From: an uncultured Acidobacteriota bacterium
GTDB taxonomy: Bacteria > Acidobacteriota > Thermoanaerobaculia > Multivoradales > UBA5704
DNA length: 64,000 bases
Assembly: GCA_963755825.1 (NCBI GenBank)
Contig: CAVWLA010000003.1
Coordinates: 1,313,261-1,377,260 of the forward strand
Reading direction: 5' to 3'
The notes beneath the pieces were generated by a model that worked only from the letters and a program-made list of their open reading frames with translations, made no database searches and was not told the DNA's origin. Positions 1 to 64,000 of the stretch are shown here, piece by piece. How positions within the stretch are numbered: the first letter of the stretch is position 1; each line of letters begins with the position of its first letter. The position numbers were made by a program, and so were the translations under genes.

Positions 1-2492
1 CGCCGCGCCCCGGCCCGGGCAGCGCCGCCGATGTCTGAGCCGAGCGCGGCCCGGCGGCGAGCGTCGCCGCGGCGACGGCGAAGAGGGCGCGCAGCGTCGG
101 ATCGAGCCGCGGCGCCGCCAGCACCAGGCGCCCGCCGGCGACGCCGGCGGCGAGCGTCTCGCCGCCTTCCCCTCCGGACCCGGGCACCAGGACCTCCGCC
201 GCCCCGCCGCCTTCCCCTTCGTCGCGATGGAGCACCAGCTCGGCCGCCGAATAGCCCGCCGAGACGAAGAGCTCGGGCAGGCCGGCGGGCTCGCCGGGAT
301 GGGCGAAGAAGGCGGCGAGAGCTTCCCAGGCGCCCTCGTCGCGGATCTCCAACCGCTCGGCGAGAAAGCTGGCGCCGATCCGCTGCAGCTCCGCCGCCGC
401 GGCACGGCGGAGCGCCGCCGGCACGCTGCCGGGAGCGGCCATCTCGAGATCGAAAGCGAGCCGTGCGGCGCGGTAGGGACCCAGCCGCGACGCCGCTTCC
501 CAGGCGGCGTTCCAAGCTTCGGTGGCGCCGCGCGGCGCGTCGCCAGCGTCCGACCCCAGCGCCGGCGCGCTCCGCACGGCGAGCGCCGCCTCCCAGAGGC
601 CGGCCCAGGGGGTCCCCGCCGCACGCGCCAGCGCCTCGTCGCGCGCCGCCGCATGGGCGAAGAGCGCCGGCCGCTCCTCGGGCTCGAGCTCGGCGCCGGC
701 GGCGTCGCCGGCGCGCGCCAGCTCGGCCGCCGCCTCGTCCGGACGGCCGAGCCAGCCGAGGGCGCGGGCGGCGAGCGTCGCAAGCTCGGCGCGATGCCAG
801 TCGATCCCCTCGCGGTCGAGCCGCGCCAGGGCGTCGCGGCAGAGGGCGAGGGCGGCGCCCGGCCGGCCCATGACGAGCTCGAAGCGGGCCCATAGCTCGG
901 TGTCCTGGGTGAGCCCGCGGACGTTGCCGGCCAGGCGATTCTCCGCCGTCGACTGCTCGAGGATCTCGCGGACGCCGCCGAGGTGGCCCCGCCGCAGCCT
1001 CACTTCGGCGAGGTTGAGGAGGGCGAGGGTGGTGTGCCGCGGACCGTCGCAGCCGGCGAAGAGGCGGCGCGAGGCGAGCAGAGCCCGCTCGGCGCCCGGC
1101 AGATCTCCCGCCTGGACGCGCCCGATGCCGAGGTCGTTCCACAGGCCGGCCGCCTGGTGGCGCAGCAGGCGGCGGCGCCAGCGGAGGGCGGCGGTCAAGC
1201 TGGCGACGAAGCCGGCGCCGTCTCCCGCCGCCATGGCGCGCAGGCCGCTCGCCTGGTGCCACCGCCAGGCGAGGTCGGGATCGAGAGAGGTGGCGGCCGG
1301 GCGCGCCGCCGTCAGGTGGCGCTCCATCGCCGGGTAGTCGCCGCGGTCCCAAGCGGCGTTCGCCGCCAGCAGCTCGGCGCGGGGGGCGAGCTGCGGCGCC
1401 GCGCGCACGGCGCCGAGGGCGCGCGCGACCCACTCCGCGGCGCGCTCCGGCTCGCCGCTGTTGGCGAGCGCCCGCGCCGCCGGCTCGGCGGCGTCGAGCA
1501 CCTCGGCCGGCGCCAGGCGCTCGGCCGCGAGACGGCGCAGCGTCGCCTTGGCGGCGCCGAGAGCGCCGAGCTCGACCTGACAGCGCAGGCGGAGGATGAG
1601 GGCCGCCGGCGTGCGGGCGGCGCCGAGGACCTCGAGGGCGCGCGCGAAGCGGCCGAGCCCGTAGAGCGCCGCCGCCTGCTCCAGCCGCTCGGCGGCGCTC
1701 TGCGGCGGGGCGGCCGCCCAGGCCTCGACCGCGGCGGCGAGCCGGCCCGCCGCGGCCAGCGCCCGCGGGTCGGCACCGGCGCCGGCCAGCCCGCCGCCGC
1801 CCGTCCCAAGATAGAGCTCGGCCGCCGCCGGGCCGGCGAGGAGCGCCGCAAGCTCCTCGGCGCCGGCGCTCCGCGCCAGCAGCCGGTCGCGAAACCGTCC
1901 CGGGCCCGGCGACCCAGAGGTGGGCCTCGCCGCCGCGCCGGTGGCGGGCGGCGAGCGCGCGGCGCGCCTCGGCGAAGGCCGGCTCCCAGAGGAAGGGCGC
2001 CGCCGCGAGGACCTGCGCCACGGCGTCGTCGGCGCCGATCGGCGCCAGCGATGGCCGCCAGCGGGCGAGGAGCGCCCGCGCCGCCCGCCGCGCCTCGCCG
2101 CGCCCGGAGACCTGCGCCGAAGCCTGCGCCGGGCTCGGCGCACCGATCGGTGCCACCGCCTGGGGAGCATCCCCGAAGAGCTCGCCGACGAGGCCGCGCA
2201 GCAGCTCCTGCGGATGCTGCGGCGAGCGCCCCGGCGCCGCGCGCAGACCGGCCAGCCGGCCGCCGGCGTCGACCGCGCCGCCGCCGAACCCCTCCGGCAG
2301 ATGCCAGCCGGCGTGCTCGAGGTGCCCCAGGATGGCGGCGCCCTGGAGCACCACCGCGAGCTTCTGCCGGTCGGTCAGCCGGGCCGCGGCGAGCGGCCGA
2401 GCGCCGCCGCCCGCGGCGGGCGGCCGCAGGGCGGCATGCTCCACGGCCGGCGCCGGGCCACCGGGCCCTTCCACCAACGATTTGTCGGCCAT
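1..2492 (-). CDS. Large TPR-like helical repeat protein; runs off the window edge; apparent frameshift near 1900
   Basis: Hand translation from ATG at 2492 gives MADKSLVEG...LAVVLQGAAILGHLEHAGW. After a frame change at ~1900 it reads RFRDRLLAR...GLWNDLGIGRVQAGDLPGAERALL...LALLNLAEVRLRRG (TPR-like). No stop before base 1, which is why the ORF track omits it. Confidence 0.7.
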   Translation of the reverse strand, partial: MADKSLVEGPGGPAPAVEHAALRPPAAGGGARPLAAARLTDRQKLAVVLQGAAILGHLEHAGWHLPEGFGGGAVDAGGRLAGLRAAPGRSPQHPQELLRGLVGELFGDAPQAVAPIGAPSPAQASAQVSGRGEARRAARALLARWRPSLAPIGADDAVAQVLAAAPFLWEPAFAEARRALAARHRRGGEAHLWVAGPGTVSRPAAGAERRRRGACGAPRRPGGGRALSWDGRRRAGRRRCRPAGAGRGGPARRRGRGLGGRPAAERRRAAGAGGGALRARPLRARPRGPRRRPHAGGPHPPPALSGRARRSRRRQGDAAPSRGRAPGAGRGARRRRAGGAGARQQRRAGARRGVGRARPRRRARGAAARPPRRAAGGERRLGPRRLPGDGAPPDGGAPGRHLSRSRPRLAVAPGERPARHGGGRRRRLRRQLDRRPPLAPPPAAPPGGRPVERPRHRARPGGRSAGRRAGSARLAPPLRRLRRSAAHHPRPPQPRRSEAAAGPPRRRPRDPRAVDGGESPGRQRPRAHPGHRAMGPLRARHGPAGRRPRPLPRRPGAARPRGDRLASRRACDARRPRPRLARPSGRGGGRAGARRRRRRRRARARGAAGALRPCGGARRGAGACGGDPLGRPLGGGARRAERAGAGVGRWRRAARRHRSLERRLGSGVAAGSLPRRTARFRSRDGRSRQRAGGAPPCRGGGAAADRRQLSRRAVGDPRRGRLGSSRRLLRPSRRARRPARALRLGGLFGGRAGAPSRRRGRRRGGGGPGARVRRGRRRDARRRRRRRAPGAGGAAARSDAARPLRRRRGDARRRAALGSDIGGAARAGAR

Positions 2493-2562
2493 TCGGGCCG
2501 AGATCTTCGCACTAAAGCGAACTTCGGTGTAGAGGTCGGTGACCGAAGGGTGAGAAACGGGC

Positions 2563-3948
2563 TCAGCCGGCGAGCAGGCGGTCGAGGTCGTCCCAGAACG
2601 CCGGGTAGGACTTGCCGACCACCTCGGGCGCCGCGATGCGCACCCCCGGCCGCCGCAGGCCGGCGAGGGCCAGGCTCATGGCGATCCGATGGTCGTCGCG
2701 GGGATCGATCGTCACCGCCTCGGCGGGCGGCGCCGCCTGGTGCCAGATGCCGGGGATGGCGAGCGACGCGGCGCCCTCGTCGACCTCGGCGCCGAGCTTG
2801 CGGAGCTCCGCCGCCATGGCCCCCAGGCGGTCGCTCTCCTTGATCCGCAGGTGCGCGACGTTGTCGATGCGCGTCGTGCCGGCGGCGAAAGGGGCGAGGG
2901 CGGCGAGCGTCGGCACCTGGTCCGGCATGGTCGAGAGATCGGCCTCGATCGCGCGCAGGGCACCGCCCCGCGGGCCGCGCACGGTCACCTCGCCGCCGCC
3001 CCAGGCGACCGTCGCCCCCATCGCCTCGAGGAGGGCCAGGAAGCCGCGATCGCCCTGGCCCGAGCCGGCTTCGATGCCTTCGATCGTCACCTCGCCGCCG
3101 GTGAGCGCCGCCGCCGCCGCCGGATAGCAGGCCGCCGACCAGTCGCCCTCGACGCGCAGCCGCGCCGCGGCGAGCTCCGACGGCCAGACGCGGTAGCCGC
3201 GGCGGCCGCGGCGGCCAGGCCCTGCGCCCTCCAGCGCTTCGAGGCGGCCGCCGAACGCCGCCGCCGCGGCGAGGGTGACGCCGACGTAGGGCGCCGAGGT
3301 GAGGGCGCCGATCTCGACCGTCACCTCGCGCGGCGCGGCGAGCGCGGCCATGAGGATCGCCGACAGGTACTGGCTCGACTGCGCGGCGTCGAGGATCGTG
3401 GCGCCGCCGGCGAGCGTGCCGCCCTCGATCTCGAGCGGCGGATAGCCCTCGCGGCCCGGACAGGCGATCACGGCGCCGAGGCCGCGCAGCGCGGTGACGA
3501 GCGGCCCCACCGGCCGCTCGCGGAGGCGCGCCGTGCCGTCGAGCCGAAAGCGGCCGGGGACGACGGCGAGCGTCGCGGTGAGGAAGCGCAGCATGGTGCC
3601 GGCGTTGCCGCAGAAGACCTCGGCCTCGACCTGCCGCCCGGCGTCGCGCGGGGTGAGGCGGACGGCGGTCGGCGACTCCTCGACGTCGAAGCCGAGGGCC
3701 GGCAGCGCCGCCAGGAAGAGGCGGGTGTCCTCGGCGACGAGCGGGCGCTCGATGGTGATCGACGGCGCCGCCGGCGAGCGCTCGGCGAGGAGCGGACGCT
3801 CGCCGCCGGCGGACCGCGGCGCCCCCGCCTGCAAGCCGGCGAGAACGGCGAGGTTCAGGTAGCGGTGGGTGACGCTCTTCGAGGGTGGCGGGGCGACGCG
3901 GCCGCGTGCCACGCGGCCGGACGGCACCTCGCGCTCAGCGGACGGCAT
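2563..3948 (-). CDS. aroA: 3-phosphoshikimate 1-carboxyvinyltransferase (EPSP synthase)
   Basis: Motifs PPSKSVTHR, CGNAGTMLRF, SSQYLSAILM, LRIKESDRL, DHRIAMS, KSYPAFW. Confidence 0.97.
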   Translation of the reverse strand: MPSAEREVPSGRVARGRVAPPPSKSVTHRYLNLAVLAGLQAGAPRSAGGERPLLAERSPAAPSITIERPLVAEDTRLFLAALPALGFDVEESPTAVRLTPRDAGRQVEAEVFCGNAGTMLRFLTATLAVVPGRFRLDGTARLRERPVGPLVTALRGLGAVIACPGREGYPPLEIEGGTLAGGATILDAAQSSQYLSAILMAALAAPREVTVEIGALTSAPYVGVTLAAAAAFGGRLEALEGAGPGRRGRRGYRVWPSELAAARLRVEGDWSAACYPAAAAALTGGEVTIEGIEAGSGQGDRGFLALLEAMGATVAWGGGEVTVRGPRGGALRAIEADLSTMPDQVPTLAALAPFAAGTTRIDNVAHLRIKESDRLGAMAAELRKLGAEVDEGAASLAIPGIWHQAAPPAEAVTIDPRDDHRIAMSLALAGLRRPGVRIAAPEVVGKSYPAFWDDLDRLLAG

Positions 3949-3968
3949 CAGTCGATCTCAGATGACAA

Positions 3969-4736
3969 TCAGGCGACCTCGAAGCGGATGCCGTCGTAGC
4001 CGAGCTCGACACCCGCCGGCAGCTCGACCTCCGGGGCGCCGTAGTCGACGTCGTGCGCGAGGTGGGTGAGGATGGTGCGCCCGGCGCCGATGCGCGCCGC
4101 CGCCGCCACCGCCTCGGCGACCGAGAAGTGGGTCGAGTGGGGCCGGTAGCGGAGAGCGTCGAGGATGAGCACGTCGACCCCTTCGAGCAGCCGAAAGCTG
4201 GCCTCCGGGATGACGCTGCAGTCGGTCACGTAGGCGAACCCTCCCAGCCGATAGCCGTAGACCTCGAGGGTGCCGTGCCAGACCGGCACCGGCACGATCT
4301 CGCGGCCGAGCAGCTCGAACGGCCCCTGGATCTCGATCAGGTCGAGCTGCGGCTTGCCGCCGCCCTCCTGCGTCTCCTCGAAGACATAAGCGAAGGTGCG
4401 GCGCAGGGCGCGGAGAGTGTCGCGCGAGGCGTAGCAGGGGATCGGCGCCCGCTGGCGGAAGTTGAAGATGCGGATGTCGTCGAGGCCGAAGATGTGGTCG
4501 GCGTGCGGATGGGTGTAGACGACGGCGTCGAGCCGCGGCAGCCCGAAGCGCAGCGCCTGCTCGCGGAGGTCGGTTCCGGTGTCGACGAGCGCCACGCCGC
4601 GCTCGGTCTCCAGCTTCAGGCCCGGCCGCAGGCGGCGGTTGCGCGGGTTGTCCGAGGTGCAGACGGCGCAGGTGCAGCCGATCACCGGCACGCCGGTCGA
4701 GGTGCCGCTGCCGAGGAGGGTGACGGTGAGCGCCAT
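3969..4736 (-). CDS. MBL-fold phosphodiesterase, PhnP/YycJ-like
   Basis: LGSGTSTGVPVIGCTCAVC, THPHADHIFG, AYVTDCS, THLAH. Confidence 0.92.
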   Translation of the reverse strand: MALTVTLLGSGTSTGVPVIGCTCAVCTSDNPRNRRLRPGLKLETERGVALVDTGTDLREQALRFGLPRLDAVVYTHPHADHIFGLDDIRIFNFRQRAPIPCYASRDTLRALRRTFAYVFEETQEGGGKPQLDLIEIQGPFELLGREIVPVPVWHGTLEVYGYRLGGFAYVTDCSVIPEASFRLLEGVDVLILDALRYRPHSTHFSVAEAVAAAARIGAGRTILTHLAHDVDYGAPEVELPAGVELGYDGIRFEVA

Positions 4737-4788
4737 GAGGTGCGAAGTCTAGCAGCCGGCGCTCGGCGGCTCGGGCGGCGGCCGACTG

Positions 4789-5463
4789 CTAGACGAGCTC
4801 GATCCGCCGGCTGCGGAACCAGGCGTCGAGGAGCCGGATCTCGCCGCCGGGAACGGTGTAGACCCGCGGCTCGTGGAAGTGGCCGAGGAGGAGGATGTCG
4901 TGCCCCTCGGCGAGGCGCCGCTCGCCGTAGGCGCGGATGGCGGCCTCGGGGAGCTCGGCGCGATGCTTGAAGTTGGTGTGCGACAGGCGCTCCTCGGTCG
5001 AGGCGACGAGCCGGCGGGCGAGGCGGCGCGGCGTGGCGCCGACGGCCCACTCGACCGGCCGGCTCTTCGACAGGCGCCGCCAGAAGCGGTACTTCCAGTC
5101 GCGATCGTTGAGGCCGTCGCCGTGGACGGCGAGGTAGCGGACGCCGCCGGCGACGAAGGCGACCTCGAGGGCGATGGCGTCGAAGGCGTGGGCGTAGGCG
5201 CTGCCGGCGAGGAAGAAGTCGCGGTTCCCCTCGACGTAGTCGACGCGGACGCCGCGGCGCCGCAGGTCGGCGAGCGCGGCGACGATCGACGTTACGTCCG
5301 GGGTCTCGAACTGCGGCAGGCCGACCCAGGCCTGGAAGAGGTCGCCGAGGAGCACCAGGCGATCGATCCCCTGCGCCGGCAGCGCGGCGAGCGCGGCGAC
5401 GAGCGGCGCCGCCGGGCCGCCGGGGCCGCCCAGATGCGCGTCGGCGAGGAGGGCGACGGACAC
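4789..5463 (-). CDS. lpxH: UDP-2,3-diacylglucosamine hydrolase-like metallophosphoesterase
   Basis: ADAHLG, LGDLF, EGNRDF, HGD, GHFH calcineurin-like motifs; GNRD is typical of LpxH. Confidence 0.8.
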   Translation of the reverse strand: MSVALLADAHLGGPGGPAAPLVAALAALPAQGIDRLVLLGDLFQAWVGLPQFETPDVTSIVAALADLRRRGVRVDYVEGNRDFFLAGSAYAHAFDAIALEVAFVAGGVRYLAVHGDGLNDRDWKYRFWRRLSKSRPVEWAVGATPRRLARRLVASTEERLSHTNFKHRAELPEAAIRAYGERRLAEGHDILLLGHFHEPRVYTVPGGEIRLLDAWFRSRRIELV

Positions 5464-5475
5464 TCTCTTGTGCCC

Positions 5476-6579
5476 CTAGACGATCGACAGCTTCGGCCTC
5501 ATCGCCGACTGCCGGTCGACCTCCTGGACGACCGCCTCGGCGACACGGCGGAAGGCGGCGGCGTGCGGGCCGGTCGGCGCCGCGACGGCGATCGGCCTCC
5601 CCTCGTCGCCGCCGGCGACGATCTCGGGATCGAGCGGGATGGCGCCCAGGAAAGCGGTGCCGAGGAGGTCGGCGGTGCGCTTGCCGCCGTCCTTCTTGAA
5701 GATGTCGGTCGCCTCGCCGCAGTGCGGGCAGACGAAGGACGACATGTTCTCGACGATGCCGATCACCGGCACGTTGACCTTGCGGAACATGGCGAGGCCC
5801 TTCCTGGCGTCGATCAGCGCCACGTCCTGCGGCGTGGTGACGATCACGGCGCCGGCGAGCGGCACCTTTTGGGTGACGGTCAGCTGGGCGTCGCCGGTGC
5901 CCGGCGGCAGGTCGAGGATGAGGTAGTCGAGGGCGCCCCAGACGACGTCGCCCAGCATCTGCTCGATCGCCCGCATCACCATCGGGCCGCGCCAGATGAC
6001 CGGCGTGTCGGTCTCCAGGATGAAGCCGAGCGACATCAGCTTGATGCCGTACTTCTCGAACGGGATGATGCGGTTGCCGTCGATGCGCGGCCTCTCCTGG
6101 ATGCCGAACATCATCGGCACCGAGGGGCCGTAGATGTCGGAGTCGAGGAGGCCGACGCGATAGCCGAGCTCGCCGAGCTCGATCGCCAGGTTGGCCGCCA
6201 CGGTCGACTTGCCGACGCCGCCCTTGCCGCTCGCCACCGCCACCACGTGGCGCACCTCGGGGATCAGCGCGGCGCTCGGCGCGCCGCCCGGAGAGGTGCC
6301 GCGCTGCGCCGGGTCGACGGCGCCGGCGGGCCGCTTCACCTGCACCGCGACCTCCACCTCGCGGCCGCCGGCGACGGCGCCGACGGCATCGCCGACGTCG
6401 TCCTTGAGGGCCGCCACGGCGGCCTCGTTCTGGGTGGCGAGCTCGAGCGACACCCTGACCACGCCGTCGTCGATCGCCACGGCGTGAACGAAGCCGAAGG
6501 AGACGATGTCGCGGCTCATCCCCGAGAACTTGACCCTCTTCAACGCCTCCCAGACGCTCGCCTCGAGATCGCTCGCCAT
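5476..6579 (-). CDS. mrp: Mrp/ApbC/NBP35 Fe-S cluster carrier ATPase
   Basis: SGKGGVGKST, WRGPM, DLPPGTGD, ENMSSFVCPHC. Confidence 0.96.
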   Translation of the reverse strand: MASDLEASVWEALKRVKFSGMSRDIVSFGFVHAVAIDDGVVRVSLELATQNEAAVAALKDDVGDAVGAVAGGREVEVAVQVKRPAGAVDPAQRGTSPGGAPSAALIPEVRHVVAVASGKGGVGKSTVAANLAIELGELGYRVGLLDSDIYGPSVPMMFGIQERPRIDGNRIIPFEKYGIKLMSLGFILETDTPVIWRGPMVMRAIEQMLGDVVWGALDYLILDLPPGTGDAQLTVTQKVPLAGAVIVTTPQDVALIDARKGLAMFRKVNVPVIGIVENMSSFVCPHCGEATDIFKKDGGKRTADLLGTAFLGAIPLDPEIVAGGDEGRPIAVAAPTGPHAAAFRRVAEAVVQEVDRQSAMRPKLSIV

Positions 6580-6675
6580 GCCGTGATGTCCCTCGGAGCC
6601 GCTCGCTGGCGGACTGGATGTGATGATCGGAAACGCAGAGATCGGCGGTTGCCCGAAGCCCCCTGCCGTGCGGGC

Positions 6676-7470
6676 CTAAATCGTACCACCGGAGCCGGCG
6701 GCGGGCTCCGGTTCCGGTATTTCCTCCTCCGCCGCCAAGCCGGCAAGCTCGGCGATCCGCCGCCGCACGAGGGCGGCGAGCTCGGCCTTGCGCCTGAGGC
6801 CGTAGGCCGCCGGGTCGATCGGCGCCCCGAAGGTGACCGTCGCCCGCCCGGGATGGATCGCCAGGCTGCCCACGGAGCGCAGCGCCCGAGTGCCGCGGAT
6901 GCCGACCGGCACGATGGGGAGACCGCTGCGCAGCGCGAGGAGAAAACCGCCGCGCTGGAAGGGCAGCAGCACGTCGGTCCGCGCCCGCGTCCCCTCGGGG
7001 AAGAGGGCGACCGAGGTGCCGCGCCGCAGCTTCGCCGTCGCCTGGGAGAAGGTCTCCCGCGCCGTGCTGCGGTCGTCGCGGTCGACCGAGATGAAGCCGC
7101 CGACCGTCATCGCCCAGCCGAGGAAGGGGATGCGGAAGAGGCTGCGCTTGGCGACCAGCCGCACCTGGCCGGGGGAAGCGAGGAGGAGGACGGGGATGTC
7201 GAACAGGCTCTGGTGGTTGGCGAGCAGGACGTAGGAGGCCTGCGGGTCGACGCCGGGCTCGTAGCGGGCGTCGAGGCGCACCCCCGACGAGGTCAGGATG
7301 CCGCGCGCCCAGAGCCGCGCGATGACGAAGCCGACGAGGTCGCGCTGCCGTCCCCAGCAGAGGAGGACGGCGAAGAGCGACAGCGGGATGGTGCCGACCA
7401 GCAGGTAGAGGTTGCCGGTGACGGTGACGACGGCGCTCGCGAGGCGCGCGCGCCAGACCGAGATCTTCAA
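6676..7470 (-). CDS. plsC: 1-acyl-sn-glycerol-3-phosphate acyltransferase
   Basis: NHQSLFD and FPEGTR motifs; TTG start chosen because a GAGGAGG RBS precedes it. Confidence 0.9.
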   Translation of the reverse strand: MKISVWRARLASAVVTVTGNLYLLVGTIPLSLFAVLLCWGRQRDLVGFVIARLWARGILTSSGVRLDARYEPGVDPQASYVLLANHQSLFDIPVLLLASPGQVRLVAKRSLFRIPFLGWAMTVGGFISVDRDDRSTARETFSQATAKLRRGTSVALFPEGTRARTDVLLPFQRGGFLLALRSGLPIVPVGIRGTRALRSVGSLAIHPGRATVTFGAPIDPAAYGLRRKAELAALVRRRIAELAGLAAEEEIPEPEPAAGSGGTI

Positions 7471-7619
7471 AGCGGCCCCTCCTCTGGTTGCCCAAGCGCG
7501 GCTGCCGAGCGCGGTTGCCGAGCGCTCCATTCTCCCAGGTTCGTCGCCGTTCGGGCACCTCCGGGGCCGCGGCGACCGAACCCCGATCGGTGGCACGCTC
7601 CCTGCTAGAATCCTTTCAG

Positions 7620-8030
7620 ATGCGTTCTGCAGCACCCTTCGCCCGCCGTTTCCGGGCCCTCGTCCTCCTGCAGGCGAGCCTCGTCGCCGGCGCGCTCTAC
7701 GACCTCGTCTTCGCGGCGCTGATGGCGGGGGCGCCGGACCTCCCCTCCCGGCTTCTCGGCCTGCCGCTGCCGGGCGAGGCCTTCTACCTCTGGATCCTGG
7801 CGACGCTCCTCGCCATGCTCGCGGCGATGTATCTCCTCGCCGCCCACGATCCGCGCCGCTACAGCGGCGTCATCGCGGTGGCGGTCGCCGGCCGCGTCGC
7901 CGGCGCCGCCGTCTTCGGCTGGGCGGCGCTCCGCGCGCCCGATCTGGCGCGCGGCCTGCTGCCGCTCGCCGCCTGCGACCTCCTCTTCGGCATCGCCCCC
8001 GCCGCTTTCTGGGCCCCCATCCGCAGGTGA
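7620..8030 (+). CDS. Hypothetical membrane protein (~4 TM)
   Basis: Hydrophobic ORF whose stop overlaps the mlaE start (GTGA). Confidence 0.7.
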   Translation: MRSAAPFARRFRALVLLQASLVAGALYDLVFAALMAGAPDLPSRLLGLPLPGEAFYLWILATLLAMLAAMYLLAAHDPRRYSGVIAVAVAGRVAGAAVFGWAALRAPDLARGLLPLAACDLLFGIAPAAFWAPIRR

Positions 8031-8776
8031 CCCTGCGGCGCGTCAGCGAGGTGACCGGCGACCTCGCGGTGCTCACCGGGCAGGCCTTCGCCGCCCTGGT
8101 CCGGCCGCCCTACGAGACCGGCCTGTGGGTCGTGCAGATGGAGCAGATCGGCGTCCGTTCGCTGGGGGTCGCCGGCATCACGACGCTCTTCACCGGCATG
8201 GTGATGGCGCTGCAGACGGCCTACAGCCTGCCCACCCTGGGGATCAAGTACTACATCGGCTCGGTGGTGTCGAAGTCGCTGGTGCGCGAGCTCGGGCCGG
8301 TGCTGACGGCGCTCATCGTCGGCGGTCGCATCGGCGCCGGCATGACCGCCGAGATCGGCACCATGAAGGTGACCGAGCAGATCGACGCCCTGCGCTCGAT
8401 GGCGGCCGATCCGGTGAAGAAGCTGGTGGTGCCGAAGCTCGCGGCGACGCTCCTCATGCTGCCGGCCCTCACCGTCATCGGCGACGCGCTCGGCATCCTC
8501 GGCGGCCTCATCGTCGCCGTGCTGCAGCTCGACCTCCCCGCCTCGCTGTACTGGAACGACGTGCTCTCCTCGCTCACCCTCGCCGACATCGCGAGCGGCA
8601 TCGGAAAATCGTTCTTCTTCGCATATTTCATCGCCATGGTCGGCTGCTACAATGGCCTCACCACGTCCGGCGGTGCCGACGGCGTCGGCCGCGCCACCAC
8701 CAACACCGTGGTGCTCGCCGCGATCCTCGTGCTGATCTCCGATTTCTTCCTCACCAAGCTGTTCTACCTCGCATGA
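8027..8776 (+). CDS. mlaE: MlaE-family ABC permease
   Basis: RELGPVLTALIVGGRIGAGMTAEIGTMKVTEQIDAL, GVGRATT. Confidence 0.95.
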   Translation: MTLRRVSEVTGDLAVLTGQAFAALVRPPYETGLWVVQMEQIGVRSLGVAGITTLFTGMVMALQTAYSLPTLGIKYYIGSVVSKSLVRELGPVLTALIVGGRIGAGMTAEIGTMKVTEQIDALRSMAADPVKKLVVPKLAATLLMLPALTVIGDALGILGGLIVAVLQLDLPASLYWNDVLSSLTLADIASGIGKSFFFAYFIAMVGCYNGLTTSGGADGVGRATTNTVVLAAILVLISDFFLTKLFYLA

Positions 8777-9549
8777 GCGACGGCGACGATCTGTTGGTCT
8801 ACCAGGTCCGCGGCCTGACCAAGAGCTACGGCGACCGCATCGTCCTCTCCGACGTCAGCTTCGACGTACGGCGCGGCGAGTGCCTGGTCATCATGGGCCG
8901 CTCGGGGAGCGGCAAGTCGGTGACGCTGCGCCAGCTCGACGGCCTCGAGCGGCCGGAGGCCGGCGCGGTGATCTTCGACGGCGCCGACCTCGCGCAGCTC
9001 GACGAGAAGGAGATCTTCCCGCTGCGCCGGCGGATCGCCATGCTCTTCCAGAGCGGCGCCCTCTTCGATTCCATGGACGTCGCCGAGAACATCGCCTTTC
9101 CGCTCCGCGAGCACGCCGGTCTCGGCGACGAGGAGATCGCCGCCAAGGTGCGCCAGAAGCTCGCCATGGTGGGGCTCCCCGGCATCGAGGCGAAGATGCC
9201 CGCCGATCTCTCGGGCGGCATGCGCAAGCGCGTCGCCCTCGCCCGCTCGCTGGCGCTCGACCCCGAGGTGGTGCTCTTCGACGAGCCGACGACGGGCCTC
9301 GACCCCATCACCTCGGCGACCATCGGCCGCCTCATCCGCACCACCCAGCGCGACCTCGGCGTCACCGCCGTCGTCGTCACCCACGACGTCGCCCTCGCCC
9401 GCCACGTCGGCGACCGCATCATCTTCCTCGCCCAGGGGAGCTTCTGCTTCGTGGGCAGCTGGGAGGAGGCCGACGCCTCGACGGACGGACGGCTGACGCG
9501 CTTCCTCGCCGGCGAGGAAGACCCGGAGGAGGACGATGCCGCCGCGTAA
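8773..9549 (+). CDS. mlaF: MlaF-family ABC ATPase
   Basis: GRSGSGKS, LFQSGALFDSM, LSGGMRKRVALAR, DEPTTGLDP. Confidence 0.95.
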   Translation: MSDGDDLLVYQVRGLTKSYGDRIVLSDVSFDVRRGECLVIMGRSGSGKSVTLRQLDGLERPEAGAVIFDGADLAQLDEKEIFPLRRRIAMLFQSGALFDSMDVAENIAFPLREHAGLGDEEIAAKVRQKLAMVGLPGIEAKMPADLSGGMRKRVALARSLALDPEVVLFDEPTTGLDPITSATIGRLIRTTQRDLGVTAVVVTHDVALARHVGDRIIFLAQGSFCFVGSWEEADASTDGRLTRFLAGEEDPEEDDAAA

Positions 9550-10836
9550 CGCAGCGAGCACCGTGCGCGTCGGCGCCATGGTGCTGGTGTCGCTCGTCCT
9601 CCTCGCCGCGATCACCTTTCTGATCGGCCGCGAGAACAACCTCTTCAGCCGCAAGGACGAGTACTTCGTCGACTTTTCGACCGTCTCGGGGATCAAGCCG
9701 GGCAACCCGGTGGAGATCGACGGCGTCTCGGTGGGCTCGATCGAGCGCGTCGTGCTGCCGCGCGACCCGCGCAAGAAGTACATCCGCGTGCGGCTCTCCG
9801 TCGACCGCCACTATTCCGAGCGCGTGCGCAGCGATTCGCGGGCGCACATCCGCACCCTCGGTCTCCTCGGCGACAAGTACATCGAGCTCAACTCCGGCAC
9901 CCGGGCCATCCGGTGATCGCGCCGGGAGGGAAGATCCTCGCCGCGCCGGCGACGAGCGTCGACGCCCTCCTCTCGTCGGGCACCGACGTGATGGACAACG
10001 TCTCGACGATCTCATTCCAGCTGAAGGACATCCTGGGGCGGATCGACAAGGGCCAGGGGCTGATCGGCGAGCTCACCAGCGACTCCGCCTCTGGGCGGCA
10101 GATGAAGGCGTCGATCTTCGCCACGCTCGACAACGTCAACCGTATCGCCGCCGACGTCGAGCACGGCTCGGGGCCGCTGCCGCGCCTGCTCAACGATCGC
10201 GCTCTCGCCGACCGCCTGGCGAGCGCCATCGCCGGGCTCGACGAGCTGGTGGCGAGCACGCGGAGCGGCAAGGGCCTGCTGCCGGGCCTGCTCAACGATC
10301 CGGCGACGCGCCTCTCCTACGATCAGACCGTCGCCAGCCTGCAGAAGGTGGCGACCGACCTGCAGCAGGTCACCGGCGAGCTCGAGCACGGCGGCGGCCT
10401 GGTGCCCAAGCTCCTCCACGACGAGGCCTACGCGCGCGAGGTCTCCGGCCGCATCCGCGACATCGTCGACCGCCTCGACTCGGTCTCCCGCAAGCTCGAC
10501 GTCGGCAAGGGGAGCGCCGCCGAGCTCATCAACGACCCCAAGATCTACGACGCCGTCAACGACATCCTCGTCGGCGTCAACGACTCGCGTCTGCTGCGCT
10601 GGCTGATCCGCAACCGGCAGAGCGCCGGCATCAAGAAGCGCTACGACGCGAGCGGCGGCCCCAAGGGCGGCGCTCCGGAGAGCGCCGAGCCGCCGCCGGC
10701 CGGCGCGGGCTCGACCCTCGAACCGCCGACTGAGCCGCCGGCCGCCGAGGGCAGCGAGCCGCCCGCCGCCGAGACCACCGAGCCGGCGCCGCCGCCTGCC
10801 GCCGCACCCTCGCCGCCGCCGGCGGCGCTTCCCTAG
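9536..10836 (+). pseudogene. mlaD: MCE/MlaD-family protein split by a single-base frameshift near 9900 (true lesion or sequencing error)
   Basis: ORF 9536-9916 carries the TM helix and MCE domain (GLLGDKYIEL). ORF 9913-10836 carries the helical extension. One extra C at ~9900 joins them as NSGTPGHPVIAPGG. Confidence 0.8.
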
Positions 10837-10862
10837 ACATCGAGAGGATTCGACCTGACCCT

Positions 10863-11885
10863 ATGACCCGACACATCCTGGTGACCGGGGGGGCCGGCTT
10901 CATCGGCTCTCACCTGGCGCGACGCCTGCTCGCCCGCGGCGATCGCGTCACCGCGCTCGACGACTTCAACGACTTCTACGACCCGGCGCGCAAGCGCGAC
11001 AACGTCGCCGCCACCCGCCGCGCGCCCGGCGGCCAGGGTTTCGCGCTCGTCGAAGGCGACATCCGCGACGCCGCGCTGGTCGACGGTCTCTTCGCGCGCG
11101 GCCGCTTCGACGCCGTCGTCCACCTGGCGGCGCGAGCCGGCGTGCGGCCGAGCCTCGCCGAGCCGGTCCTCTACGAGGACGTCAACTGCATCGGCACCCT
11201 GCGGCTGCTGGAGGCCGCCCGCCACCACGGCCCCGAGGTCTTCCTCTTCGGCTCCTCGTCGTCGGTCTACGGCATCAACACCAAGGTGCCGTTCGCCGAG
11301 GAAGACCCCGTCGAGCAGCCGATCAGCCCCTACGCCACCACCAAGCGCACCGGCGAGCTGCTCTGCTACAACTACCACCACCTCTACGGCCTGCGCACCG
11401 CCTGCCTGCGCTTCTTCACCGTCTACGGCCCGGCGCAGCGGCCGGAGATGGCGATCCACAAGTTCACCGACCGCATCGCCCGCGGCGAGGTGGTGCCGCT
11501 CTACGGCGACGGCGGCAGCCGGCGCGACTACACCTACGTCGACGACATCGTCGACGGGCTCCTGGCCACGCTCGAGCTCGCCCCCGGCTTCGAGATCATC
11601 AACCTGGGCGGCGCCGACACCACCTCGCTCGCCGACCTCGTCCGCTGGATCGCCGCCGAGCTTGCCGTCGAGCCGCGCATCGAATATCTTCCCAACCAGC
11701 CCGGGGACGTCCCCATCACCTTCGCCGACGTGTCCAAGGCAGCCCGGCTCCTGGCCTACTCCCCGAAGGTTCCGATCCGTGAGGGTCTGCGGCGTTTCGT
11801 CGCCTGGTACCGCGAGCACCACGGCCCGCCGGCCGGCGCCACCGCCACCGTCCCCCTCTCCCAGCGAGATCTCGTCAAGCCATGA
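10863..11885 (+). CDS. NAD-dependent epimerase (UDP-glucuronate 4-epimerase-like)
   Basis: TGGAGFIGSH, HLAARAGVRPS, YATTK, FFTVYGPAQRPEMA. Confidence 0.93.
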   Translation: MTRHILVTGGAGFIGSHLARRLLARGDRVTALDDFNDFYDPARKRDNVAATRRAPGGQGFALVEGDIRDAALVDGLFARGRFDAVVHLAARAGVRPSLAEPVLYEDVNCIGTLRLLEAARHHGPEVFLFGSSSSVYGINTKVPFAEEDPVEQPISPYATTKRTGELLCYNYHHLYGLRTACLRFFTVYGPAQRPEMAIHKFTDRIARGEVVPLYGDGGSRRDYTYVDDIVDGLLATLELAPGFEIINLGGADTTSLADLVRWIAAELAVEPRIEYLPNQPGDVPITFADVSKAARLLAYSPKVPIREGLRRFVAWYREHHGPPAGATATVPLSQRDLVKP

Positions 11886-13350
11886 ACATCTGCGTCATCG
11901 GTAGTGGTTACGTGGGCCTGGTGACCGGAGCCTGCCTGGCCGACTTCGGCATGCACGTCATCGGCGTCGACAAGGACGCCGCCAAGGTCGCGGCCCTCTG
12001 CCGCGGCGAGGTGCCGATCTACGAGCCGGGCCTCGCCACCCTGGTGCAGAGCAACATGGCGGAGGGACGCCTCTCCTTCTCCACCGACCTCGGACCGGCG
12101 ATCGAGAGCGCCAAGGTGATCTTCATCGCCGTCGGCACGCCGCCGCTCCCCGACGGCTCGGCCGACCTCACCTTCGTGCGCGAGGTCGCCGCCTCGATCG
12201 CCCGCCATCTGAACGGTTACAAGGTGATCGTCACCAAGTCGACGGTGCCGACCGGCACCGGCCAGATGATCGAGGACATCGTGCGCGGAGTCGCCGGCAA
12301 CCGCCACCGCTTCGCGGTGGTCTCCAACCCCGAGTTCCTCCGCGAGGGCTCGGCGATCGAGGACTTCATGCATCCCGACCGGGTGGTGATCGGCAGCCGC
12401 GACCAGGCGGCGATCGAGCTCATGCTCGACGTCTACTCGCCGTTGAAGGCCGCCGACGTGCCGTTCGTCATCACCACGGTGGAGAGCGCCGAGCTGATCA
12501 AGTACGCCAGCAACGGCTTCCTGGCGGTGAAGATCTCCTTCATCAACGAGGTCGCCCACCTCTGCGAGGCGCTCGGCGCCGACGTCGAGGTGGTGGCGCG
12601 CGGCATGGGGCTCGACAACCGCATCGGCCCCAAGTTCTTGAACGCCGGCCCCGGCTTCGGCGGCTCCTGCTTCCCCAAGGACACCCGCGCCGTCGCCCAG
12701 ATCGCCAGCGAGCAGGGCCTCCGCTTCCGCATCATCGACGCCGTGCTGGAGGCTAACGAGGCGACCAAGGCGCGGATGATCGAGAAGGTCGAGCGCGCGC
12801 TCGGCGGCATGCAGGGCAAGAAGGTCGCCGTCCTCGGCCTCGCCTTCAAGCCCGACACCGACGACATCCGCGAGTCGCCGGCGCTGCCGGTCGTCCGCGG
12901 CCTCCTCGACGGCGGCGCCCGCGTCCACGCCTTCGATCCCGAGGCGATGGCCGGCTGCCGGCCGCTCTTCCCCGAGGCCGTCTTCTGCGACCACGCCTAC
13001 GACGCGGCGAAGGACGCCGACGCGGTCGTCATCTGCACCGAGTGGAACCAGTTCCGCAAGCTCGAGCTGCCGCGCCTGCGCAAGATGATGCGGCGGCCGC
13101 TGGTGATCGACCTGCGCAACCTCTACGAGCCCGAGAAGATGGCCGCGGCGGGCTTCGAGTACATCTCGGTCGGCCGCCCCGACGGCGTGCCGGGTGCCGT
13201 GGGCTCGACCCGGCCGGTCCAGGGCGCCGTCAAGCCCGCGGCGAAGAGACCGGCCAAGCGACCGGCCAAGCCCGCCGCCAAGCGGGCGACGAAGCCCGCG
13301 GCCACCGCGGGCAAACCGAACGGCCGGCCCGCCGGCGAGGGGGCCCGCTC

Positions 13351-13354
<4 letters not shown>
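11882..13354 (+). CDS. ugd: UDP-glucose 6-dehydrogenase with Lys/Pro/Ala-rich C-terminal tail
   Basis: [38 protein letters not shown]. Confidence 0.95.
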
Positions 13355-14340
<986 letters not shown>

Positions 14341-14396
14341 AATCCGACCGGATCGACCCGCGTCGATCCGATCCGTTCCACCTCGGAGCCCACGCC

Positions 14397-14675
14397 ATGC
14401 CGCCGACGGACGACCCGCTGACCGCCCTCACCTTCGCGCTCGAGAAGTATCCGGACCGCGTCGAGATGGTGCCGATCGAGCAGCTGGTCCTCGAGAGCGC
14501 GCGGCAGAACGACAAGCGCGCCGCCTACGTCAAGCTGGCGGTGCCGGACGACGTGGTCAAGAGCCTGCGCGGCCGCGATACCGAGCGCGACCTGGTGCTC
14601 CTCGTGCGGGTGCCGCGCGAGGTCGTCACCCGTCGCGAGAGCCTCATCATCCTCCCCGGCGAGGTCGGCCGGTGA
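14397..14675 (+). CDS. Hypothetical protein (92 aa)
   Basis: MPPTDDPLTALTFALEKY...; host-like codon use; stop overlaps the next start. Confidence 0.75.
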   Translation: MPPTDDPLTALTFALEKYPDRVEMVPIEQLVLESARQNDKRAAYVKLAVPDDVVKSLRGRDTERDLVLLVRVPREVVTRRESLIILPGEVGR

Positions 14676-14986
14676 CCGGGCCGGCCGGAGTGCCCGGGGT
14701 GCCCGGAGGATCGGGAGCCGGCGTCGCCTGCGCCCGCTGCGGGCGGCCGGACGCCCCGGCGCTCGCCAAGCCGCCGCTCCGCGGCGAGATCGGCCGTGAG
14801 CTCCTGGCGCGCGTCTGCGCCGACTGCTGGCGCGACTGGCAGGCTGCCGAGGTGATGGTGATCAACGAGCTCCGCCTGAACTTCATGGACCCCGCCGCGC
14901 AGGAGACGCTGACGCGCCAGATGCGCGAGTTCCTCAAGCTCGATCCGCCCGCCGACGCCGCCGTCGATCCGCCCGGATCGCCCTAG
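14672..14986 (+). CDS. Fe(II)-trafficking / oxidative-damage protection protein, YggX-like
   Basis: GEIGRELLARVCADCWRDWQ...MVINELRLNFMDP...MREFL. Confidence 0.85.
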   Translation: MTGPAGVPGVPGGSGAGVACARCGRPDAPALAKPPLRGEIGRELLARVCADCWRDWQAAEVMVINELRLNFMDPAAQETLTRQMREFLKLDPPADAAVDPPGSP

Positions 14987-15034
14987 GCGCGGCGCCGGCC
15001 GCGCACTGCCGCCCCCTCGCCGCGCCCTCTCCTG

Positions 15035-15799
15035 ATGGCCCCCGAGAACGCCGAGCTTTCCGAGACCGCCGAGAGCGTGCCGCCCGGCCGCCGCGTGCCG
15101 CGCCAGGCGCTCGTCCGCTTCGCCATCCTCGTCACCGTCGTCGTCGCCGGCTTCGCGGCCCTCCGCTGGACGCCGCTCGCCGGCCTGCTGAACGAGAAGA
15201 CCCTCCTCTCCTACCGCGACCTGCTGCGCCACAGCTGGTGGGCGGGGCCGGCGCTCCTCGCCAGCTACGTCCTGCTCTGTCCGCTGGGCTTCCCGGCGAG
15301 CCCGATGATGGTCACCGGCGGCGTCGTCTTCGGCGCCGTCTGGGGCTCGGTCTACAACATCGTCGGCACCTCGCTCGGCGGCATCGCCACCTACTTCCTG
15401 GGGCGCGCGCTGGGGCGCGACTTCGTGGCCCAGATCGGCGGCAAGCGGCTGAAGAAGATCGAGCGCCAGGTGGCGCGGCGCGGCTTCTGGGGGATGGTCG
15501 GGGTGCGCTTCCTCCCCTTCCCCTTCGCCGTCGTCAACTACTGCGCGGCGCTCGCCGGCATCCCGCCGGCGCTCTTCGTCACCACGACGGTGATCGGCCT
15601 CACCCCGATCAACATCGTCTACACCTACTTCACCGCCGCCCTCCTCGAGGTCGGCGGCCCCGAGCGCGGCCGCGTCTACCTGCGCCTGACCTTCGTCTCG
15701 CTCGCCCTCGCCTTCTTCACCGTCTTCCCGCAGGTCTGGGCGGGGCGCCAGCGCCGGCGCCGCTATCGCGAGCTGCTGGCGGCGCGCGGCGCGCGCTAG
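15035..15799 (+). CDS. TVP38/TMEM64 (VTT/DedA) membrane protein
   Basis: GGVVFG, YFLGRALG, RFLPFPFAVVNY. Confidence 0.88.
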   Translation: MAPENAELSETAESVPPGRRVPRQALVRFAILVTVVVAGFAALRWTPLAGLLNEKTLLSYRDLLRHSWWAGPALLASYVLLCPLGFPASPMMVTGGVVFGAVWGSVYNIVGTSLGGIATYFLGRALGRDFVAQIGGKRLKKIERQVARRGFWGMVGVRFLPFPFAVVNYCAALAGIPPALFVTTTVIGLTPINIVYTYFTAALLEVGGPERGRVYLRLTFVSLALAFFTVFPQVWAGRQRRRRYRELLAARGAR

Positions 15800-16881
15800 C
15801 GACCCAGCGCCGCTTCCACCTCGGCCACGTCCAGGAACAGCACGCCGTCCTTCGCCGCCGCGCGGGGATCGAACTCGTAGTCGCGGACGACGCGGCGGAA
15901 GGCTTCCTTGAGGGCGCGGGCGCCGAGGCGCGGCTGGCGCGACGCCTCGACGGCGATGCGGCGGACGGCGGCGGGCGAGATGGCGAGGTGGATGCCGCGG
16001 CTCTCGAAGTAAGCGCGGGTCTGGTGGAAGGCGGAGTCGGGGACCTCGAGGAAGATGCGCACCAGGTCGTCCTGCGACAGGTTGTCGAGGAGGAGGACGG
16101 CGTCGAAGCGCGACAGGAACTGCGGGCTCATCCCGTAGTCGAAGAGATCGTCGTTGCGCAGCCAGTCGCGCAGCTCGAAGGCGAGCGTCTCGCGCACCTG
16201 GCCGCCCTCGACGACGGTCTTCGGCTGCAGGAACCCCTTGTCGCGGCCGATCGTGACGCGGTCGAAGACGGCGTCGTAGAGCCCCTCGAAGGCGCCGGCG
16301 CAGACGAAGAGGAGGCCCGAGGAGTCGACCGTCGCCGTGCCGCCGCCGGCCCAGGCGGGGAGGACCACCGGCACCGCCTCGTTCTCGATCAGGGTGAGGA
16401 GCGCCTCCTGGGCGCGGATGCCGGAGACGTTGGTCACCTCGCCGACGCGGGCGCGGATCTTGTCCACCTCGTCGACGAAGACCACCCCGGAGGCGGCGCG
16501 GGCGAGGATCTCCTCGATCGCCGCGCCCGGCCCGAGCTGCTCGCGGGCGCGCTCGAGCAGGCGGGCGAGGACCGCCTGGCCCGGCCGGCCGCGCTCGGCC
16601 TCCTCGCCGAGGACATTGGCGTGGAGGCGGACGACGGTCGAGCGGACGGCGAGCTCCGGGTCGGAGCCGAGATAGGCCTCGACGGCGCGCAGCAGGGTCG
16701 TCTTCCCCGTCCCCGAGGAGCCGATCATCAGGATGTTGCCGGAGCGCTGGCCTCCCAGGTGCTTGGCGAGAGCGACCGCCATCTCGCGCACGGCGTTTTC
16801 CTGGCCCATCAGCCGCCGCGAGAGGGCGGCGGCGATCGCCAGGGGATCGAAGCTGCGGGCGGCCGGGATGGCGGCGGACAT
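15796..16881 (-). CDS. ClpX/HslU-like AAA+ ATPase without an N-terminal zinc domain
   Basis: GQENA, GSSGTGKT, FVDEVDKI, QEALLTLIE, CAGAF, YGMSPQFLSRF, LGARAL. Confidence 0.88.
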   Translation of the reverse strand: MSAAIPAARSFDPLAIAAALSRRLMGQENAVREMAVALAKHLGGQRSGNILMIGSSGTGKTTLLRAVEAYLGSDPELAVRSTVVRLHANVLGEEAERGRPGQAVLARLLERAREQLGPGAAIEEILARAASGVVFVDEVDKIRARVGEVTNVSGIRAQEALLTLIENEAVPVVLPAWAGGGTATVDSSGLLFVCAGAFEGLYDAVFDRVTIGRDKGFLQPKTVVEGGQVRETLAFELRDWLRNDDLFDYGMSPQFLSRFDAVLLLDNLSQDDLVRIFLEVPDSAFHQTRAYFESRGIHLAISPAAVRRIAVEASRQPRLGARALKEAFRRVVRDYEFDPRAAAKDGVLFLDVAEVEAALGR

Positions 16882-16915
16882 CGAAGGGGATTGTAGCCTT
16901 GGGCGGCGATCGCGC

Positions 16916-16944
16916 TTGGCAAGCGGCGGCGGGTCGTCTACATT
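16916..16944 (+). promoter_or_regulatory. Putative sigma70 promoter
   Basis: TTGGCA-N17-TACATT upstream of an AAGGAG RBS and the ATG at 16979. Confidence 0.5.
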
Positions 16945-16978
16945 CTAGTGGCCTTCCCGCGGCCACAAAAGGAGAACC

Positions 16979-18058
16979 ATGGTCCGACGGCACTCACCGC
17001 CCTCTGCGCGCCGGCTCCCGGCGGTCTCCCTGCTCGCCGCGACGCTCGCGGTAGTCGCGGCATTCGCGGCGCTCGCCCAGCCCGCAGCCGGCGCGCCACC
17101 CCCGGCGCAGACCACGGCGCAGGTGCTCGCTCAGGCGCAGGAGCTGGTCGACGCCAACAACCCCAAGCAGGCGCTGCCCCTCCTCGACGATCTGCTGCGC
17201 CGCGAGCCGGGCAACGCCCGCGCCCTCCTCCTGCGCAGCACCGCGCACTTCCTCTCCGACGACCTCGCCGGCGGCAAGCGGGACCTCGACCGCGCCCTGG
17301 AGCTCGACCCGACGCTGCGCCAGGGTTGGCTCAACCGCGCCGCATTCGAGGTCGCCGGCAAGCGCTACGACGCCGGCCTCGCCGCCTTCAGCCAGGCCGA
17401 GAAGCTCGATCCGCGGGCGCCGGAGAACGACCTCAACATCGGCGCCGTCCTCCTCCTGCAGGGCAAGCTGCAGGCGGCGAACGCCCGCTTCGAGAGCTAT
17501 CTCAAGAAGCAGCCCGGCATCGCCGACGCGAGCTATCTGGTGGCGAGCAACTACGCCGCGGCGGGGTACGCGGCGCTCGCCGTCGCCAACCTGCGCCACG
17601 CCATCGACCTCGACGAGCGCTCGCGCCTGAGGGCGCGGACCGACGGCAACTTCGCCGCCCTGTCGAAGGATCCCCACTACCTGGAGCTGCTGGCGACCGA
17701 CCGCTACCAGCCGCCGGCGGGCTCCCACACCGCCTCGCGCAGCTACGAGACGAGCTACGACTCGGCCGACGGCACCCTCCTCTCGGCGGTGGTCGAGGCG
17801 ATGCAGCTCGCCGGCGAGCGCTTCGACCCGCGCGTCGAGACGACACCGGACTGGGCGCTCCTGCAGGGCGACATGCGGGTCAAGGTGAGCCGCGGTCCCG
17901 ACGGCAAGGGGCTCGTCCAGGCGAGCGCCCCCTTCGAGCGCATGCAGATCAAGGATTGGCAGCGGCGCAGCGAGAAGCTCTTCCAGGGGATCGCCGTGCA
18001 GCTCTACAACCGGCAGATCTCGAGCATGAAGCAGCGTCCAAAGCCCCCCGCCCGCTGA
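16979..18058 (+). CDS. Exported TPR-repeat protein
   Basis: Signal peptide followed by TPR helices (LDRALELDP, AEKLDPRAP). Confidence 0.85.
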   Translation: MVRRHSPPSARRLPAVSLLAATLAVVAAFAALAQPAAGAPPPAQTTAQVLAQAQELVDANNPKQALPLLDDLLRREPGNARALLLRSTAHFLSDDLAGGKRDLDRALELDPTLRQGWLNRAAFEVAGKRYDAGLAAFSQAEKLDPRAPENDLNIGAVLLLQGKLQAANARFESYLKKQPGIADASYLVASNYAAAGYAALAVANLRHAIDLDERSRLRARTDGNFAALSKDPHYLELLATDRYQPPAGSHTASRSYETSYDSADGTLLSAVVEAMQLAGERFDPRVETTPDWALLQGDMRVKVSRGPDGKGLVQASAPFERMQIKDWQRRSEKLFQGIAVQLYNRQISSMKQRPKPPAR

Positions 18059-18312
18059 AGCGGGGCGACCTGCCAGAGGAGCTCCTCGGCGCCCTCGCCG
18101 AGGCCGGCCCCTGCCGCGTCGAGCGGCGGGTCGAAAAGAAGATGCTGCCCGGCTGTTCCGCGATACAGTCAGCGCACCGACGACGATCGCAGCTCCAGAG
18201 GATCGGGAAGCCAGGGGGGCTTCGCGGCCATGTTTCGCTGCACACGGACTCCTGCCTCGATCGAGCGCGCCCGGCGATGCCGCCGGCGCGCCGGTGCCGA
18301 GGTCCGCCCGGC

Positions 18313-20118
18313 ATGACCGCCGAGACGAGAGCCGGCCGCGGCGCGCCGAACCTGCTCGGCGCGCTGCCCGTCGCCGCCAGCGTCTTCTCTCTGGCCATCG
18401 CGGCGCTGGCTCTGGCCGGCTGGGCGCTCGACCTTCCCAGCCTCCGCGGGGTCAGCCCGCGCCTGGTGGCGATGAACCCGATGACCGCGATCGGCCTCTC
18501 GCTCGCGGCGCTCTCCCTCGTCGCCCTCCGCCGTCGCGGCGCCAGCGCCCTCCGTCGGCGGGCCGGCATCGCGGCAGCCGTCGGAACGGCCGCGATCGGC
18601 GCTCTCCGCCTCGCCGAGGCCGCCGGCCTGACTTCCGCCGCCGTCGACCGCCTGCTCTTTCCGCAGCTCCTCGCCGCGGGAAGGGGACGCATGGTGCCGA
18701 GCACCGCCTTCTGCCTGCTTCTCCTCGGCGCCGGTCTCGCTCTCCTCGATTGGCGGCGCCGCGTCGGCAGGTCGCTCCGCCTCATGCCGGGCACCATCGC
18801 CCTGGCGGCGGCGGCGGCGATCAGCTCCTCGGTCTTCGTTGCCTACAGCTACCTCGGCTCCATCCTCCTCCTCCCCGGCGCGGTGAGCGGCATGGCGCTC
18901 AACACCGCCGCCTGCTTGGTCGCCCTCACCCTCGGCGCCCTCGCCAGCCGGCCGGACCGCGGCCTGATCGCGCTGTTGACCAGCGACGGTGAGGCCGGGG
19001 CCCTCGCCCGGCGGCTGATCCTGTGGACCACCGTCCTGCCGCTCGCCCTCGGTTGGCTGCGCTACGCCGGCCAGATGTTCGGCTGGTACCCGGTCGAGCT
19101 CGGCATCGCGTTCATGGCGGTGGGCACCATCCTCCTCCTCGCCCTCGTCGTCTGGGCGGCGGCCTCGTCGGTCGGCCGCGCCGTCGCCGCCCGCCGCAGC
19201 GCGCTCGACGCCCTGTCGGTCAGCGAGCGGCGGTTCCGCGAGCTCTTCGTCGAGAGCCCGTCGTCGATCTGGACGCACGACGGGGCGGGGACGCTCACCA
19301 CCGTCAACCCCACCGCCGCGGCGGCCCTCGGCTACAGCCGCGAGGAGATGACCGGCCGCCGGCTCTCCGATTTCCTCTCGCCGGAGAGCGCGGCGCGCTT
19401 CGAGGAGCACCTGACGGCTCTGCGCCATCGCGGACGGCAGGAGGAGCTGATCGACGTCGTCACCCGCGCCGGCGAGGAGCGCACCTGGCTCTACACTCAG
19501 CGCTGGATCGAGGAGGAGGTCGCCGTCCCCTTTGCGCTCGGCCACGCGCTCGACGTCACCCAGCGCCAGCAGGCCGAGCGCAGGATGGCGCACCAGGCGT
19601 TCCACGATGCGCTGACCGGGATCGCCAATCGCGCCCTCTTCGACGACCGGCTGGCGCAGTCGCTCGCCCATGCCGAGCGGCACGGCAGCCGCCTGGCGGT
19701 CTTCTTCCTCGACCTCGACGGCTTCAAGCCGATCAACGACGCCTACGGCCACGCCGCCGGCGATCGCGTCCTCCACGAGACTGCCCTGCGGCTGGCGCGG
19801 AGCGTCCGCCAGGAGGACACCGTGGCGCGCCGCGGCGGCGACGAGTTCGCCCTCCTCCTCGTCGACATCGACCACGCCGACGCCGTCCGCATCGGCGAGA
19901 ACCTCCTCGCCCTGATCGCCAGCCCGGTCGAGCACGACGGCGAGCTCCTCCACGTCACCGGCTCGCTCGGCATCAGCTTCTACCCCGAGAGCGCCGCCAC
20001 TCCCGAAGCCCTCCTGCAGGCCGCCGACCGCGCCCTCTATCGCTCGAAAGCCGAAGGTCGCGGCCAGATCAATCTCTCCTTCTCCGCCGGCCAGCCGCTA
20101 CCTTCGACGGCGAACTGA
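18313..20118 (+). CDS. Membrane PAS-GGDEF diguanylate cyclase
   Basis: ~7 TM segments, PAS domain (ALGYSREEMTG), HDALTGIANR, DLDGFKPINDAYGH, RRGGDEF. Confidence 0.93.
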   Translation: MTAETRAGRGAPNLLGALPVAASVFSLAIAALALAGWALDLPSLRGVSPRLVAMNPMTAIGLSLAALSLVALRRRGASALRRRAGIAAAVGTAAIGALRLAEAAGLTSAAVDRLLFPQLLAAGRGRMVPSTAFCLLLLGAGLALLDWRRRVGRSLRLMPGTIALAAAAAISSSVFVAYSYLGSILLLPGAVSGMALNTAACLVALTLGALASRPDRGLIALLTSDGEAGALARRLILWTTVLPLALGWLRYAGQMFGWYPVELGIAFMAVGTILLLALVVWAAASSVGRAVAARRSALDALSVSERRFRELFVESPSSIWTHDGAGTLTTVNPTAAAALGYSREEMTGRRLSDFLSPESAARFEEHLTALRHRGRQEELIDVVTRAGEERTWLYTQRWIEEEVAVPFALGHALDVTQRQQAERRMAHQAFHDALTGIANRALFDDRLAQSLAHAERHGSRLAVFFLDLDGFKPINDAYGHAAGDRVLHETALRLARSVRQEDTVARRGGDEFALLLVDIDHADAVRIGENLLALIASPVEHDGELLHVTGSLGISFYPESAATPEALLQAADRALYRSKAEGRGQINLSFSAGQPLPSTAN

Positions 20119-20121
20119 ACG

Positions 20122-20143
20122 GCTGAGCGAGCGGCCGCTCAGC
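20122..20143 (+). terminator. GC hairpin after the GGDEF gene (no U-tract)
   Basis: GCTGAGCG-N6-CGCTCAGC, 3 nt after the stop codon. Confidence 0.4.
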
Positions 20144-20194
20144 AGTGCTAGCATGAATGCTAGTGACTCGCCGTCGGCCCAAGAGGAGATTCAC

Positions 20195-20560
20195 ATGTCG
20201 ACTCGGAGCTGGATCATCGCGTTGTGGCTCATCGCCCCGCTACTCGTGGGCGGTAAAGCCCTGACGACGGAGATGGCACAGGAGCTCAAGGTGGTCGAAC
20301 TGAAGGAACATCCTGAGCTGGAGATCCCTCCTGCCTTCGGAATCGGCGTCGAGAGCGGAGGAGCGGGCTCGGCGCTGAGAGGCTTCGGCCCAGAGAGCCA
20401 GCACGTCGCCGTGCAACCACCTCCACCGTCCCTGGATATGCTTCCTTCGATCAAAGATGCCACATGCGCCAGTGTGGACGGTATCTGTGCGTGCGTGGCA
20501 AGCGCAGGCAACTACTGCAACGCGAACCCATGCGAGGTCCTTTGCCTCAAAACCCCTTAG
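20195..20560 (+). CDS. Small secreted precursor with a C-terminal 6-Cys core
   Basis: GAGGAG RBS; signal peptide MSTRSWIIALWLIAPLLVGGKA; C-terminus CASVDGICACVASAGNYCNANPCEVLC. Confidence 0.75.
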   Translation: MSTRSWIIALWLIAPLLVGGKALTTEMAQELKVVELKEHPELEIPPAFGIGVESGGAGSALRGFGPESQHVAVQPPPPSLDMLPSIKDATCASVDGICACVASAGNYCNANPCEVLCLKTP

Positions 20561-20598
20561 CTGCTCCGCAGCGGCTTGGTCTCTCCGCCAGAGTTGGG

Positions 20599-22962
20599 TT
20601 GCTGCTCTCAGTGATCGGCATGCTGCCGGCTCTTCTAGCCGGTCAGGAGGTGAGCTTTCATCTCGTCCCCGAGAGCTCATGGGTGAAGGGACAGCCACGC
20701 CTGGCGGATGAGGTCAAAACGGGGACGGTGGAGCTCTATCGAGAGGGAGCTTACGCGCCTCAGCTCGTCGTCCCGGCCGGCGACGGGGCACACACCGTCC
20801 CGCCAGGCCGCTGGCTCTGGATCGCTCATGCTCCCGGCTACGTGAGCGTCGGGAGTGGCGTGCTCGAGATCCCGGTAAACGGGAGGAAGACAGCGGCGAA
20901 GGTCGTTGTCTGGCCTGTTGTGCCCGCCTGTGAGCTCGCGACCAGTGCCGATCGCCGGTGGAAGAGCATGGACCGGCTTGACCTGGTCTCAATCTCGTAC
21001 TCGACGGTCTATCCTCTCGATCCGAAGAAGATCTTCTCGCAACAGATCCCGGCGGGCCGCTATCTGGCGTACGCGGTCGGCGCTCGCGGCCTCCTTGGGA
21101 TTAGCCGCGTCTCGAGCTGCCGTGCGGGCGAGAGGCAAACGATCCAGCCTCCGCCAACTCCCGCGGCGAGCAGGCAGGATTTTCTCGTTCCAGTCATCCT
21201 TCCCGACGACCAGGGCATCGCGCCGCAAGCTCTCGCCATCGCCTTCACCCAGCTCTCCAAGCGCGCCACCGCCGCGACGACAGCTCCCACGGCGGCTGTT
21301 TGGAACGGCAGGCGCGGCAGCTTCTTCTTTCTCGGAGTGTCCGCCACCGGCCCGCTCGAGCTAGTGATACAGCACACCAAGCTCCGCACCCGTACGCTCG
21401 CAGTGGACGCATTGGGCGGCAGCGTGCGCGAGCTTCCGTCGCAGCTGTTGAAACGTCGACGCTCGCTCCGCTTCATGGTCAATTACCAGCCGCTCCGCGA
21501 GCATCGCAGCGCCAAGGTCGTCGGTTTCGCGTGCGGCCGAAGACACCAGGAGAGCTCGGTCATCGATGTCCGCCGCTGCCGTGCCCTTGGCCGCCAACTG
21601 CCGCTCGCCAAAGGCCCGACCTCGCTACTCGTCGACAACCTTGACGACGGTCAGTACCAGTTCGACGCGGTCGTGGACGATGAGGTGGTCTCCGGCTTGG
21701 GGAATCACTTCGCGCCATATCTCGATCCCGAGACCGACGACGCGCCGATCGTTCAGCCGATGCAGCTTCCGGAGCTCGAGATCTACGGCAACCTGCTGCT
21801 CAAGGACAAGCCTGTCCCCGGCGAGGTCCATCTATGGCCGAACGGCGGCGGAACGGCTCGCCGGTTCGCGACGGATCGCGAGCTTCTGTTCCACCTTTTC
21901 TACTTCGGGTACCTCGCCGACCGCTATGCCCTCAACGCCATCCCCGAGGATCTTCGGCACGGCGACCCCGCAGCGATGCGCGGGCTCTACGACTTCTACA
22001 CCCTCGAAGCCTGCGGCAAGACCGGTTCCTGCAGGCTCTTCAACGTCCACTCGACATTGACCGGCGGCGGGCGGCTCGACCTCGACCTCGGATCGGGCCT
22101 CGGGCTCGACATCGAGGTGGTCTCGAAGGCGACCGGCGAGCCGATCGGCGGGGTGCTCGTCGGCGCCGACCGATCCGATCCGGCGCTCCATTTCGTCGAC
22201 GGCGAGGTCGAGTGGAGGACTCCTGTCGGCCGCGAGGGCCAAGGGACCTACACGGACGACCGAGGCCAGGCGAGAATCCGCAATCTGAAACCCGGCAGCG
22301 TGTCGGTCGGCGCCCTGAAGGCGGGATTCAAGCTGCAGCACGCGGCCGCCGAGGTGCGCGAGGGCGTCCGCACCGCAGTGCGCATCGAGCTCGAGCCGAA
22401 CGGCGGCGGCGCCACCATGCTGCGCTTCGCCGATGGAGCGCCGGTCGGTCAGGCCTATCTCCTGGTGCTGGACGCTCACGGTGTCCGCCAGGGAGGCTGC
22501 TCGCGCGCCACCGGCTCCGACGGCTCGGTCGACCTGCCGGCCTCGTGCCTCGACGCCATGCGGTTGGTGCTGCTCCATCCGGAGGCGGCGGTCACCTCGT
22601 TCGCAGGAAGCGACTGGCTGGGAGCCCACGACATCACGGTCGACCGCGCTCCGGTGCGGCCGGTGCAGGTGAGGATCTCGGACGCTCAGGGAAGACCGCT
22701 CGCCGGTGTGCCGGTCGAGATCCGCTACCGCGACTTCGCGCTCGAGCCCGACGACCTGCTCCTCGCCGCCACCTACACCGGCACGGTCCTCTTCTACCTG
22801 ACCGACGACCAGGGCGAGGCGACGCTGCAGGGGATCGATCCCGCGGACGTCGACCTCCCGGAGGTGGCGATCGCCGGTGGCGCCAGCGAGCGGAAGATCA
22901 AGCCAGTGCCGCTCGCCGGCACTCCGCCGGGTGGGACGGTCGAGATCGTCCTGCCGAACTGA
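20599..22962 (+). CDS. Large exported protein with carboxypeptidase-regulatory-like beta-sandwich domains (start uncertain)
   Basis: Hydrophobic N-terminus; repeats such as TGEPIGGVLV, TDDRGQARIRNLKPG, DAQGRPLAGVPV, TDDQGEATL. Confidence 0.75.
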   Translation: MLLSVIGMLPALLAGQEVSFHLVPESSWVKGQPRLADEVKTGTVELYREGAYAPQLVVPAGDGAHTVPPGRWLWIAHAPGYVSVGSGVLEIPVNGRKTAAKVVVWPVVPACELATSADRRWKSMDRLDLVSISYSTVYPLDPKKIFSQQIPAGRYLAYAVGARGLLGISRVSSCRAGERQTIQPPPTPAASRQDFLVPVILPDDQGIAPQALAIAFTQLSKRATAATTAPTAAVWNGRRGSFFFLGVSATGPLELVIQHTKLRTRTLAVDALGGSVRELPSQLLKRRRSLRFMVNYQPLREHRSAKVVGFACGRRHQESSVIDVRRCRALGRQLPLAKGPTSLLVDNLDDGQYQFDAVVDDEVVSGLGNHFAPYLDPETDDAPIVQPMQLPELEIYGNLLLKDKPVPGEVHLWPNGGGTARRFATDRELLFHLFYFGYLADRYALNAIPEDLRHGDPAAMRGLYDFYTLEACGKTGSCRLFNVHSTLTGGGRLDLDLGSGLGLDIEVVSKATGEPIGGVLVGADRSDPALHFVDGEVEWRTPVGREGQGTYTDDRGQARIRNLKPGSVSVGALKAGFKLQHAAAEVREGVRTAVRIELEPNGGGATMLRFADGAPVGQAYLLVLDAHGVRQGGCSRATGSDGSVDLPASCLDAMRLVLLHPEAAVTSFAGSDWLGAHDITVDRAPVRPVQVRISDAQGRPLAGVPVEIRYRDFALEPDDLLLAATYTGTVLFYLTDDQGEATLQGIDPADVDLPEVAIAGGASERKIKPVPLAGTPPGGTVEIVLPN

Positions 22963-22995
22963 GCGGCGGGAAACCGATCCCCGGCAGCCGGCTCG

Positions 22996-24066
22996 CTAGA
23001 CGCGCACCAGCACCGAGCCCCAGTGCAGGCCGGCGCCGAGCGCGGTGAAGGCGACCAGCGAGCCCTCCGGGGCCTTGCCCTGCTGCCGCGCCTCGTGGAA
23101 GGCGATGGGGAGGGTGGCGGAGGTGGTGTTGCCGTACTTCTGGATGTTGTTGTGGACCTTCTCGGCGGGGAGGCCGAGGGCCTTTTGTGACGCTTCGTTG
23201 ATGCGCAGATTTGCCTGGTGCATGATCAGGAGACCGAGGTCCGCGATGGTGTAGCCGCAGCGGGTGAGCACCTCGCGCGTCACCTCGGGCATGCGGGTGA
23301 CGGCGAGCTTGAAGACGGCGCGGCCGTCCATCACCGGCACCGTCTCGGCGGCGCGGATCATGTCGCAGGTGACGAACGGGCGCCGCTGCGAGCCGAGGCC
23401 CGGCACGTAGAGGATCTCCTTGTGGTTGCCGTCGCCGTAGAGCGCCGAGGTCAGGATGCCGCGCTCGCCGCCCTCTGCGGCGCGGAAGACCATGGCGCCG
23501 GCGCCGTCGCCGAAGAGCACGAGGAGATGGCGGAAGCGCGAGTTCCAGGCGAAGTCCTCCGCCGGCAGCGGCCCCGGATCGCGGTCGTGGAGCACCTCGA
23601 AGGTGCGCTCCGAGAACGGCATCAGCGAGGTGTGGACGTCGGCGCCGACGAGCAGCACGGTGCGCGCGATCCCCGAGCGGATGAGGGCGTCGACCACCTG
23701 CAGGCCGTAGGCGAAGCCGGCGCACTGCTGGCGGATGTCGAGCGCCGGGAGCGCCGCGATCCCCAGCTTCTGCTGCACCAGGGTGCCGGTGCCGGGGAAG
23801 TAGTGGTCCGGCGTCATCGTGGCGCACACCAGGTAGTCGACCTCGCCCGGCTCGACGCCGGCGTCGGCGAGAGCGGCGCGCGCCGCCGCCGCGCCGAGGT
23901 CCGAGGAGCCGACGCCGGCGTCGACGTAGTAGCGGGTGACGATGCCGCTGCGCTCGCGGATCCAGTCGTCGCTGGTCTCGATGATGCGGGCGAGCCGGTC
24001 GTTGTCGATCTCGTGGGGCGGGATGGCGACCCCCGTCCCCGCGAGCACGGCTCTTCGCTCGGTCAT
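22996..24066 (-). CDS. fabH: 3-oxoacyl-ACP synthase III
   Basis: ETSDDWIRERSGI, QCAGF, LFGDGAGA, HQANLRI, YGNTTSA. Confidence 0.95.
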   Translation of the reverse strand: MTERRAVLAGTGVAIPPHEIDNDRLARIIETSDDWIRERSGIVTRYYVDAGVGSSDLGAAAARAALADAGVEPGEVDYLVCATMTPDHYFPGTGTLVQQKLGIAALPALDIRQQCAGFAYGLQVVDALIRSGIARTVLLVGADVHTSLMPFSERTFEVLHDRDPGPLPAEDFAWNSRFRHLLVLFGDGAGAMVFRAAEGGERGILTSALYGDGNHKEILYVPGLGSQRRPFVTCDMIRAAETVPVMDGRAVFKLAVTRMPEVTREVLTRCGYTIADLGLLIMHQANLRINEASQKALGLPAEKVHNNIQKYGNTTSATLPIAFHEARQQGKAPEGSLVAFTALGAGLHWGSVLVRV

Positions 24067-24106
24067 GGTGGGCTCCTTGCGCCGGGGATCGGGAGAGGCC
24101 AGGGCG

Positions 24107-24748
24107 CTACGGCGGCGGCAGGATCGGCAGCACCGGGCCGTCGGCCGGTCCCTGCACCGACGAGCCGATGTAGGGGCCGGTGACGTCGCCGTGCTTCACC
24201 CAGCGGTACCTCTCCGCCGGGCGCTGGCCGTCGAGGCCGCTCGAGCCCTTGGGGCCGTAGAGCCACACCTCGATCGGCGAGGCGCCACGCCGCGGCGGAT
24301 CCTCGAACTCGATCTTCGCCGGCCGGCCGTAGAGGACATAGATGGTGCCGCGCGGCGTCTGGCGGCCGGGCAGGCCGGCCTCGCCGTAGAGGCGGTCGGC
24401 CTCGAGCGCGCGCTGCTCGAAGGTGGCGAGGAAGGGGTTGCCCGGACGGTCCGGCGTCGGATCGCGATGGATCCAGAACTGGCGGATGAACTCCTGCGCC
24501 GCGGCGTCGTCGTTCAAGGCGAGGAAGGCGGCCATCTCCTGCGGTGTCGCCAGGCGCGCCACCGGCCCCACCATCCAGGTCGAGTACTCCGGCGACAGCG
24601 AGGGGTTGGTGACCGAGGCGGCGCTCTGCACCTGGGCGCCGCCGCCGCTGGCGCAGGCGCCGGCGAGGAGACCGGCGGCGAGCGTACCGGCGACGACGAG
24701 GGCGCGAAGGGCGAGGCCTCGCGGGCGGCTAGCGGCGCAGCAGATCAA
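24107..24748 (-). CDS. GWxTD-domain lipoprotein
   Basis: Lipobox LAGAC; FWIHRDPTP, PGRQTPRGTIYVLYGRP, IEVWLY. Confidence 0.8.
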   Translation of the reverse strand: MICCAASRPRGLALRALVVAGTLAAGLLAGACASGGGAQVQSAASVTNPSLSPEYSTWMVGPVARLATPQEMAAFLALNDDAAAQEFIRQFWIHRDPTPDRPGNPFLATFEQRALEADRLYGEAGLPGRQTPRGTIYVLYGRPAKIEFEDPPRRGASPIEVWLYGPKGSSGLDGQRPAERYRWVKHGDVTGPYIGSSVQGPADGPVLPILPPP

Positions 24749-25388
24749 GGAACTCCTCCCGTACCGGCTTCTGGTGGAAGATGCCGCGCAGTGCGGACGT
24801 CACGGTGAGGGCGCCCGGCTTCTTGACGCCGCGCATCTCGACGCAGAGATGGCGCGCCTCGATGACCACCATCGCCCCCTGTGGCTGCAGGTGCTCCTCG
24901 AGGAAGGTCACCACCTGCTCGGTCAGCCGCTCCTGCAGCTGCGGCCGCTTGGCGTAGAACTCGAGGATGCGGGCGAACTTCGAGAGGCCGAGGATGCGGT
25001 CGTTGGGGACGTAGGCGATGTGGGCGTGGCCGTAGAAGGGGACCAGGTGGTGGGCGCACATGGAGTAGAAGGGGAGCTGGGTCTCCATCACCATGTGGCT
25101 GTAGCCTTCGTCGTTGGGAAAGGTGGTGACCTTGGGCTCGGCCCCCTCGTCGAGGCCGTGGAACATCTCGAGATACATCTTCGCGACGCGCACGTCGGTC
25201 TCGGCGAGGTTGGGGTCCGTGGCGTCGAGGCCGAGCTCGGTCAGGATGCCGCGAACGTGCTGGGCGATGCGGACGACCTTGCCCTGCTGCGCGGGGTCCA
25301 GGCCCGTCATGTCGTGCGCCGACGTCTCCGCCGCTTCGTGGTCCAGCACCGCCGGCCCGACGACCCCGCGCTCGATCTCGTCTCTCAT
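24729..25388 (-). CDS. folE: GTP cyclohydrolase I
   Basis: SMCAHHLVPF, GLSKFAR, RPQLQERLT, HLCVEMRG. Confidence 0.97.
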   Translation of the reverse strand: MRDEIERGVVGPAVLDHEAAETSAHDMTGLDPAQQGKVVRIAQHVRGILTELGLDATDPNLAETDVRVAKMYLEMFHGLDEGAEPKVTTFPNDEGYSHMVMETQLPFYSMCAHHLVPFYGHAHIAYVPNDRILGLSKFARILEFYAKRPQLQERLTEQVVTFLEEHLQPQGAMVVIEARHLCVEMRGVKKPGALTVTSALRGIFHQKPVREEFLDLLRR

Positions 25389-25528
25389 GCAGGCGTCTCC
25401 CGGAAGCTCCTCCTCGGAGTCGAAGGGAGTGATCCTACCCTAGTCGGCTCCCTGCAAGAACGCAACCGCCAGCGACCGCTTCGAAAGCCGCGGCTCGGCG
25501 ACGGCGCTGGCGGGTATGATGCAGTCCG

Positions 25529-26197
25529 ATGCCCGGCAAGCATCCCTTCGACGTCGACGCCGCCATGCGGCGGATCCGCCAAGCGGTCCTGCCATTCCCG
25601 AAGGCGGCGATGTTCGCCTTGGCCGACGAGGGTTTCTCGACGCCGTTCGAGCTGCTCATCGCCTGCATCGTCTCGATCCGCACGCGAGACGAGGTCACGA
25701 CGACCTGCTCGCGGCGGCTCTTCGGCCTCGCCCGCACGCCGGCCGAGATGGGCCGGCTGACCGCGAGCCAGATCGACGAGGCGATCGGCGCCAGCACGTT
25801 CCACGGCTCGAAGTCGCGGCAGATCCGGGAGATCGGCCTGCGCCTCGCGACCGAACACGGGGATGCCCTCCCCTGCGACGACGAGGTGCTTCTCTCCCTC
25901 CCCGGCGTCGGACCCAAGTGCGCCAACCTCGTGCTCGGCATCGCCTGCCGCGAGGCGCGCATCGGCGTCGACATCCACGTCCACCGGATTACCAACCGGT
26001 GGGGATATGTGCGGCAGCCGACGCCGGAGCGCACGATGCTCGCTCTGGAGGAGACGCTGCCGAAGGCCTACTGGGTGGAGATCAACCGCCTGCTGGTCCC
26101 CTTCGGCAAGCACATCTGCACGGGCGTGCGCCCGAAGTGCTCGACCTGCCCGGTGCAGGACATGTGCCGGCAGGTGGGCGTGACCTCGCACGCTTGA
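25529..26197 (+). CDS. nth: Endonuclease III
   Basis: HhH motif LPGVGPKCA, VDIHVHRI, 4Fe-4S motif C-x6-C-x2-C-x5-C. Confidence 0.94.
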   Translation: MPGKHPFDVDAAMRRIRQAVLPFPKAAMFALADEGFSTPFELLIACIVSIRTRDEVTTTCSRRLFGLARTPAEMGRLTASQIDEAIGASTFHGSKSRQIREIGLRLATEHGDALPCDDEVLLSLPGVGPKCANLVLGIACREARIGVDIHVHRITNRWGYVRQPTPERTMLALEETLPKAYWVEINRLLVPFGKHICTGVRPKCSTCPVQDMCRQVGVTSHA

Positions 26198-26271
26198 GCG
26201 CCGCCTGTCGAGCCCGATGCACGCCGCCCGCCCGCGGATCGAGAGGCGCCCGGGGCCAGATCTCAGGAAAT

Positions 26272-27558
26272 TTACTTAGCCGGAGCAACCCGCTCGGCCG
26301 GACGCTGCAAGAGGTCTTGGAACAAGAGGTGCCAGCGCTCGGCGATGGCGGACCACTGGTATTCGGACCGAGTGGCAAGCTCGTAGGCAGCGCGGGCGTA
26401 ACGAAGCAAGGTGGCGCGCTCCTGATAAAGGAGCTCGAGCTCCTCCGCGAGCTGCTCAGGCGAGACGATTCCCTCTTCCATCAGATAGGTCGGATTGGTG
26501 AGGCTGGCGATCGGATCCAACATCGGGGCCGCTCCCTCCCAGAGCTCGGCGCAGGCCGAGTGCCGGGGAACGATCTGGGGCGCACCCGTCGCCGCGTGCT
26601 CGAAGCTTACCAGGCCCCAGCCCTCGCCCGAGGACGTCGTCACCCCGACGTCGCAAGCGTTATAGATGAGATTGAGCTGCTCGTCGGTGAAGAACGGCAT
26701 CTTGCCTCGATCGGTCGAAACGATCAGTCGATCATCGATGCCGAGCAAGCGGGCGAAAGTGGGAATGTTCCAGCCAACGTCCTTGATCCCCATGTGGAGA
26801 TACAGCTTGACGCCGGGCGGCTTGCCGGCGGCGAATTGCGCGAAGCCCTTCATCGTGACATCGATGCGTTTGCGCGGCTGATTGCGATTGGCGTTCAGCA
26901 CGATGAAGAAATCCTGCGCCGCCGGTTGACCGGGGAACAGCTCAGCTTTGGCGTTGCGCCTGGCGGTCGCCGCGTTGTTCTCGAAGTCCCGGTCGGGCCA
27001 CGGGAAGAAAACGTCGGTGTCGACGCCGTGGGGCAGGATCTGGATGGCAGGGAACGACAGCGTCGGGTCGCTGGACCGGAGGCGAGCGACCGCTTCCTCC
27101 ATCACGCGACGGCCATACTCTGTATAGGTGACGAGCCGGTGGACCACCGCGAGCGGGGCGATCAGATCCTGCTCGATAGGATCTCCGTCGACCGGACAAT
27201 ACGCCACGATGCAGAGCTTGTCCCGGTACGCCTGCAAGGTCTCGGCGTAGCGGCCGACCACCCAGAGATCGTTCACCACGAGCACGAGCGCCGGCCGCGT
27301 CCGCTCGAGCAGATCCCGCAAGCGGCCCGCTCCGTAGGGGTCGCCGCCGATGTCGGCGGGATAGATCTTCCAAGGCCAGTCGTGGGGATCTCCCCTGTAG
27401 TTCGTCCCCAGTTGGTGGACCCGATAACGTCCCGCGAGAGGGGCGAGGAGACCCTTGACGACACGAGCAAAGCCGGTCGGTGCCGCCGCGTCCCCGACGA
27501 CGAGCAGCGAGGGCCGCCGATCCGTCGCGAGCTCGCCGGCGGCACCGATATCGGTCAT
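26272..27558 (-). CDS. GT4-family (GT-B) glycosyltransferase
   Basis: PTGFARV, PHGVDTDVF, NANRNQPRKRID, YNACDVGVTTSSGEGWGLVSFEHAATGAPQIV. Confidence 0.9.
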   Translation of the reverse strand: MTDIGAAGELATDRRPSLLVVGDAAAPTGFARVVKGLLAPLAGRYRVHQLGTNYRGDPHDWPWKIYPADIGGDPYGAGRLRDLLERTRPALVLVVNDLWVVGRYAETLQAYRDKLCIVAYCPVDGDPIEQDLIAPLAVVHRLVTYTEYGRRVMEEAVARLRSSDPTLSFPAIQILPHGVDTDVFFPWPDRDFENNAATARRNAKAELFPGQPAAQDFFIVLNANRNQPRKRIDVTMKGFAQFAAGKPPGVKLYLHMGIKDVGWNIPTFARLLGIDDRLIVSTDRGKMPFFTDEQLNLIYNACDVGVTTSSGEGWGLVSFEHAATGAPQIVPRHSACAELWEGAAPMLDPIASLTNPTYLMEEGIVSPEQLAEELELLYQERATLLRYARAAYELATRSEYQWSAIAERWHLLFQDLLQRPAERVAPAK

Positions 27559-27830
27559 CCTGGGCGCTGGAAGGGGTTGGTGACGGCGATGGTCACATCG
27601 GACAATTTGGTGAGCGTGATCGTCTCGAACTTGCCATTGCCCTCAGAGACGCTGATCACCGTCAGCTTGAAGACTTTCGCATCCGGCACATTCAACTTCT
27701 CGTCCGGCACCTGATGCGTCTCGCCGTACTTGATCGTCCCCTCGTCGAGAATGGGTCCGCCTCCGGAGAGCTGGACCTGGAACTGGACGACGTCGGTTTC
27801 GAAGCTTGCCCACCTGTTGGTGATCTTCAT
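27555..27830 (-). CDS. Small beta-rich hypothetical protein (91 aa)
   Basis: AAGGAGG RBS; ATGA overlap with the glycosyltransferase start. Confidence 0.75.
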   Translation of the reverse strand: MKITNRWASFETDVVQFQVQLSGGGPILDEGTIKYGETHQVPDEKLNVPDAKVFKLTVISVSEGNGKFETITLTKLSDVTIAVTNPFQRPG

Positions 27831-27951
27831 CTCACGCCTCCTTGTAGGGGTGCAGCACACTCGATGGATCGAACCTGGACGCTGCGCGCCGGTCTATGCC
27901 ACGCAAAGCCCCGCTCACCTGGCACCGGACATGTAGCCATTCAGAAACTTA

Positions 27952-28104
27952 CCGCAGAGATGAGAAGGAAGGCAATCCCGGCAGAGCGGGCTCTCGACGT
28001 TCTGGATGTGGCGGTGCCTCCGGCGGAGCAGGAACGCCTCGCGGAGGTTGCACGCACTCGCCGCTGCTCTGCGGGATGACGGCCGACACCTCTCATTTCT
28101 TCGG
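27952..28104. ncRNA. Candidate structured RNA / long imperfect inverted repeat
   Basis: Three nested stems in an intergenic region (see findings). Confidence 0.35.
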
Positions 28105-28188
28105 AGCGACCGCAGTTCGCATTCTGTGAGGTATACGCGCCTCTCGGTTCGGCGGCCCAAGCCGTTCAAGAGCACCGGTTCCGGCAGC

Positions 28189-28680
28189 TCACCTCACCTG
28201 GTAGAGAGCTCCCAGCACCACCCCATAGGCGAGGTGCGCGGCGAGGGTGATGAGAGGCGTGCGGCGGCCATAGTGGAGGCCGAGGAAGCCGGGAGGCTCG
28301 AGCTGGCGGGTGGGGGTGGGGCCGTGGTCCTCGCTCGCCATGCGGGGATGAATGGTGGGGAGGAGCGGCAGCAGGGCGACGAGGACGAAGAGCCCCTGGA
28401 GGAGGCCGAGGAGGGCGCCCAGCCACCAGGTGGCCCGCCCGAGGGCGGTGAAGGTGAGGACGTAGACGAACGCCGAGAGGACGCCGTTGACGAAGTGGAT
28501 GGCGGCGCCGACGACGTTGGCGCGGTCGCGGTCGGGGGTGAAGACCGAGCCGACGAGGAACGGCATGCTGATGCGCGACAGGCCGAGCCCCTGGGCGGCG
28601 GACATCACGAGGGTGAGGACGAGGGTGGCGAAGAACCCCCAGAGAAGGGCGCCTCCCCAGTCGACGGCGTTCCAGCTCAT
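28189..28680 (-). CDS. Membrane protein (~4 TM), coupled to the GH15 gene
   Basis: Hydrophobic helices; EPPGFLGLHYG; AHLAYG. Confidence 0.8.
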   Translation of the reverse strand: MSWNAVDWGGALLWGFFATLVLTLVMSAAQGLGLSRISMPFLVGSVFTPDRDRANVVGAAIHFVNGVLSAFVYVLTFTALGRATWWLGALLGLLQGLFVLVALLPLLPTIHPRMASEDHGPTPTRQLEPPGFLGLHYGRRTPLITLAAHLAYGVVLGALYQVR

Positions 28681-30629
28681 GCCCGCGCCCCGGTGTGCCC
28701 CGAGGTGGCGGCGGTCGCCGCCTCGCCCTGCATCTCGGCGAGTGTCAGCGCGGCATTGATCAGGCCGACGTGCGAGAACGCCTGCGGGAAGTTGCCGCGG
28801 AAGGCGCCGCTCGCCGGATCGATCTCTTCGGCGTAGAGGCCGACGTCGTTGCCGAAGCGCAGCAGGCGCTCGAAGCGCTCGTCGGCGCGCTCGACCTCCC
28901 CCATCCGCGCCAGCACCTCGACCGCCCAGAAGCCGCAGAGGGCGAAGGCGGACTCGCCGCCGGGGAGGCCGTCGCTCCCCGGCGGGTAGCGGAAGAGGAG
29001 ACCGTCGCGGGTCAGCTCGCGATCGATGCGGGCGACCGTCGCGGCGAGCCGCGGCGACCGCTCGTCGCAGTAGCCGTAGACGCCGAAGAGGAGGAGCGAG
29101 GCGTCGACCCCGTCGCCGTCGAAGGCGTCGACGTAGCTCTCCTCAGTGGCGCTCCAGCCGCGGCTCTCGATCGCCGCGCGGATGGCGTCGCGCTCGCGGC
29201 CGAGCTTGGCGGCGTCGACCTTCACCTCGCCTGCCGCGGCGAGCAGGAGCAGCCGGTCGAGCGCCACCCAGCACATCATCTTCGAGTAGGTGTGATCGAA
29301 GCGCCCGGAGCGCTTCTCCCAGATCCCCTCGTCCGGCTGGCGCCAGAGGGCGCAGACGACGTCGCCCAGGCGGCCGAGAAAGCGCGCCTGCGGGCGGTCG
29401 AGCTTGCCGCCGCGGCGGACGAAATCTGCTGCCGACTCGACCAGCTCGCCGTAGATGTCGAGCTGTAGCTGACCGGCGGCGCCGTTGCTCACCCGAACGG
29501 GCCGCGAGCCGGCGTAGCCCTCGAGATGGCCGAGCTCGCGCTCGGCCCCGGTCTCGCTGCCGTAGACGTCGTAGAGCACGCCGAGCTGGCGGCCGAGCTT
29601 GCGGTCGTGAAGGCGGCCGGCGGAGAGGAGCCAGGAGAGGAAGGCCTTCCCCTCCTCCTGGTAGCCGAGGTCGAAGAAGGCGGCGAGCGTCCACGAGGCG
29701 TCGCGCAGCCAGCAGTAGCGGTAGTCCCAGTTGCGCTCGCCGCCGATCGCTTCCGGCAGCGAGGTGGTGGGCGCCGCGACGACCGCGCCGGAGGGGGCAT
29801 AGGTGAGCAGCTTGAGCGCCAGGACGCTCCGTCGCACCGCCTCGCCGTGCGCTCCGGCGTAGCGGCAGCGGCCGATCCACTGCTGCCACCAGCGGCGCGA
29901 GCGCTCGAGGCGCGCCTCGGCATGCTCGCCGGCCTCGCCGAGCGGCGGGATGGTCGCCGGCTCACTGCTCTCGATGGCGAGCGAGAGGTAGCGGCGCTCG
30001 CCGGCGGCCAGCGCCGCGCGGCCAGCGACGCCGCCCAGGTCGCGGCCGCCCGCGGCGCGCGGCGAGAGCGGGATCTGGCTCTGCAGCGAGAGCACCTGCG
30101 CCCCCGCCGCGAACGCCCAGCCCAGCCGGCGGCGGTCGCTCCGCGGCGCCGGCGCGCGGCCGAAATCCGGGCGCGGATCGCAGACCACCTCGACCTCGAC
30201 CGCGCCGCTCAGGCACTCCAACCGGCGGAGGATCTCGTGCTCGGCGTGCGGCGCACGGCGCCGCGCCACCATGTCGTCGACCGCGAAGAGATCGGTCAGG
30301 CAGAGAACGCCGGTCGCCGTGGTGAAGGTCGTCTCCAGCAGGTTCGTTCCCTCGACGTACCGCCGCGAGACCGCCGCGGGCGCCAGCGGCCGCACGGAGA
30401 AGCTGCCGCCGCGCCGGGCGTCGAGGATCGCCGCGAACACCGCCGGGCTGTCGAAGCGCGGCACGCAGAGCCAATCGATCGAGCCGTTCTTGGCGACCAG
30501 CGCCGCCGAGCGGCAGTCGCCGATCAGCGCGTAGTCGGCGATCGGCGCGTAGGTTGGAGGCCGGTCATCCGGCAGGGTGCGCTCCGCCACGTCTCGGGAA
30601 GCGAGCAAGGCCCGGGCCAGCGGCGGCAC
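28677..30629 (-). CDS. Glycoside hydrolase family 15 (trehalase/glucoamylase-like); start may be the GTG at 30590
   Basis: IADYALIGDC, AAPTTSLPE, NWDYRYCWLRD, QLDIYGE, GNFPQAFSH. Confidence 0.95.
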   Translation of the reverse strand: MPPLARALLASRDVAERTLPDDRPPTYAPIADYALIGDCRSAALVAKNGSIDWLCVPRFDSPAVFAAILDARRGGSFSVRPLAPAAVSRRYVEGTNLLETTFTTATGVLCLTDLFAVDDMVARRRAPHAEHEILRRLECLSGAVEVEVVCDPRPDFGRAPAPRSDRRRLGWAFAAGAQVLSLQSQIPLSPRAAGGRDLGGVAGRAALAAGERRYLSLAIESSEPATIPPLGEAGEHAEARLERSRRWWQQWIGRCRYAGAHGEAVRRSVLALKLLTYAPSGAVVAAPTTSLPEAIGGERNWDYRYCWLRDASWTLAAFFDLGYQEEGKAFLSWLLSAGRLHDRKLGRQLGVLYDVYGSETGAERELGHLEGYAGSRPVRVSNGAAGQLQLDIYGELVESAADFVRRGGKLDRPQARFLGRLGDVVCALWRQPDEGIWEKRSGRFDHTYSKMMCWVALDRLLLLAAAGEVKVDAAKLGRERDAIRAAIESRGWSATEESYVDAFDGDGVDASLLLFGVYGYCDERSPRLAATVARIDRELTRDGLLFRYPPGSDGLPGGESAFALCGFWAVEVLARMGEVERADERFERLLRFGNDVGLYAEEIDPASGAFRGNFPQAFSHVGLINAALTLAEMQGEAATAATSGHTGARA

Positions 30630-30653
30630 CCCCGGGCAAGCGACCGCACGCGC

Positions 30654-31133
30654 TCAGCGGCATTCGTCCGTCGAGACCTTGCCGACGACGGAGTCCCCAT
30701 CGGTGGTGGCGCAGTCGAGATCGAGATCCACCTTGACGACGTCGATGCCGTTGATCATCGAGCCGACGCGCTTGACGTCGGCCTTCAACTTCCTGCAGTT
30801 GGCGCGGCCGACGACGAAGGACGGAGCCTCGAGGTCGTTGAAGCGCATGACCCGCACCGCCGGTCCGGAGAGCGGATCGATCACCAGCCGCACGGTCAAT
30901 CCCGTCTTCTCCTCCACCAGGTCGGCCCCCCAGAAGACGAAGTGCTGGCCCGCGATGCAGACCGACGGCTTCATCTCGAAGGAGCTCATGGTCGGCCCGG
31001 CGACGGCCATCACCTGCGCGCCGCTCGGCACCGGCCGGCCGGCGCTGGCGCAGCCAGCGGCGAGGCCGGCGCAGAGGCCGGCGAGGACAAGGCCGGCGAA
31101 GGAAGGACGGCTGACGAAGCGGAGCGCACTCAT
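30654..31133 (-). CDS. Hypothetical lipoprotein
   Basis: GGAGG RBS; lipobox LAAGC; four further Cys residues. Confidence 0.7.
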   Translation of the reverse strand: MSALRFVSRPSFAGLVLAGLCAGLAAGCASAGRPVPSGAQVMAVAGPTMSSFEMKPSVCIAGQHFVFWGADLVEEKTGLTVRLVIDPLSGPAVRVMRFNDLEAPSFVVGRANCRKLKADVKRVGSMINGIDVVKVDLDLDCATTDGDSVVGKVSTDECR

Positions 31134-31253
31134 GTTCGGTCGCCTCCTCGGTACCCGGTGGATGGGATGGATCGACGGCAGGCTATCACCGCCGGCGGAG
31201 CCCCGGGCGCCGTGCGGACGTATGATCGAGCCCGAACGGAGGGCCTCGCCCCC

Positions 31254-31877
31254 ATGCTCTACGATCTGTCGCCCACCATCCGCCACGAGACCCCGGTCTG
31301 GCCCGGCGACACGCCGTTCGGCGCGCGGCTCACCCTCGCCACCGCCGGCGGCGACGCGGTCAACCTGTCGCAGATCACCACCACGCCCCACCTCGGCTCC
31401 CACGCCGATGCGCCGTTTCACGTCGACGGCCGCGGCGCGGCGATCGCCGAGCTGTCGCTCGAGCCGTTCCTCGGCATCTGCCGGGTGCTGAAGGTGCCGC
31501 CGCTCCACCTCATCGAGCCGCGCCACGTCGAGGGGATCGACCTCGCCAACCCGCGCCGGCTCCTCCTGCGCACCGAGAGCCTCGCCGATCGGCGCGCCTT
31601 CTCGGAGCGCTTCTCCGCCCTCTCGCCCGAGCTCGCCGCGCTCCTCGCCGAGCGCGGGCTCCTCCTCGTCGGCATCGACACCCCGTCGGTCGATCCCTTC
31701 GAGAGCAGCGAGCTCCCCGCCCATCACGCGCTCCTCCGCGGCGGCGTCGCCGTGCTCGAAGGGTTGGTCCTCGACGGCGTGCCGGAGGGGATCTACGAGC
31801 TCATCGCCCTGCCGCTCAAGCTCGCCGGGCTCGACGGCTCGCCGGTGCGGGCGGTGTTGCGGACGGTCGAGGGCTGA
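31254..31877 (+). CDS. kynB: Kynurenine formamidase (cyclase family)
   Basis: VWPGDTPF, HLGSHADAPFH, GIDTPSVD, LEGL, DGSPVRAVL. Confidence 0.9.
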   Translation: MLYDLSPTIRHETPVWPGDTPFGARLTLATAGGDAVNLSQITTTPHLGSHADAPFHVDGRGAAIAELSLEPFLGICRVLKVPPLHLIEPRHVEGIDLANPRRLLLRTESLADRRAFSERFSALSPELAALLAERGLLLVGIDTPSVDPFESSELPAHHALLRGGVAVLEGLVLDGVPEGIYELIALPLKLAGLDGSPVRAVLRTVEG

Positions 31878-31966
31878 CGGGATAGAATGCCGTCGCGAGC
31901 AGATGCCATCGGCGCGCCGCGAAAGGGATCGCGGCGACCCGGATGCGCGACGGAGGGCGCCAGCCG

Positions 31967-32626
31967 GTGACCGGCAAGGAATTCGTCAAGGGTCTCCTCG
32001 AGGAGATGGGGCGCCTCTTCGCCCGGCTGGGCGAGACCGACACCCTGGAAGCGGAGTCCGACGGCAAGGTCGACGTCGTCACTCTCTTGAAGCTCGCCCT
32101 GAAGAGCGAGCTCGAGGCGAGCGAGCTCGCCGGCTTCTACATGCCGACGACGCCGGAGGTCGACGCCAAGATGGCCCTCGCCCTCCAGTGCGGCGACGAG
32201 ATGAAGCACTACGGCATGATCAGCCAGCGCCTGGCCGAGCTCGGCGAGGATCTCGCCTCCTTCGATCCGCTGGCCGACGGCCACAGCCCGCTCTACCAGT
32301 ACCTGCGCGGCCTGCGCACGACCGTCGAGCGCATCGCCGCCGGCACCTTTGCGAGCGAGGCCATCGCCGAGATCCGCAACACCCAGTTCGTCAAGTTCTG
32401 CCAGCTCGCCGGCGACGAGGGTACCGCCAGGCTCTACAGCGAGACCATCCAGCCCGAGGAGATCCACCACCACCTCCTCGGCCGCGAGATCCTCGAGAAG
32501 TACGCCACCACCCCGGAGCTGCAGGAGCTCGCCGCCGCCGCCGTGCGCAACACGCTCGCCATCGCCGACGAGCTGCGGAACCTGGCCGCCAAGACGACCG
32601 GCGTCCACAACATCCCGGTCTCCTGA
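31967..32626 (+). CDS. Ferritin-like di-iron protein
   Basis: Paired ExxH motifs (DEMKH, EEIHH) in a helical protein. Confidence 0.8.
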   Translation: MTGKEFVKGLLEEMGRLFARLGETDTLEAESDGKVDVVTLLKLALKSELEASELAGFYMPTTPEVDAKMALALQCGDEMKHYGMISQRLAELGEDLASFDPLADGHSPLYQYLRGLRTTVERIAAGTFASEAIAEIRNTQFVKFCQLAGDEGTARLYSETIQPEEIHHHLLGREILEKYATTPELQELAAAAVRNTLAIADELRNLAAKTTGVHNIPVS

Positions 32627-32646
32627 CCGGCCCGCTCCGCGCGCTC

Positions 32647-33543
32647 ATGTCCGCCGACGAGACCCCGCTGCCGGTCCATGCCATCGCCGTCCTCGGCGCC
32701 GGCACCATGGGCCGCGGCATCGCGCACGTCGCCGCGGTGGGCGGCTTCGAGACGACCCTCTTCGACACCGATCCCGCGGCGCTCGAGCGCGCCGCCGCCT
32801 CGATCGCCAAGAACCTCCGCCGCGGCGTCGAGCTGGGCAAGCTCGCCGCGGAGACCGCCGAGGGCGCCCTCGGCCGGCTGCGCACCGTCGCCGACCTCGG
32901 CCAGGCGGTCTCGGGCGCCGACCTCGTCGTCGAGGCGGTGCCGGAGGACATGGCGCTCAAGGCCGACATCTTCCGCCGGGTGGCGGCGGCGGCCCCGGAG
33001 CACGCCATCTTCGCCTCCAACACCTCGGCGCTCTCGATCACCGAGATGGCGGCCGCCTCCGGCCGCCCGGCCCGCTTCGCCGGGATGCATTTCTTCAACC
33101 CCGTCCACCTGATGAAGCTGATCGAGCTGGTGCGCGGCCTCGAGACCTCGGAGGCGACGCTCGCGACGCTCCGTGAGGTGTCGGCGCGGATGGGCAAGGA
33201 GGTCGTGCTGGTGAACGAGGCGCCGGGCTTCGTCACTTCGCGGATCAACGCCCTCATCGGCAACGAGGCCTTTCGCATGCTGCAGGAGGGGGTTGCCTCG
33301 GCCGAGGACATCGACAAGGCCCTGAAGCTCGGCCTCAACCATCCGATGGGGCCGTTCGAGATGGTCGACCTGGTCGGCCTGGACGTGCGCCTGTCGATCC
33401 TCGAGTTCCTCCACCGCACCCTCGGCGAGGCCTACCGGCCGAACAACCTGATCGTCCAGCACGTGCGCGCCGGCCGCCTCGGCAGGAAGGTCGGCCGCGG
33501 TGTCTACGAATACGACGCCGAGGGCCGGCGGATCGCGGGATGA
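32647..33543 (+). CDS. 3-hydroxyacyl-CoA dehydrogenase
   Basis: GAGTMGRGIA, EAVPE, SNTSALSI, GMHFFNP, PMGPFE. Confidence 0.95.
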   Translation: MSADETPLPVHAIAVLGAGTMGRGIAHVAAVGGFETTLFDTDPAALERAAASIAKNLRRGVELGKLAAETAEGALGRLRTVADLGQAVSGADLVVEAVPEDMALKADIFRRVAAAAPEHAIFASNTSALSITEMAAASGRPARFAGMHFFNPVHLMKLIELVRGLETSEATLATLREVSARMGKEVVLVNEAPGFVTSRINALIGNEAFRMLQEGVASAEDIDKALKLGLNHPMGPFEMVDLVGLDVRLSILEFLHRTLGEAYRPNNLIVQHVRAGRLGRKVGRGVYEYDAEGRRIAG

Positions 33544-33620
33544 GCGCCGCGGGCGGCGGGCTCGAGGGCCGCGTCGCCCTGGTGACCGGCAAGCCTGAGC
33601 CGGTCGATCGCGCGGGCTAG
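33540..33620 (+). pseudogene. Truncated SDR oxidoreductase remnant
   Basis: ATGA-coupled MSAAGGGLEGRVALVTG, then an abrupt end before the GxxxGxG motif is complete. Confidence 0.65.
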
Positions 33621-34915
33621 CGCGCCGGCCGCGCCATCTCGCGCACTCCCTGCTCGAGACGCCGGGCCAGCTCCGGAAGATCCTCCACCGCCACCGAGCA
33701 GTGCGCCAGGCGCAGGTAGCGCGTGCCGATGGCGATCGTCCCGGTCTCCTGGTGCGCGAGGAGGTGCCGGCGGACGTCGTCCGCATTCAAGCCCAGGGCG
33801 TCCGGAATTCGGACGAGGGCGAAGCAGCCGGCGTTGAAGGGGAGAACCTGCAGCAGCCGCGGATCGACCGCGGCGAGCGCCGGCCGCAGCGCCCGATAGC
33901 GCTCGTCGAGCAGCATTCGCACATTTTCGACTTGATTCTCGATCCCCGGCGTGCGGAGCGCCGCGGCGAGCACCGCCTGGCCGGTCGCCGGCGGCGAGCC
34001 GAGAGTGGCGCGGACCAAGGCGCGCAGCTTGCTTTCCACCTCGATCGCCATGGAAGAGCCCGGCTCGCAGCCGAAGGTGAGGAATCCCACCCGACCGCCG
34101 AAGAAGGAGAGCTCCTTGGTGCCGCCGTCGACCTTGATCGGGAGCAGGCGGGGATGAGCGCCGACGAGGTCCCAGAAGAGCGACGCGCGCGGCACCTCGG
34201 GCGCGTAGACGAGGCCGGCATAGGCGTCGTCGCAGACGACGACGAGCGGCCGCCGCGCCGCCTCTTCGACGAGGGAGGCGATGAGCTTACCGCGCTCCGC
34301 CGCGGTCGGCATGTAGCCGCCCGGGTTCGACGGCAGGTTGACGAGAGCGATCGCCGGCTCGCCCGCCGGCAGGGGCGCCAGAGCGCGAGCGAGCGCGAGC
34401 GGGTCGAAGCGCGCCGGCACGGACGCCAGGTCGTAGGCCGGCGAGGTCAGGACGCGGGCCCCGTGGCGCACCGCGAACGCCTGTCGGTAGTTGCCCCAGA
34501 ACGGCTCGGAAATGGCGACGGCGCGCCCTTCGGCGGCGAAGAGATCGGCGACCAGCGAGAGACCGTGGGCGAGGCCCGAGGTGACGAAGGGGAGGCTCGA
34601 GGGGACCGCCGCCGCCACCTCGCGCCGCTGCCATCGTCGCCACAGCGCGCGGAGCTCCGGCAGGCCCGCCGGCGGCGAAGCGGCGCGCGCCACGGCGCGA
34701 TCGGCCGCCGGCAGACCGCCGAGGGCGCCCGCGAGCGGATCGCGCTCGGCCTCCCGCCGATGTCCCTTCTCACCGGAGGATCTCCCGGTCGCCCGCTCTC
34801 CGTCGAACGGCGCACTCGGGAGGGCGGGGTCCTGGGCCCGCCGGCCGAGGGGCGAGAGCAGCGCGGCGAAGTCGCGCCCGGCGAGCGGTTCGGACTGTGG
34901 GATCTGGTCGGCCAC
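33617..34915 (-). CDS. Class I/II PLP-dependent aminotransferase
   Basis: FWGNY, NLPSNPGGY, DDAY, KVDGGTKELSFFGGRVGF. Confidence 0.88.
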   Translation of the reverse strand: MADQIPQSEPLAGRDFAALLSPLGRRAQDPALPSAPFDGERATGRSSGEKGHRREAERDPLAGALGGLPAADRAVARAASPPAGLPELRALWRRWQRREVAAAVPSSLPFVTSGLAHGLSLVADLFAAEGRAVAISEPFWGNYRQAFAVRHGARVLTSPAYDLASVPARFDPLALARALAPLPAGEPAIALVNLPSNPGGYMPTAAERGKLIASLVEEAARRPLVVVCDDAYAGLVYAPEVPRASLFWDLVGAHPRLLPIKVDGGTKELSFFGGRVGFLTFGCEPGSSMAIEVESKLRALVRATLGSPPATGQAVLAAALRTPGIENQVENVRMLLDERYRALRPALAAVDPRLLQVLPFNAGCFALVRIPDALGLNADDVRRHLLAHQETGTIAIGTRYLRLAHCSVAVEDLPELARRLEQGVREMARPAR

Positions 34916-35265
34916 GCTCGGTCTGCGGCAGGGGGAGAGGGCGCCGGGAGTATATCTGCGGCTTCGGAAGGGAGGCCGGCGGAGCGCTTCGGGCGGCCGC
35001 CGGCACACCGAAGAGCAGCCGAAGCACATCGGTCAGCCGCGGGCCGCGAGAACGGCCCGGCGGCGTATTGGCTTGCCGAAGACGCCATCTCGCTTCGACC
35101 TCGATCGCCGGCAAGAGAGAACTCCAAACGGCCATCCGGTTGCATCCGAAAGGGCAGAAATGCGGTAAGGTCGGCCTCTCGGATCGTGCGATCGCCGTGT
35201 CGATGTGCGCGCCTCGGGTCTCCGGCCCGCTGGCTCGGTTATGGCGCGCTTCCTACGGAGTCGAG

Positions 35266-37188
35266 ATGTCTGAATTGATCTCTTACATTCTCCGCTTTCC
35301 AGCGCCGGAGACCCACCTGATCGAGGTCGAAGGCCGCTTTCCGACCGGCGGCCGCGCCACGCTCGAGCTCGCCATGGCGGTGTGGACGCCGGGCTCCTAT
35401 CTGGTGCGCGAGTTCGCCAAGCACGTCGAGGGCCTCGGCGCCACCGCCGCCGAGGACGGCCGTCCGCTGGCGGTCGAGAAGATCGCCAAGAACCGCTGGC
35501 GGATCTCGACCGCCGGGAGCGCCTCGGCGGTCGTCCGCTACCGGCTCTACGCGCGCGAGATGTCGGTGCGCACCAACTTCGTCGACTCGAGCTTCGCCCT
35601 CGTCAACGGCGCCTCCACCTTCCTGGCGCCCGCCGGCGGCGCGCCGGCGCCCTACGAGGTGCGGCTGGTGCTGCCGCCGGCCTGGAAGACTTCGATCTCC
35701 ACCCTCGCCGGCGTCGCCGGCGCCGAGCACGCCTACCGCGCCGAGGACTTCGACACCCTCGTCGACTCGCCGCTCTACGCCGGCAACCCCGAGATCCATC
35801 GTTTCGAGGTGGCGGGGCGCACCCATCTGCTCGTCGACGAGGGCGCCGGCGGCGAGGAGCGCGGCGAGCCGGCGGTGTGGGACGGCGCCCGCGCCGCCGC
35901 CGACCTCGAGCGCCTGGTGCAGGAGGAGATCGCCTTCTGGGGCGCGGCGCCCTACTCCCGCTATATCTTCTTCAACCTCATCACCGAGGAGTCCGGCGGC
36001 CTCGAGCACAAGAGCTCCACGGTGCTCATGACCAGCCGCTGGAAGGCGCGCACCCGCGAAGGGCGGCTCGACTGGCTGAGCCTCGCCGGCCACGAGCTCT
36101 TCCATGCCTGGAACGTCAAGCGCCTGCGGCCGGTCGAGCTCGACCGCTTCGACTACGAGCACGAGGTCTACACCCAGGGGCTGTGGATGGCGGAGGGGCT
36201 CACCTCCTACTACGACGACCTGCTGCTCCCCCGCGCCGGGCTGGCCACCCGCGAGGAGTACCTGAAGCGGCTGTCGAAGCAGATCGACCTCCTACAGGCC
36301 ACTCCGGGCCGCCTCGTGCAGTCGCTCCGCGCCGCCTCGTTCGACGCCTGGATCAAGTACTACCGGCGCGACGAGAACTTCGTCAACACCGGCACCAGCT
36401 ACTACACCAAGGGCGCCGTCGTCGGCTTCCTGCTCGACGCCCGCATCCGCCGCGCCAGCCGCGGCGAGCGGTCGCTCGACGACGTGCTCCGCCTCGCCTG
36501 GCGGCGCTACTCCGGCGAGCGCGGCTTCACCGAGGCGCAGTTCCGCCAGACCGTCGAGGAGGTCGCCGGCCGCGCCACGGCGGAGTGGCTGGAGCGGGCG
36601 GTGGGGAGCGCCGAGGAGCTCGACTACCACGATGCGCTCGACTGGCTCGGCCTGCGCTTCACCCTCGATCGCGGCAAGGACGGCGGCACGCCGGACGAGG
36701 CCGAGGAGCCGAGGCGCGAGCCGCCCGCCTGGCTGGGGATCGAGGCCGAGCCGCAGCGCGGGCGCCTCACCATCACCGAGGTCAAGCGCGGGACGCCCGG
36801 CCACCAGGCTGGCCTGAACGTCGGCGACGAGATCCTCGCCATCGGCGACTACCGGGTGCCGCCCGACGGCTGGAGCGAGCGCCTGAAAGCCTACCGGCCC
36901 GGCGAGCGGGCGACCCTCCTCCTCGCCCGGCGCGAGCGGCTGACCCGGCTCGCGGTCACCTTCGGCGAGAAGCCGGCGCGGCGCTGGAAGCTCGAGGTCG
37001 ATCCCAAGGCGACCGCCGAGCAGAAGGCGCACCTCGCCGCCTGGCTGCGCGGACAGCGCCGGGAGATCGAGCGGGAGATCGAGGTTGAGGCCGAGCCCGA
37101 GCCGGCGACCTCGAGCTTCGGCGGGAGGTCGGCGCGCGAGCTTCAGCCGGCGGCGATCGAGGCGAGGCCCGACGCCCCGGGCTCGTAG
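35266..37188 (+). CDS. M61 glycyl aminopeptidase with C-terminal PDZ domain
   Basis: WTPGSYLVREF, GGLEH, HELFHAWNVKRLRP, EGLTSYY, YYTKG, AGLNVGDEIL. Confidence 0.95.
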   Translation: MSELISYILRFPAPETHLIEVEGRFPTGGRATLELAMAVWTPGSYLVREFAKHVEGLGATAAEDGRPLAVEKIAKNRWRISTAGSASAVVRYRLYAREMSVRTNFVDSSFALVNGASTFLAPAGGAPAPYEVRLVLPPAWKTSISTLAGVAGAEHAYRAEDFDTLVDSPLYAGNPEIHRFEVAGRTHLLVDEGAGGEERGEPAVWDGARAAADLERLVQEEIAFWGAAPYSRYIFFNLITEESGGLEHKSSTVLMTSRWKARTREGRLDWLSLAGHELFHAWNVKRLRPVELDRFDYEHEVYTQGLWMAEGLTSYYDDLLLPRAGLATREEYLKRLSKQIDLLQATPGRLVQSLRAASFDAWIKYYRRDENFVNTGTSYYTKGAVVGFLLDARIRRASRGERSLDDVLRLAWRRYSGERGFTEAQFRQTVEEVAGRATAEWLERAVGSAEELDYHDALDWLGLRFTLDRGKDGGTPDEAEEPRREPPAWLGIEAEPQRGRLTITEVKRGTPGHQAGLNVGDEILAIGDYRVPPDGWSERLKAYRPGERATLLLARRERLTRLAVTFGEKPARRWKLEVDPKATAEQKAHLAAWLRGQRREIEREIEVEAEPEPATSSFGGRSARELQPAAIEARPDAPGS

Positions 37189-37955
37189 GTCCAGCCCACC
37201 ACCCGCGGTGGCGCGGCGGCCGGCGCCAGCTCGATCGCCACCGCCCCGAGGAAGGTCGGCCGCGGCTCGAGGTGGTGGAAGAACCACCGCTCGGCGCGCT
37301 CGGCATCGCCCTCGAGCGTCAGCATGCGCGGCGCCTCGCCGGGCCGGAGCGTGACGACGAAGGAGTCGAGCGGCGCCGCGAGCCCCACCCCCACCGCCTT
37401 CAGGTAGGCCTCTTTGCGCGTCCAGCAGTTGAAGAAGGCTTCCTTCTTGCGCTCGGCCGCGACCTCGGCGAGCGCCGCGACCTCGGTCGCCGAGAAAAAC
37501 CGGCTGGCGATGTCGTTGAGATCGGGCATCTCCTTCAGGTACTCGACGTCGACCCCGAGGTCGCCGCCGCGGACGAAGCCGGCGAGGGCGAGGTCGTCGG
37601 AGTTCGAGAGGTTGAAGGAGAGGCCGGAGCCGCGCCAGGGCGCCGCCAGGTCCGGCTTGCCGCGCTCGCGATAGTCGAAGCGGAGAGCCGCCGGGCGGAC
37701 GTCCAGGTAGGCGCCGAGGAGAGCCCGGAGAGCGCCGCGGCCGACGATGTAGCGCCGGCGGTGGACGTCGAAGCGGAAGCGCGCGGCGCGCGCCTCCTCG
37801 TCGGGGGTGAGGAGGCGGGTGAGGGCGGCGGCCTGCTCTGCCGGGGGATCGAGCGGGATCGACCAGACCTGGATCTCGCCCGCCGGCAGCTCGAGCACCG
37901 CCGGCAGGCCGCGCGCCGGCCACGCTGCCGGAGCGGAGGGGCCGGAGCCGGTCAC
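37143..37955 (-). CDS. Sfp-type 4'-phosphopantetheinyl transferase
   Basis: GKP, FNLSNS, LGVDVE, WTRKEAYLKAVG. Confidence 0.94.
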   Translation of the reverse strand: MTGSGPSAPAAWPARGLPAVLELPAGEIQVWSIPLDPPAEQAAALTRLLTPDEEARAARFRFDVHRRRYIVGRGALRALLGAYLDVRPAALRFDYRERGKPDLAAPWRGSGLSFNLSNSDDLALAGFVRGGDLGVDVEYLKEMPDLNDIASRFFSATEVAALAEVAAERKKEAFFNCWTRKEAYLKAVGVGLAAPLDSFVVTLRPGEAPRMLTLEGDAERAERWFFHHLEPRPTFLGAVAIELAPAAAPPRVVGWTYEPGASGLASIAAG

Positions 37956-38740
37956 CGGGCGCGTTCGGAGAGGGTCTGGCTGGCGAGCTCGGCGAGATCT
38001 CGCGACAGCGCCTCGGCGATCAGCTCGCGCGCGCTGTGCAGGAAGAAGTGGTCGCCCGGCAGCATGCGGGGCCGGAAGCGGCCGCGGGTCTGCGTCCGCC
38101 AGAGGTCCAGATCGTCCTTGGTGACGTCGCGGTCGCCGAGGCCGCCGAAGGCCGAGATGCCGATGTCGAACGGCGCCTCCTCGGTATATTCATAGGTCTC
38201 GTTGACCCCAAAATCGGCGCGCAGGATCGGAAGCAGCAGGCGCATCAGCTCGACGTGCTGCAGCACCTCTTCGGGCGTGCCGTTGAGCTCGCGCAGCTTC
38301 TCGATGAACTGCGGCTCGGGGAGCTCGTGGATGGGCTCCTCGCGCGCCGGCAGCTGCGGCGCCCGCCGGCCGGAGACGAAGAGATGGAGCGGCAGCGGAC
38401 CGCCGGTCCGCCGCTGCGCCCGCGCCAGCTCGAACGAGAGGAGCGCCCCCATGCTGTGGCCGAAGAAGGCGAACGGCATGTCGAAGTACGGCGGCAGGAC
38501 CTGCGCCAGCGCCTCGACCAGCGGCCGCCAGTGGGTGAAGGGCGTCTCCCGCAGGCGGCTCTCGCGGCCGGGGAGCTGCACCGGACAGACCTCGACGTCG
38601 GTGGGGAGCGACGCCGCCCAGCCGCGGTACACCGAGGCGCCGCCGCCCGCGTAGGGGAAGCAGAACAGCCGCAGGCGAGCCCGCGGATTGGGCTCGCGGT
38701 AGGCGAGCCAGCGCTCGGCGGGCGGCGGGCTGGGCGTCAC
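37952..38740 (-). CDS. Type II thioesterase
   Basis: LFCFPYAGGGAS, GHSMG, LRADF, GDHFF. Confidence 0.95.
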   Translation of the reverse strand: MTPSPPPAERWLAYREPNPRARLRLFCFPYAGGGASVYRGWAASLPTDVEVCPVQLPGRESRLRETPFTHWRPLVEALAQVLPPYFDMPFAFFGHSMGALLSFELARAQRRTGGPLPLHLFVSGRRAPQLPAREEPIHELPEPQFIEKLRELNGTPEEVLQHVELMRLLLPILRADFGVNETYEYTEEAPFDIGISAFGGLGDRDVTKDDLDLWRTQTRGRFRPRMLPGDHFFLHSARELIAEALSRDLAELASQTLSERAR

Positions 38741-38840
38741 GATGGGATCGGCATCGGAGGTGAAAGGGTCGCGGCCGGGCCGCGGCGAGCGCCCGGCCGG
38801 GGCGGCAAGCCCAGCGGCCGGCCGCGACCGCCGGCGCGCA

Positions 38841-39086
38841 TCAGTTGGCCGACTGATCCGCCTGCTTGCTCTTCTCCATCTCTTCCATCTTCTTGCGCAG
38901 CGAGAGCGGGCGCATGTCCGTCCAGATCTCCTTGATGTGGGCGAGGCACTCGTCCTTGGGGCCGCTCTTGCCGACGTCGTTCCAGCCCAGCGGGTTCTCG
39001 CGGTGCGCCGGCCAGATCGAGTACTGCTCCTCGTGGTTCACGACGACCTTGTAGATCGTATTGTCTTCTTTGTCTTCCCAGCTCAT
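38841..39086 (-). CDS. mbtH: MbtH-like protein
   Basis: [12 protein letters not shown]...PLGW...WTDMRPLSL. Confidence 0.97.
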
Positions 39087-39233
39087 CGGGTTCTCCTTAC
39101 CGAGCGGCTCCGCCGCCTCCTAGGGGTCCCACCGGGCCCTTCCAGGGACATTCTAGCCCCGAGACCGCCGGCTCCACTAATAGAGTGCCGCTTCCATGCA
39201 GGGCGTGACAGCGGCCCGGCCCCTGCGGCGAGC

Positions 39234-40670
39234 TCACGGCTCCGCGGCGGCCGTCCGCTGCCGAGCGCCGGCGAGCGCCGCCACCAGGGCGTCGAGGTCG
39301 TCCGGGCCGGTGCGGACGTTGGTGATGCAGGCGCGGAGCGCCGGCCGGGTCTCCCCCAGCCGAACGGTGCTGATCCAGGCGGCTCCCGAGCGGACGACGT
39401 CGGCGGCGATCGCCTCGAGGTGGGCGGCGGAGCCGCCGTCCGGGCGGGTGGCGTCGGTGAAACAGACGACCGGCAGGGGGGTCGGATTGATCGGCTCCCA
39501 GTCGGCGGCGCGCAGCCGCTCGCGGAGGAGATCGCCCATCGCGGTCTGGTGGTGGATCGCCTCTTCGTATCCTCGCCAGCCGGCGACGGCGAGCGAGAGG
39601 AAGAGCTTCAGGCCGATGAAACGGCGCGACCATTGGATCGAATGCGCGTAGGGGTCGGCGACGGAGAGGTCGCCGGCGTCCCGCGGCATGTAGCCCGCCG
39701 TCACCCGGAAGGTGCGCTCGAGGACGCCGGTCTGCCGGGTGAGGAAGAGCCCCGCCCCCATCGGCACCGACAGCCACTTGTGGGCGTCGAAGGTGATCGA
39801 CGCGGCGCGCTCGATGCCGGCGAGGATCGGCCGCAGCGTCGAGTCGAGCGCCGCGGCGCCGCCCCAGGCGGCGTCGACGTGGAACCACAGGCGCTCCTCG
39901 TCGGCGACATCGGCGATGGCGGCGAGCGGGTCGACGGTGCCGCCGGAGGTGGTGCCGGCGGTCGCCACCACCAGGAAGGGGGCGCAGCCGTCGTGGCGGT
40001 CGCGCTCGACCGCGGCGCGGAGCTCGTCGACGTCCATGCGCAGCTCGCCGTCCACCGGGATCTCGCGCACCGCCTCGGTGCCCAGGCCGCAGAGGCGGGC
40101 CGCCTTCCAGAACGAGTGGTGCGCCTCCGAGGAGACGTAGAGGACCGGCTGGCTGCGCAGCGCCAGGAGGCCGCGGCGGCCGACCTCGGGGAAGGCGCGG
40201 AGCAGCGCCGCCAGGAGCGCCGTGTGGTTGGCCTCGGCGCCGCCCGAGGTGAAGGTCCCCTCGGCGCGCTCGCGGTCGTAGCCGAAGCGCTCGGCGAAGG
40301 CGTGCACGAGGTGCTGCTCGATCTCGGCGGCGAGCGGGCTGTGGCTCCAGGCGGCGAGCTGCGGATTGAAGGCGGCGACCAGGGCGTCGGCGGCGATGCC
40401 CATGGTGGTCGGCGCCGGGTTGAAGAGGCCGAAGTAGCGCGGGTGCGGAGTGTGGACCTGGTGGCGCCAGAGGCCGCCGACGGCGAAATCGAGGGCCTCG
40501 TTGGGCTCCACCGGCTCGCCGAAGTCGAAGCGTTCGAGGAGGCCGCGGATCTCATCGGGATCGAGGTGCGGCGCCACCCGTGCGCTCCCGACGCCTTCTG
40601 TGTAGGCTTCGATGGCCTCGACGAGCCGCCCCCAGAGCGCGCGCCTCTCGTCGGCAGACAACATCAACAT
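39234..40670 (-). CDS. Group II PLP-dependent decarboxylase
   Basis: HPRYFGLFNP, FTSGGAEAN, ATAGTT, HVDAAWGG, DAHKWL. Confidence 0.93.
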   Translation of the reverse strand: MLMLSADERRALWGRLVEAIEAYTEGVGSARVAPHLDPDEIRGLLERFDFGEPVEPNEALDFAVGGLWRHQVHTPHPRYFGLFNPAPTTMGIAADALVAAFNPQLAAWSHSPLAAEIEQHLVHAFAERFGYDRERAEGTFTSGGAEANHTALLAALLRAFPEVGRRGLLALRSQPVLYVSSEAHHSFWKAARLCGLGTEAVREIPVDGELRMDVDELRAAVERDRHDGCAPFLVVATAGTTSGGTVDPLAAIADVADEERLWFHVDAAWGGAAALDSTLRPILAGIERAASITFDAHKWLSVPMGAGLFLTRQTGVLERTFRVTAGYMPRDAGDLSVADPYAHSIQWSRRFIGLKLFLSLAVAGWRGYEEAIHHQTAMGDLLRERLRAADWEPINPTPLPVVCFTDATRPDGGSAAHLEAIAADVVRSGAAWISTVRLGETRPALRACITNVRTGPDDLDALVAALAGARQRTAAAEP

Positions 40671-40827
40671 GGTGGTCGCGCCTCGCTCGCAGGGCACTCC
40701 GCGGAGGCCCGGATGGACTTCGGATGCGGGCTCGGCCCGCCAGCAACGCCGTACATAATAGAGCAACGCCGGAGACCGGACGGCGGGCGGCGCAAACCCC
40801 CGCATCGATCCCCACCTGGAGCCCTAG

Positions 40828-41214
40828 ATGCCCACAGCCCAGCCAGCCCCGCCGCTCAAGCCCTGCCCCGGCACCCCCAATTGCGTCTCGACCGGCGCGG
40901 GCGGCCGACCCGACCAGCGGATGGAGGCGATCCCCTACCGCGACCCGCGGGCGGCGCGCGCCCGCCTGCGCGGCGTGCTCGCCGGGCTGCCGCGGACGCG
41001 CATCGTCGAAGACGATCTCGACGGCCGCGGCTATCTCCGCGCCGAGGCGCGCTCGCTCATCTTTCGCTTCGTCGACGACGTCGAGTTCGCCTTCGACGAC
41101 GCGGCGGGCAGGCTCCACTTCCGCTGCGCCTCGCGCCTCGGCCGCTCCGACTTCGGCGTCAATCGCCGGCGGATGGACAAGATCCGCGCCGGCTTTTTGG
41201 CCGGCGAGCCGTGA
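40828..41214 (+). CDS. DUF1499-family protein
   Basis: CPGTPNCVS, FRFVDDVEF, SRLGRSDFGVNRRR. Confidence 0.9.
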   Translation: MPTAQPAPPLKPCPGTPNCVSTGAGGRPDQRMEAIPYRDPRAARARLRGVLAGLPRTRIVEDDLDGRGYLRAEARSLIFRFVDDVEFAFDDAAGRLHFRCASRLGRSDFGVNRRRMDKIRAGFLAGEP

Positions 41215-42173
41215 GCCGGGAGGCCGGCGGCGATCCATCCTTGCTCCACGCCCCGCACCGGACGGGAGGGCGGTTCTTCAACCCCTGGCGGCCGGAGACC
41301 CGCGGCCTCGGCGACCTCCTGCGCTGGAAGCTCGGCGACAACCCCTATGGGCCTCACCCACCGCCTCACGTGCCCGTGGTGGCGAACGACGGCCGCTACC
41401 TCGCCTCGCCCGCCGAGCCGCCGTCTCTCACCTGGGTGGGGCATGCGACCTTCGCCCTCCAGGACGGCCCCGATGTCGTCCTCACCGACCCTCATTGGGG
41501 TCCCCGCGCCCTCCTGCCGCGGCGACAGAGCCCGCCCGGGATCCCCCTCGCCGCCGTGCCGCCCCACGCCTTCGCCGTCCTTTCCCACAACCACTACGAT
41601 CACCTCGACGCCTGGACGGTCGAGCGCCTGCCGGCGATCCCCTGGTTCGTGCCGCTCGGGCTCGGGCGCTGGCTCCGCCGCCGCCATGCCGGCCCGGTCG
41701 TCGAGCTCGACTGGTGGCAGAGCGTCCGCCATGGGCGCTGGACGCTGACCTGCCTGCCCGCCCAGCACTGGTCCAACCGCCTCGACGCCGGCCGCAACAC
41801 GACGCTCTGGTGCTCCTGGCTCCTCGACTCCGGGGAGCGCCGCTACTACTTCGCCGGCGATTCGGGCTACTTCGGCGGCTTCGCCGAGATCGGGCGCCTC
41901 TTCGCTCCCCTCGACGTCGCGCTCCTCCCCATCGGTGCCTACGAGCCGCGCTGGTTCATGGGCCTCCAGCACATGGACCCGGCCGAGGCCCTGCGCGCCT
42001 TCGCCGACCTCGGCGCCCGCCACATGCTCGCCATGCACTGGGGGGTCTTCGACCTCACCGACGAGCCGGTCGACCGGGCGCCGGAGGTGCTCGCCCGCGA
42101 GGTCGCGGCCGGCGGGGCGGAGGCCTCACGGGTGCATCCCCTGGCGATCGGCGAGCGCTGGCTCATTCTTTGA
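41211..42173 (+). CDS. MBL-fold hydrolase, NAPE-PLD/RomA-like
   Basis: WVGHAT, SHNHYDHLD, PAQHWS, FAGDSGY, PIGAYEPRW, HWG. Confidence 0.92.
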   Translation: MSREAGGDPSLLHAPHRTGGRFFNPWRPETRGLGDLLRWKLGDNPYGPHPPPHVPVVANDGRYLASPAEPPSLTWVGHATFALQDGPDVVLTDPHWGPRALLPRRQSPPGIPLAAVPPHAFAVLSHNHYDHLDAWTVERLPAIPWFVPLGLGRWLRRRHAGPVVELDWWQSVRHGRWTLTCLPAQHWSNRLDAGRNTTLWCSWLLDSGERRYYFAGDSGYFGGFAEIGRLFAPLDVALLPIGAYEPRWFMGLQHMDPAEALRAFADLGARHMLAMHWGVFDLTDEPVDRAPEVLAREVAAGGAEASRVHPLAIGERWLIL

Positions 42174-42564
42174 GCAAGAGGGCGATTACCAGAGACGAAT
42201 TCCGCGAAGTTCCATTTCAGCCAGTTATCACGCTCGACTAGTCGTCAGTTGCTCCACTGATAACCATCTAATCGCCCGATTTCGGAAGGTTTTTCTCCAC
42301 CTCTCCCGGAGAGAAAATCCGACCTCCCTGGCGCTCCACCGCCAGCGCCTCTCTGCCGCTGTGCTACAGTCCACGCGGGCTCGGCGGGGCGCAGCGAGCA
42401 TGTCCGCATCCCCGGCGAGCCATCCCTTCGGAGGTAGCCGTGCCGCAAATCCGCCTCTCCGCGGATCGTCTCTCGTCTCCCCTCCGGCAGCTCGCCGGCT
42501 CGCCGGTGCGCGCCCTCGCGCCTGGCCTCAGGAGCGTCGCCGCGCCGCTCTCCGCGGAGGCGGC

Positions 42565-43494
42565 ATGAGGTCCTCGACCCAGGCCCTGCCCCGCGCGCCG
42601 CGCCGCGGCCCGGCGCGCTCCGGCCCCCTGGCGGCGCGGGATCCTCGCTTCCCGGTCCAGCTCGACCTCTTCGGCCCCCGGTCGGCGCCGCTCCGCGAGC
42701 TGCCGGCGGAGCGCCCGGCGCCGCCGCCGGCCCTCCCCCGGCGCGACGTGCCGCGGGAGAAGGCCCGCAACCCGCAGTCCGAGCTCCTGCAGCGCCTGAC
42801 CCGGCTCACCCGCGCCCGCCTCACCTCGCTCACCCTGACCGACAACCGGCGGACCATCCTGACGGTCAAGAACGCCCGCGCCGGCGAGCCGATCGCGCTG
42901 CGCATCCACCGCTCCTTCACCGAGGCCCCGGAGGAGGTGCTGCGCTCCGTCGCCGCCTTCGTCGAGAGCCGGCGGGGGAGCGATCGCGCCCGCGAGGCGC
43001 TCGCCGTCATCCGCGAGCACTTCACCCGCCATCGCGCCACCGTGCCGGTGCAGCCCAGCCGGCTGCCGGTGCTCGATCCCCTGGGGGCGACGATCGACCT
43101 GCGGGTGATGCGCGACGAGCTCAACCGCGACTTCTTCGCCGGCCAGCTCAAGGTGGACATCACCTGGGGCAAGGCCGGTGGGACGGCGAGCCACCGCTGC
43201 CGCGGGAGGCGGGCGCGGAAGTCGACGATCCAGCTGGGGAGCTACTCCTACGAGGACAACCTGATCCGCGTCCACCGCGCGCTCGACCACGGCAGGGTGC
43301 CGCGCTACGTGGTCGAGGCGGTCGTCCACCACGAGCTCCTCCACGCCGCGCTGCCGCCGGTCTTCCTCAACGGGCGGCGCTACGTGCACACCCCGGAGTT
43401 CCGCCGCCGCGAGCGCCGCTACCCCCTCCTCGACCGCGCCGAGCGCTGGATCGAGAAGCACCTCCCCGAGCTGCTCCGCCTCGCCGGCAGCTAG
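42565..43494 (+). CDS. SprT/M48-like zinc metallopeptidase (start uncertain)
   Basis: ITWG, LGSYSY, IRVHRALD, HHELLH, HTPEF. Confidence 0.82.
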   Translation: MRSSTQALPRAPRRGPARSGPLAARDPRFPVQLDLFGPRSAPLRELPAERPAPPPALPRRDVPREKARNPQSELLQRLTRLTRARLTSLTLTDNRRTILTVKNARAGEPIALRIHRSFTEAPEEVLRSVAAFVESRRGSDRAREALAVIREHFTRHRATVPVQPSRLPVLDPLGATIDLRVMRDELNRDFFAGQLKVDITWGKAGGTASHRCRGRRARKSTIQLGSYSYEDNLIRVHRALDHGRVPRYVVEAVVHHELLHAALPPVFLNGRRYVHTPEFRRRERRYPLLDRAERWIEKHLPELLRLAGS

Positions 43495-43512
43495 CCCGAG
43501 CGGCGCAGGGCC

Positions 43513-43941
43513 TCAGCCCTCCGGCGCCTCAACCTCCGGATAACTGAAGGTGATCGTCTTGTCGACCTCCTCGAGCAGGGTCTTGTGGACGGGGCAGGCG
43601 TGGGCGGCGCGCTCGAGCTTCTGGCGCTGCTCGGGGGTGAGGCCTGCCGGCATCCGGATGTGAACGGGCAGGGCACCGATCCGCCGCGGCTGGGCGATCA
43701 TGTGCTTCTCGACGCGGAAGGTGACGTCGCCGAAGTCGATCCCCTCGCGCTCGGCGACGATCGCCATCGTGGTGACGACGCAGGAGGCGAAGGCCGCCGC
43801 CACGAGGTCGGTTGGGGAGAACGAGCTGCCGTCCCCCTGGTTGTCGACCGGCGCCGCGGTGCGCAGGAGGGTCCCCGACGGTCCGTGCTGCAGCTCCGTT
43901 CCCAGCTTGCCGGTGTACCGGCCGGTGATCTCGACGCTCAT
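43513..43941 (-). CDS. OsmC-family protein
   Basis: APVDNQG, FSPTDL, SC...CPV. Confidence 0.92.
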   Translation of the reverse strand: MSVEITGRYTGKLGTELQHGPSGTLLRTAAPVDNQGDGSSFSPTDLVAAAFASCVVTTMAIVAEREGIDFGDVTFRVEKHMIAQPRRIGALPVHIRMPAGLTPEQRQKLERAAHACPVHKTLLEEVDKTITFSYPEVEAPEG

Positions 43942-43955
43942 GGCAGTTTCTCCCG

Positions 43956-44780
43956 TCAGTCGAACAGCTCGAAGTAGGCGAGATAGTCGTCCAGCACGCG
44001 GTCGAGGTTGGTCCGCTCGCGGACCCGGCGCATGGCGGCCAGCCCGCGCTCCCAGGTCTCGCCGTGGAAGTCGCGCCGCGCGCGCTCGATCGTCCCCAGG
44101 ATCGCGGGCAGATCGGCCGCGGTGTAGTACGGGTAGTCCTCTCCCAAGAGCTCGACGGCGCTGGCATCGCGGGTGGTCACCAGGTTAACGCCGCACGCGG
44201 CCGCCGTCGAGATCTTGCAGTTGGGCTTGTAGAGCACCTCGCGCTCGTCGGCGCGGATCGAGAGGTGGCAGTTGAACTCGAGGGCGCGGCGGAAGTAGTC
44301 GCTCGAGCAGCAGACGACGCCGGGGATCTGGTCGCAGAGGGCGAACGAGCGGCGGTCGCCGAGATAGGCGATGGCGAACGGCCGCTCGGCGGCGGCGGTC
44401 GGCGCGTAGCGCGCGTCCCACTGGTGGTAGATGACGCGGTCGCGCCCCCCCGCCAGAGCCGGCCGGCCGAAGTCGGCGAGCTGGCGGCCGTTCTTGAAGA
44501 TCAGGCCGTCGAAGAGGCCGAGGTTCTTGATCTTCGGCTTGAAGACGACGGTGTCTTGGACGTCGAGGATGGTGAGGTTGTCCTGGCGCCGGGCGCGCAC
44601 CAGATCCCACCAGCGCGAGGTCTTGATGGCGACGACGATCGCCCCGCGGAGCGCCGCGAGGTCGCGCCGATAGATCGCCGCCGAATCGACGCCGCGGGCG
44701 GCGAGCCCGGCGCTGATCTGGTCGGCGCCCATCACGGTCGAGCCCTTGTCGTAGTACTTGAGGAAACGGATGGGGCGCAT
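43956..44780 (-). CDS. Hypothetical protein, possibly GT-B glycosyltransferase-related
   Basis: Host-like codon use; KPNCKISTAAACG resembles a GT-B C-terminal motif. Confidence 0.6.
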   Translation of the reverse strand: MRPIRFLKYYDKGSTVMGADQISAGLAARGVDSAAIYRRDLAALRGAIVVAIKTSRWWDLVRARRQDNLTILDVQDTVVFKPKIKNLGLFDGLIFKNGRQLADFGRPALAGGRDRVIYHQWDARYAPTAAAERPFAIAYLGDRRSFALCDQIPGVVCCSSDYFRRALEFNCHLSIRADEREVLYKPNCKISTAAACGVNLVTTRDASAVELLGEDYPYYTAADLPAILGTIERARRDFHGETWERGLAAMRRVRERTNLDRVLDDYLAYFELFD

Positions 44781-44898
44781 GCGCTGGAGGGTGAGCGACG
44801 GCGCCCTCTTCCCCTTCCCATCGCTGGGGACGAGGCGACCGCGGCTCGCCGTGCGCCGCTAAGGATAGCGGCATTCGGCGGCCGAGGGCGAGGGCGGC

Positions 44899-46257
44899 TC
44901 AGGCCGAGGGATCGAACTGCAGCCGCGGATTGCGGCTCGCCCTGAGGAGGAAGTTGGCGACGCAGCGGGCCAGCTTCGGCGTCGCGCAGCTCCTCTCCAC
45001 CGCATGGGTGAAGGCGACCACGGCGGCGAGCGCGTGGTGTTGGACGTCCTGGGCCACCAGGATGGGGAAGGTCTCGGCGGCGAGATCGGCTACCTCGCGG
45101 CTCCTCCCCAGGCGGAGCAGCAGCGCGGCGAGATCCATGGTTACCACCGCGGCGTCGTAGGCCATCCCGTCCTCGGTGAACCGGCGCTGCACCTCGCGGA
45201 GCGCCGCCTCGGCCTCGTCGTCGCGATCGAGCCCGGCGGCGATCCGGCCGGCGAGCCAGAGCCGCCGTACCTCGGCCGAGGCATCCGGAAACTCAGCGTA
45301 GAGGTGAGCGAAGCTCTCGAGGTGAGCCAGCGCCTCCGCGTGGTGGCCCGCCTCGTCGGTGAACCAGGCGAGGTTGTGGCTCGCCCAGAGGCGCAGGCGC
45401 GGCTCGCGATCCTGGTCGAGGAGCGGCAGGCTCTCGCGGATGAGCGCGGCCGCCGCCAGCGGATCGCCCTGATGGCCGATGACGACGCCCTTGCTGAGGA
45501 GCGCCCGGCCGCGGAGGTGCGGCTCCTGCACCTCGCCATAGATGTCGATGACCATGTCGAGGAGCTCGACCGCATCCTCGAAGCGTCCGCGGTCGGCGGC
45601 GAGCGAAGCCTTGAAGTCGAGGAGCCGGGCCTGCTCCAGTGGATCGGCGGAGCCCTCGTCGATCAGGCTCTGCGCCAGGTTGAGCGCTTCCTCGGCGCCG
45701 CGCCGATCGCAGCCCACCCGGCGGGCGTTCCCCAGGTAACCCCAGGCGCGGCCCTTGAGGTCGCACACCACCGAGCGGCCGTAGACCGCGGGATCGACCC
45801 GCTCGGCGAGCTCGATCGCCAGCTCGGCGAGCTCCAGGGCCACGGCGGGCTCGTGAAAGCCGGCCTGGAAGCTGCTCTCGATGAGGCCGTCGCAGATGGC
45901 GAGGGTCCACAGCCGCGAATCGGCACGGACCGCCGCATGGCGCTCGCGCGGAGAGAGGGAGAGCAGGCCGCCGATCTGCGCCGGCGCCTCCAGCCGATCG
46001 CGCTGGATGCAGCCGAGGTGGCTCTTGAGCCGCCGGATGTCCAGCCGCGGCCAGGAGGCTCCCTTGGCCTGCTGCCTTGGCTCCGCCGCCAGCTCGAGCC
46101 AGGAGTCGCCGTCTGCCAAGGGCAGGAGCTGGTCGAGCTCGCGCTGGCAGATCCGGCACCCGGAGCGCAGATGCTCGACGATCCGCCTCTCCTCATGTCG
46201 GAAGACCTCGCCGCGAGCGAAGCTCTCGAGGTCCTGACGGCCGGGGTGGTAGCTCAT
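44899..46257 (-). CDS. TPR-repeat protein with an N-terminal zf-HC2-like motif
   Basis: GAGGA RBS; HLRSGCRIC motif; TPR helices (RAWGYLGNARR, GRALLSKG, ASHNLAW). Confidence 0.85.
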   Translation of the reverse strand: MSYHPGRQDLESFARGEVFRHEERRIVEHLRSGCRICQRELDQLLPLADGDSWLELAAEPRQQAKGASWPRLDIRRLKSHLGCIQRDRLEAPAQIGGLLSLSPRERHAAVRADSRLWTLAICDGLIESSFQAGFHEPAVALELAELAIELAERVDPAVYGRSVVCDLKGRAWGYLGNARRVGCDRRGAEEALNLAQSLIDEGSADPLEQARLLDFKASLAADRGRFEDAVELLDMVIDIYGEVQEPHLRGRALLSKGVVIGHQGDPLAAAALIRESLPLLDQDREPRLRLWASHNLAWFTDEAGHHAEALAHLESFAHLYAEFPDASAEVRRLWLAGRIAAGLDRDDEAEAALREVQRRFTEDGMAYDAAVVTMDLAALLLRLGRSREVADLAAETFPILVAQDVQHHALAAVVAFTHAVERSCATPKLARCVANFLLRASRNPRLQFDPSA

Positions 46258-46546
46258 CCTCATCCTCCTCAAATCACTCGCCGGCTCCAGCTCGACGGCG
46301 AAACGCATGGGAGGCGAACGATGGCCTCCACTGGATACAGTTGCCGAAACAGCAAAAAAAGGGACACCTGCTCCAAAAAAGGGCGCTGGATCCGCTTGGT
46401 CTCCTGCGGGCGGACCGCCTTCGGCCCCACCCGCCTAGTCGCGCCCTTCCAGGCGACCCTCCTCGGAACCAAACGGATCCTCTACCCAAAAAAAGGAGCT
46501 GGTGCTCTGCGGCCAGGCCGGCGAAGACGGGCCGCGCTGCGGCGGA

Positions 46547-46744
46547 TTACTTCCTCGAGCCGTTGGGGTCGAACGTGCCGCTCGAGGCCCCGATGAGATG
46601 AAGAAACACCGTCCAAAGGCTGGACTGGCGTGGATGGGGAGCTCTCCCGCGACCGGCGCCGAGGGGATCGGCGGAGGCGGTGACGGCGAGGGCTAGCGTG
46701 AGCAGAGCGGCGACGGCGGCGCGATGGAGGCTGGTGCGGGGCAT
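46547..46744 (-). CDS. Small secreted peptide precursor ending in GTFDPNG
   Basis: Signal peptide with ASA cleavage site; amphipathic LWTVFLHLIG segment; C-terminal DPNG. Confidence 0.7.
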   Translation of the reverse strand: MPRTSLHRAAVAALLTLALAVTASADPLGAGRGRAPHPRQSSLWTVFLHLIGASSGTFDPNGSRK

Positions 46745-46909
46745 GGTTCGACCCTATCCCGGGCAGGACGCCTGCACGGCCACGACGGACGCTCACGCCT
46801 GCCCCTATCTCTATGGAGTCCAGGCAATCCGCCAAAGCGTGACAAGTTGTAGATACACCGGTGCCTTTCGAGATGCCGCGGCGGCCCGGCCGACGGGCGA
46901 AGTCTCGGC

Positions 46910-47281
46910 TCAAGGGAACATCGCCGGACTCATCCCCACATCGACGATGCTGCAGCCCTGGCGGACCGGGATGCCGAGCCGGCGCGACTCCTCGATCACC
47001 GCGGCGTCCGCGGCGCCGGGGTTGAGCCAGACCTCGCCGGCGCCCGCCCGGCCGATCTCGGGGAGCATCTCGAGGGTGAGTGACGGCGGCAGGTAGACGC
47101 TGATGCGGTCGAGCGGCTGGCCGATGTCGGCGAGGCGCGGGAAACAGCGGAGGCCCTCCACCTCGCCCTCGTGCGGATTGACCGGGAAGACCGTGTAGCC
47201 GGCCGCCCGGTAGGCGCGCACGCACTTGTTGCCGAACTTGTTGCGCTGGCTGGAGGCGCCGAGGACGGCGATGGTCTTCAT
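46910..47281 (-). CDS. CoA-binding protein (YccU-like)
   Basis: IAVLGAS, PVNP, VWLNPGA; ATGA overlap with selB. Confidence 0.9.
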   Translation of the reverse strand: MKTIAVLGASSQRNKFGNKCVRAYRAAGYTVFPVNPHEGEVEGLRCFPRLADIGQPLDRISVYLPPSLTLEMLPEIGRAGAGEVWLNPGAADAAVIEESRRLGIPVRQGCSIVDVGMSPAMFP

Positions 47282-49287
47282 GGGGGACTCTCCTGGTGGT
47301 TGGATGGGGAGGGGCGGGCCGGGCGCACCACCTGCCGCTCGTCGCCGATCCGCCGCGTGGCGCCGGCCGAGTCGAGGTGCTCGAGGAGCGGGATCGCCCA
47401 CTTGCGCGAGAGCCCGAAGCGGTCCTTGAAGTCGGCCACCGAGAAGCGCTCCCAGGAGGTCGAGAGGAGCTCGCGGCGGAGGTCGGCGAGGGCCGAGGCA
47501 GCGAGGACGAGACCGTTGGGGAGCTTGACGAGCTGGCCGCGGGCGATCAGGTGGCGGACGACGCCGTCGACGATCTGCGGCTTGGCGGCGAGGCCGACGG
47601 CGAGCTCGGTGGGGCCCGGCGGCGTCAGGCCGGCGCGCGCGAAGCGCTCGACCACCGCCTGCGCCAGGCTCGACTCCTCGCCGGTCAGCTCGGCGCCGCG
47701 GCCGGGGAGGTTGATCCGCTCGCCGCGCTCGCCGGAGACGGCGAGGATCTTCTGCGCCGCGAGCCAGGCGAGATAGGCGTCGGCGAGCTCGGCGCCGCGG
47801 CCGCGCAGGATGCGGCGCACCGCCTCGGCGCGCGGGATGCCGACCGCCAGCCGGTCCTTCTCGAAGTACTCCTTGAGCACCCGGCGGGCGCGCTGCGCCA
47901 CCCGCTGGTAGGTCGCCGGGGTGATGTAGCGCCGACCATGGCCCGGTCCCTCGGGGACGGCGAGGAGGCGCTGGCGGCCGGCGAGGGCGGCGAGCTCGGC
48001 CTCCACCCGCGCCGGCGTCACCCCCAGGCGGCGGGCGAGCTCGGCCGCCTCGGCGCCGCGCTCGCCGGCGGCCTGCACCCAGTGGGCGAGCGCCGCGGGG
48101 AGGTCGCCGGCGATGCCGGTCCCGGCGGCGAGGGCCGGCGCCAGCGCCCGGCCGCGCGGCCGCCGCCAGGCGGGGTCGAGGATCTCGCCGCCGCCGAGCG
48201 TCGCCGCCGGCGACGGCCGGCGGACGACAAAGCGGTCGCCGCGGACGGCGACGATCGGCGCCGCGAGACGGATCTCGACGAGGCCGCTCTCCCCCGGCAC
48301 CAGCTTGACCGTCCCCGCCGCCGCGGGCTCGCCGTCCGCCGCCGGCAGCGGCCGCATGCGGCCCACCGCCTCGCTGGAATAGAGGTGCAGGCGGATCGGC
48401 GTGTAGCCCTCGATCGCCGCCGGCGCCTCGGGGAGGAGGGTCAGGCGCGCACAGAGGCTGGTCGTCGGCGCGAAGGCGCCGGGCGTCGCCAGCTCGACGC
48501 CGCGCCGCAGCTCGTCGAGCGTCACGCCGGTCAGCTGGAGCGACGTGCGCTCGCCGGCGAGCGACGCCTCGCGCGCCTCGCCGTGCACCTGGATGCTGCG
48601 CACCCGCGCCGCGCCGCCGCGCGGCAGCACCTCGAGGCTGTCGCCCACCCGCACCGCGCCGGAGGCGAGCGTGCCGGTCACCACAACGCCCAGACCGTGG
48701 AGATGGAAGGCGCGATCGACCGGCAGCCGAGCCGGCGCCGCCGCCTCGCCGCCCGGCGAGGCTCCACCGCGGGCATGGCGCGCGGCGAGATCGAAGAGCG
48801 CCGTGCGGAGCTCCGGGAGCCCCTCGCCGGTGAGGCTCGAGACGGGGATGACCGGGGCGCCGGCGAAGGGGGTCGCCGCCAGCAGCTCGTCGACCTCGAG
48901 CTGGGCGAGCTCGACCAGGTCGGGGCTGGCGATGTCCGCCTTGGTCAGCGCCACGAGCCCCGCCGGGATGCCGAGGAGCGAGCAGACGGCGAGGTGCTCG
49001 CGGGTCTGCGGCTTCACCCCTTCGTCGGCGGCCACCACCAGCAGCATGATGCGGATGCCGCCGAGACCCGCCAGCGCGTTGTGGAGAAAGCGCTCGTGGC
49101 CGGGGACGTCGACGAAGCCGATCTGCAGATCGCCTTCGCGGAGATGGGCGAAGCCGAGGTCGATGGTGATGCCGCGCGCCTTCTCCTCCGCCCAGCGGTC
49201 GCAGTCGATGCCGGTCAAGGCCAGCACCAGGCTGGTCTTGCCATGGTCGATGTGGCCGGCGGTACCGACGATGATGCGCGAGGGCAT
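47278..49287 (-). CDS. selB: Selenocysteine-specific elongation factor
   Basis: GTAGHIDHGKT, RGITIDLGF, DVPGHERF, C-terminal winged-helix LSRKWAIPLLEHLD. Confidence 0.97.
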   Translation of the reverse strand: MPSRIIVGTAGHIDHGKTSLVLALTGIDCDRWAEEKARGITIDLGFAHLREGDLQIGFVDVPGHERFLHNALAGLGGIRIMLLVVAADEGVKPQTREHLAVCSLLGIPAGLVALTKADIASPDLVELAQLEVDELLAATPFAGAPVIPVSSLTGEGLPELRTALFDLAARHARGGASPGGEAAAPARLPVDRAFHLHGLGVVVTGTLASGAVRVGDSLEVLPRGGAARVRSIQVHGEAREASLAGERTSLQLTGVTLDELRRGVELATPGAFAPTTSLCARLTLLPEAPAAIEGYTPIRLHLYSSEAVGRMRPLPAADGEPAAAGTVKLVPGESGLVEIRLAAPIVAVRGDRFVVRRPSPAATLGGGEILDPAWRRPRGRALAPALAAGTGIAGDLPAALAHWVQAAGERGAEAAELARRLGVTPARVEAELAALAGRQRLLAVPEGPGHGRRYITPATYQRVAQRARRVLKEYFEKDRLAVGIPRAEAVRRILRGRGAELADAYLAWLAAQKILAVSGERGERINLPGRGAELTGEESSLAQAVVERFARAGLTPPGPTELAVGLAAKPQIVDGVVRHLIARGQLVKLPNGLVLAASALADLRRELLSTSWERFSVADFKDRFGLSRKWAIPLLEHLDSAGATRRIGDERQVVRPARPSPSNHQESPP

Positions 49288-49329
49288 GGCGGGGGAGCCG
49301 GGCGCCGCGGTGCCGGCGCCGAGCCCGGA

Positions 49330-49791
49330 TCAACGCGGCTTGGCGAGCTCCTCGCGGGCGAGGCGCGAGATGGTGGCGCCGCCGGCCGCGGCGCCGAACC
49401 GGGCCATCATCTCCTTGACGATCGGCGCGGTGGCGGCCGGCCCGGCGAGGCCGCGCTCGGCAATCAGCGCCGCGATCGCGGCGCGGAGGACCGCCTCGTC
49501 GACCTCGGCGGGAAGGTAGGCGGTGAGGAGCTTCGCCTCGGCATCCTCCTTGTCGGCGAGCTCGGGGCGGCCGCCCTTGCGGTACTGCTCCGCCGCCTCC
49601 TCGCGCTGCTTGACCGACTTCCTGACCAGGCCGCCGAAGCCCGCCTCGTCCACCTCGGCGCCGCGCCGGATGCGCTCGTTCTTGACCTCGGTCAAGAGCA
49701 TGCGGAGCGTCGAGACGCGCTCCTTCTCGCTCGCCTTCATGGCGGTCCTGAGGTCGGCTTCCAGGCGCTGCTGAGGGGTGGCGGTCGTCAT
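49330..49791 (-). CDS. GatB/YqeY-domain protein
   Basis: AMKA, LRML, KQREEA, YLP. Confidence 0.92.
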   Translation of the reverse strand: MTTATPQQRLEADLRTAMKASEKERVSTLRMLLTEVKNERIRRGAEVDEAGFGGLVRKSVKQREEAAEQYRKGGRPELADKEDAEAKLLTAYLPAEVDEAVLRAAIAALIAERGLAGPAATAPIVKEMMARFGAAAGGATISRLAREELAKPR

Positions 49792-49855
49792 GCCGGGGAT
49801 TATCCCACGCGGGAGAGGGGAGCGTCGGGCCCGCGCGCCGGCGGGCCGCCGGGCT

Positions 49856-51616
49856 TCAGCGGGCGAGGGTCTCGACGAGCTGACGGGAGAGGCGCTCGAC
49901 CTCCCGCCAGGCCTCCTCGACCTCGGTCCCGGGGCGCACGAAGCGGATCAGCCGGTCGATCTGCTGGCCTCCGCGCGAGGTCCGGCGGGCGAGGGCGAGG
50001 ATCACCGTCCGGCGGTCACCGCCCGCCGCTTCCGGCACCGCGAAGGGGATCGATGTCACGCCGGGCCGGACGGCGTAGCGAAAACGAGAGGTGGCGACCA
50101 CGATGTCCTCGATGGCGCTCTGCAGCCGAGGCTCGGCCGGACGCTCGAGGAAGCCGCCGCCGCGCCGACCGGCGAGGAAGCGGCGATAGGCGTCCGCCAG
50201 CCGGCCGACCGCGGCGTCCAGGTCGCGGCCGGTCGCCCGCAGCTCGCCCAGCCGCTCCATGGGCTCGCCGGAGTCGGCCGGCGCGGCGGGGCTCGCGGCC
50301 GGGTTGGCGGCGGCGACGGCCGGGGTCGAGGCCTCGGCGCTGGCGGGAGAGGGCGCGGCGCTCGCCGCCCCGGCAGCGATCCGGCGTTGCGGAGCCGGTG
50401 CGGAGGAGGCCGCGGGCGGAGTGGCGGCGGTCTCCACGGCCCGGCCGGTGGAGGCCTCCGGCCGGTGCGGCGCGGCCGCCGAAACCACCGCCGGTGGAAC
50501 GACCGGTGCGCTCGCCGGCGGCGGCGAGACGGTCGCCTCGAGCCGGGCGAGGCGGGCGCGGCGCCCCCAGATCGCCAGCGCGAAAGCGAGGACGACGACG
50601 GCGGCGATCACCCACCGGCGGCGAGAGGGCGCCGGCATCGCGGCGACCGGCGCCGGGGTCGCAACGGGCGGCGCCGCCGCGGGAGCCGCGGCCCGGCGGC
50701 CGGCGGCGCCGCGGACCTCGGTGGGCAGGCTGGCGCGCAGGGTGACCTCCCCGACGCTGCGCTGCGGCGAGGTCGCGAGCGCTCCGGCCGCCATACTCGG
50801 CCGCTCGCCGCCGGCGCCCGCCAGGGCGGCGCGGAACGCCTCGGCGCTCTGGAAGCGGTCGGCCGGCTCCTTGGCGAGAGCGCGGAGCACCGCCCGGTCG
50901 AGCCAGGCAGGAACCCCTGCGGCCAGCGACGAGGGAGGCGACGGCAGCTCCTCGACCTGCGCGCGGATGACCTCGTACTCGCTGGCGCTGGCGAACGGCG
51001 CCCGGCCGACCAGCATCTCGTAGAGGACGGTGCCGAGCGCATAGATGTCGGCGCGGCGGTCGCCCGCCTCGCCGCGCAGCTGCTCCGGCGGCATGTAGCG
51101 CAGCGTCCCCACCATCAGGCCGGTGCGGGTGAGGCGCTCGCTGCCGACGGCGCGCGCGATGCCGAAGTCCATCACCTTGATGCCGCCGTCCTCGGTGAGC
51201 ATCAGATTGTCGGGCTTGAGGTCGCGGTGGACGATGTCGAGACGGTGCACCTGCTCGATGCCGGCGAGGGCCGCGATGAGGAGGGGCAGCGCCTCCTGCC
51301 AGGTGAAGGCGCCGCGCGCGGAGAGAGCGCTGGCGAGCGTCCGCCCGCGCACGAACTCCATGGCGAGGAAGAGCTCGTCGCCGTCGCGGAAGAAGCTGTA
51401 GATCGTCGCGATCGCCGGATGGCTCACCCGCGCCAGGAGCTTCGCCTCGGCGCGAAAGCGCTCGACCACCTGCGGCTCGCGCGCCAGCTCGGGGCGGATC
51501 GCCTTCACCGCCACGTCGCGCTCGAGCATCGGATCGATCGCCCGGTAGACGGTGCCCATGCCGCCTTCGCCGAGGCGCTCGACGATCTGGTAGTTGCCGA
51601 CGATCCTGCCGATCAT
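49856..51616 (-). CDS. Hanks-type Ser/Thr kinase with TM helix and extracytoplasmic C-terminus
   Basis: LGEGGMGTVY, VAVK, HRDLKPDN, DFG, GTLRYMPPE. Confidence 0.95.
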   Translation of the reverse strand: MIGRIVGNYQIVERLGEGGMGTVYRAIDPMLERDVAVKAIRPELAREPQVVERFRAEAKLLARVSHPAIATIYSFFRDGDELFLAMEFVRGRTLASALSARGAFTWQEALPLLIAALAGIEQVHRLDIVHRDLKPDNLMLTEDGGIKVMDFGIARAVGSERLTRTGLMVGTLRYMPPEQLRGEAGDRRADIYALGTVLYEMLVGRAPFASASEYEVIRAQVEELPSPPSSLAAGVPAWLDRAVLRALAKEPADRFQSAEAFRAALAGAGGERPSMAAGALATSPQRSVGEVTLRASLPTEVRGAAGRRAAAPAAAPPVATPAPVAAMPAPSRRRWVIAAVVVLAFALAIWGRRARLARLEATVSPPPASAPVVPPAVVSAAAPHRPEASTGRAVETAATPPAASSAPAPQRRIAAGAASAAPSPASAEASTPAVAAANPAASPAAPADSGEPMERLGELRATGRDLDAAVGRLADAYRRFLAGRRGGGFLERPAEPRLQSAIEDIVVATSRFRYAVRPGVTSIPFAVPEAAGGDRRTVILALARRTSRGGQQIDRLIRFVRPGTEVEEAWREVERLSRQLVETLAR

Positions 51617-51635
51617 GTTCGGCTCTCCACGTTCT

Positions 51636-53864
51636 CTACTCGAGCGGCAGCTCGAGGGTGAAGACGCTGCCGCGCGGCAGGTTGTCCTCCACCCGCACCG
51701 AGCCGTGGTGGTCGGCGACGATGCGGTGCACGATGGCGAGGCCGAGGCCCGTCCCCCTCCCCTTGGTGGAGTAATAGGGACGGAAGAGCTTCTCCTTCGA
51801 CGCCGCCGGGATGCCGCGGCCGGTGTCGGCAACCTGGATCTCGAGGTGGCCGTCGACGCGCGCCGCGGCGACGGTGACGCGGCCGGGGGAATCGGTCGCC
51901 TCGACGGCGTTGTCGAGCAGGTTGATGAGGGCGCGCTTGATCTGCTCGGCGTCGAGCAGCACGCCGTCGAGGTGGGCGGCGACCTCGCCCTCGACCGCCA
52001 CCCCCGGCTTGAGGTCGCGGTAGAGATGGATGGTCTCGTCGACCAGGCGGCCGAGGTCGACCGGCGCCGGGCGCGGGCGCGGCATGCGGGCGAAGCGCGA
52101 GAACTCGTCGACCATCTCCTGCAGCACGGTCACCTCGCGGACGATGATGCCGACCGCCTCCTCGATGGCCACGCCGAGGCGGGGGTCGCGCTGGCGGTGC
52201 TTCTGCAGCAGCCGCTCGGCGGCGAGGAGGATCGGCGTCAGCGGATTCTTGATCTCGTGGGCGATGCGCCGCGCGGCGTCGCTCCAGGCGGCGAGCTGCT
52301 GGGCCTTGATCAGCTCGGTGAGGTCCTCGATGACCAGCACGCGGCCGAGGAGCGCGCCGTCGGCGCCGCGCATCGCCGTCACCTTGGCTTCGAAGGTCTT
52401 CCACTCGCCGCCGAGGACGAGATGCACTTCGTGGCTGGCGGTGCCGGCGGCGGCGCCGGCGACGTCGAGGAGGACGGCGAGCTTGCGGCGCTCGCCATCG
52501 CCCCAGGACTCGGCGACGGCGCGGCCGAGCACCTCATCCTCGCGCTGGCGGAGGATGTTGAGCGCCGCGCCGTTGCAGGTGAAGATGCGGCCGCCGGCGT
52601 CGGTCGAGACCACCCCGGCGGCGACGTTCTCGAGCACCGCCGCCATCAGCGCCCGCTCGCCGCCCAGCCGCTGGTTGGTGCCCTGCAGCTCGCGGTTGCG
52701 CTCGGCGAGCAGCTTCTCGTTGCTCTCGAGCTCCTCGGTCATGCGGTTGAACGAGCTGACGAGGACTCCCAGCTCGTCGTCGGCATCGACGTCGACGCGG
52801 TGGCCGAGGTCGCCGCTGCTGATCCGGCGGGTGCCGTCGGCGAGCGCCTGGATGGGCACCGTCACCCGCCGCGCCAGGTAGAGCCCCACCCACGACGATG
52901 CGAGGAGGATGAGGAGCGTCGTCATGAGGAAGATGAGGTAGTAGCTGGCGCGCAGGTCGTCCTTCTGCACCTCGAGCTGGCGGAAGACCTGGAAGCCCTG
53001 GATCAGGGCATCGCTCTTGCCGGCGAGGTCGGCTTCGATGCGGGTGCCGGCGACGACGACGATCGGCGGCCCGGCGGCGGCGCCGGGGGCCGGCGCGGGG
53101 AGCGGCGTCGCGGCGACGCCGGCGAGCACCAGACGCCCGGCGCGCGCGCCGGGGAGCTCCTCGCGGCGCACGGCGCTCCCCTTGCGCCCCGCCTCGAGGA
53201 GGAAGTCGCGGCCCGGCTCGGGCAGCTCGCCGATCCCCGCCTGCGAGTTGACCACCGCGTGGATGAACTCCGTCCCCTCGTAGACGGCGAGCACGTCGAG
53301 CCGCAGGTCGCCGAGCAGCTCCTGCATGCGGCGGGTCAGCCGCAGGCGCTCCTCGGGCCGCTTGAGCCCGTACCAGCGCGCCTCGGAGACCACCCGCGCG
53401 GCGTCGCGAAGATCGTCCTCCTCGATCCGCCCGTAGAGCGCCTGGGCGACCGCCTCGCCCTGGGCGAGGACCGGCTTCAGCGGCGTGTTGAACCAGCGGT
53501 CGACGGAGCCGCGGAGCAGCTCGGTGGCGATGGCGAAGAGGAGGAGGACGGGGATCAGCGACAGCCCGACGTAGGTCGCCACCAGCTTGAACTTGAAGGT
53601 CGAGCCGAGGATGCGGTGGCGGCGCTCGACGAGCAGCTTGAACAGGTTGCGCAGGAGGACGAAGACGACGGCGAGGATGAGGACGACGTTGACGTACCAG
53701 AGGACGAAGAGGAGGACCCGGTTGGTGACCAGGAAGGCGGGGAGCTCGCGGCTCCGCTGCACGAAATAGAAGGCGCCGGTGAAGACGGCGAGCAGCGCCG
53801 CGAGGCCGCCGACGATGAGGCGGTTGTCCTTGCGGTGGCGGCGGAGGCGCTCGCGGAAGTCCAC
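51636..53864 (-). CDS. NtrY-like HAMP/PAS sensor histidine kinase
   Basis: SVDRWF, AWSDAARRIAHEIKNPLTPI, EFSRFARMP, GTGLGL. Confidence 0.93.
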   Translation of the reverse strand: MDFRERLRRHRKDNRLIVGGLAALLAVFTGAFYFVQRSRELPAFLVTNRVLLFVLWYVNVVLILAVVFVLLRNLFKLLVERRHRILGSTFKFKLVATYVGLSLIPVLLLFAIATELLRGSVDRWFNTPLKPVLAQGEAVAQALYGRIEEDDLRDAARVVSEARWYGLKRPEERLRLTRRMQELLGDLRLDVLAVYEGTEFIHAVVNSQAGIGELPEPGRDFLLEAGRKGSAVRREELPGARAGRLVLAGVAATPLPAPAPGAAAGPPIVVVAGTRIEADLAGKSDALIQGFQVFRQLEVQKDDLRASYYLIFLMTTLLILLASSWVGLYLARRVTVPIQALADGTRRISSGDLGHRVDVDADDELGVLVSSFNRMTEELESNEKLLAERNRELQGTNQRLGGERALMAAVLENVAAGVVSTDAGGRIFTCNGAALNILRQREDEVLGRAVAESWGDGERRKLAVLLDVAGAAAGTASHEVHLVLGGEWKTFEAKVTAMRGADGALLGRVLVIEDLTELIKAQQLAAWSDAARRIAHEIKNPLTPILLAAERLLQKHRQRDPRLGVAIEEAVGIIVREVTVLQEMVDEFSRFARMPRPRPAPVDLGRLVDETIHLYRDLKPGVAVEGEVAAHLDGVLLDAEQIKRALINLLDNAVEATDSPGRVTVAAARVDGHLEIQVADTGRGIPAASKEKLFRPYYSTKGRGTGLGLAIVHRIVADHHGSVRVEDNLPRGSVFTLELPLE

Positions 53865-53883
53865 GGCGGCGGCTCGGAGCGGG

Positions 53884-54438
53884 CTAGGGCGGCCCGGGGA
53901 CCTGGAACTTGCGCGACTCCACCCAGTCGGTGGTGATGGCGACGGGGACGATCGAGAGGATCGTCCGCGAGCCGAGCTCGGCGCGCGCCTTGACCAGCAG
54001 GCGCCAGCTGCGGGGGAGCGACGCGAGGGTGAAGATGGGGAGCGACTGGACGCGGGTCATCGCCGCGGCGAGGGCCTGCTGGTCGTGGACGGTCCGGCTG
54101 TCGATCAGCTTGCCGTCGAGCTTCGAGTTGACCGTGTACTGGCGGGTGACGGCGTCGTACATCGCCGTCACCTCGAGCGTGCACTCCTGCAGGTAGCGGT
54201 CCCACCAGCGGGTGCGGTCCTTGTCGAGCTCGAAGCGATAGATGATCGAGGTCGGCAGGCCGCTGTCGACGCGCTCGCGCAGGCGGTGCTGGAAGCCGTC
54301 GACGAGGGTCAGGTTGGCGATGACGCGGTCGCCGTCGACCGCCACGTCGAGCCCCGCGATGCGCCCCTCGGCGCGCGCCGGAGCGGCCGCCAGGACGAAG
54401 AGGAGCAGGGAGAGGAGGAGCGCGATGGTCGCTCGCAT
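53884..54438 (-). CDS. DUF4390-like exported protein
   Basis: Signal peptide; SGLP, YDAVTRQY, TDW; lies immediately upstream of the NtrY-like kinase. Confidence 0.75.
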   Translation of the reverse strand: MRATIALLLSLLLFVLAAAPARAEGRIAGLDVAVDGDRVIANLTLVDGFQHRLRERVDSGLPTSIIYRFELDKDRTRWWDRYLQECTLEVTAMYDAVTRQYTVNSKLDGKLIDSRTVHDQQALAAAMTRVQSLPIFTLASLPRSWRLLVKARAELGSRTILSIVPVAITTDWVESRKFQVPGPP

Positions 54439-54551
54439 GCGGAGCTCCAGTCTAACAGCCCTGTAAACCTCTGCTGTCATGGGCTCTCCGCGGCATGCCG
54501 CCGCCGCGCCGCGCGGCCGCCGGAGGCGCTCCCGGCCGATATACTGGCGCC

Positions 54552-55025
54552 ATGGCGGGAGAGCACAAGCCGGTGATTCGGGCGCTCGCCGCCAACAAGC
54601 GGGCGCGCCACGACTACGAGATCCTGGAGACCTTCGAGGCGGGGATGGTGCTCGCCGGCACCGAGGTCAAGGCGATCCGCAACGGCAAGGTGCAGCTCAA
54701 GGACAGCTACGTCGACTTCCGCAACGGCGAGGCCTTCCTCGTCGGCGCCCACATCAGCCACTACAGCCACGGCAACCGCGAGAACCACGAGCCGGAGCGG
54801 CCGCGCCGGCTGCTGCTCAAGCGGCGGGAGATCGACAAGCTCTTCGGCCGCACCCTGCTGCGCGGCCTGACCGTGGTCCCGCTCTCGGTCTACCTCAAGG
54901 GGAACTGGATCAAGGTCGAGGTGGCGCTCGCCCAGGGCAAGAAGCTCTACGACAAGCGGGCGACCGAGAAGCGCAAGGAGCTCGACCGCGAGGTCGAGGA
55001 GGCGGTCAAGGGCGCGCGGCGGTAG
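54552..55025 (+). CDS. smpB: SsrA-binding protein
   Basis: NKRARHDY, EAGMVLAGTEVK, GKKLYDKR. Confidence 0.97.
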   Translation: MAGEHKPVIRALAANKRARHDYEILETFEAGMVLAGTEVKAIRNGKVQLKDSYVDFRNGEAFLVGAHISHYSHGNRENHEPERPRRLLLKRREIDKLFGRTLLRGLTVVPLSVYLKGNWIKVEVALAQGKKLYDKRATEKRKELDREVEEAVKGARR

Positions 55026-55068
55026 GCCGCCACCGGCAGCTCACCCTCTTTCAGGCTTCGGCAATCGA

Positions 55069-55560
55069 CTAGCCGTCGAGCTCGCTCGCCGCCAGACGGC
55101 GGCGGGTGCCGCCGGTGTCCTGGATCCTCTCCAGCGCCGTCTGGCCGCCGTACTTGGCGACGATGCGGTCGTCGTAGTCGTCCGACACCTCGGCGACGGC
55201 GGTGACCGCCCGCAGCAGGTCGCGGGGCTCGAGGTCGCGGGCGAACAGGCGATGGGAGAAGAAGATGTCGTTGCCGACCATGGAGAAGGCGCCGAGGGCG
55301 AGCTGATGGTTGAGCTCGAGGAGGCCGGCCATGAGCTCCTCGTCGACCTCCACTCCCTGCACGCAGTAGGACATGATCGTCACCACCGCCTCCTCCTGGC
55401 CGAGGGCGGCGACCTCGATCTCGAGGACGGTCGAGCCGTAGCGGACGTAGAAGTGCCCCTCGTCCGGGTCGCAGTAGGGATCCTCGAAGAACTCTCCCAG
55501 GTACTGCTCGATCTTCCGGAACGCCTCGGCGTGGATCTCGTGCTCGAACCGCATCGTCAC
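55069..55560 (-). CDS. YbjN / T3SS-chaperone-like protein
   Basis: YGST, LLELN...GAF, SDDYDDRIVAKYGG. Confidence 0.75.
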   Translation of the reverse strand: MTMRFEHEIHAEAFRKIEQYLGEFFEDPYCDPDEGHFYVRYGSTVLEIEVAALGQEEAVVTIMSYCVQGVEVDEELMAGLLELNHQLALGAFSMVGNDIFFSHRLFARDLEPRDLLRAVTAVAEVSDDYDDRIVAKYGGQTALERIQDTGGTRRRLAASELDG

Positions 55561-55646
55561 CTTCCTCCCGGCTCACTACTTTAGCAGCTCGGCGCCGGGC
55601 GCGCGCCGCACGCGCGGCTACCGCGCGGCGGCCGCGCGTCACCGCG

Positions 55647-55675
55647 TTGACACCCGGACCCCTTCGGACTACCGT
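55647..55675 (+). promoter_or_regulatory. Putative sigma70 promoter for the fadL-like operon
   Basis: TTGACA-N17-TACCGT in an AT-richer intergenic region. Confidence 0.5.
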
Positions 55676-55815
55676 TAACCATCAACACGGCTTTACAATC
55701 ACCCGATGCGATGTTACTCAAGGACTGTCGCCATGCGGCACGGCCCCGCGGGCCCCTCGACGAGCCGCCGCGACGTCTACCAGTTCTCTCCATTTCCAAG
55801 AGGAGGAGGATAGGG

Positions 55816-57117
55816 ATGCGAAGGCGAGGAGGTCTCACGCTGCGAGCTCTGGGTGCCCTGGCGCTCGGGGCCTTGACCGCTCAACCCATGCTCGGCGCCG
55901 GCTTCGGCCTCTTCGAGCAGGGGGCGAAGGCGCAGGGAATGGCCGGGGCGTTCACCGCCCAGGCGGACGATCCTTCACTGCTCTTCCACAACGCCGGCGG
56001 CCTCGGCTTCGTCACCAAGAGCGCCACCGCGGTCAGCGTCACATACTTCAAGGGCACCACTGCCAACTTCCGCGGCGCGGCGCCGTTTCCCGGCCCTGAC
56101 TCCCGCGGCGAGCAGAACCTCATCGACCAGCCGACGCCGCAGGTCTACTACGTCTCGCCGATCAACCAGACCTGGAAGTGGGGCATCGGGGTCGACACCC
56201 CGTTCGGCCTCACCACCTCCTGGAAAGACCCCAACGACTTCGCCGGGCGCTTCCTCTCGACCAAGGCGGCGATCCGCGCGCTCGACGTCAACCCGACGAT
56301 CGGCTGGCAGGCGACCCCGACCCTCGGCCTCGGCCTCGGTGTCATCGCCCGCTTCTCCGACCTCGAGCTGAAGCGCGACCAGGCGGCGATCAACCCCTTC
56401 ACCCTGCGCGCCGCCGACGTCGCCCACGTCGACCTCAAGGGCGACATCAACGAGGGCTACGGCTGGAACATCGGCCTGCTCGAGAAGTTCAGCGATCGCT
56501 TCTCGGTCGGCCTGTCCTACCGCAGCCGCATCAAGGTGGACTACTCCGGCAACGCGGAGCTCGTGCAGGTGCTGACCGGCATCCCGCAGTTCGACGGCGC
56601 GGTCGCCGCCCAGACGCCGTTCGGCCGCAAGCTGCCGGTGAAGACCTCGATCGACTTCCCCGACATGGCGAGCCTCGGCCTCGCCTTCGGCCTCACCCCC
56701 AACCTGCTCTTGGAGACCGACGCCAACTGGACGGGCTGGTCGAGCTTCGACGTCATCAACATCGACTTCACCAAGGGCGACCTCGCCGACGCCTCGATCC
56801 CCGCCCACTGGAAGAACGTCTGGAACTACCGCGTCGGCCTGCGCTACAACTCCAGCGCCACCTCGCAGTGGCGGATCGGCTACGTCTTCGATCAGACGCC
56901 GCAGCCCGAGGAGGCGGTCAACCCGCTGCTCCCCGACGCCGACCGCAACGGCATCGCCATCGGCTACGGCTGGACGGGGGTCCACAAGTTCGACCTCGCG
57001 TTGAGCTACATCGATTTCCAGAACCGCACCCGGCTCAAGAGCTTCGCCGGCGACGGCGACTTCTTCGGCACCTACCAGACCAAGGCTCTGATCCTTGGCG
57101 CCATGTTCACCTGGTGA
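55816..57117 (+). CDS. FadL/OmpP1/TodX outer-membrane transporter
   Basis: AGFGLFEQG...GMAGA...ADDPS, PFGL, LPDADR, C-terminal aromatic residue. Confidence 0.92.
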   Translation: MRRRGGLTLRALGALALGALTAQPMLGAGFGLFEQGAKAQGMAGAFTAQADDPSLLFHNAGGLGFVTKSATAVSVTYFKGTTANFRGAAPFPGPDSRGEQNLIDQPTPQVYYVSPINQTWKWGIGVDTPFGLTTSWKDPNDFAGRFLSTKAAIRALDVNPTIGWQATPTLGLGLGVIARFSDLELKRDQAAINPFTLRAADVAHVDLKGDINEGYGWNIGLLEKFSDRFSVGLSYRSRIKVDYSGNAELVQVLTGIPQFDGAVAAQTPFGRKLPVKTSIDFPDMASLGLAFGLTPNLLLETDANWTGWSSFDVINIDFTKGDLADASIPAHWKNVWNYRVGLRYNSSATSQWRIGYVFDQTPQPEEAVNPLLPDADRNGIAIGYGWTGVHKFDLALSYIDFQNRTRLKSFAGDGDFFGTYQTKALILGAMFTW

Positions 57118-57146
57118 TCCGGGTCCCGGACGGAATAAGGAGAGAC

Positions 57147-58508
57147 ATGATGCTTCGTACCACTCTCAAGACCTCTCTGCTCGCTGCGGCGCTGGCGGCG
57201 ACGACCGCCGCCGCAGCCTTCGCCCAGGTGGACTTCAGCCGCTACGTGGCGATCGGCGACAGCCTGACCGCCGGCTACATGAGCGGCGGCCTCGTCGAGA
57301 CCTCGCAGGAGAACAGCTATCCCGCCCTCATCCACCGCCAGGCGACGGGGAGCGACAGCGGCTTCGAGCAGCCGCTGGTGACGCCGCCCGGCATCCCGGC
57401 GGTCTTCGAACTCGTCAGCCTGTCGCCGCTCGTCATCGGGCCGACTCCGGGCCAGGGCGCCCCGGCGAACGCCCAGCTCCCCCGGCCCTACAACAACCTG
57501 GGAATCCCCGGCGCCACCGTGCACGACATCCTCGCCACGACGAGCGGCGGCATCTACGACCTCATCCTGCGCAACCCGGCGTTCCACAACACGACGGACA
57601 TCGAGCAGGCGCTCTCCCTGCAGCCGACCTTCGTCACCGTCTGGATCGGCAACAACGACGCTCTCAACGCGGCGACCTCGGGGATCGTCAACGACATGTC
57701 GCTCACCCCGGCGGCGGTCTTCGACAGCGAGTACAAGACCCTCATCGGCGCCATCGCCCAGAACAGCTCCGCCAAGATCGCGGTGGCGCTGATCCCGGAC
57801 GTGACGACGATCCCCTTCGTCGCCACGATCCCGCCGGTCGTCGTCAACCCGGCGACCAACGAGCCGGTCATCGTCGGCGGCCAGCCGGTCTTCCTCATCG
57901 GCTCCAAGGGCCAGCTCGGCCCCGGCGACCACGTGCTCCTCTCGGCCGCCGGCCTCCTCGCCCAGGGCATCGGCGTCCCCCAGGCGCTCGGCGGCACCGG
58001 CCAGCCGCTCCCCGACCAGGTGATTCTCGATGCCACGGAGACGGCGACCATCACCGACCGCATCGCCTCCTACAATGCCTCCATCCGCGCCGCCGCCGGC
58101 ACGGTGAACGCCGCCGTGGTCGACACCAACGCCCTCCTTCACCAGCTCGCCACCTCGGGCATCAACGTCGGCGGCATCCAGTTCACCAGCAGCTTCCTGA
58201 CCGGCGGCGTCTTCTCGTACGACGGCGTCCACCCGACTTCGTTCGGTTACGCCTACGTCGCCAACGCCTTCATCGCGGCGATCAACGCCAAGTTCGGTAG
58301 CCACATCGCGCCGGCCACATACACGCCCTTCATCTTCGGCCCGTCGGCGCTGCCGAGCCCGGACATCAGCGCCGCGATCGCGGAGGGCAGGTTCCCGGCC
58401 TTCTCGGCGGCGGAGTTGACCAACATGGGGATCCTCTTTAGCTGGCCGAAGGCCGAAGCGGCCCCGCCGCCACCCCAGCACCATCGCCCCGTGCGCCACC
58501 GTCACTAG
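57147..58508 (+). CDS. Secreted SGNH/GDSL lipase-esterase
   Basis: AIGDSLTAG, NLGIPGA, WIGNND, DGVHP. Confidence 0.92.
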   Translation: MMLRTTLKTSLLAAALAATTAAAAFAQVDFSRYVAIGDSLTAGYMSGGLVETSQENSYPALIHRQATGSDSGFEQPLVTPPGIPAVFELVSLSPLVIGPTPGQGAPANAQLPRPYNNLGIPGATVHDILATTSGGIYDLILRNPAFHNTTDIEQALSLQPTFVTVWIGNNDALNAATSGIVNDMSLTPAAVFDSEYKTLIGAIAQNSSAKIAVALIPDVTTIPFVATIPPVVVNPATNEPVIVGGQPVFLIGSKGQLGPGDHVLLSAAGLLAQGIGVPQALGGTGQPLPDQVILDATETATITDRIASYNASIRAAAGTVNAAVVDTNALLHQLATSGINVGGIQFTSSFLTGGVFSYDGVHPTSFGYAYVANAFIAAINAKFGSHIAPATYTPFIFGPSALPSPDISAAIAEGRFPAFSAAELTNMGILFSWPKAEAAPPPPQHHRPVRHRH

Positions 58509-58531
58509 CTCTCCTACCAGCGGCTCTCCCG

Positions 58532-58564
58532 AGGGCAACGCGGTCCTGCCGCGTTGCCCTTTTT
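58532..58564 (+). terminator. Rho-independent terminator
   Basis: AGGGCAACGCGG-N5-CCGCGTTGCCCT followed by a T run. Confidence 0.85.
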
Positions 58565-58620
58565 GCTGCGCAGCCGTGCCGGCGGGGACCGGCGCGCCAA
58601 CCACGCGTACAATTCGGCTC

Positions 58621-59361
<741 letters not shown>

Positions 59362-59379
59362 CGCCTCGCCGCCGCCGCC

Positions 59380-61026
59380 ATGCGCCGCTTCCCACTGCGC
59401 CCCGCCCCGGAGGCCGGGCGCGTCCCGGCGCCGCGCGAGCTCTGGCGGCTGGCGCGGCCCTGGCTGCTGTGGATCGGCGTCCTCCTCGCCGTCACCGCCG
59501 TGCTGATCCCGGCGCGCAGCGGCATCGACCAGGTGCACGTCGCCCTCCTCTACCTGCTGGTGGTGCTCGGCGGCAGCGTCGGCGGCGGCCGCATCCTGGG
59601 CTTCGCGCTCGCCTGCTCCTGCTTCCTCCTCATCGACTACTTCCTGCAGCTGCCCTACGACCGCATCGCGGTCGACAAACCGCTCGACTGGCTGGTCCTG
59701 GTCGCCTTCCTCGCCACCGCGACCGTCGCCACCCAGCTCCTGGGGCACGCCAACGCGCAGGCCGACGCGGCGCGCCGCCGCGCTGAGGAGGTCGACCAGC
59801 TGGCCTCGCTCGGCGCCGAGGCGCTCTCCGTCGGCCGCGCCGAGGACACCCTGGCGGCGATCGTCGAGGTGATCCGCGACACCACCGGCGCCGCGCTCTG
59901 CGAGATCTACACCGCCGAGGAGTGGCAGGCGCCGACGCTCGCCGCGAGCTCGCGCCAGCTCGCCCCGAGCGGCGCGGAGCCGGTGCACGGCGTGCCGCCG
60001 CCGCCGGCGCTGATCGCCTGGGTCGCCGAACGGCGGCTCGCAGCGGCCGGGGCCGATAGAGCGGTCGGCGGCGGGCCGCAGCCGCCGGAGCCCGCCCCCG
60101 CCGACCTCACCGACGCCGGCACCGGCGGCGCCGCGCTCGCCGACGGCCGCGCCTTCCTCCTGCCGCTCGTCGCCCACGGCCGCGCCGTCGGCGTGCTGCG
60201 TCTCGCCGACTCGCGGCCGCTCGCCCTCGATCCCGAGCGCCGCCGGTTCCTGAACGCCATCGCCTACTACGCCGCGCTCGGCATCGAGCGCGTGCGCCTG
60301 GTGGCGGAGGCCGAGCACGCCCAGGCGCTGCGCGAGGGCGATCGGCTGAAGGACGCCCTCCTCGCCTCGGTCTCCCACGACCTGCGCACGCCGCTCACCG
60401 CCATCAAGGGGCTCGCTCACGAGATCGCCGCCGGCGGCGACGAGCGCGCCGCCATCATCGAGCAGCAGTCGGACCGCCTCAACGAGATGGTGGCCGACCT
60501 CCTCGACCTCTCGCGCCTGAACGCCGGCGGCATCTCCATGCGACCCGAGATCAACACCGCCGAGGACCTCGTCGGCGCCGCCATCCAGCAGGTCTCCGGC
60601 GCCCTCGGGCGGCGCGAGGTGCGGACGGCGATCGACCTCGCCGAGCCGGTGCCGGTCGGCCGCTTCGACTTCGTCCACTCGCTGCGCATCCTGGTCAACC
60701 TGATCGACAACGCCGGCAAGTACTCGCCGCGCGAGACGCCGATCGACATCGAGATGGGGCGCGACGGCCCGCTCCTCGCCATCTCGGTCCTCGACCGCGG
60801 CAAGGGAGTGCCGGCGAGCGAGCGCGAGCGCATCTTCGAGCCCTTCTATCGCCCCGAAGGCGTCACCCCCGACGCCCGCGGCTCCGGCCTCGGCCTGGCG
60901 ATCGCCCGGCGGCTCGCCGAGGCCCAGGAGGGCACCCTCGTCTATGCCGACCGGCCGGGCGGCGGCAGCGCCTTCACCCTCCGCCTGCCCGCCGCCAGCC
61001 TCGCCGCGCTCGGCGAGCCGGCGTGA
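59380..61026 (+). CDS. KdpD-like histidine kinase (DUF4118 TM + GAF + HK, no N-terminal KdpD/Usp region)
   Basis: 4-TM block, GAF domain, LLASVSHDLRTPL, NLIDNAGKYS, IFEPFYR, GSGLGL. Confidence 0.9.
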   Translation: MRRFPLRPAPEAGRVPAPRELWRLARPWLLWIGVLLAVTAVLIPARSGIDQVHVALLYLLVVLGGSVGGGRILGFALACSCFLLIDYFLQLPYDRIAVDKPLDWLVLVAFLATATVATQLLGHANAQADAARRRAEEVDQLASLGAEALSVGRAEDTLAAIVEVIRDTTGAALCEIYTAEEWQAPTLAASSRQLAPSGAEPVHGVPPPPALIAWVAERRLAAAGADRAVGGGPQPPEPAPADLTDAGTGGAALADGRAFLLPLVAHGRAVGVLRLADSRPLALDPERRRFLNAIAYYAALGIERVRLVAEAEHAQALREGDRLKDALLASVSHDLRTPLTAIKGLAHEIAAGGDERAAIIEQQSDRLNEMVADLLDLSRLNAGGISMRPEINTAEDLVGAAIQQVSGALGRREVRTAIDLAEPVPVGRFDFVHSLRILVNLIDNAGKYSPRETPIDIEMGRDGPLLAISVLDRGKGVPASERERIFEPFYRPEGVTPDARGSGLGLAIARRLAEAQEGTLVYADRPGGGSAFTLRLPAASLAALGEPA

Positions 61027-61072
61027 GGGCGCGGCGGGCGCCGCATATCTCGGCACCCGCATCTCCCGTCGC

Positions 61073-61102
61073 TTGCGAAATCGCCTAGCGGATGGCTAGA
61101 AT
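61073..61102 (+). promoter_or_regulatory. Putative sigma70 promoter of the yqaJ-recT pair
   Basis: TTGCGA-N18-TAGAAT. Confidence 0.55.
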
Positions 61103-61172
61103 CGTCGGGTTCGAGGCACGGAACCTACGCCGTCGCCCTGGATGCCGCCCCACCTCCCGAGGAACGACCCGG

Positions 61173-62165
61173 ATGCACCGCAGCACCGCAGCGCAGACGC
61201 CGGCCAGCCGGCCGCCGGACCTGTCTCTGCCGCCCGAGCGGCAGCAGGTTCGCGGCCAGCACGTCGGCAGCAGCGAGGCCGCGGCGCTGTTCAATCTGAG
61301 CCCCTTCGTCACCCGCCTCGAGCTCTACCTGCGCAAGCGCGGCGAGCTCCCCGAGCCCGACCTCTCCGCCAACGAGGCGGTGCGCTGGGGGATCTACCTC
61401 GAGCCGGCCGTCGGCCAGGGAGTGGCCGAGCGCATGGGGTGGAGCGTGCGCAAGGTGCACCGCTACCTGACGCACCCGCGGGTGGCCGGGATGGGATGCT
61501 CGCTCGATTTCGAGGTGGTGTCCCACGAGCGCGGCACCGGCGTGCTGGAGGTGAAGACGGTCGACAAGCTCGCCTTCCGTTCCTGGGAGGGCGGCCGGCC
61601 GCCCATCCACTACGAGCTGCAGCTGCAGCACCAGCTCGCCTGCAGCGGGCGGCTGTGGGGAGCGATCGGCGTGCTGATCGGCGGCAACGACCTGCGCGTC
61701 TTCCCCTACGAGCGCCACGCCGGCGCCATCGAGCGCATCGAGCGCGAGGTGCCGGTCTTCTGGCGCGAGGTCGCCCTCGGCCTGCGGCCCAAGGCCAGCT
61801 ACGAGGCGGACCTCGGGACCCTCACCGCCCTCTACCGCCAGGCCGCCCGCGGCAGCTTCCTCGACCTGCGCGGCAACCGGCGGGCTAGCGAGCTCGCCGC
61901 CACCTACGCGGCGGCGAGCGAGGCCGAGCGGCGGGCGCGCTCGCGACGCGACGCCGCGAAGGCCGAGCTGCTCGAGATGATCGGCCGCGCCGAGACGGTG
62001 TGGATCGACGGCTACCGGGTGACCGCCTGCACGGTCGACGGCGGCGCCGTCTCCTACGTCCGCGAACCCTACCGCGCCTTCCGCCTCAGCCGCTTCGGCC
62101 GCGCGCCCCACCGCGCGCACTCCCCCGGCCGCGACAGGAGCCCCGAGCATGCGCCGCCCAACTGA
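61173..62165 (+). CDS. YqaJ-like (lambda exonuclease-type) viral recombinase nuclease
   Basis: VGSSEAAAL, WGIYLEP, SLD, LEVKT, YELQLQHQL. Confidence 0.92.
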   Translation: MHRSTAAQTPASRPPDLSLPPERQQVRGQHVGSSEAAALFNLSPFVTRLELYLRKRGELPEPDLSANEAVRWGIYLEPAVGQGVAERMGWSVRKVHRYLTHPRVAGMGCSLDFEVVSHERGTGVLEVKTVDKLAFRSWEGGRPPIHYELQLQHQLACSGRLWGAIGVLIGGNDLRVFPYERHAGAIERIEREVPVFWREVALGLRPKASYEADLGTLTALYRQAARGSFLDLRGNRRASELAATYAAASEAERRARSRRDAAKAELLEMIGRAETVWIDGYRVTACTVDGGAVSYVREPYRAFRLSRFGRAPHRAHSPGRDRSPEHAPPN

Positions 62166-62991
62166 CCGGCCGCCAGCCGATCCTCCGCGCGCCGAGAACC
62201 CAGCGGCGATAGACGCGGACGCCGCGCCGTCCGGCCGCCGGCGCGCGGTGGCGCCGCGCCTGCCGGCCGAGCGCCACCGCCTCGACGCCCAGCGCGAGAT
62301 GCTCGCCCTGATCGAGACCACCGGCGAGCTCACCAGCAGCCGCTACGAGCCGCGCGACCTGCCGAGCGCCATCACCCTCGCCCGCCTGATCGCCTCCTCC
62401 CCGCTCTGCCCGCCGCCGCTGCGCGGGCGCGAGGCGGACGTGCTGCTGGTGATGATGACGGGCGCCGAGATGGGCCTGACCACGATGCAGGCGCTGCGCA
62501 ATCTCCACGTCATCAACGGCCGCATCGGCATGAGCGCGGCGATGATCCGCAGCCGCTGCCAGGGCCACCCCGACTGCGAGCTCTTCGAGGTCGCCGAGGC
62601 CGACGCCACGCACGCCGCGATCGAGGTCAAGAAGCGCGGCTGGAGCGAGCGCCGCCTGGTCCCCTGGACCATCGCCGAAGCGGAGCGCGCCGAGCTCGTG
62701 CAGCCCGATTCGCTGTGGAAGCGCTGGCCACAGGAGATGTGCGTCGCCCGCGCCACGACGCGGGCGGCGACGATGTACTTCCCCGAAGTGACCAGCGGCA
62801 TCTTCGCGGAAGAGGATCTGAAGGCGATGCCGCCGGCGGAGCCGGGGGCGCCCGAGACGGCGGCGCCCGAGGCGCTCCGCGCCGCCGAGCCGCCGGCGCT
62901 CACGGCGCTCGATGCCTTCGCCGCCGCCGGCGAAGGCGAGCCGGCGGCGGGTGACGACGTGGCGCCCGACGACGTCCGCCCGCCTTTGTGA
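62149..62991 (+). CDS. RecT-like single-strand annealing protein
   Basis: GAEMGLTTMQALRNLHVINGR, WTIAEAERAEL, WKRWPQEM..AR, FPEVTSGI; follows and overlaps the YqaJ gene. Confidence 0.82.
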   Translation: MRRPTDRPPADPPRAENPAAIDADAAPSGRRRAVAPRLPAERHRLDAQREMLALIETTGELTSSRYEPRDLPSAITLARLIASSPLCPPPLRGREADVLLVMMTGAEMGLTTMQALRNLHVINGRIGMSAAMIRSRCQGHPDCELFEVAEADATHAAIEVKKRGWSERRLVPWTIAEAERAELVQPDSLWKRWPQEMCVARATTRAATMYFPEVTSGIFAEEDLKAMPPAEPGAPETAAPEALRAAEPPALTALDAFAAAGEGEPAAGDDVAPDDVRPPL

Positions 62992-63073
62992 TCTCTTAAC
63001 GCCCCACCCCCTCCTTCTTTGTGCGGGCTTCACGCCCGCTCGACTATCTTCCTCCCTGCCGAGGGAGCGGGGC

Positions 63074-64000
63074 ATGCTGAAAAGAGTTTGTGGAACCGCG
63101 CTACTCTCCTTGCTCTTTTCGGGCCCCGTCCTCGGCGCTTTGCAAGCAGAGATCGAAACCGCGCCGGCGGTGACCGAGGTCAATCCTTTGTCTCCCGCCT
63201 TATCGCTGGCCGAGGCCCGCCGGCGCGCCTTGCTCCGCAACTGGGACTTCCTCGCCGCGGCGAGCGACCTCGACCAGGCGACGGCCGAAGAGATCGTCGC
63301 CCGCGAGATCCAGAACCCCAACGCCAGCCTCCTCTCCTCGCGCCTGCCGATCGACGGCTCGACCGCCGCGACGCCGCGCGGCAACACCCTCTTCGAGCGC
63401 AGCTACGACACCGTGCTCGCCGTCAACCAGCTCCTCGAGCTGCACGGCAAGCGCGCGCTCAAGCGCTCGTCGGCGGCGGCGGGCACGGCGGCGGCGCGCG
63501 CCCGCTTCGCCGACGCCCGCCGCGTCCTCGACAACGCGGTGCTCAAGGCCTATGTCGCCGCCGCGCTCGACGAGGAGAACGCGCGGCTCACGGCGCGCAC
63601 CGCGGCGTCGCTCCGCGAGTCGGCGAAGATCGCCGCGCGGCGCCTCGCGGCGGGCGACATCTCGGCCGCCGACGAGGCGGAGATCGAGGTCGCCGCCGAC
63701 CGCTTCGCCCTCGACGCCGAGGCGAGCGCCGCCGCCGCGGCGAGCGCCCGCATCGCGCTCGACGTCCTCCTCGGCGAGCCGTCGCCGCGCGGCGACTGGT
63801 ACGCCGCCGATCACTTGGGCGACCTCGCGGCGCAGGCCGGCGATCTCGACGTCGAGGCCGCGTTGCGCGCCGCGCCGGCGCGGCCCGACCTCGCCGCCGC
63901 CGAGGCCGACCTCTCGCGCGCCGAGCTCGATCTGGCGCTCGAGCGGGCGCGGCGGCTGCCCGATCCCACGCTCACCCTGCAGTACGAGCACCAGCCGCCC
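63074..64000 (+). CDS. TolC/CzcC-family outer-membrane efflux protein (partial; runs off the window)
   Basis: Hand translation from ATG at 63074: signal peptide, LSLAEARRRALLRN, NPN, QLLELHGKR, AGDIS, RPDL. Confidence 0.85.
   Translation, partial: MLKRVCGTALLSLLFSGPVLGALQAEIETAPAVTEVNPLSPALSLAEARRRALLRNWDFLAAASDLDQATAEEIVAREIQNPNASLLSSRLPIDGSTAATPRGNTLFERSYDTVLAVNQLLELHGKRALKRSSAAAGTAAARARFADARRVLDNAVLKAYVAAALDEENARLTARTAASLRESAKIAARRLAAGDISAADEAEIEVAADRFALDAEASAAAAASARIALDVLLGEPSPRGDWYAADHLGDLAAQAGDLDVEAALRAAPARPDLAAAEADLSRAELDLALERARRLPDPTLTLQYEHQPP

Follow-up and report, generated by a model that had tools for sequence, protein, structure and literature searches.

This locus raises the question of whether the gene for a small exported peptide and the neighbouring gene for a TPR protein form a peptide-receptor signalling pair in a bacterium of the phylum Acidobacteriota. 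It lies within a 64,000-nt stretch of DNA (the window), for which an initial annotation had reported a 65-aa ORF upstream of, and co-oriented with, the gene of a 452-aa TPR protein. Both were found to be present, with the corrections that they lie on the minus strand and that the spacer between them is 289 nt in length, approximately 95 nt of which is a dispersed repeat inserted at this position. The best explanation is that the locus is a single cassette of a regulatory family which, in Thermoanaerobaculia, is linked to peptides and present in many copies (see Table 1 for the features of the locus).

Table 1. Coordinates of the features of the peptide/TPR locus, numbered from the first nucleotide of the window.
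Feature	Position	Strand	Basis or remark
Pro-peptide ORF, 'Trp-helix + xDPNG' family	46547..46744	(-)	65 aa + stop
Predicted Sec signal peptide, residues 1-25	46670..46744	(-)	Hydropathy and motif check
Codons of T57-F-D-P-N-G62, conserved core and predicted receptor-contacting segment	46559..46576	(-)	Family conservation, co-fold
Conserved upstream region (promoter/leader) of peptide gene	46745..46860	(-)	Alignment to G002
452-aa soluble protein, zinc-type anti-sigma domain + TPR superhelix	44899..46257	(-)	
Shine-Dalgarno GAGGAGG	46264..46270	(-)	6 nt before ATG of 452-aa reading; start-codon survey
Class I anti-sigma-like three-helix domain, residues 1-56	46090..46257	(-)	Putative zinc ligands H4, H29, C34, C37
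TPR superhelix, residues 74-452, predicted peptide-binding sensor	44902..46038	(-)	pLDDT above 90

The 65-aa product had been described as having a signal peptide and a terminal DPNG. The features of a signal peptide were borne out, with a basic n-region (R3/H7/R8), a hydrophobic core at residues 9–23 (Kyte-Doolittle 2.32) and A-S-A at residues 23–25 immediately before the predicted cut, where cleavage would be expected to occur. An identical signal-peptide layout was seen in 16 aligned paralogous peptides. The DPNG is not terminal, as the C-terminus reads ...SSGTFDPNGSRK (GTFDPNGSRK) and three further residues thus follow it. The mature peptide also contains a conserved Trp/Leu amphipathic helix. 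The motif occurs one to four times in peptides of the family; in the relatives linked to zinc-finger proteins it often forms the very C-terminus, and in those linked to HTH proteins Cys-bracketed loops are found.

The codon statistics of the small ORF are borderline and alone give no verdict on coding. Its codon log-likelihood of 2.5 falls short of that of 95% of equally long segments taken from real genes and is exceeded by 7% of all short ORFs, while its GC3 is 0.79 compared to 0.90–0.95 in the neighbouring genes, and the deposited annotation does not include it as a gene. A family profile built without the small ORF (leave-one-out) scored it with E = 5.9e-6 among the 63,408 ORFs of the genome. 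Comparison with the ortholog in a genome of the same genus (G002) gave synonymous/non-synonymous changes of 8/11 and 7/6 in the two halves of the ORF, against 2/15, 4/16, 1/12 and 4/10 in other frames. The synonymous excess is thus confined to the frame of the small ORF, in both halves, and the TFDPNG core is kept through synonymous changes. A net 1-nt indel breaks the frame of this ortholog, possibly through an error of assembly or because the gene has become a pseudogene. When the 65-aa peptide was used as a single query, no paralog was detected in the genome and the same-genus ortholog alone was found outside of it, so that a profile was needed to recover the paralogs; the 22 paralogous peptides and hundreds of relatives have a common protein layout. 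The leave-one-out profile, the frame-specific synonymous excess and the tight linkage to the TPR family described below indicate that the small ORF is real, and both genes of the pair are real.

The genome contains approximately 41 TPR paralogs and 22 peptide genes. Twenty-one of the latter lie within 900 nt of a TPR paralog, with a chance expectation (our own arithmetic) of about 0.5. A peptide gene was found near 16 of the 22 zinc-finger-type paralogs, 14 of these being upstream and co-oriented as at this locus, while about 10 TPR paralogs carry an XRE HTH. In other genomes, a TPR homolog was present within 1.5 kb of the best peptide locus in every case (29/29), and all peptide-positive relatives (30/30) also hold the TPR family. 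DPNG-type exported peptides do recur, as had been suggested, and the proposed profile-based check of adjacency across genomes revealed tight linkage of the peptide genes to the TPR family. Viewed from the TPR side the linkage is partial: eight TPR-positive genomes gave no peptide match, and a strict DPxG motif scan upstream of the TPR loci of 27 relatives gave no hit, with one in the control regions. A relaxed scan of these regions recovered a few diverged candidate peptides 630–800 nt upstream, with a sigma gene in between. In a check of the co-variation that had been suggested, the divergences of the two partners showed at most a weak correlation (Mantel r 0.25, a value equalled or exceeded in 359 of 5000 permutations). 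The gene pair is nevertheless a conserved unit, and in some cassettes (L023, L098) the peptide gene heads a peptide-sigma-anti-sigma operon.

A query for related loci with the single protein found two loci, and the public data hold 4,735 clusters of the TPR protein at 50% identity (E<=1e-30). The family is without functional annotation. Relatives are labelled Thermoanaerobaculia or Acidobacteriota, and no class in the phylum sample other than the window's own yielded the family. The Protein Atlas gave Acidobacteriota clusters for the protein, all below 0.9.

No stretch of the 452-aa protein is of the membrane type (its 19-residue hydropathy peaks at 1.41) and its model is all-helical and confident (pLDDT 91.4), in agreement with its first description as a cytoplasmic-type, all-helical protein. 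The H-x4-C-x2-C motif noted at that time is also present, as H29-x4-C34-x2-C37. Pfam detected TPR_12 alone (5e-10), and Pfam and NCBIfam together gave generic TPR models alone. The suggestion that the His/Cys motif is of the zinc anti-sigma type held up well. A profile of 15 paralog N-termini matched DdvA (9.3e-6), ChrR (5.5e-4) and RslA (1.8e-3); Foldseek placed anti-sigma domains at all of ranks 1–10, with weak scores (E 0.6–2), and VIA-align placed them in 7 of the top 11 rows (Z 3.3–5.2). The best fold matches were RslA, RsiW, MucA, DdvA, RseA and ChrR. The four putative zinc ligands (Table 1) are invariant in 14/14 aligned paralogs and at least 90% conserved among 94 sequences. Pfam zf-HC2 was not reached by this protein alone and was reached by 3 of the 15 paralog N-termini. 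It should also be noted that this copy has H-x4-C instead of the usual H-x3-C, the latter being found in several paralogs. Profile, fold and putative ligands identify the N-terminal region as a class I anti-sigma domain of the zinc type, and the domain identities of the protein are established.

Output through a sigma factor, which had been put forward for this pair, finds backing at the loci of relatives but not beside this copy. An ECF sigma gene lies directly upstream at 18 of the 27 relatives' loci, whereas none of the 36 Sigma70_r2 matches of the genome is in or near this locus, and a sigma gene adjoins 2 of the 22 zinc-finger paralogs of the genome. Six sigma genes of one matching subfamily were identified in the genome as candidate partners, three of them unlinked. 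A phylogeny built from the TPR domain places this copy together with the sigma-linked paralogs, the split having support of 100/98.

Upstream of the peptide gene, the alignment to G002 extends to a synteny break approximately 116 nt before the ATG. The sequence TGTCACGCTTT is located at 46844-46834, 100 nt before this ATG. The motif TGTC[CA]CNCTT[TC] has 13 copies in the genome, four of which sit 93–119 nt upstream of peptide genes and one further inside another cassette. A reading of the upstream motif as a sigma-54 promoter was dropped because its −24 element has no GG. A scan of the locus for sigma-70 promoters and terminators gave nothing above shuffles, and an Rfam search of the locus gave no real match. 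The RNA folds of the leader and spacer were unremarkable (z-scores 0.4–0.5).

The RRNPP-like layout that had been proposed for the locus is matched by the fold of the TPR domain. VIA-align gave Z values of 21.0 for NprR-NprX, 21.0 for Rap-peptide, 20.2 for RapI, 16.2 for PlcR-PapR and 15.2 for AimR, with RapH also among the matches; this match to RRNPP receptors is generic, as LGN (Z 23.4) outscores every RRNPP protein. By sequence profile, the TPR domain matched KLC1 (3.8e-16) and Pins (9e-16), and no RRNPP protein was among the best 60 of 135 profile matches to solved chains.

Co-folding of the TPR protein with the peptide, a check that had been recommended, was done with TPR residues 85–452, peptide residues 26–65 and three controls. 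The ipSAE values of 0.60, 0.63 and 0.63 compare with 0.36 for the best of the controls, and pass a mark that 58 of 80 solved complexes attain, as do 2 of 110 mismatched pairs. As TPR-peptide complexes have already been solved, the pass may reflect likeness alone. The runs had at least 71% of their contacts in common, while the peptide partner's own fold is uncertain in the models (pLDDT 46–48). The confident interface comprises peptide residues 54–65, which contact TPR residues 177, 180–181, 255, 258, 291, 294–295 and 298. Within it, N61 and G62 of the peptide touch N177 and R180, two residues which are invariant in the family alignments and had been flagged from these before folding. The TFDPNG core is thus predicted to sit in the TPR groove against N177 and R180.

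The reading preferred here, which stands about as good a chance of being right as of being wrong, is that the 452-aa protein is a peptide-gated soluble anti-sigma sensor, RRNPP-like in its logic and outside that family. The 65-aa product would be exported by Sec and its signal peptide removed, and a short C-terminal piece centred on TFDPNG would be released outside the cell and then taken up again. In the cytoplasm, this peptide would rest in the groove of the TPR domain against N177 and R180, while the N-terminal zinc-type domain would hold an ECF sigma factor. For this copy the sigma factor would have to come from elsewhere, with the three unlinked genes of the matching subfamily as candidates. 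Binding of the peptide would alter the hold on the sigma factor, such that the extracellular level of the peptide would set sigma-dependent transcription. The steps of export, processing and re-import are proposed by analogy with RRNPP systems and zinc anti-sigma (ZAS) proteins, as are the binding of a sigma factor, the direction in which the response runs and its dependence on density. One gene for an OppA-type (SBP_bac_5) binding protein was found in the genome (C3:1265119-1266210), which shows merely that such a protein exists.

A rival reading makes the small exported protein the output: the zinc-finger/TPR regulator and its sigma factor would control the neighbouring peptide gene, whose product would work beyond the cytoplasm, perhaps as an amphipathic, Trp-rich peptide with antimicrobial or envelope-directed activity, with the TPR domain sensing something else. 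ECF operons commonly regulate genes beside them, the peptide gene heads the operon in the two cassettes mentioned, four peptide genes are preceded by a common motif, and the Trp/Leu helix of the mature part lies outside the confident co-fold interface. This arrangement is unlikely all the same, though it deserves real weight. The most conserved segment, xDPNG, is the part which the co-fold places on the invariant groove residues, the neighbourhoods of the paralogous pairs contain no immunity or transporter genes, and the repeated or very C-terminal motifs suit a processed signal over a folded effector. The two roles are also not exclusive, as an autoinducer is both output and input. Somewhat further from probable is a second reading in which the TPR domain recognises the precursor before its export, binding the C-terminus within the cell, as a secretion-coupled partner switch or chaperone-type sensor, so that export of the small protein would free or occupy the anti-sigma protein with no re-import. 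It would require no passage of the outer membrane and no importer, and the co-fold is equally compatible with it, being unable to discriminate an imported fragment from a precursor tail. It has precedents in the class II type III secretion chaperones, which are TPR chaperones of secreted substrates, and in FlgM-sigma28, where secretion of the anti-sigma factor releases the sigma factor. Sec signal peptides, however, normally drive rapid and constitutive export, such that the cytoplasmic pool of precursor would be small, and some 20 diversified pairs per genome suit specific signals over a general export sensor.

Two further readings concern the nature of the small ORF itself. The possibility that it is a RiPP-type precursor had been named from the outset as the alternative; dedicated enzymes would then modify it, and the TPR protein would serve in recognition or regulation within a biosynthetic cluster. 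The small size, the repeated core motifs and the Cys-bracketed loops of the HTH-linked relatives would suit such a precursor. It is nevertheless very improbable: no shared maturase, protease or exporter was found by Pfam among 61 neighbouring genes at 15 paralogous loci, and no RiPP-type modifying enzyme is near the peptide gene in the window, where the neighbours encode SelB, a CoA-binding protein, OsmC, a SprT-like protein and YqeY. A Sec signal peptide would also be atypical, since it is not the usual RiPP leader. It is just as hard to credit that the 65 codons are untranslated and owe their conservation to a role as promoter or leader for the TPR gene. The marginal codon statistics, the missing annotation and the broken frame in G002 would agree with this, but the leave-one-out protein profile, the synonymous excess in this one frame and the common protein layout of the paralogs and relatives speak against it, as does the lack of an RNA family or unusual RNA structure in the searches described above.

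Extended to the whole genome, the preferred reading of a peptide-gated sensor would imply about 20 parallel channels in a soil-dwelling diderm acidobacterium, each with its own Sec-exported xDPNG pro-peptide and cytoplasmic TPR receptor and with output via an anti-sigma domain or an XRE HTH. This wider proposal is tentative and falls somewhat short of an even chance. If true, receptors of the family would have two outputs, namely a soluble zinc anti-sigma domain gating an ECF sigma factor (this copy) and a fused XRE HTH (sister paralogs). With one core motif common to all paralogs, it has to be asked how 20 channels would keep separate. Circuits in which a cytoplasmic TPR receptor reads a peptide pheromone belong to the textbook biology of Gram-positive bacteria, and anti-sigma factors are textbook stress sensors; if the proposal is true, the two principles would be united in one protein. 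It would also mark the first case, beyond the Gram-positive bacteria, of signalling by a genetically encoded peptide that is re-imported, and the first in which a peptide pheromone controls an anti-sigma factor. An abundant and poorly understood soil phylum would gain a many-channel language for cell-to-cell communication or self-sensing, and the pair would offer a compact, modular peptide-to-sigma switch amenable to synthetic peptides.

No main text joining RRNPP with Acidobacteria or Acidobacteriota was found in the literature, and the available parts of two RRNPP surveys (PMC9765709, PMC10075063) make no mention of Acidobacteria. In the broader peptide-signalling literature there were no Acidobacteria among the top matches listed. 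Searches with the peptide motif gave unrelated papers alone, and those on Thermoanaerobaculia gave nothing relevant. The available parts of the ECF reclassification paper (PMC7826278) list soluble anti-sigma factors in 10 groups and allow that others may exist; a zinc-finger/TPR anti-sigma type is not described in them. No paper found describes this peptide/anti-sigma-TPR pair, which looks like undescribed peptide signalling outside the Gram-positives.

Among known systems, the eukaryotic LGN/Pins and kinesin light chain match the TPR domain best by sequence profile and by fold, and they hold extended peptides in their inner groove. Their biology is unrelated and they have no anti-sigma domain, and any set of TPR_12-type repeats would show a likeness of this general kind. 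The ZAS proteins (ChrR, RslA, RsiW, RsrA, DdvA) have in common with the 452-aa protein an N-terminal helical domain with a distal His, about 25 residues before an H-x(3-4)-C-x2-C motif, and relatives of this protein, like them, lie directly downstream of ECF sigma genes. It differs from them in that a soluble TPR sensor of approximately 380 residues replaces the membrane anchor, cupin domain or redox-only switch, in its H-x4-C spacing, in the lack of an adjacent sigma gene at this copy and in having a genetically encoded peptide as its proposed signal.

The RRNPP(A) systems (Rap-Phr, NprR-NprX, PlcR-PapR, AimR-AimP, Rgg-SHP) resemble the locus in that the gene for a small Sec-exported pro-peptide adjoins that of a cytoplasmic TPR-superhelix protein, in the many diversified pairs per genome, in a motif that is repeated or at the C-terminus of the pro-peptide, and in the presence of HTH-fused paralogs in the same genome. 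To these can be added the TPR fold, as a likeness of fold alone, and a peptide in the TPR groove, which is predicted here. In contrast to them, the host is a diderm member of the Acidobacteriota and not one of the Bacillota or their phages or plasmids, and a core motif, xDPNG, is common to all paralogs. The effector is a zinc anti-sigma-type domain instead of an HTH or the response-regulator-binding helical bundle of the Rap type. No processing protease or importer was identified for the pair, whose export is proposed by analogy. The system is best called RRNPP-analogous and not a member of RRNPP, as it differs in effector domain and phylum and, judging by the best 60 of the 135 profile matches, probably in sequence family too.

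The two genes of the pair lie on the minus strand, separated by a spacer of 289 nt, and are flanked by genes for SelB, a CoA-binding protein, OsmC, an SprT-like protein and YqeY, which are unrelated neighbors of housekeeping type. The 65-aa product has a basic start, a hydrophobic core (residues 9-23), A-S-A at 23-25 and a Pro/Arg-rich linker, followed by an amphipathic LWTVFLHLIG segment and the tail GTFDPNGSRK. For the 452-aa protein, TPR_12 (5e-10) was the sole Pfam match, an NCBIfam search returned nothing above the cut-offs, and a hydropathy check of the whole protein found no membrane-type stretch. About 95 nt of the spacer belong to a dispersed repeat whose ends form terminal inverted repeats (GGATCCG.TTGG ... 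CCAAACGGATCC). It is found in 47 copies in this genome (median identity 86%), in more than 40 in G002, an uncultured Acidobacteriota MAG of the same genus, and also in two other relatives (G001 and G013); here it is inserted in the spacer, and the orthologous locus of G002 lacks it. It should also be noted that a 274-aa ORF with strong coding statistics and no Pfam match follows the TPR gene and is kept, and syntenic, in G002.

Features of the window locus and of related loci in the same genome (window positions unless a contig, C1 or C3, or a locus is named)
Feature	Position	Strand	Remark
Small ORF, 65 aa	46744-46547	minus	ORF reading
TPR ORF, 452 aa	46257-44899	minus	ATG at 46257 is the best start; GAGGAGG lies 6 nt 5' of it
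Dispersed repeat, ~95 nt, MITE/REP-like	46386-46487		between peptide gene and TPR gene
274-aa ORF	43956-44780	minus	directly 3' of TPR gene
TGTC[CA]CNCTT[TC], window copy	46834-46844	minus	
TGTC[CA]CNCTT[TC], other copies	C3:392699, C1:809849, C1:2110870, C1:809418		
Orphan peptide gene (locus L031)	C3:306745-307020		
Cassette with three ECF sigma genes (locus L023)	C1:859730-869020		
XRE HTH gene and TPR paralog (locus L037)	L037 6438-8185 (C3, ~27.4-29.2 kb)		
Sigma-54 activator gene (locus L034)	L034 5382-6482 (C3, ~392.7-393.8 kb)		

The small ORF is absent from the deposited annotation, and codon usage does not decide its coding status: its GC3 is 0.79 against 0.90-0.95 in neighboring genes, and its coding score falls below that of 95% of pieces taken from real genes, with 7% of all short ORFs scoring higher. 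A leave-one-out profile built from 15 paralogous peptides, with the window ORF excluded, was searched against the 63,408 ORFs of the genome and scored this ORF at E = 5.9e-6. The region is syntenic in G002, and the ratio of synonymous to non-synonymous changes in the peptide frame was 8/11 over the first 33 codons and 7/6 over the last 24, compared with 2/15, 4/16, 1/12 and 4/10 in other frames, so that change is largely synonymous in the peptide frame only. The G002 ortholog carries a net 1-nt indel within the poorly conserved middle of the ORF (L014 ~1500-1520 / L038), which places the signal-peptide part and the motif part in different frames and may reflect either an error of assembly or a pseudogene. 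Because of the leave-one-out match, the frame-specific synonymous changes and the existence of a family with a fixed partner, the small ORF is regarded as settled, at the level of sequence, to be a real gene.

About 41 TPR paralogs of the 452-aa protein were found in the 6.1-Mb genome, 22 with the N-terminal His/Cys motif, approximately 10 with an XRE-type HTH instead and the rest without either. A tree of the TPR domain built from 30 paralogs, with the other 11 omitted as partial or weakest matches, showed two groups with a split support of 100/98. The group of 16 holds 15 zinc-finger copies, including the window copy and both sigma-linked copies, and the 10 HTH copies all fall in the group of 14, along with four zinc-finger copies. 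A motif scan of the genome yielded 15 ORFs that begin like a signal peptide and contain DP[ND]G, and the leave-one-out profile 22 peptide genes in all. All share a layout in which a signal peptide, a basic linker and a Trp/Leu amphipathic helix precede xDP(N/D)G, itself present one to three times, and 21 of the 22 have a TPR paralog within 900 nt. A nearby peptide gene was present for 16/22 zinc-finger paralogs, 14 upstream and co-oriented as in the window and two on the opposite strand, and for 9/19 other paralogs, always on the opposite strand. The single peptide gene with no TPR paralog nearby is flanked on one side by the gene of a 479-aa protein without a Pfam match and on the other by a gene resembling GH38 alpha-mannosidases.

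The same linkage was found in other genomes, using a peptide profile that included the window ORF, with at most 129 candidates scored in each of 41 genomes including this one. Peptide matches were obtained in 31 of these (24/24 further genomes in the same taxonomic family, at 3-54 each, and 6/16 from other families of the order) and TPR matches in 39, where per-genome counts saturate because at most 41 candidates were scored. The recurrence of both components in Acidobacteriota, suggested in the initial annotation, was borne out in these genomes. All 30 other peptide-positive genomes were TPR-positive, eight further genomes had the TPR family without a peptide match and two had neither. In 29 other genomes the best-scoring peptide locus was taken from each, and all 29 loci had a TPR homolog within 1.5 kb, in agreement with the proposed pairing. 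The nearest homolog was on the opposite strand in 16 loci, its profile match beginning after the zinc-finger region, and where it was co-oriented the peptide gene was upstream in 12 and downstream in one. The motif xDP[NDST]G was present in 27/29 of these peptides in one to four copies, often as the exact C-terminal end in zinc-finger-linked peptides and between two cysteines in HTH-linked ones. The link is looser when counted from the TPR side, as a strict scan upstream of the 27 best TPR loci of 13 other genomes of the class detected no peptides (one in control regions) and a relaxed scan a few diverged candidates, further upstream. In a phylum sample of 301 genomes (E<=1e-20, five candidates scored per genome) TPR matches were found in 14, all within the class of the window, and none in genomes labeled only as same phylum. 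The TPR profile matched 4,735 clusters of public protein data at E<=1e-30, whose named members come from Thermoanaerobaculia and are labeled 'hypothetical protein' or 'tetratricopeptide repeat protein'.

Residues H4, H29, C34 and C37 do not vary among 14 aligned paralogs, which share only 28-37% identity with the window copy, and are at least 90% conserved in 94 sequences. The suggestion that this motif marks a zinc anti-sigma domain was upheld by a profile of 15 N-termini, which matched the solved structures of DdvA (9.3e-6), ChrR (5.5e-4) and RslA (1.8e-3), the ChrR alignment spanning the distal His through the Cys pair. Folded alone (pLDDT 79.6), the domain retrieved anti-sigma domains at Foldseek ranks 1-10 (E 0.6-2) and in 7 of the top 11 rows of VIA-align (Z 3.3-5.2), scores that are weak, as expected, because it comprises only 65 residues. 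At 18/27 relatives' loci the gene immediately upstream, in the same orientation, encodes an ECF sigma factor of one subfamily (gap -4 to 236 nt); one of the misses is L052, the locus of G063, a genome flagged as unpublished and one of the 14 positives of the phylum sample, and nothing beyond these two counts draws on G063. In this genome such a gene directly precedes two paralogs, one of these in a peptide-sigma-TPR operon, and three of the six sigma genes of the linked subfamily are unlinked to any paralog; a genome-wide search for sigma genes found no sigma neighbor for the window copy. By homology the N-terminal domain is an anti-sigma domain, and it may bind a sigma factor.

The complete genome contains 13 occurrences of the motif TGTC[CA]CNCTT[TC]. 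Four of them stand 93-119 nt 5' of the start codon of a peptide gene, and in a different cassette a fifth falls between the peptide gene and the TPR gene; the motif may serve a subset of cassettes as a common promoter or operator. The cluster L023 combines three ECF sigma genes with three TPR paralogs, has a peptide gene at its head (peptide-sigma-zfTPR, sigma, sigma-zfTPR, TPR) and is the only place in this genome encoding a sigma partner together with the family. At L037 a TPR paralog of the zinc-finger type is overlapped at its start by a separate gene for a 128-aa XRE HTH protein, which looks like an HTH-TPR fusion in split form or like a third kind of output wiring. At L034 a sigma-54 activator gene (Sigma54_activat and HTH_8, no receiver domain detected) is directly 5' of another peptide-TPR pair, and a C-terminal fragment similar to this activator lies upstream of a relative's locus (L041).

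The model of the TPR protein (pLDDT 91.4, pTM 0.86) was compared with 48,161 representative chains using VIA-align. The best matches were LGN (Z 23.4), Pins (22.2) and degron-bound APPBP2 (21.8), followed by NprR-NprX (Z 21.0, 303 residues aligned, rmsd 5.1), a phage Rap with peptide (Z 21.0, 280 residues, rmsd 3.6), RapI (Z 20.2) and RapH (Z 19.8), with PlcR-PapR (Z 16.2) and AimR (Z 15.2) further down. Foldseek agreed, and by sequence profile the domain is a generic TPR_12 type whose leading matches are KLC1 and Pins. The modeled domain is thus of the groove-binding TPR superhelix type, with RRNPP receptors among its closest fold matches, not uniquely so, and looks like a peptide receptor.

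Co-folding of TPR residues 85-452 (94-row alignment) with peptide residues 26-65 (16-row alignment) gave scores of 0.60, 0.63 and 0.63 in three runs, with 0.36 for the best of three controls. The mark used is reached by 58/80 solved complexes and 2/110 mismatched pairs, counts which hold only roughly here because custom alignments were used. The runs share at least 71% of contacts, and the partner pLDDT of 46-48 makes the peptide's own fold uncertain. The confident interface is formed by peptide residues 54-65, not the Trp helix, with predicted contacts of N61/G62 to TPR residues 177, 180 and 181, of T57/F58 to 258, 291, 294, 295 and 298, and of D59 to 255 and 258; alignments show no TPR residues in the family more strongly conserved than N177 and R180. 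The co-fold passes the mark with a consistent pose; since TPR-peptide complexes have already been solved, this indicates likeness rather than binding.

The gene pair, its domain identities and the sigma context of its relatives are shown, and the peptide-TPR contact is predicted; the simplest account of them is a peptide-gated soluble anti-sigma sensor. We infer that the peptide would be exported, processed and re-imported and would then gate the soluble anti-sigma/TPR sensor, and likewise infer sigma-factor binding and the direction of the response. There are two main rival readings: in one the small protein would be a regulated output, and in the other its precursor would be bound by the TPR domain prior to export. 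The co-fold does not separate either from the peptide-gated sensor. A RiPP role for the small ORF, the alternative initially offered, is unlikely, with no shared modifying enzyme among 61 neighboring genes at 15 paralogous loci.

Independent tests in this analysis covered the linkage, the identity of the anti-sigma domain, the sigma context and the contact in the groove. In the literature searched, no paper joined 'RRNPP' with 'Acidobacteria' or 'Acidobacteriota', and no such peptide/anti-sigma-TPR system was described in the portions consulted of two RRNPP surveys (PMC9765709, PMC10075063) and of an ECF reclassification paper (PMC7826278). The peptide-gated sensor would resemble the RRNPP receptors of Bacillota quorum sensing in its logic and fold, and the zinc-binding anti-sigma factors (ZAS) in its output.
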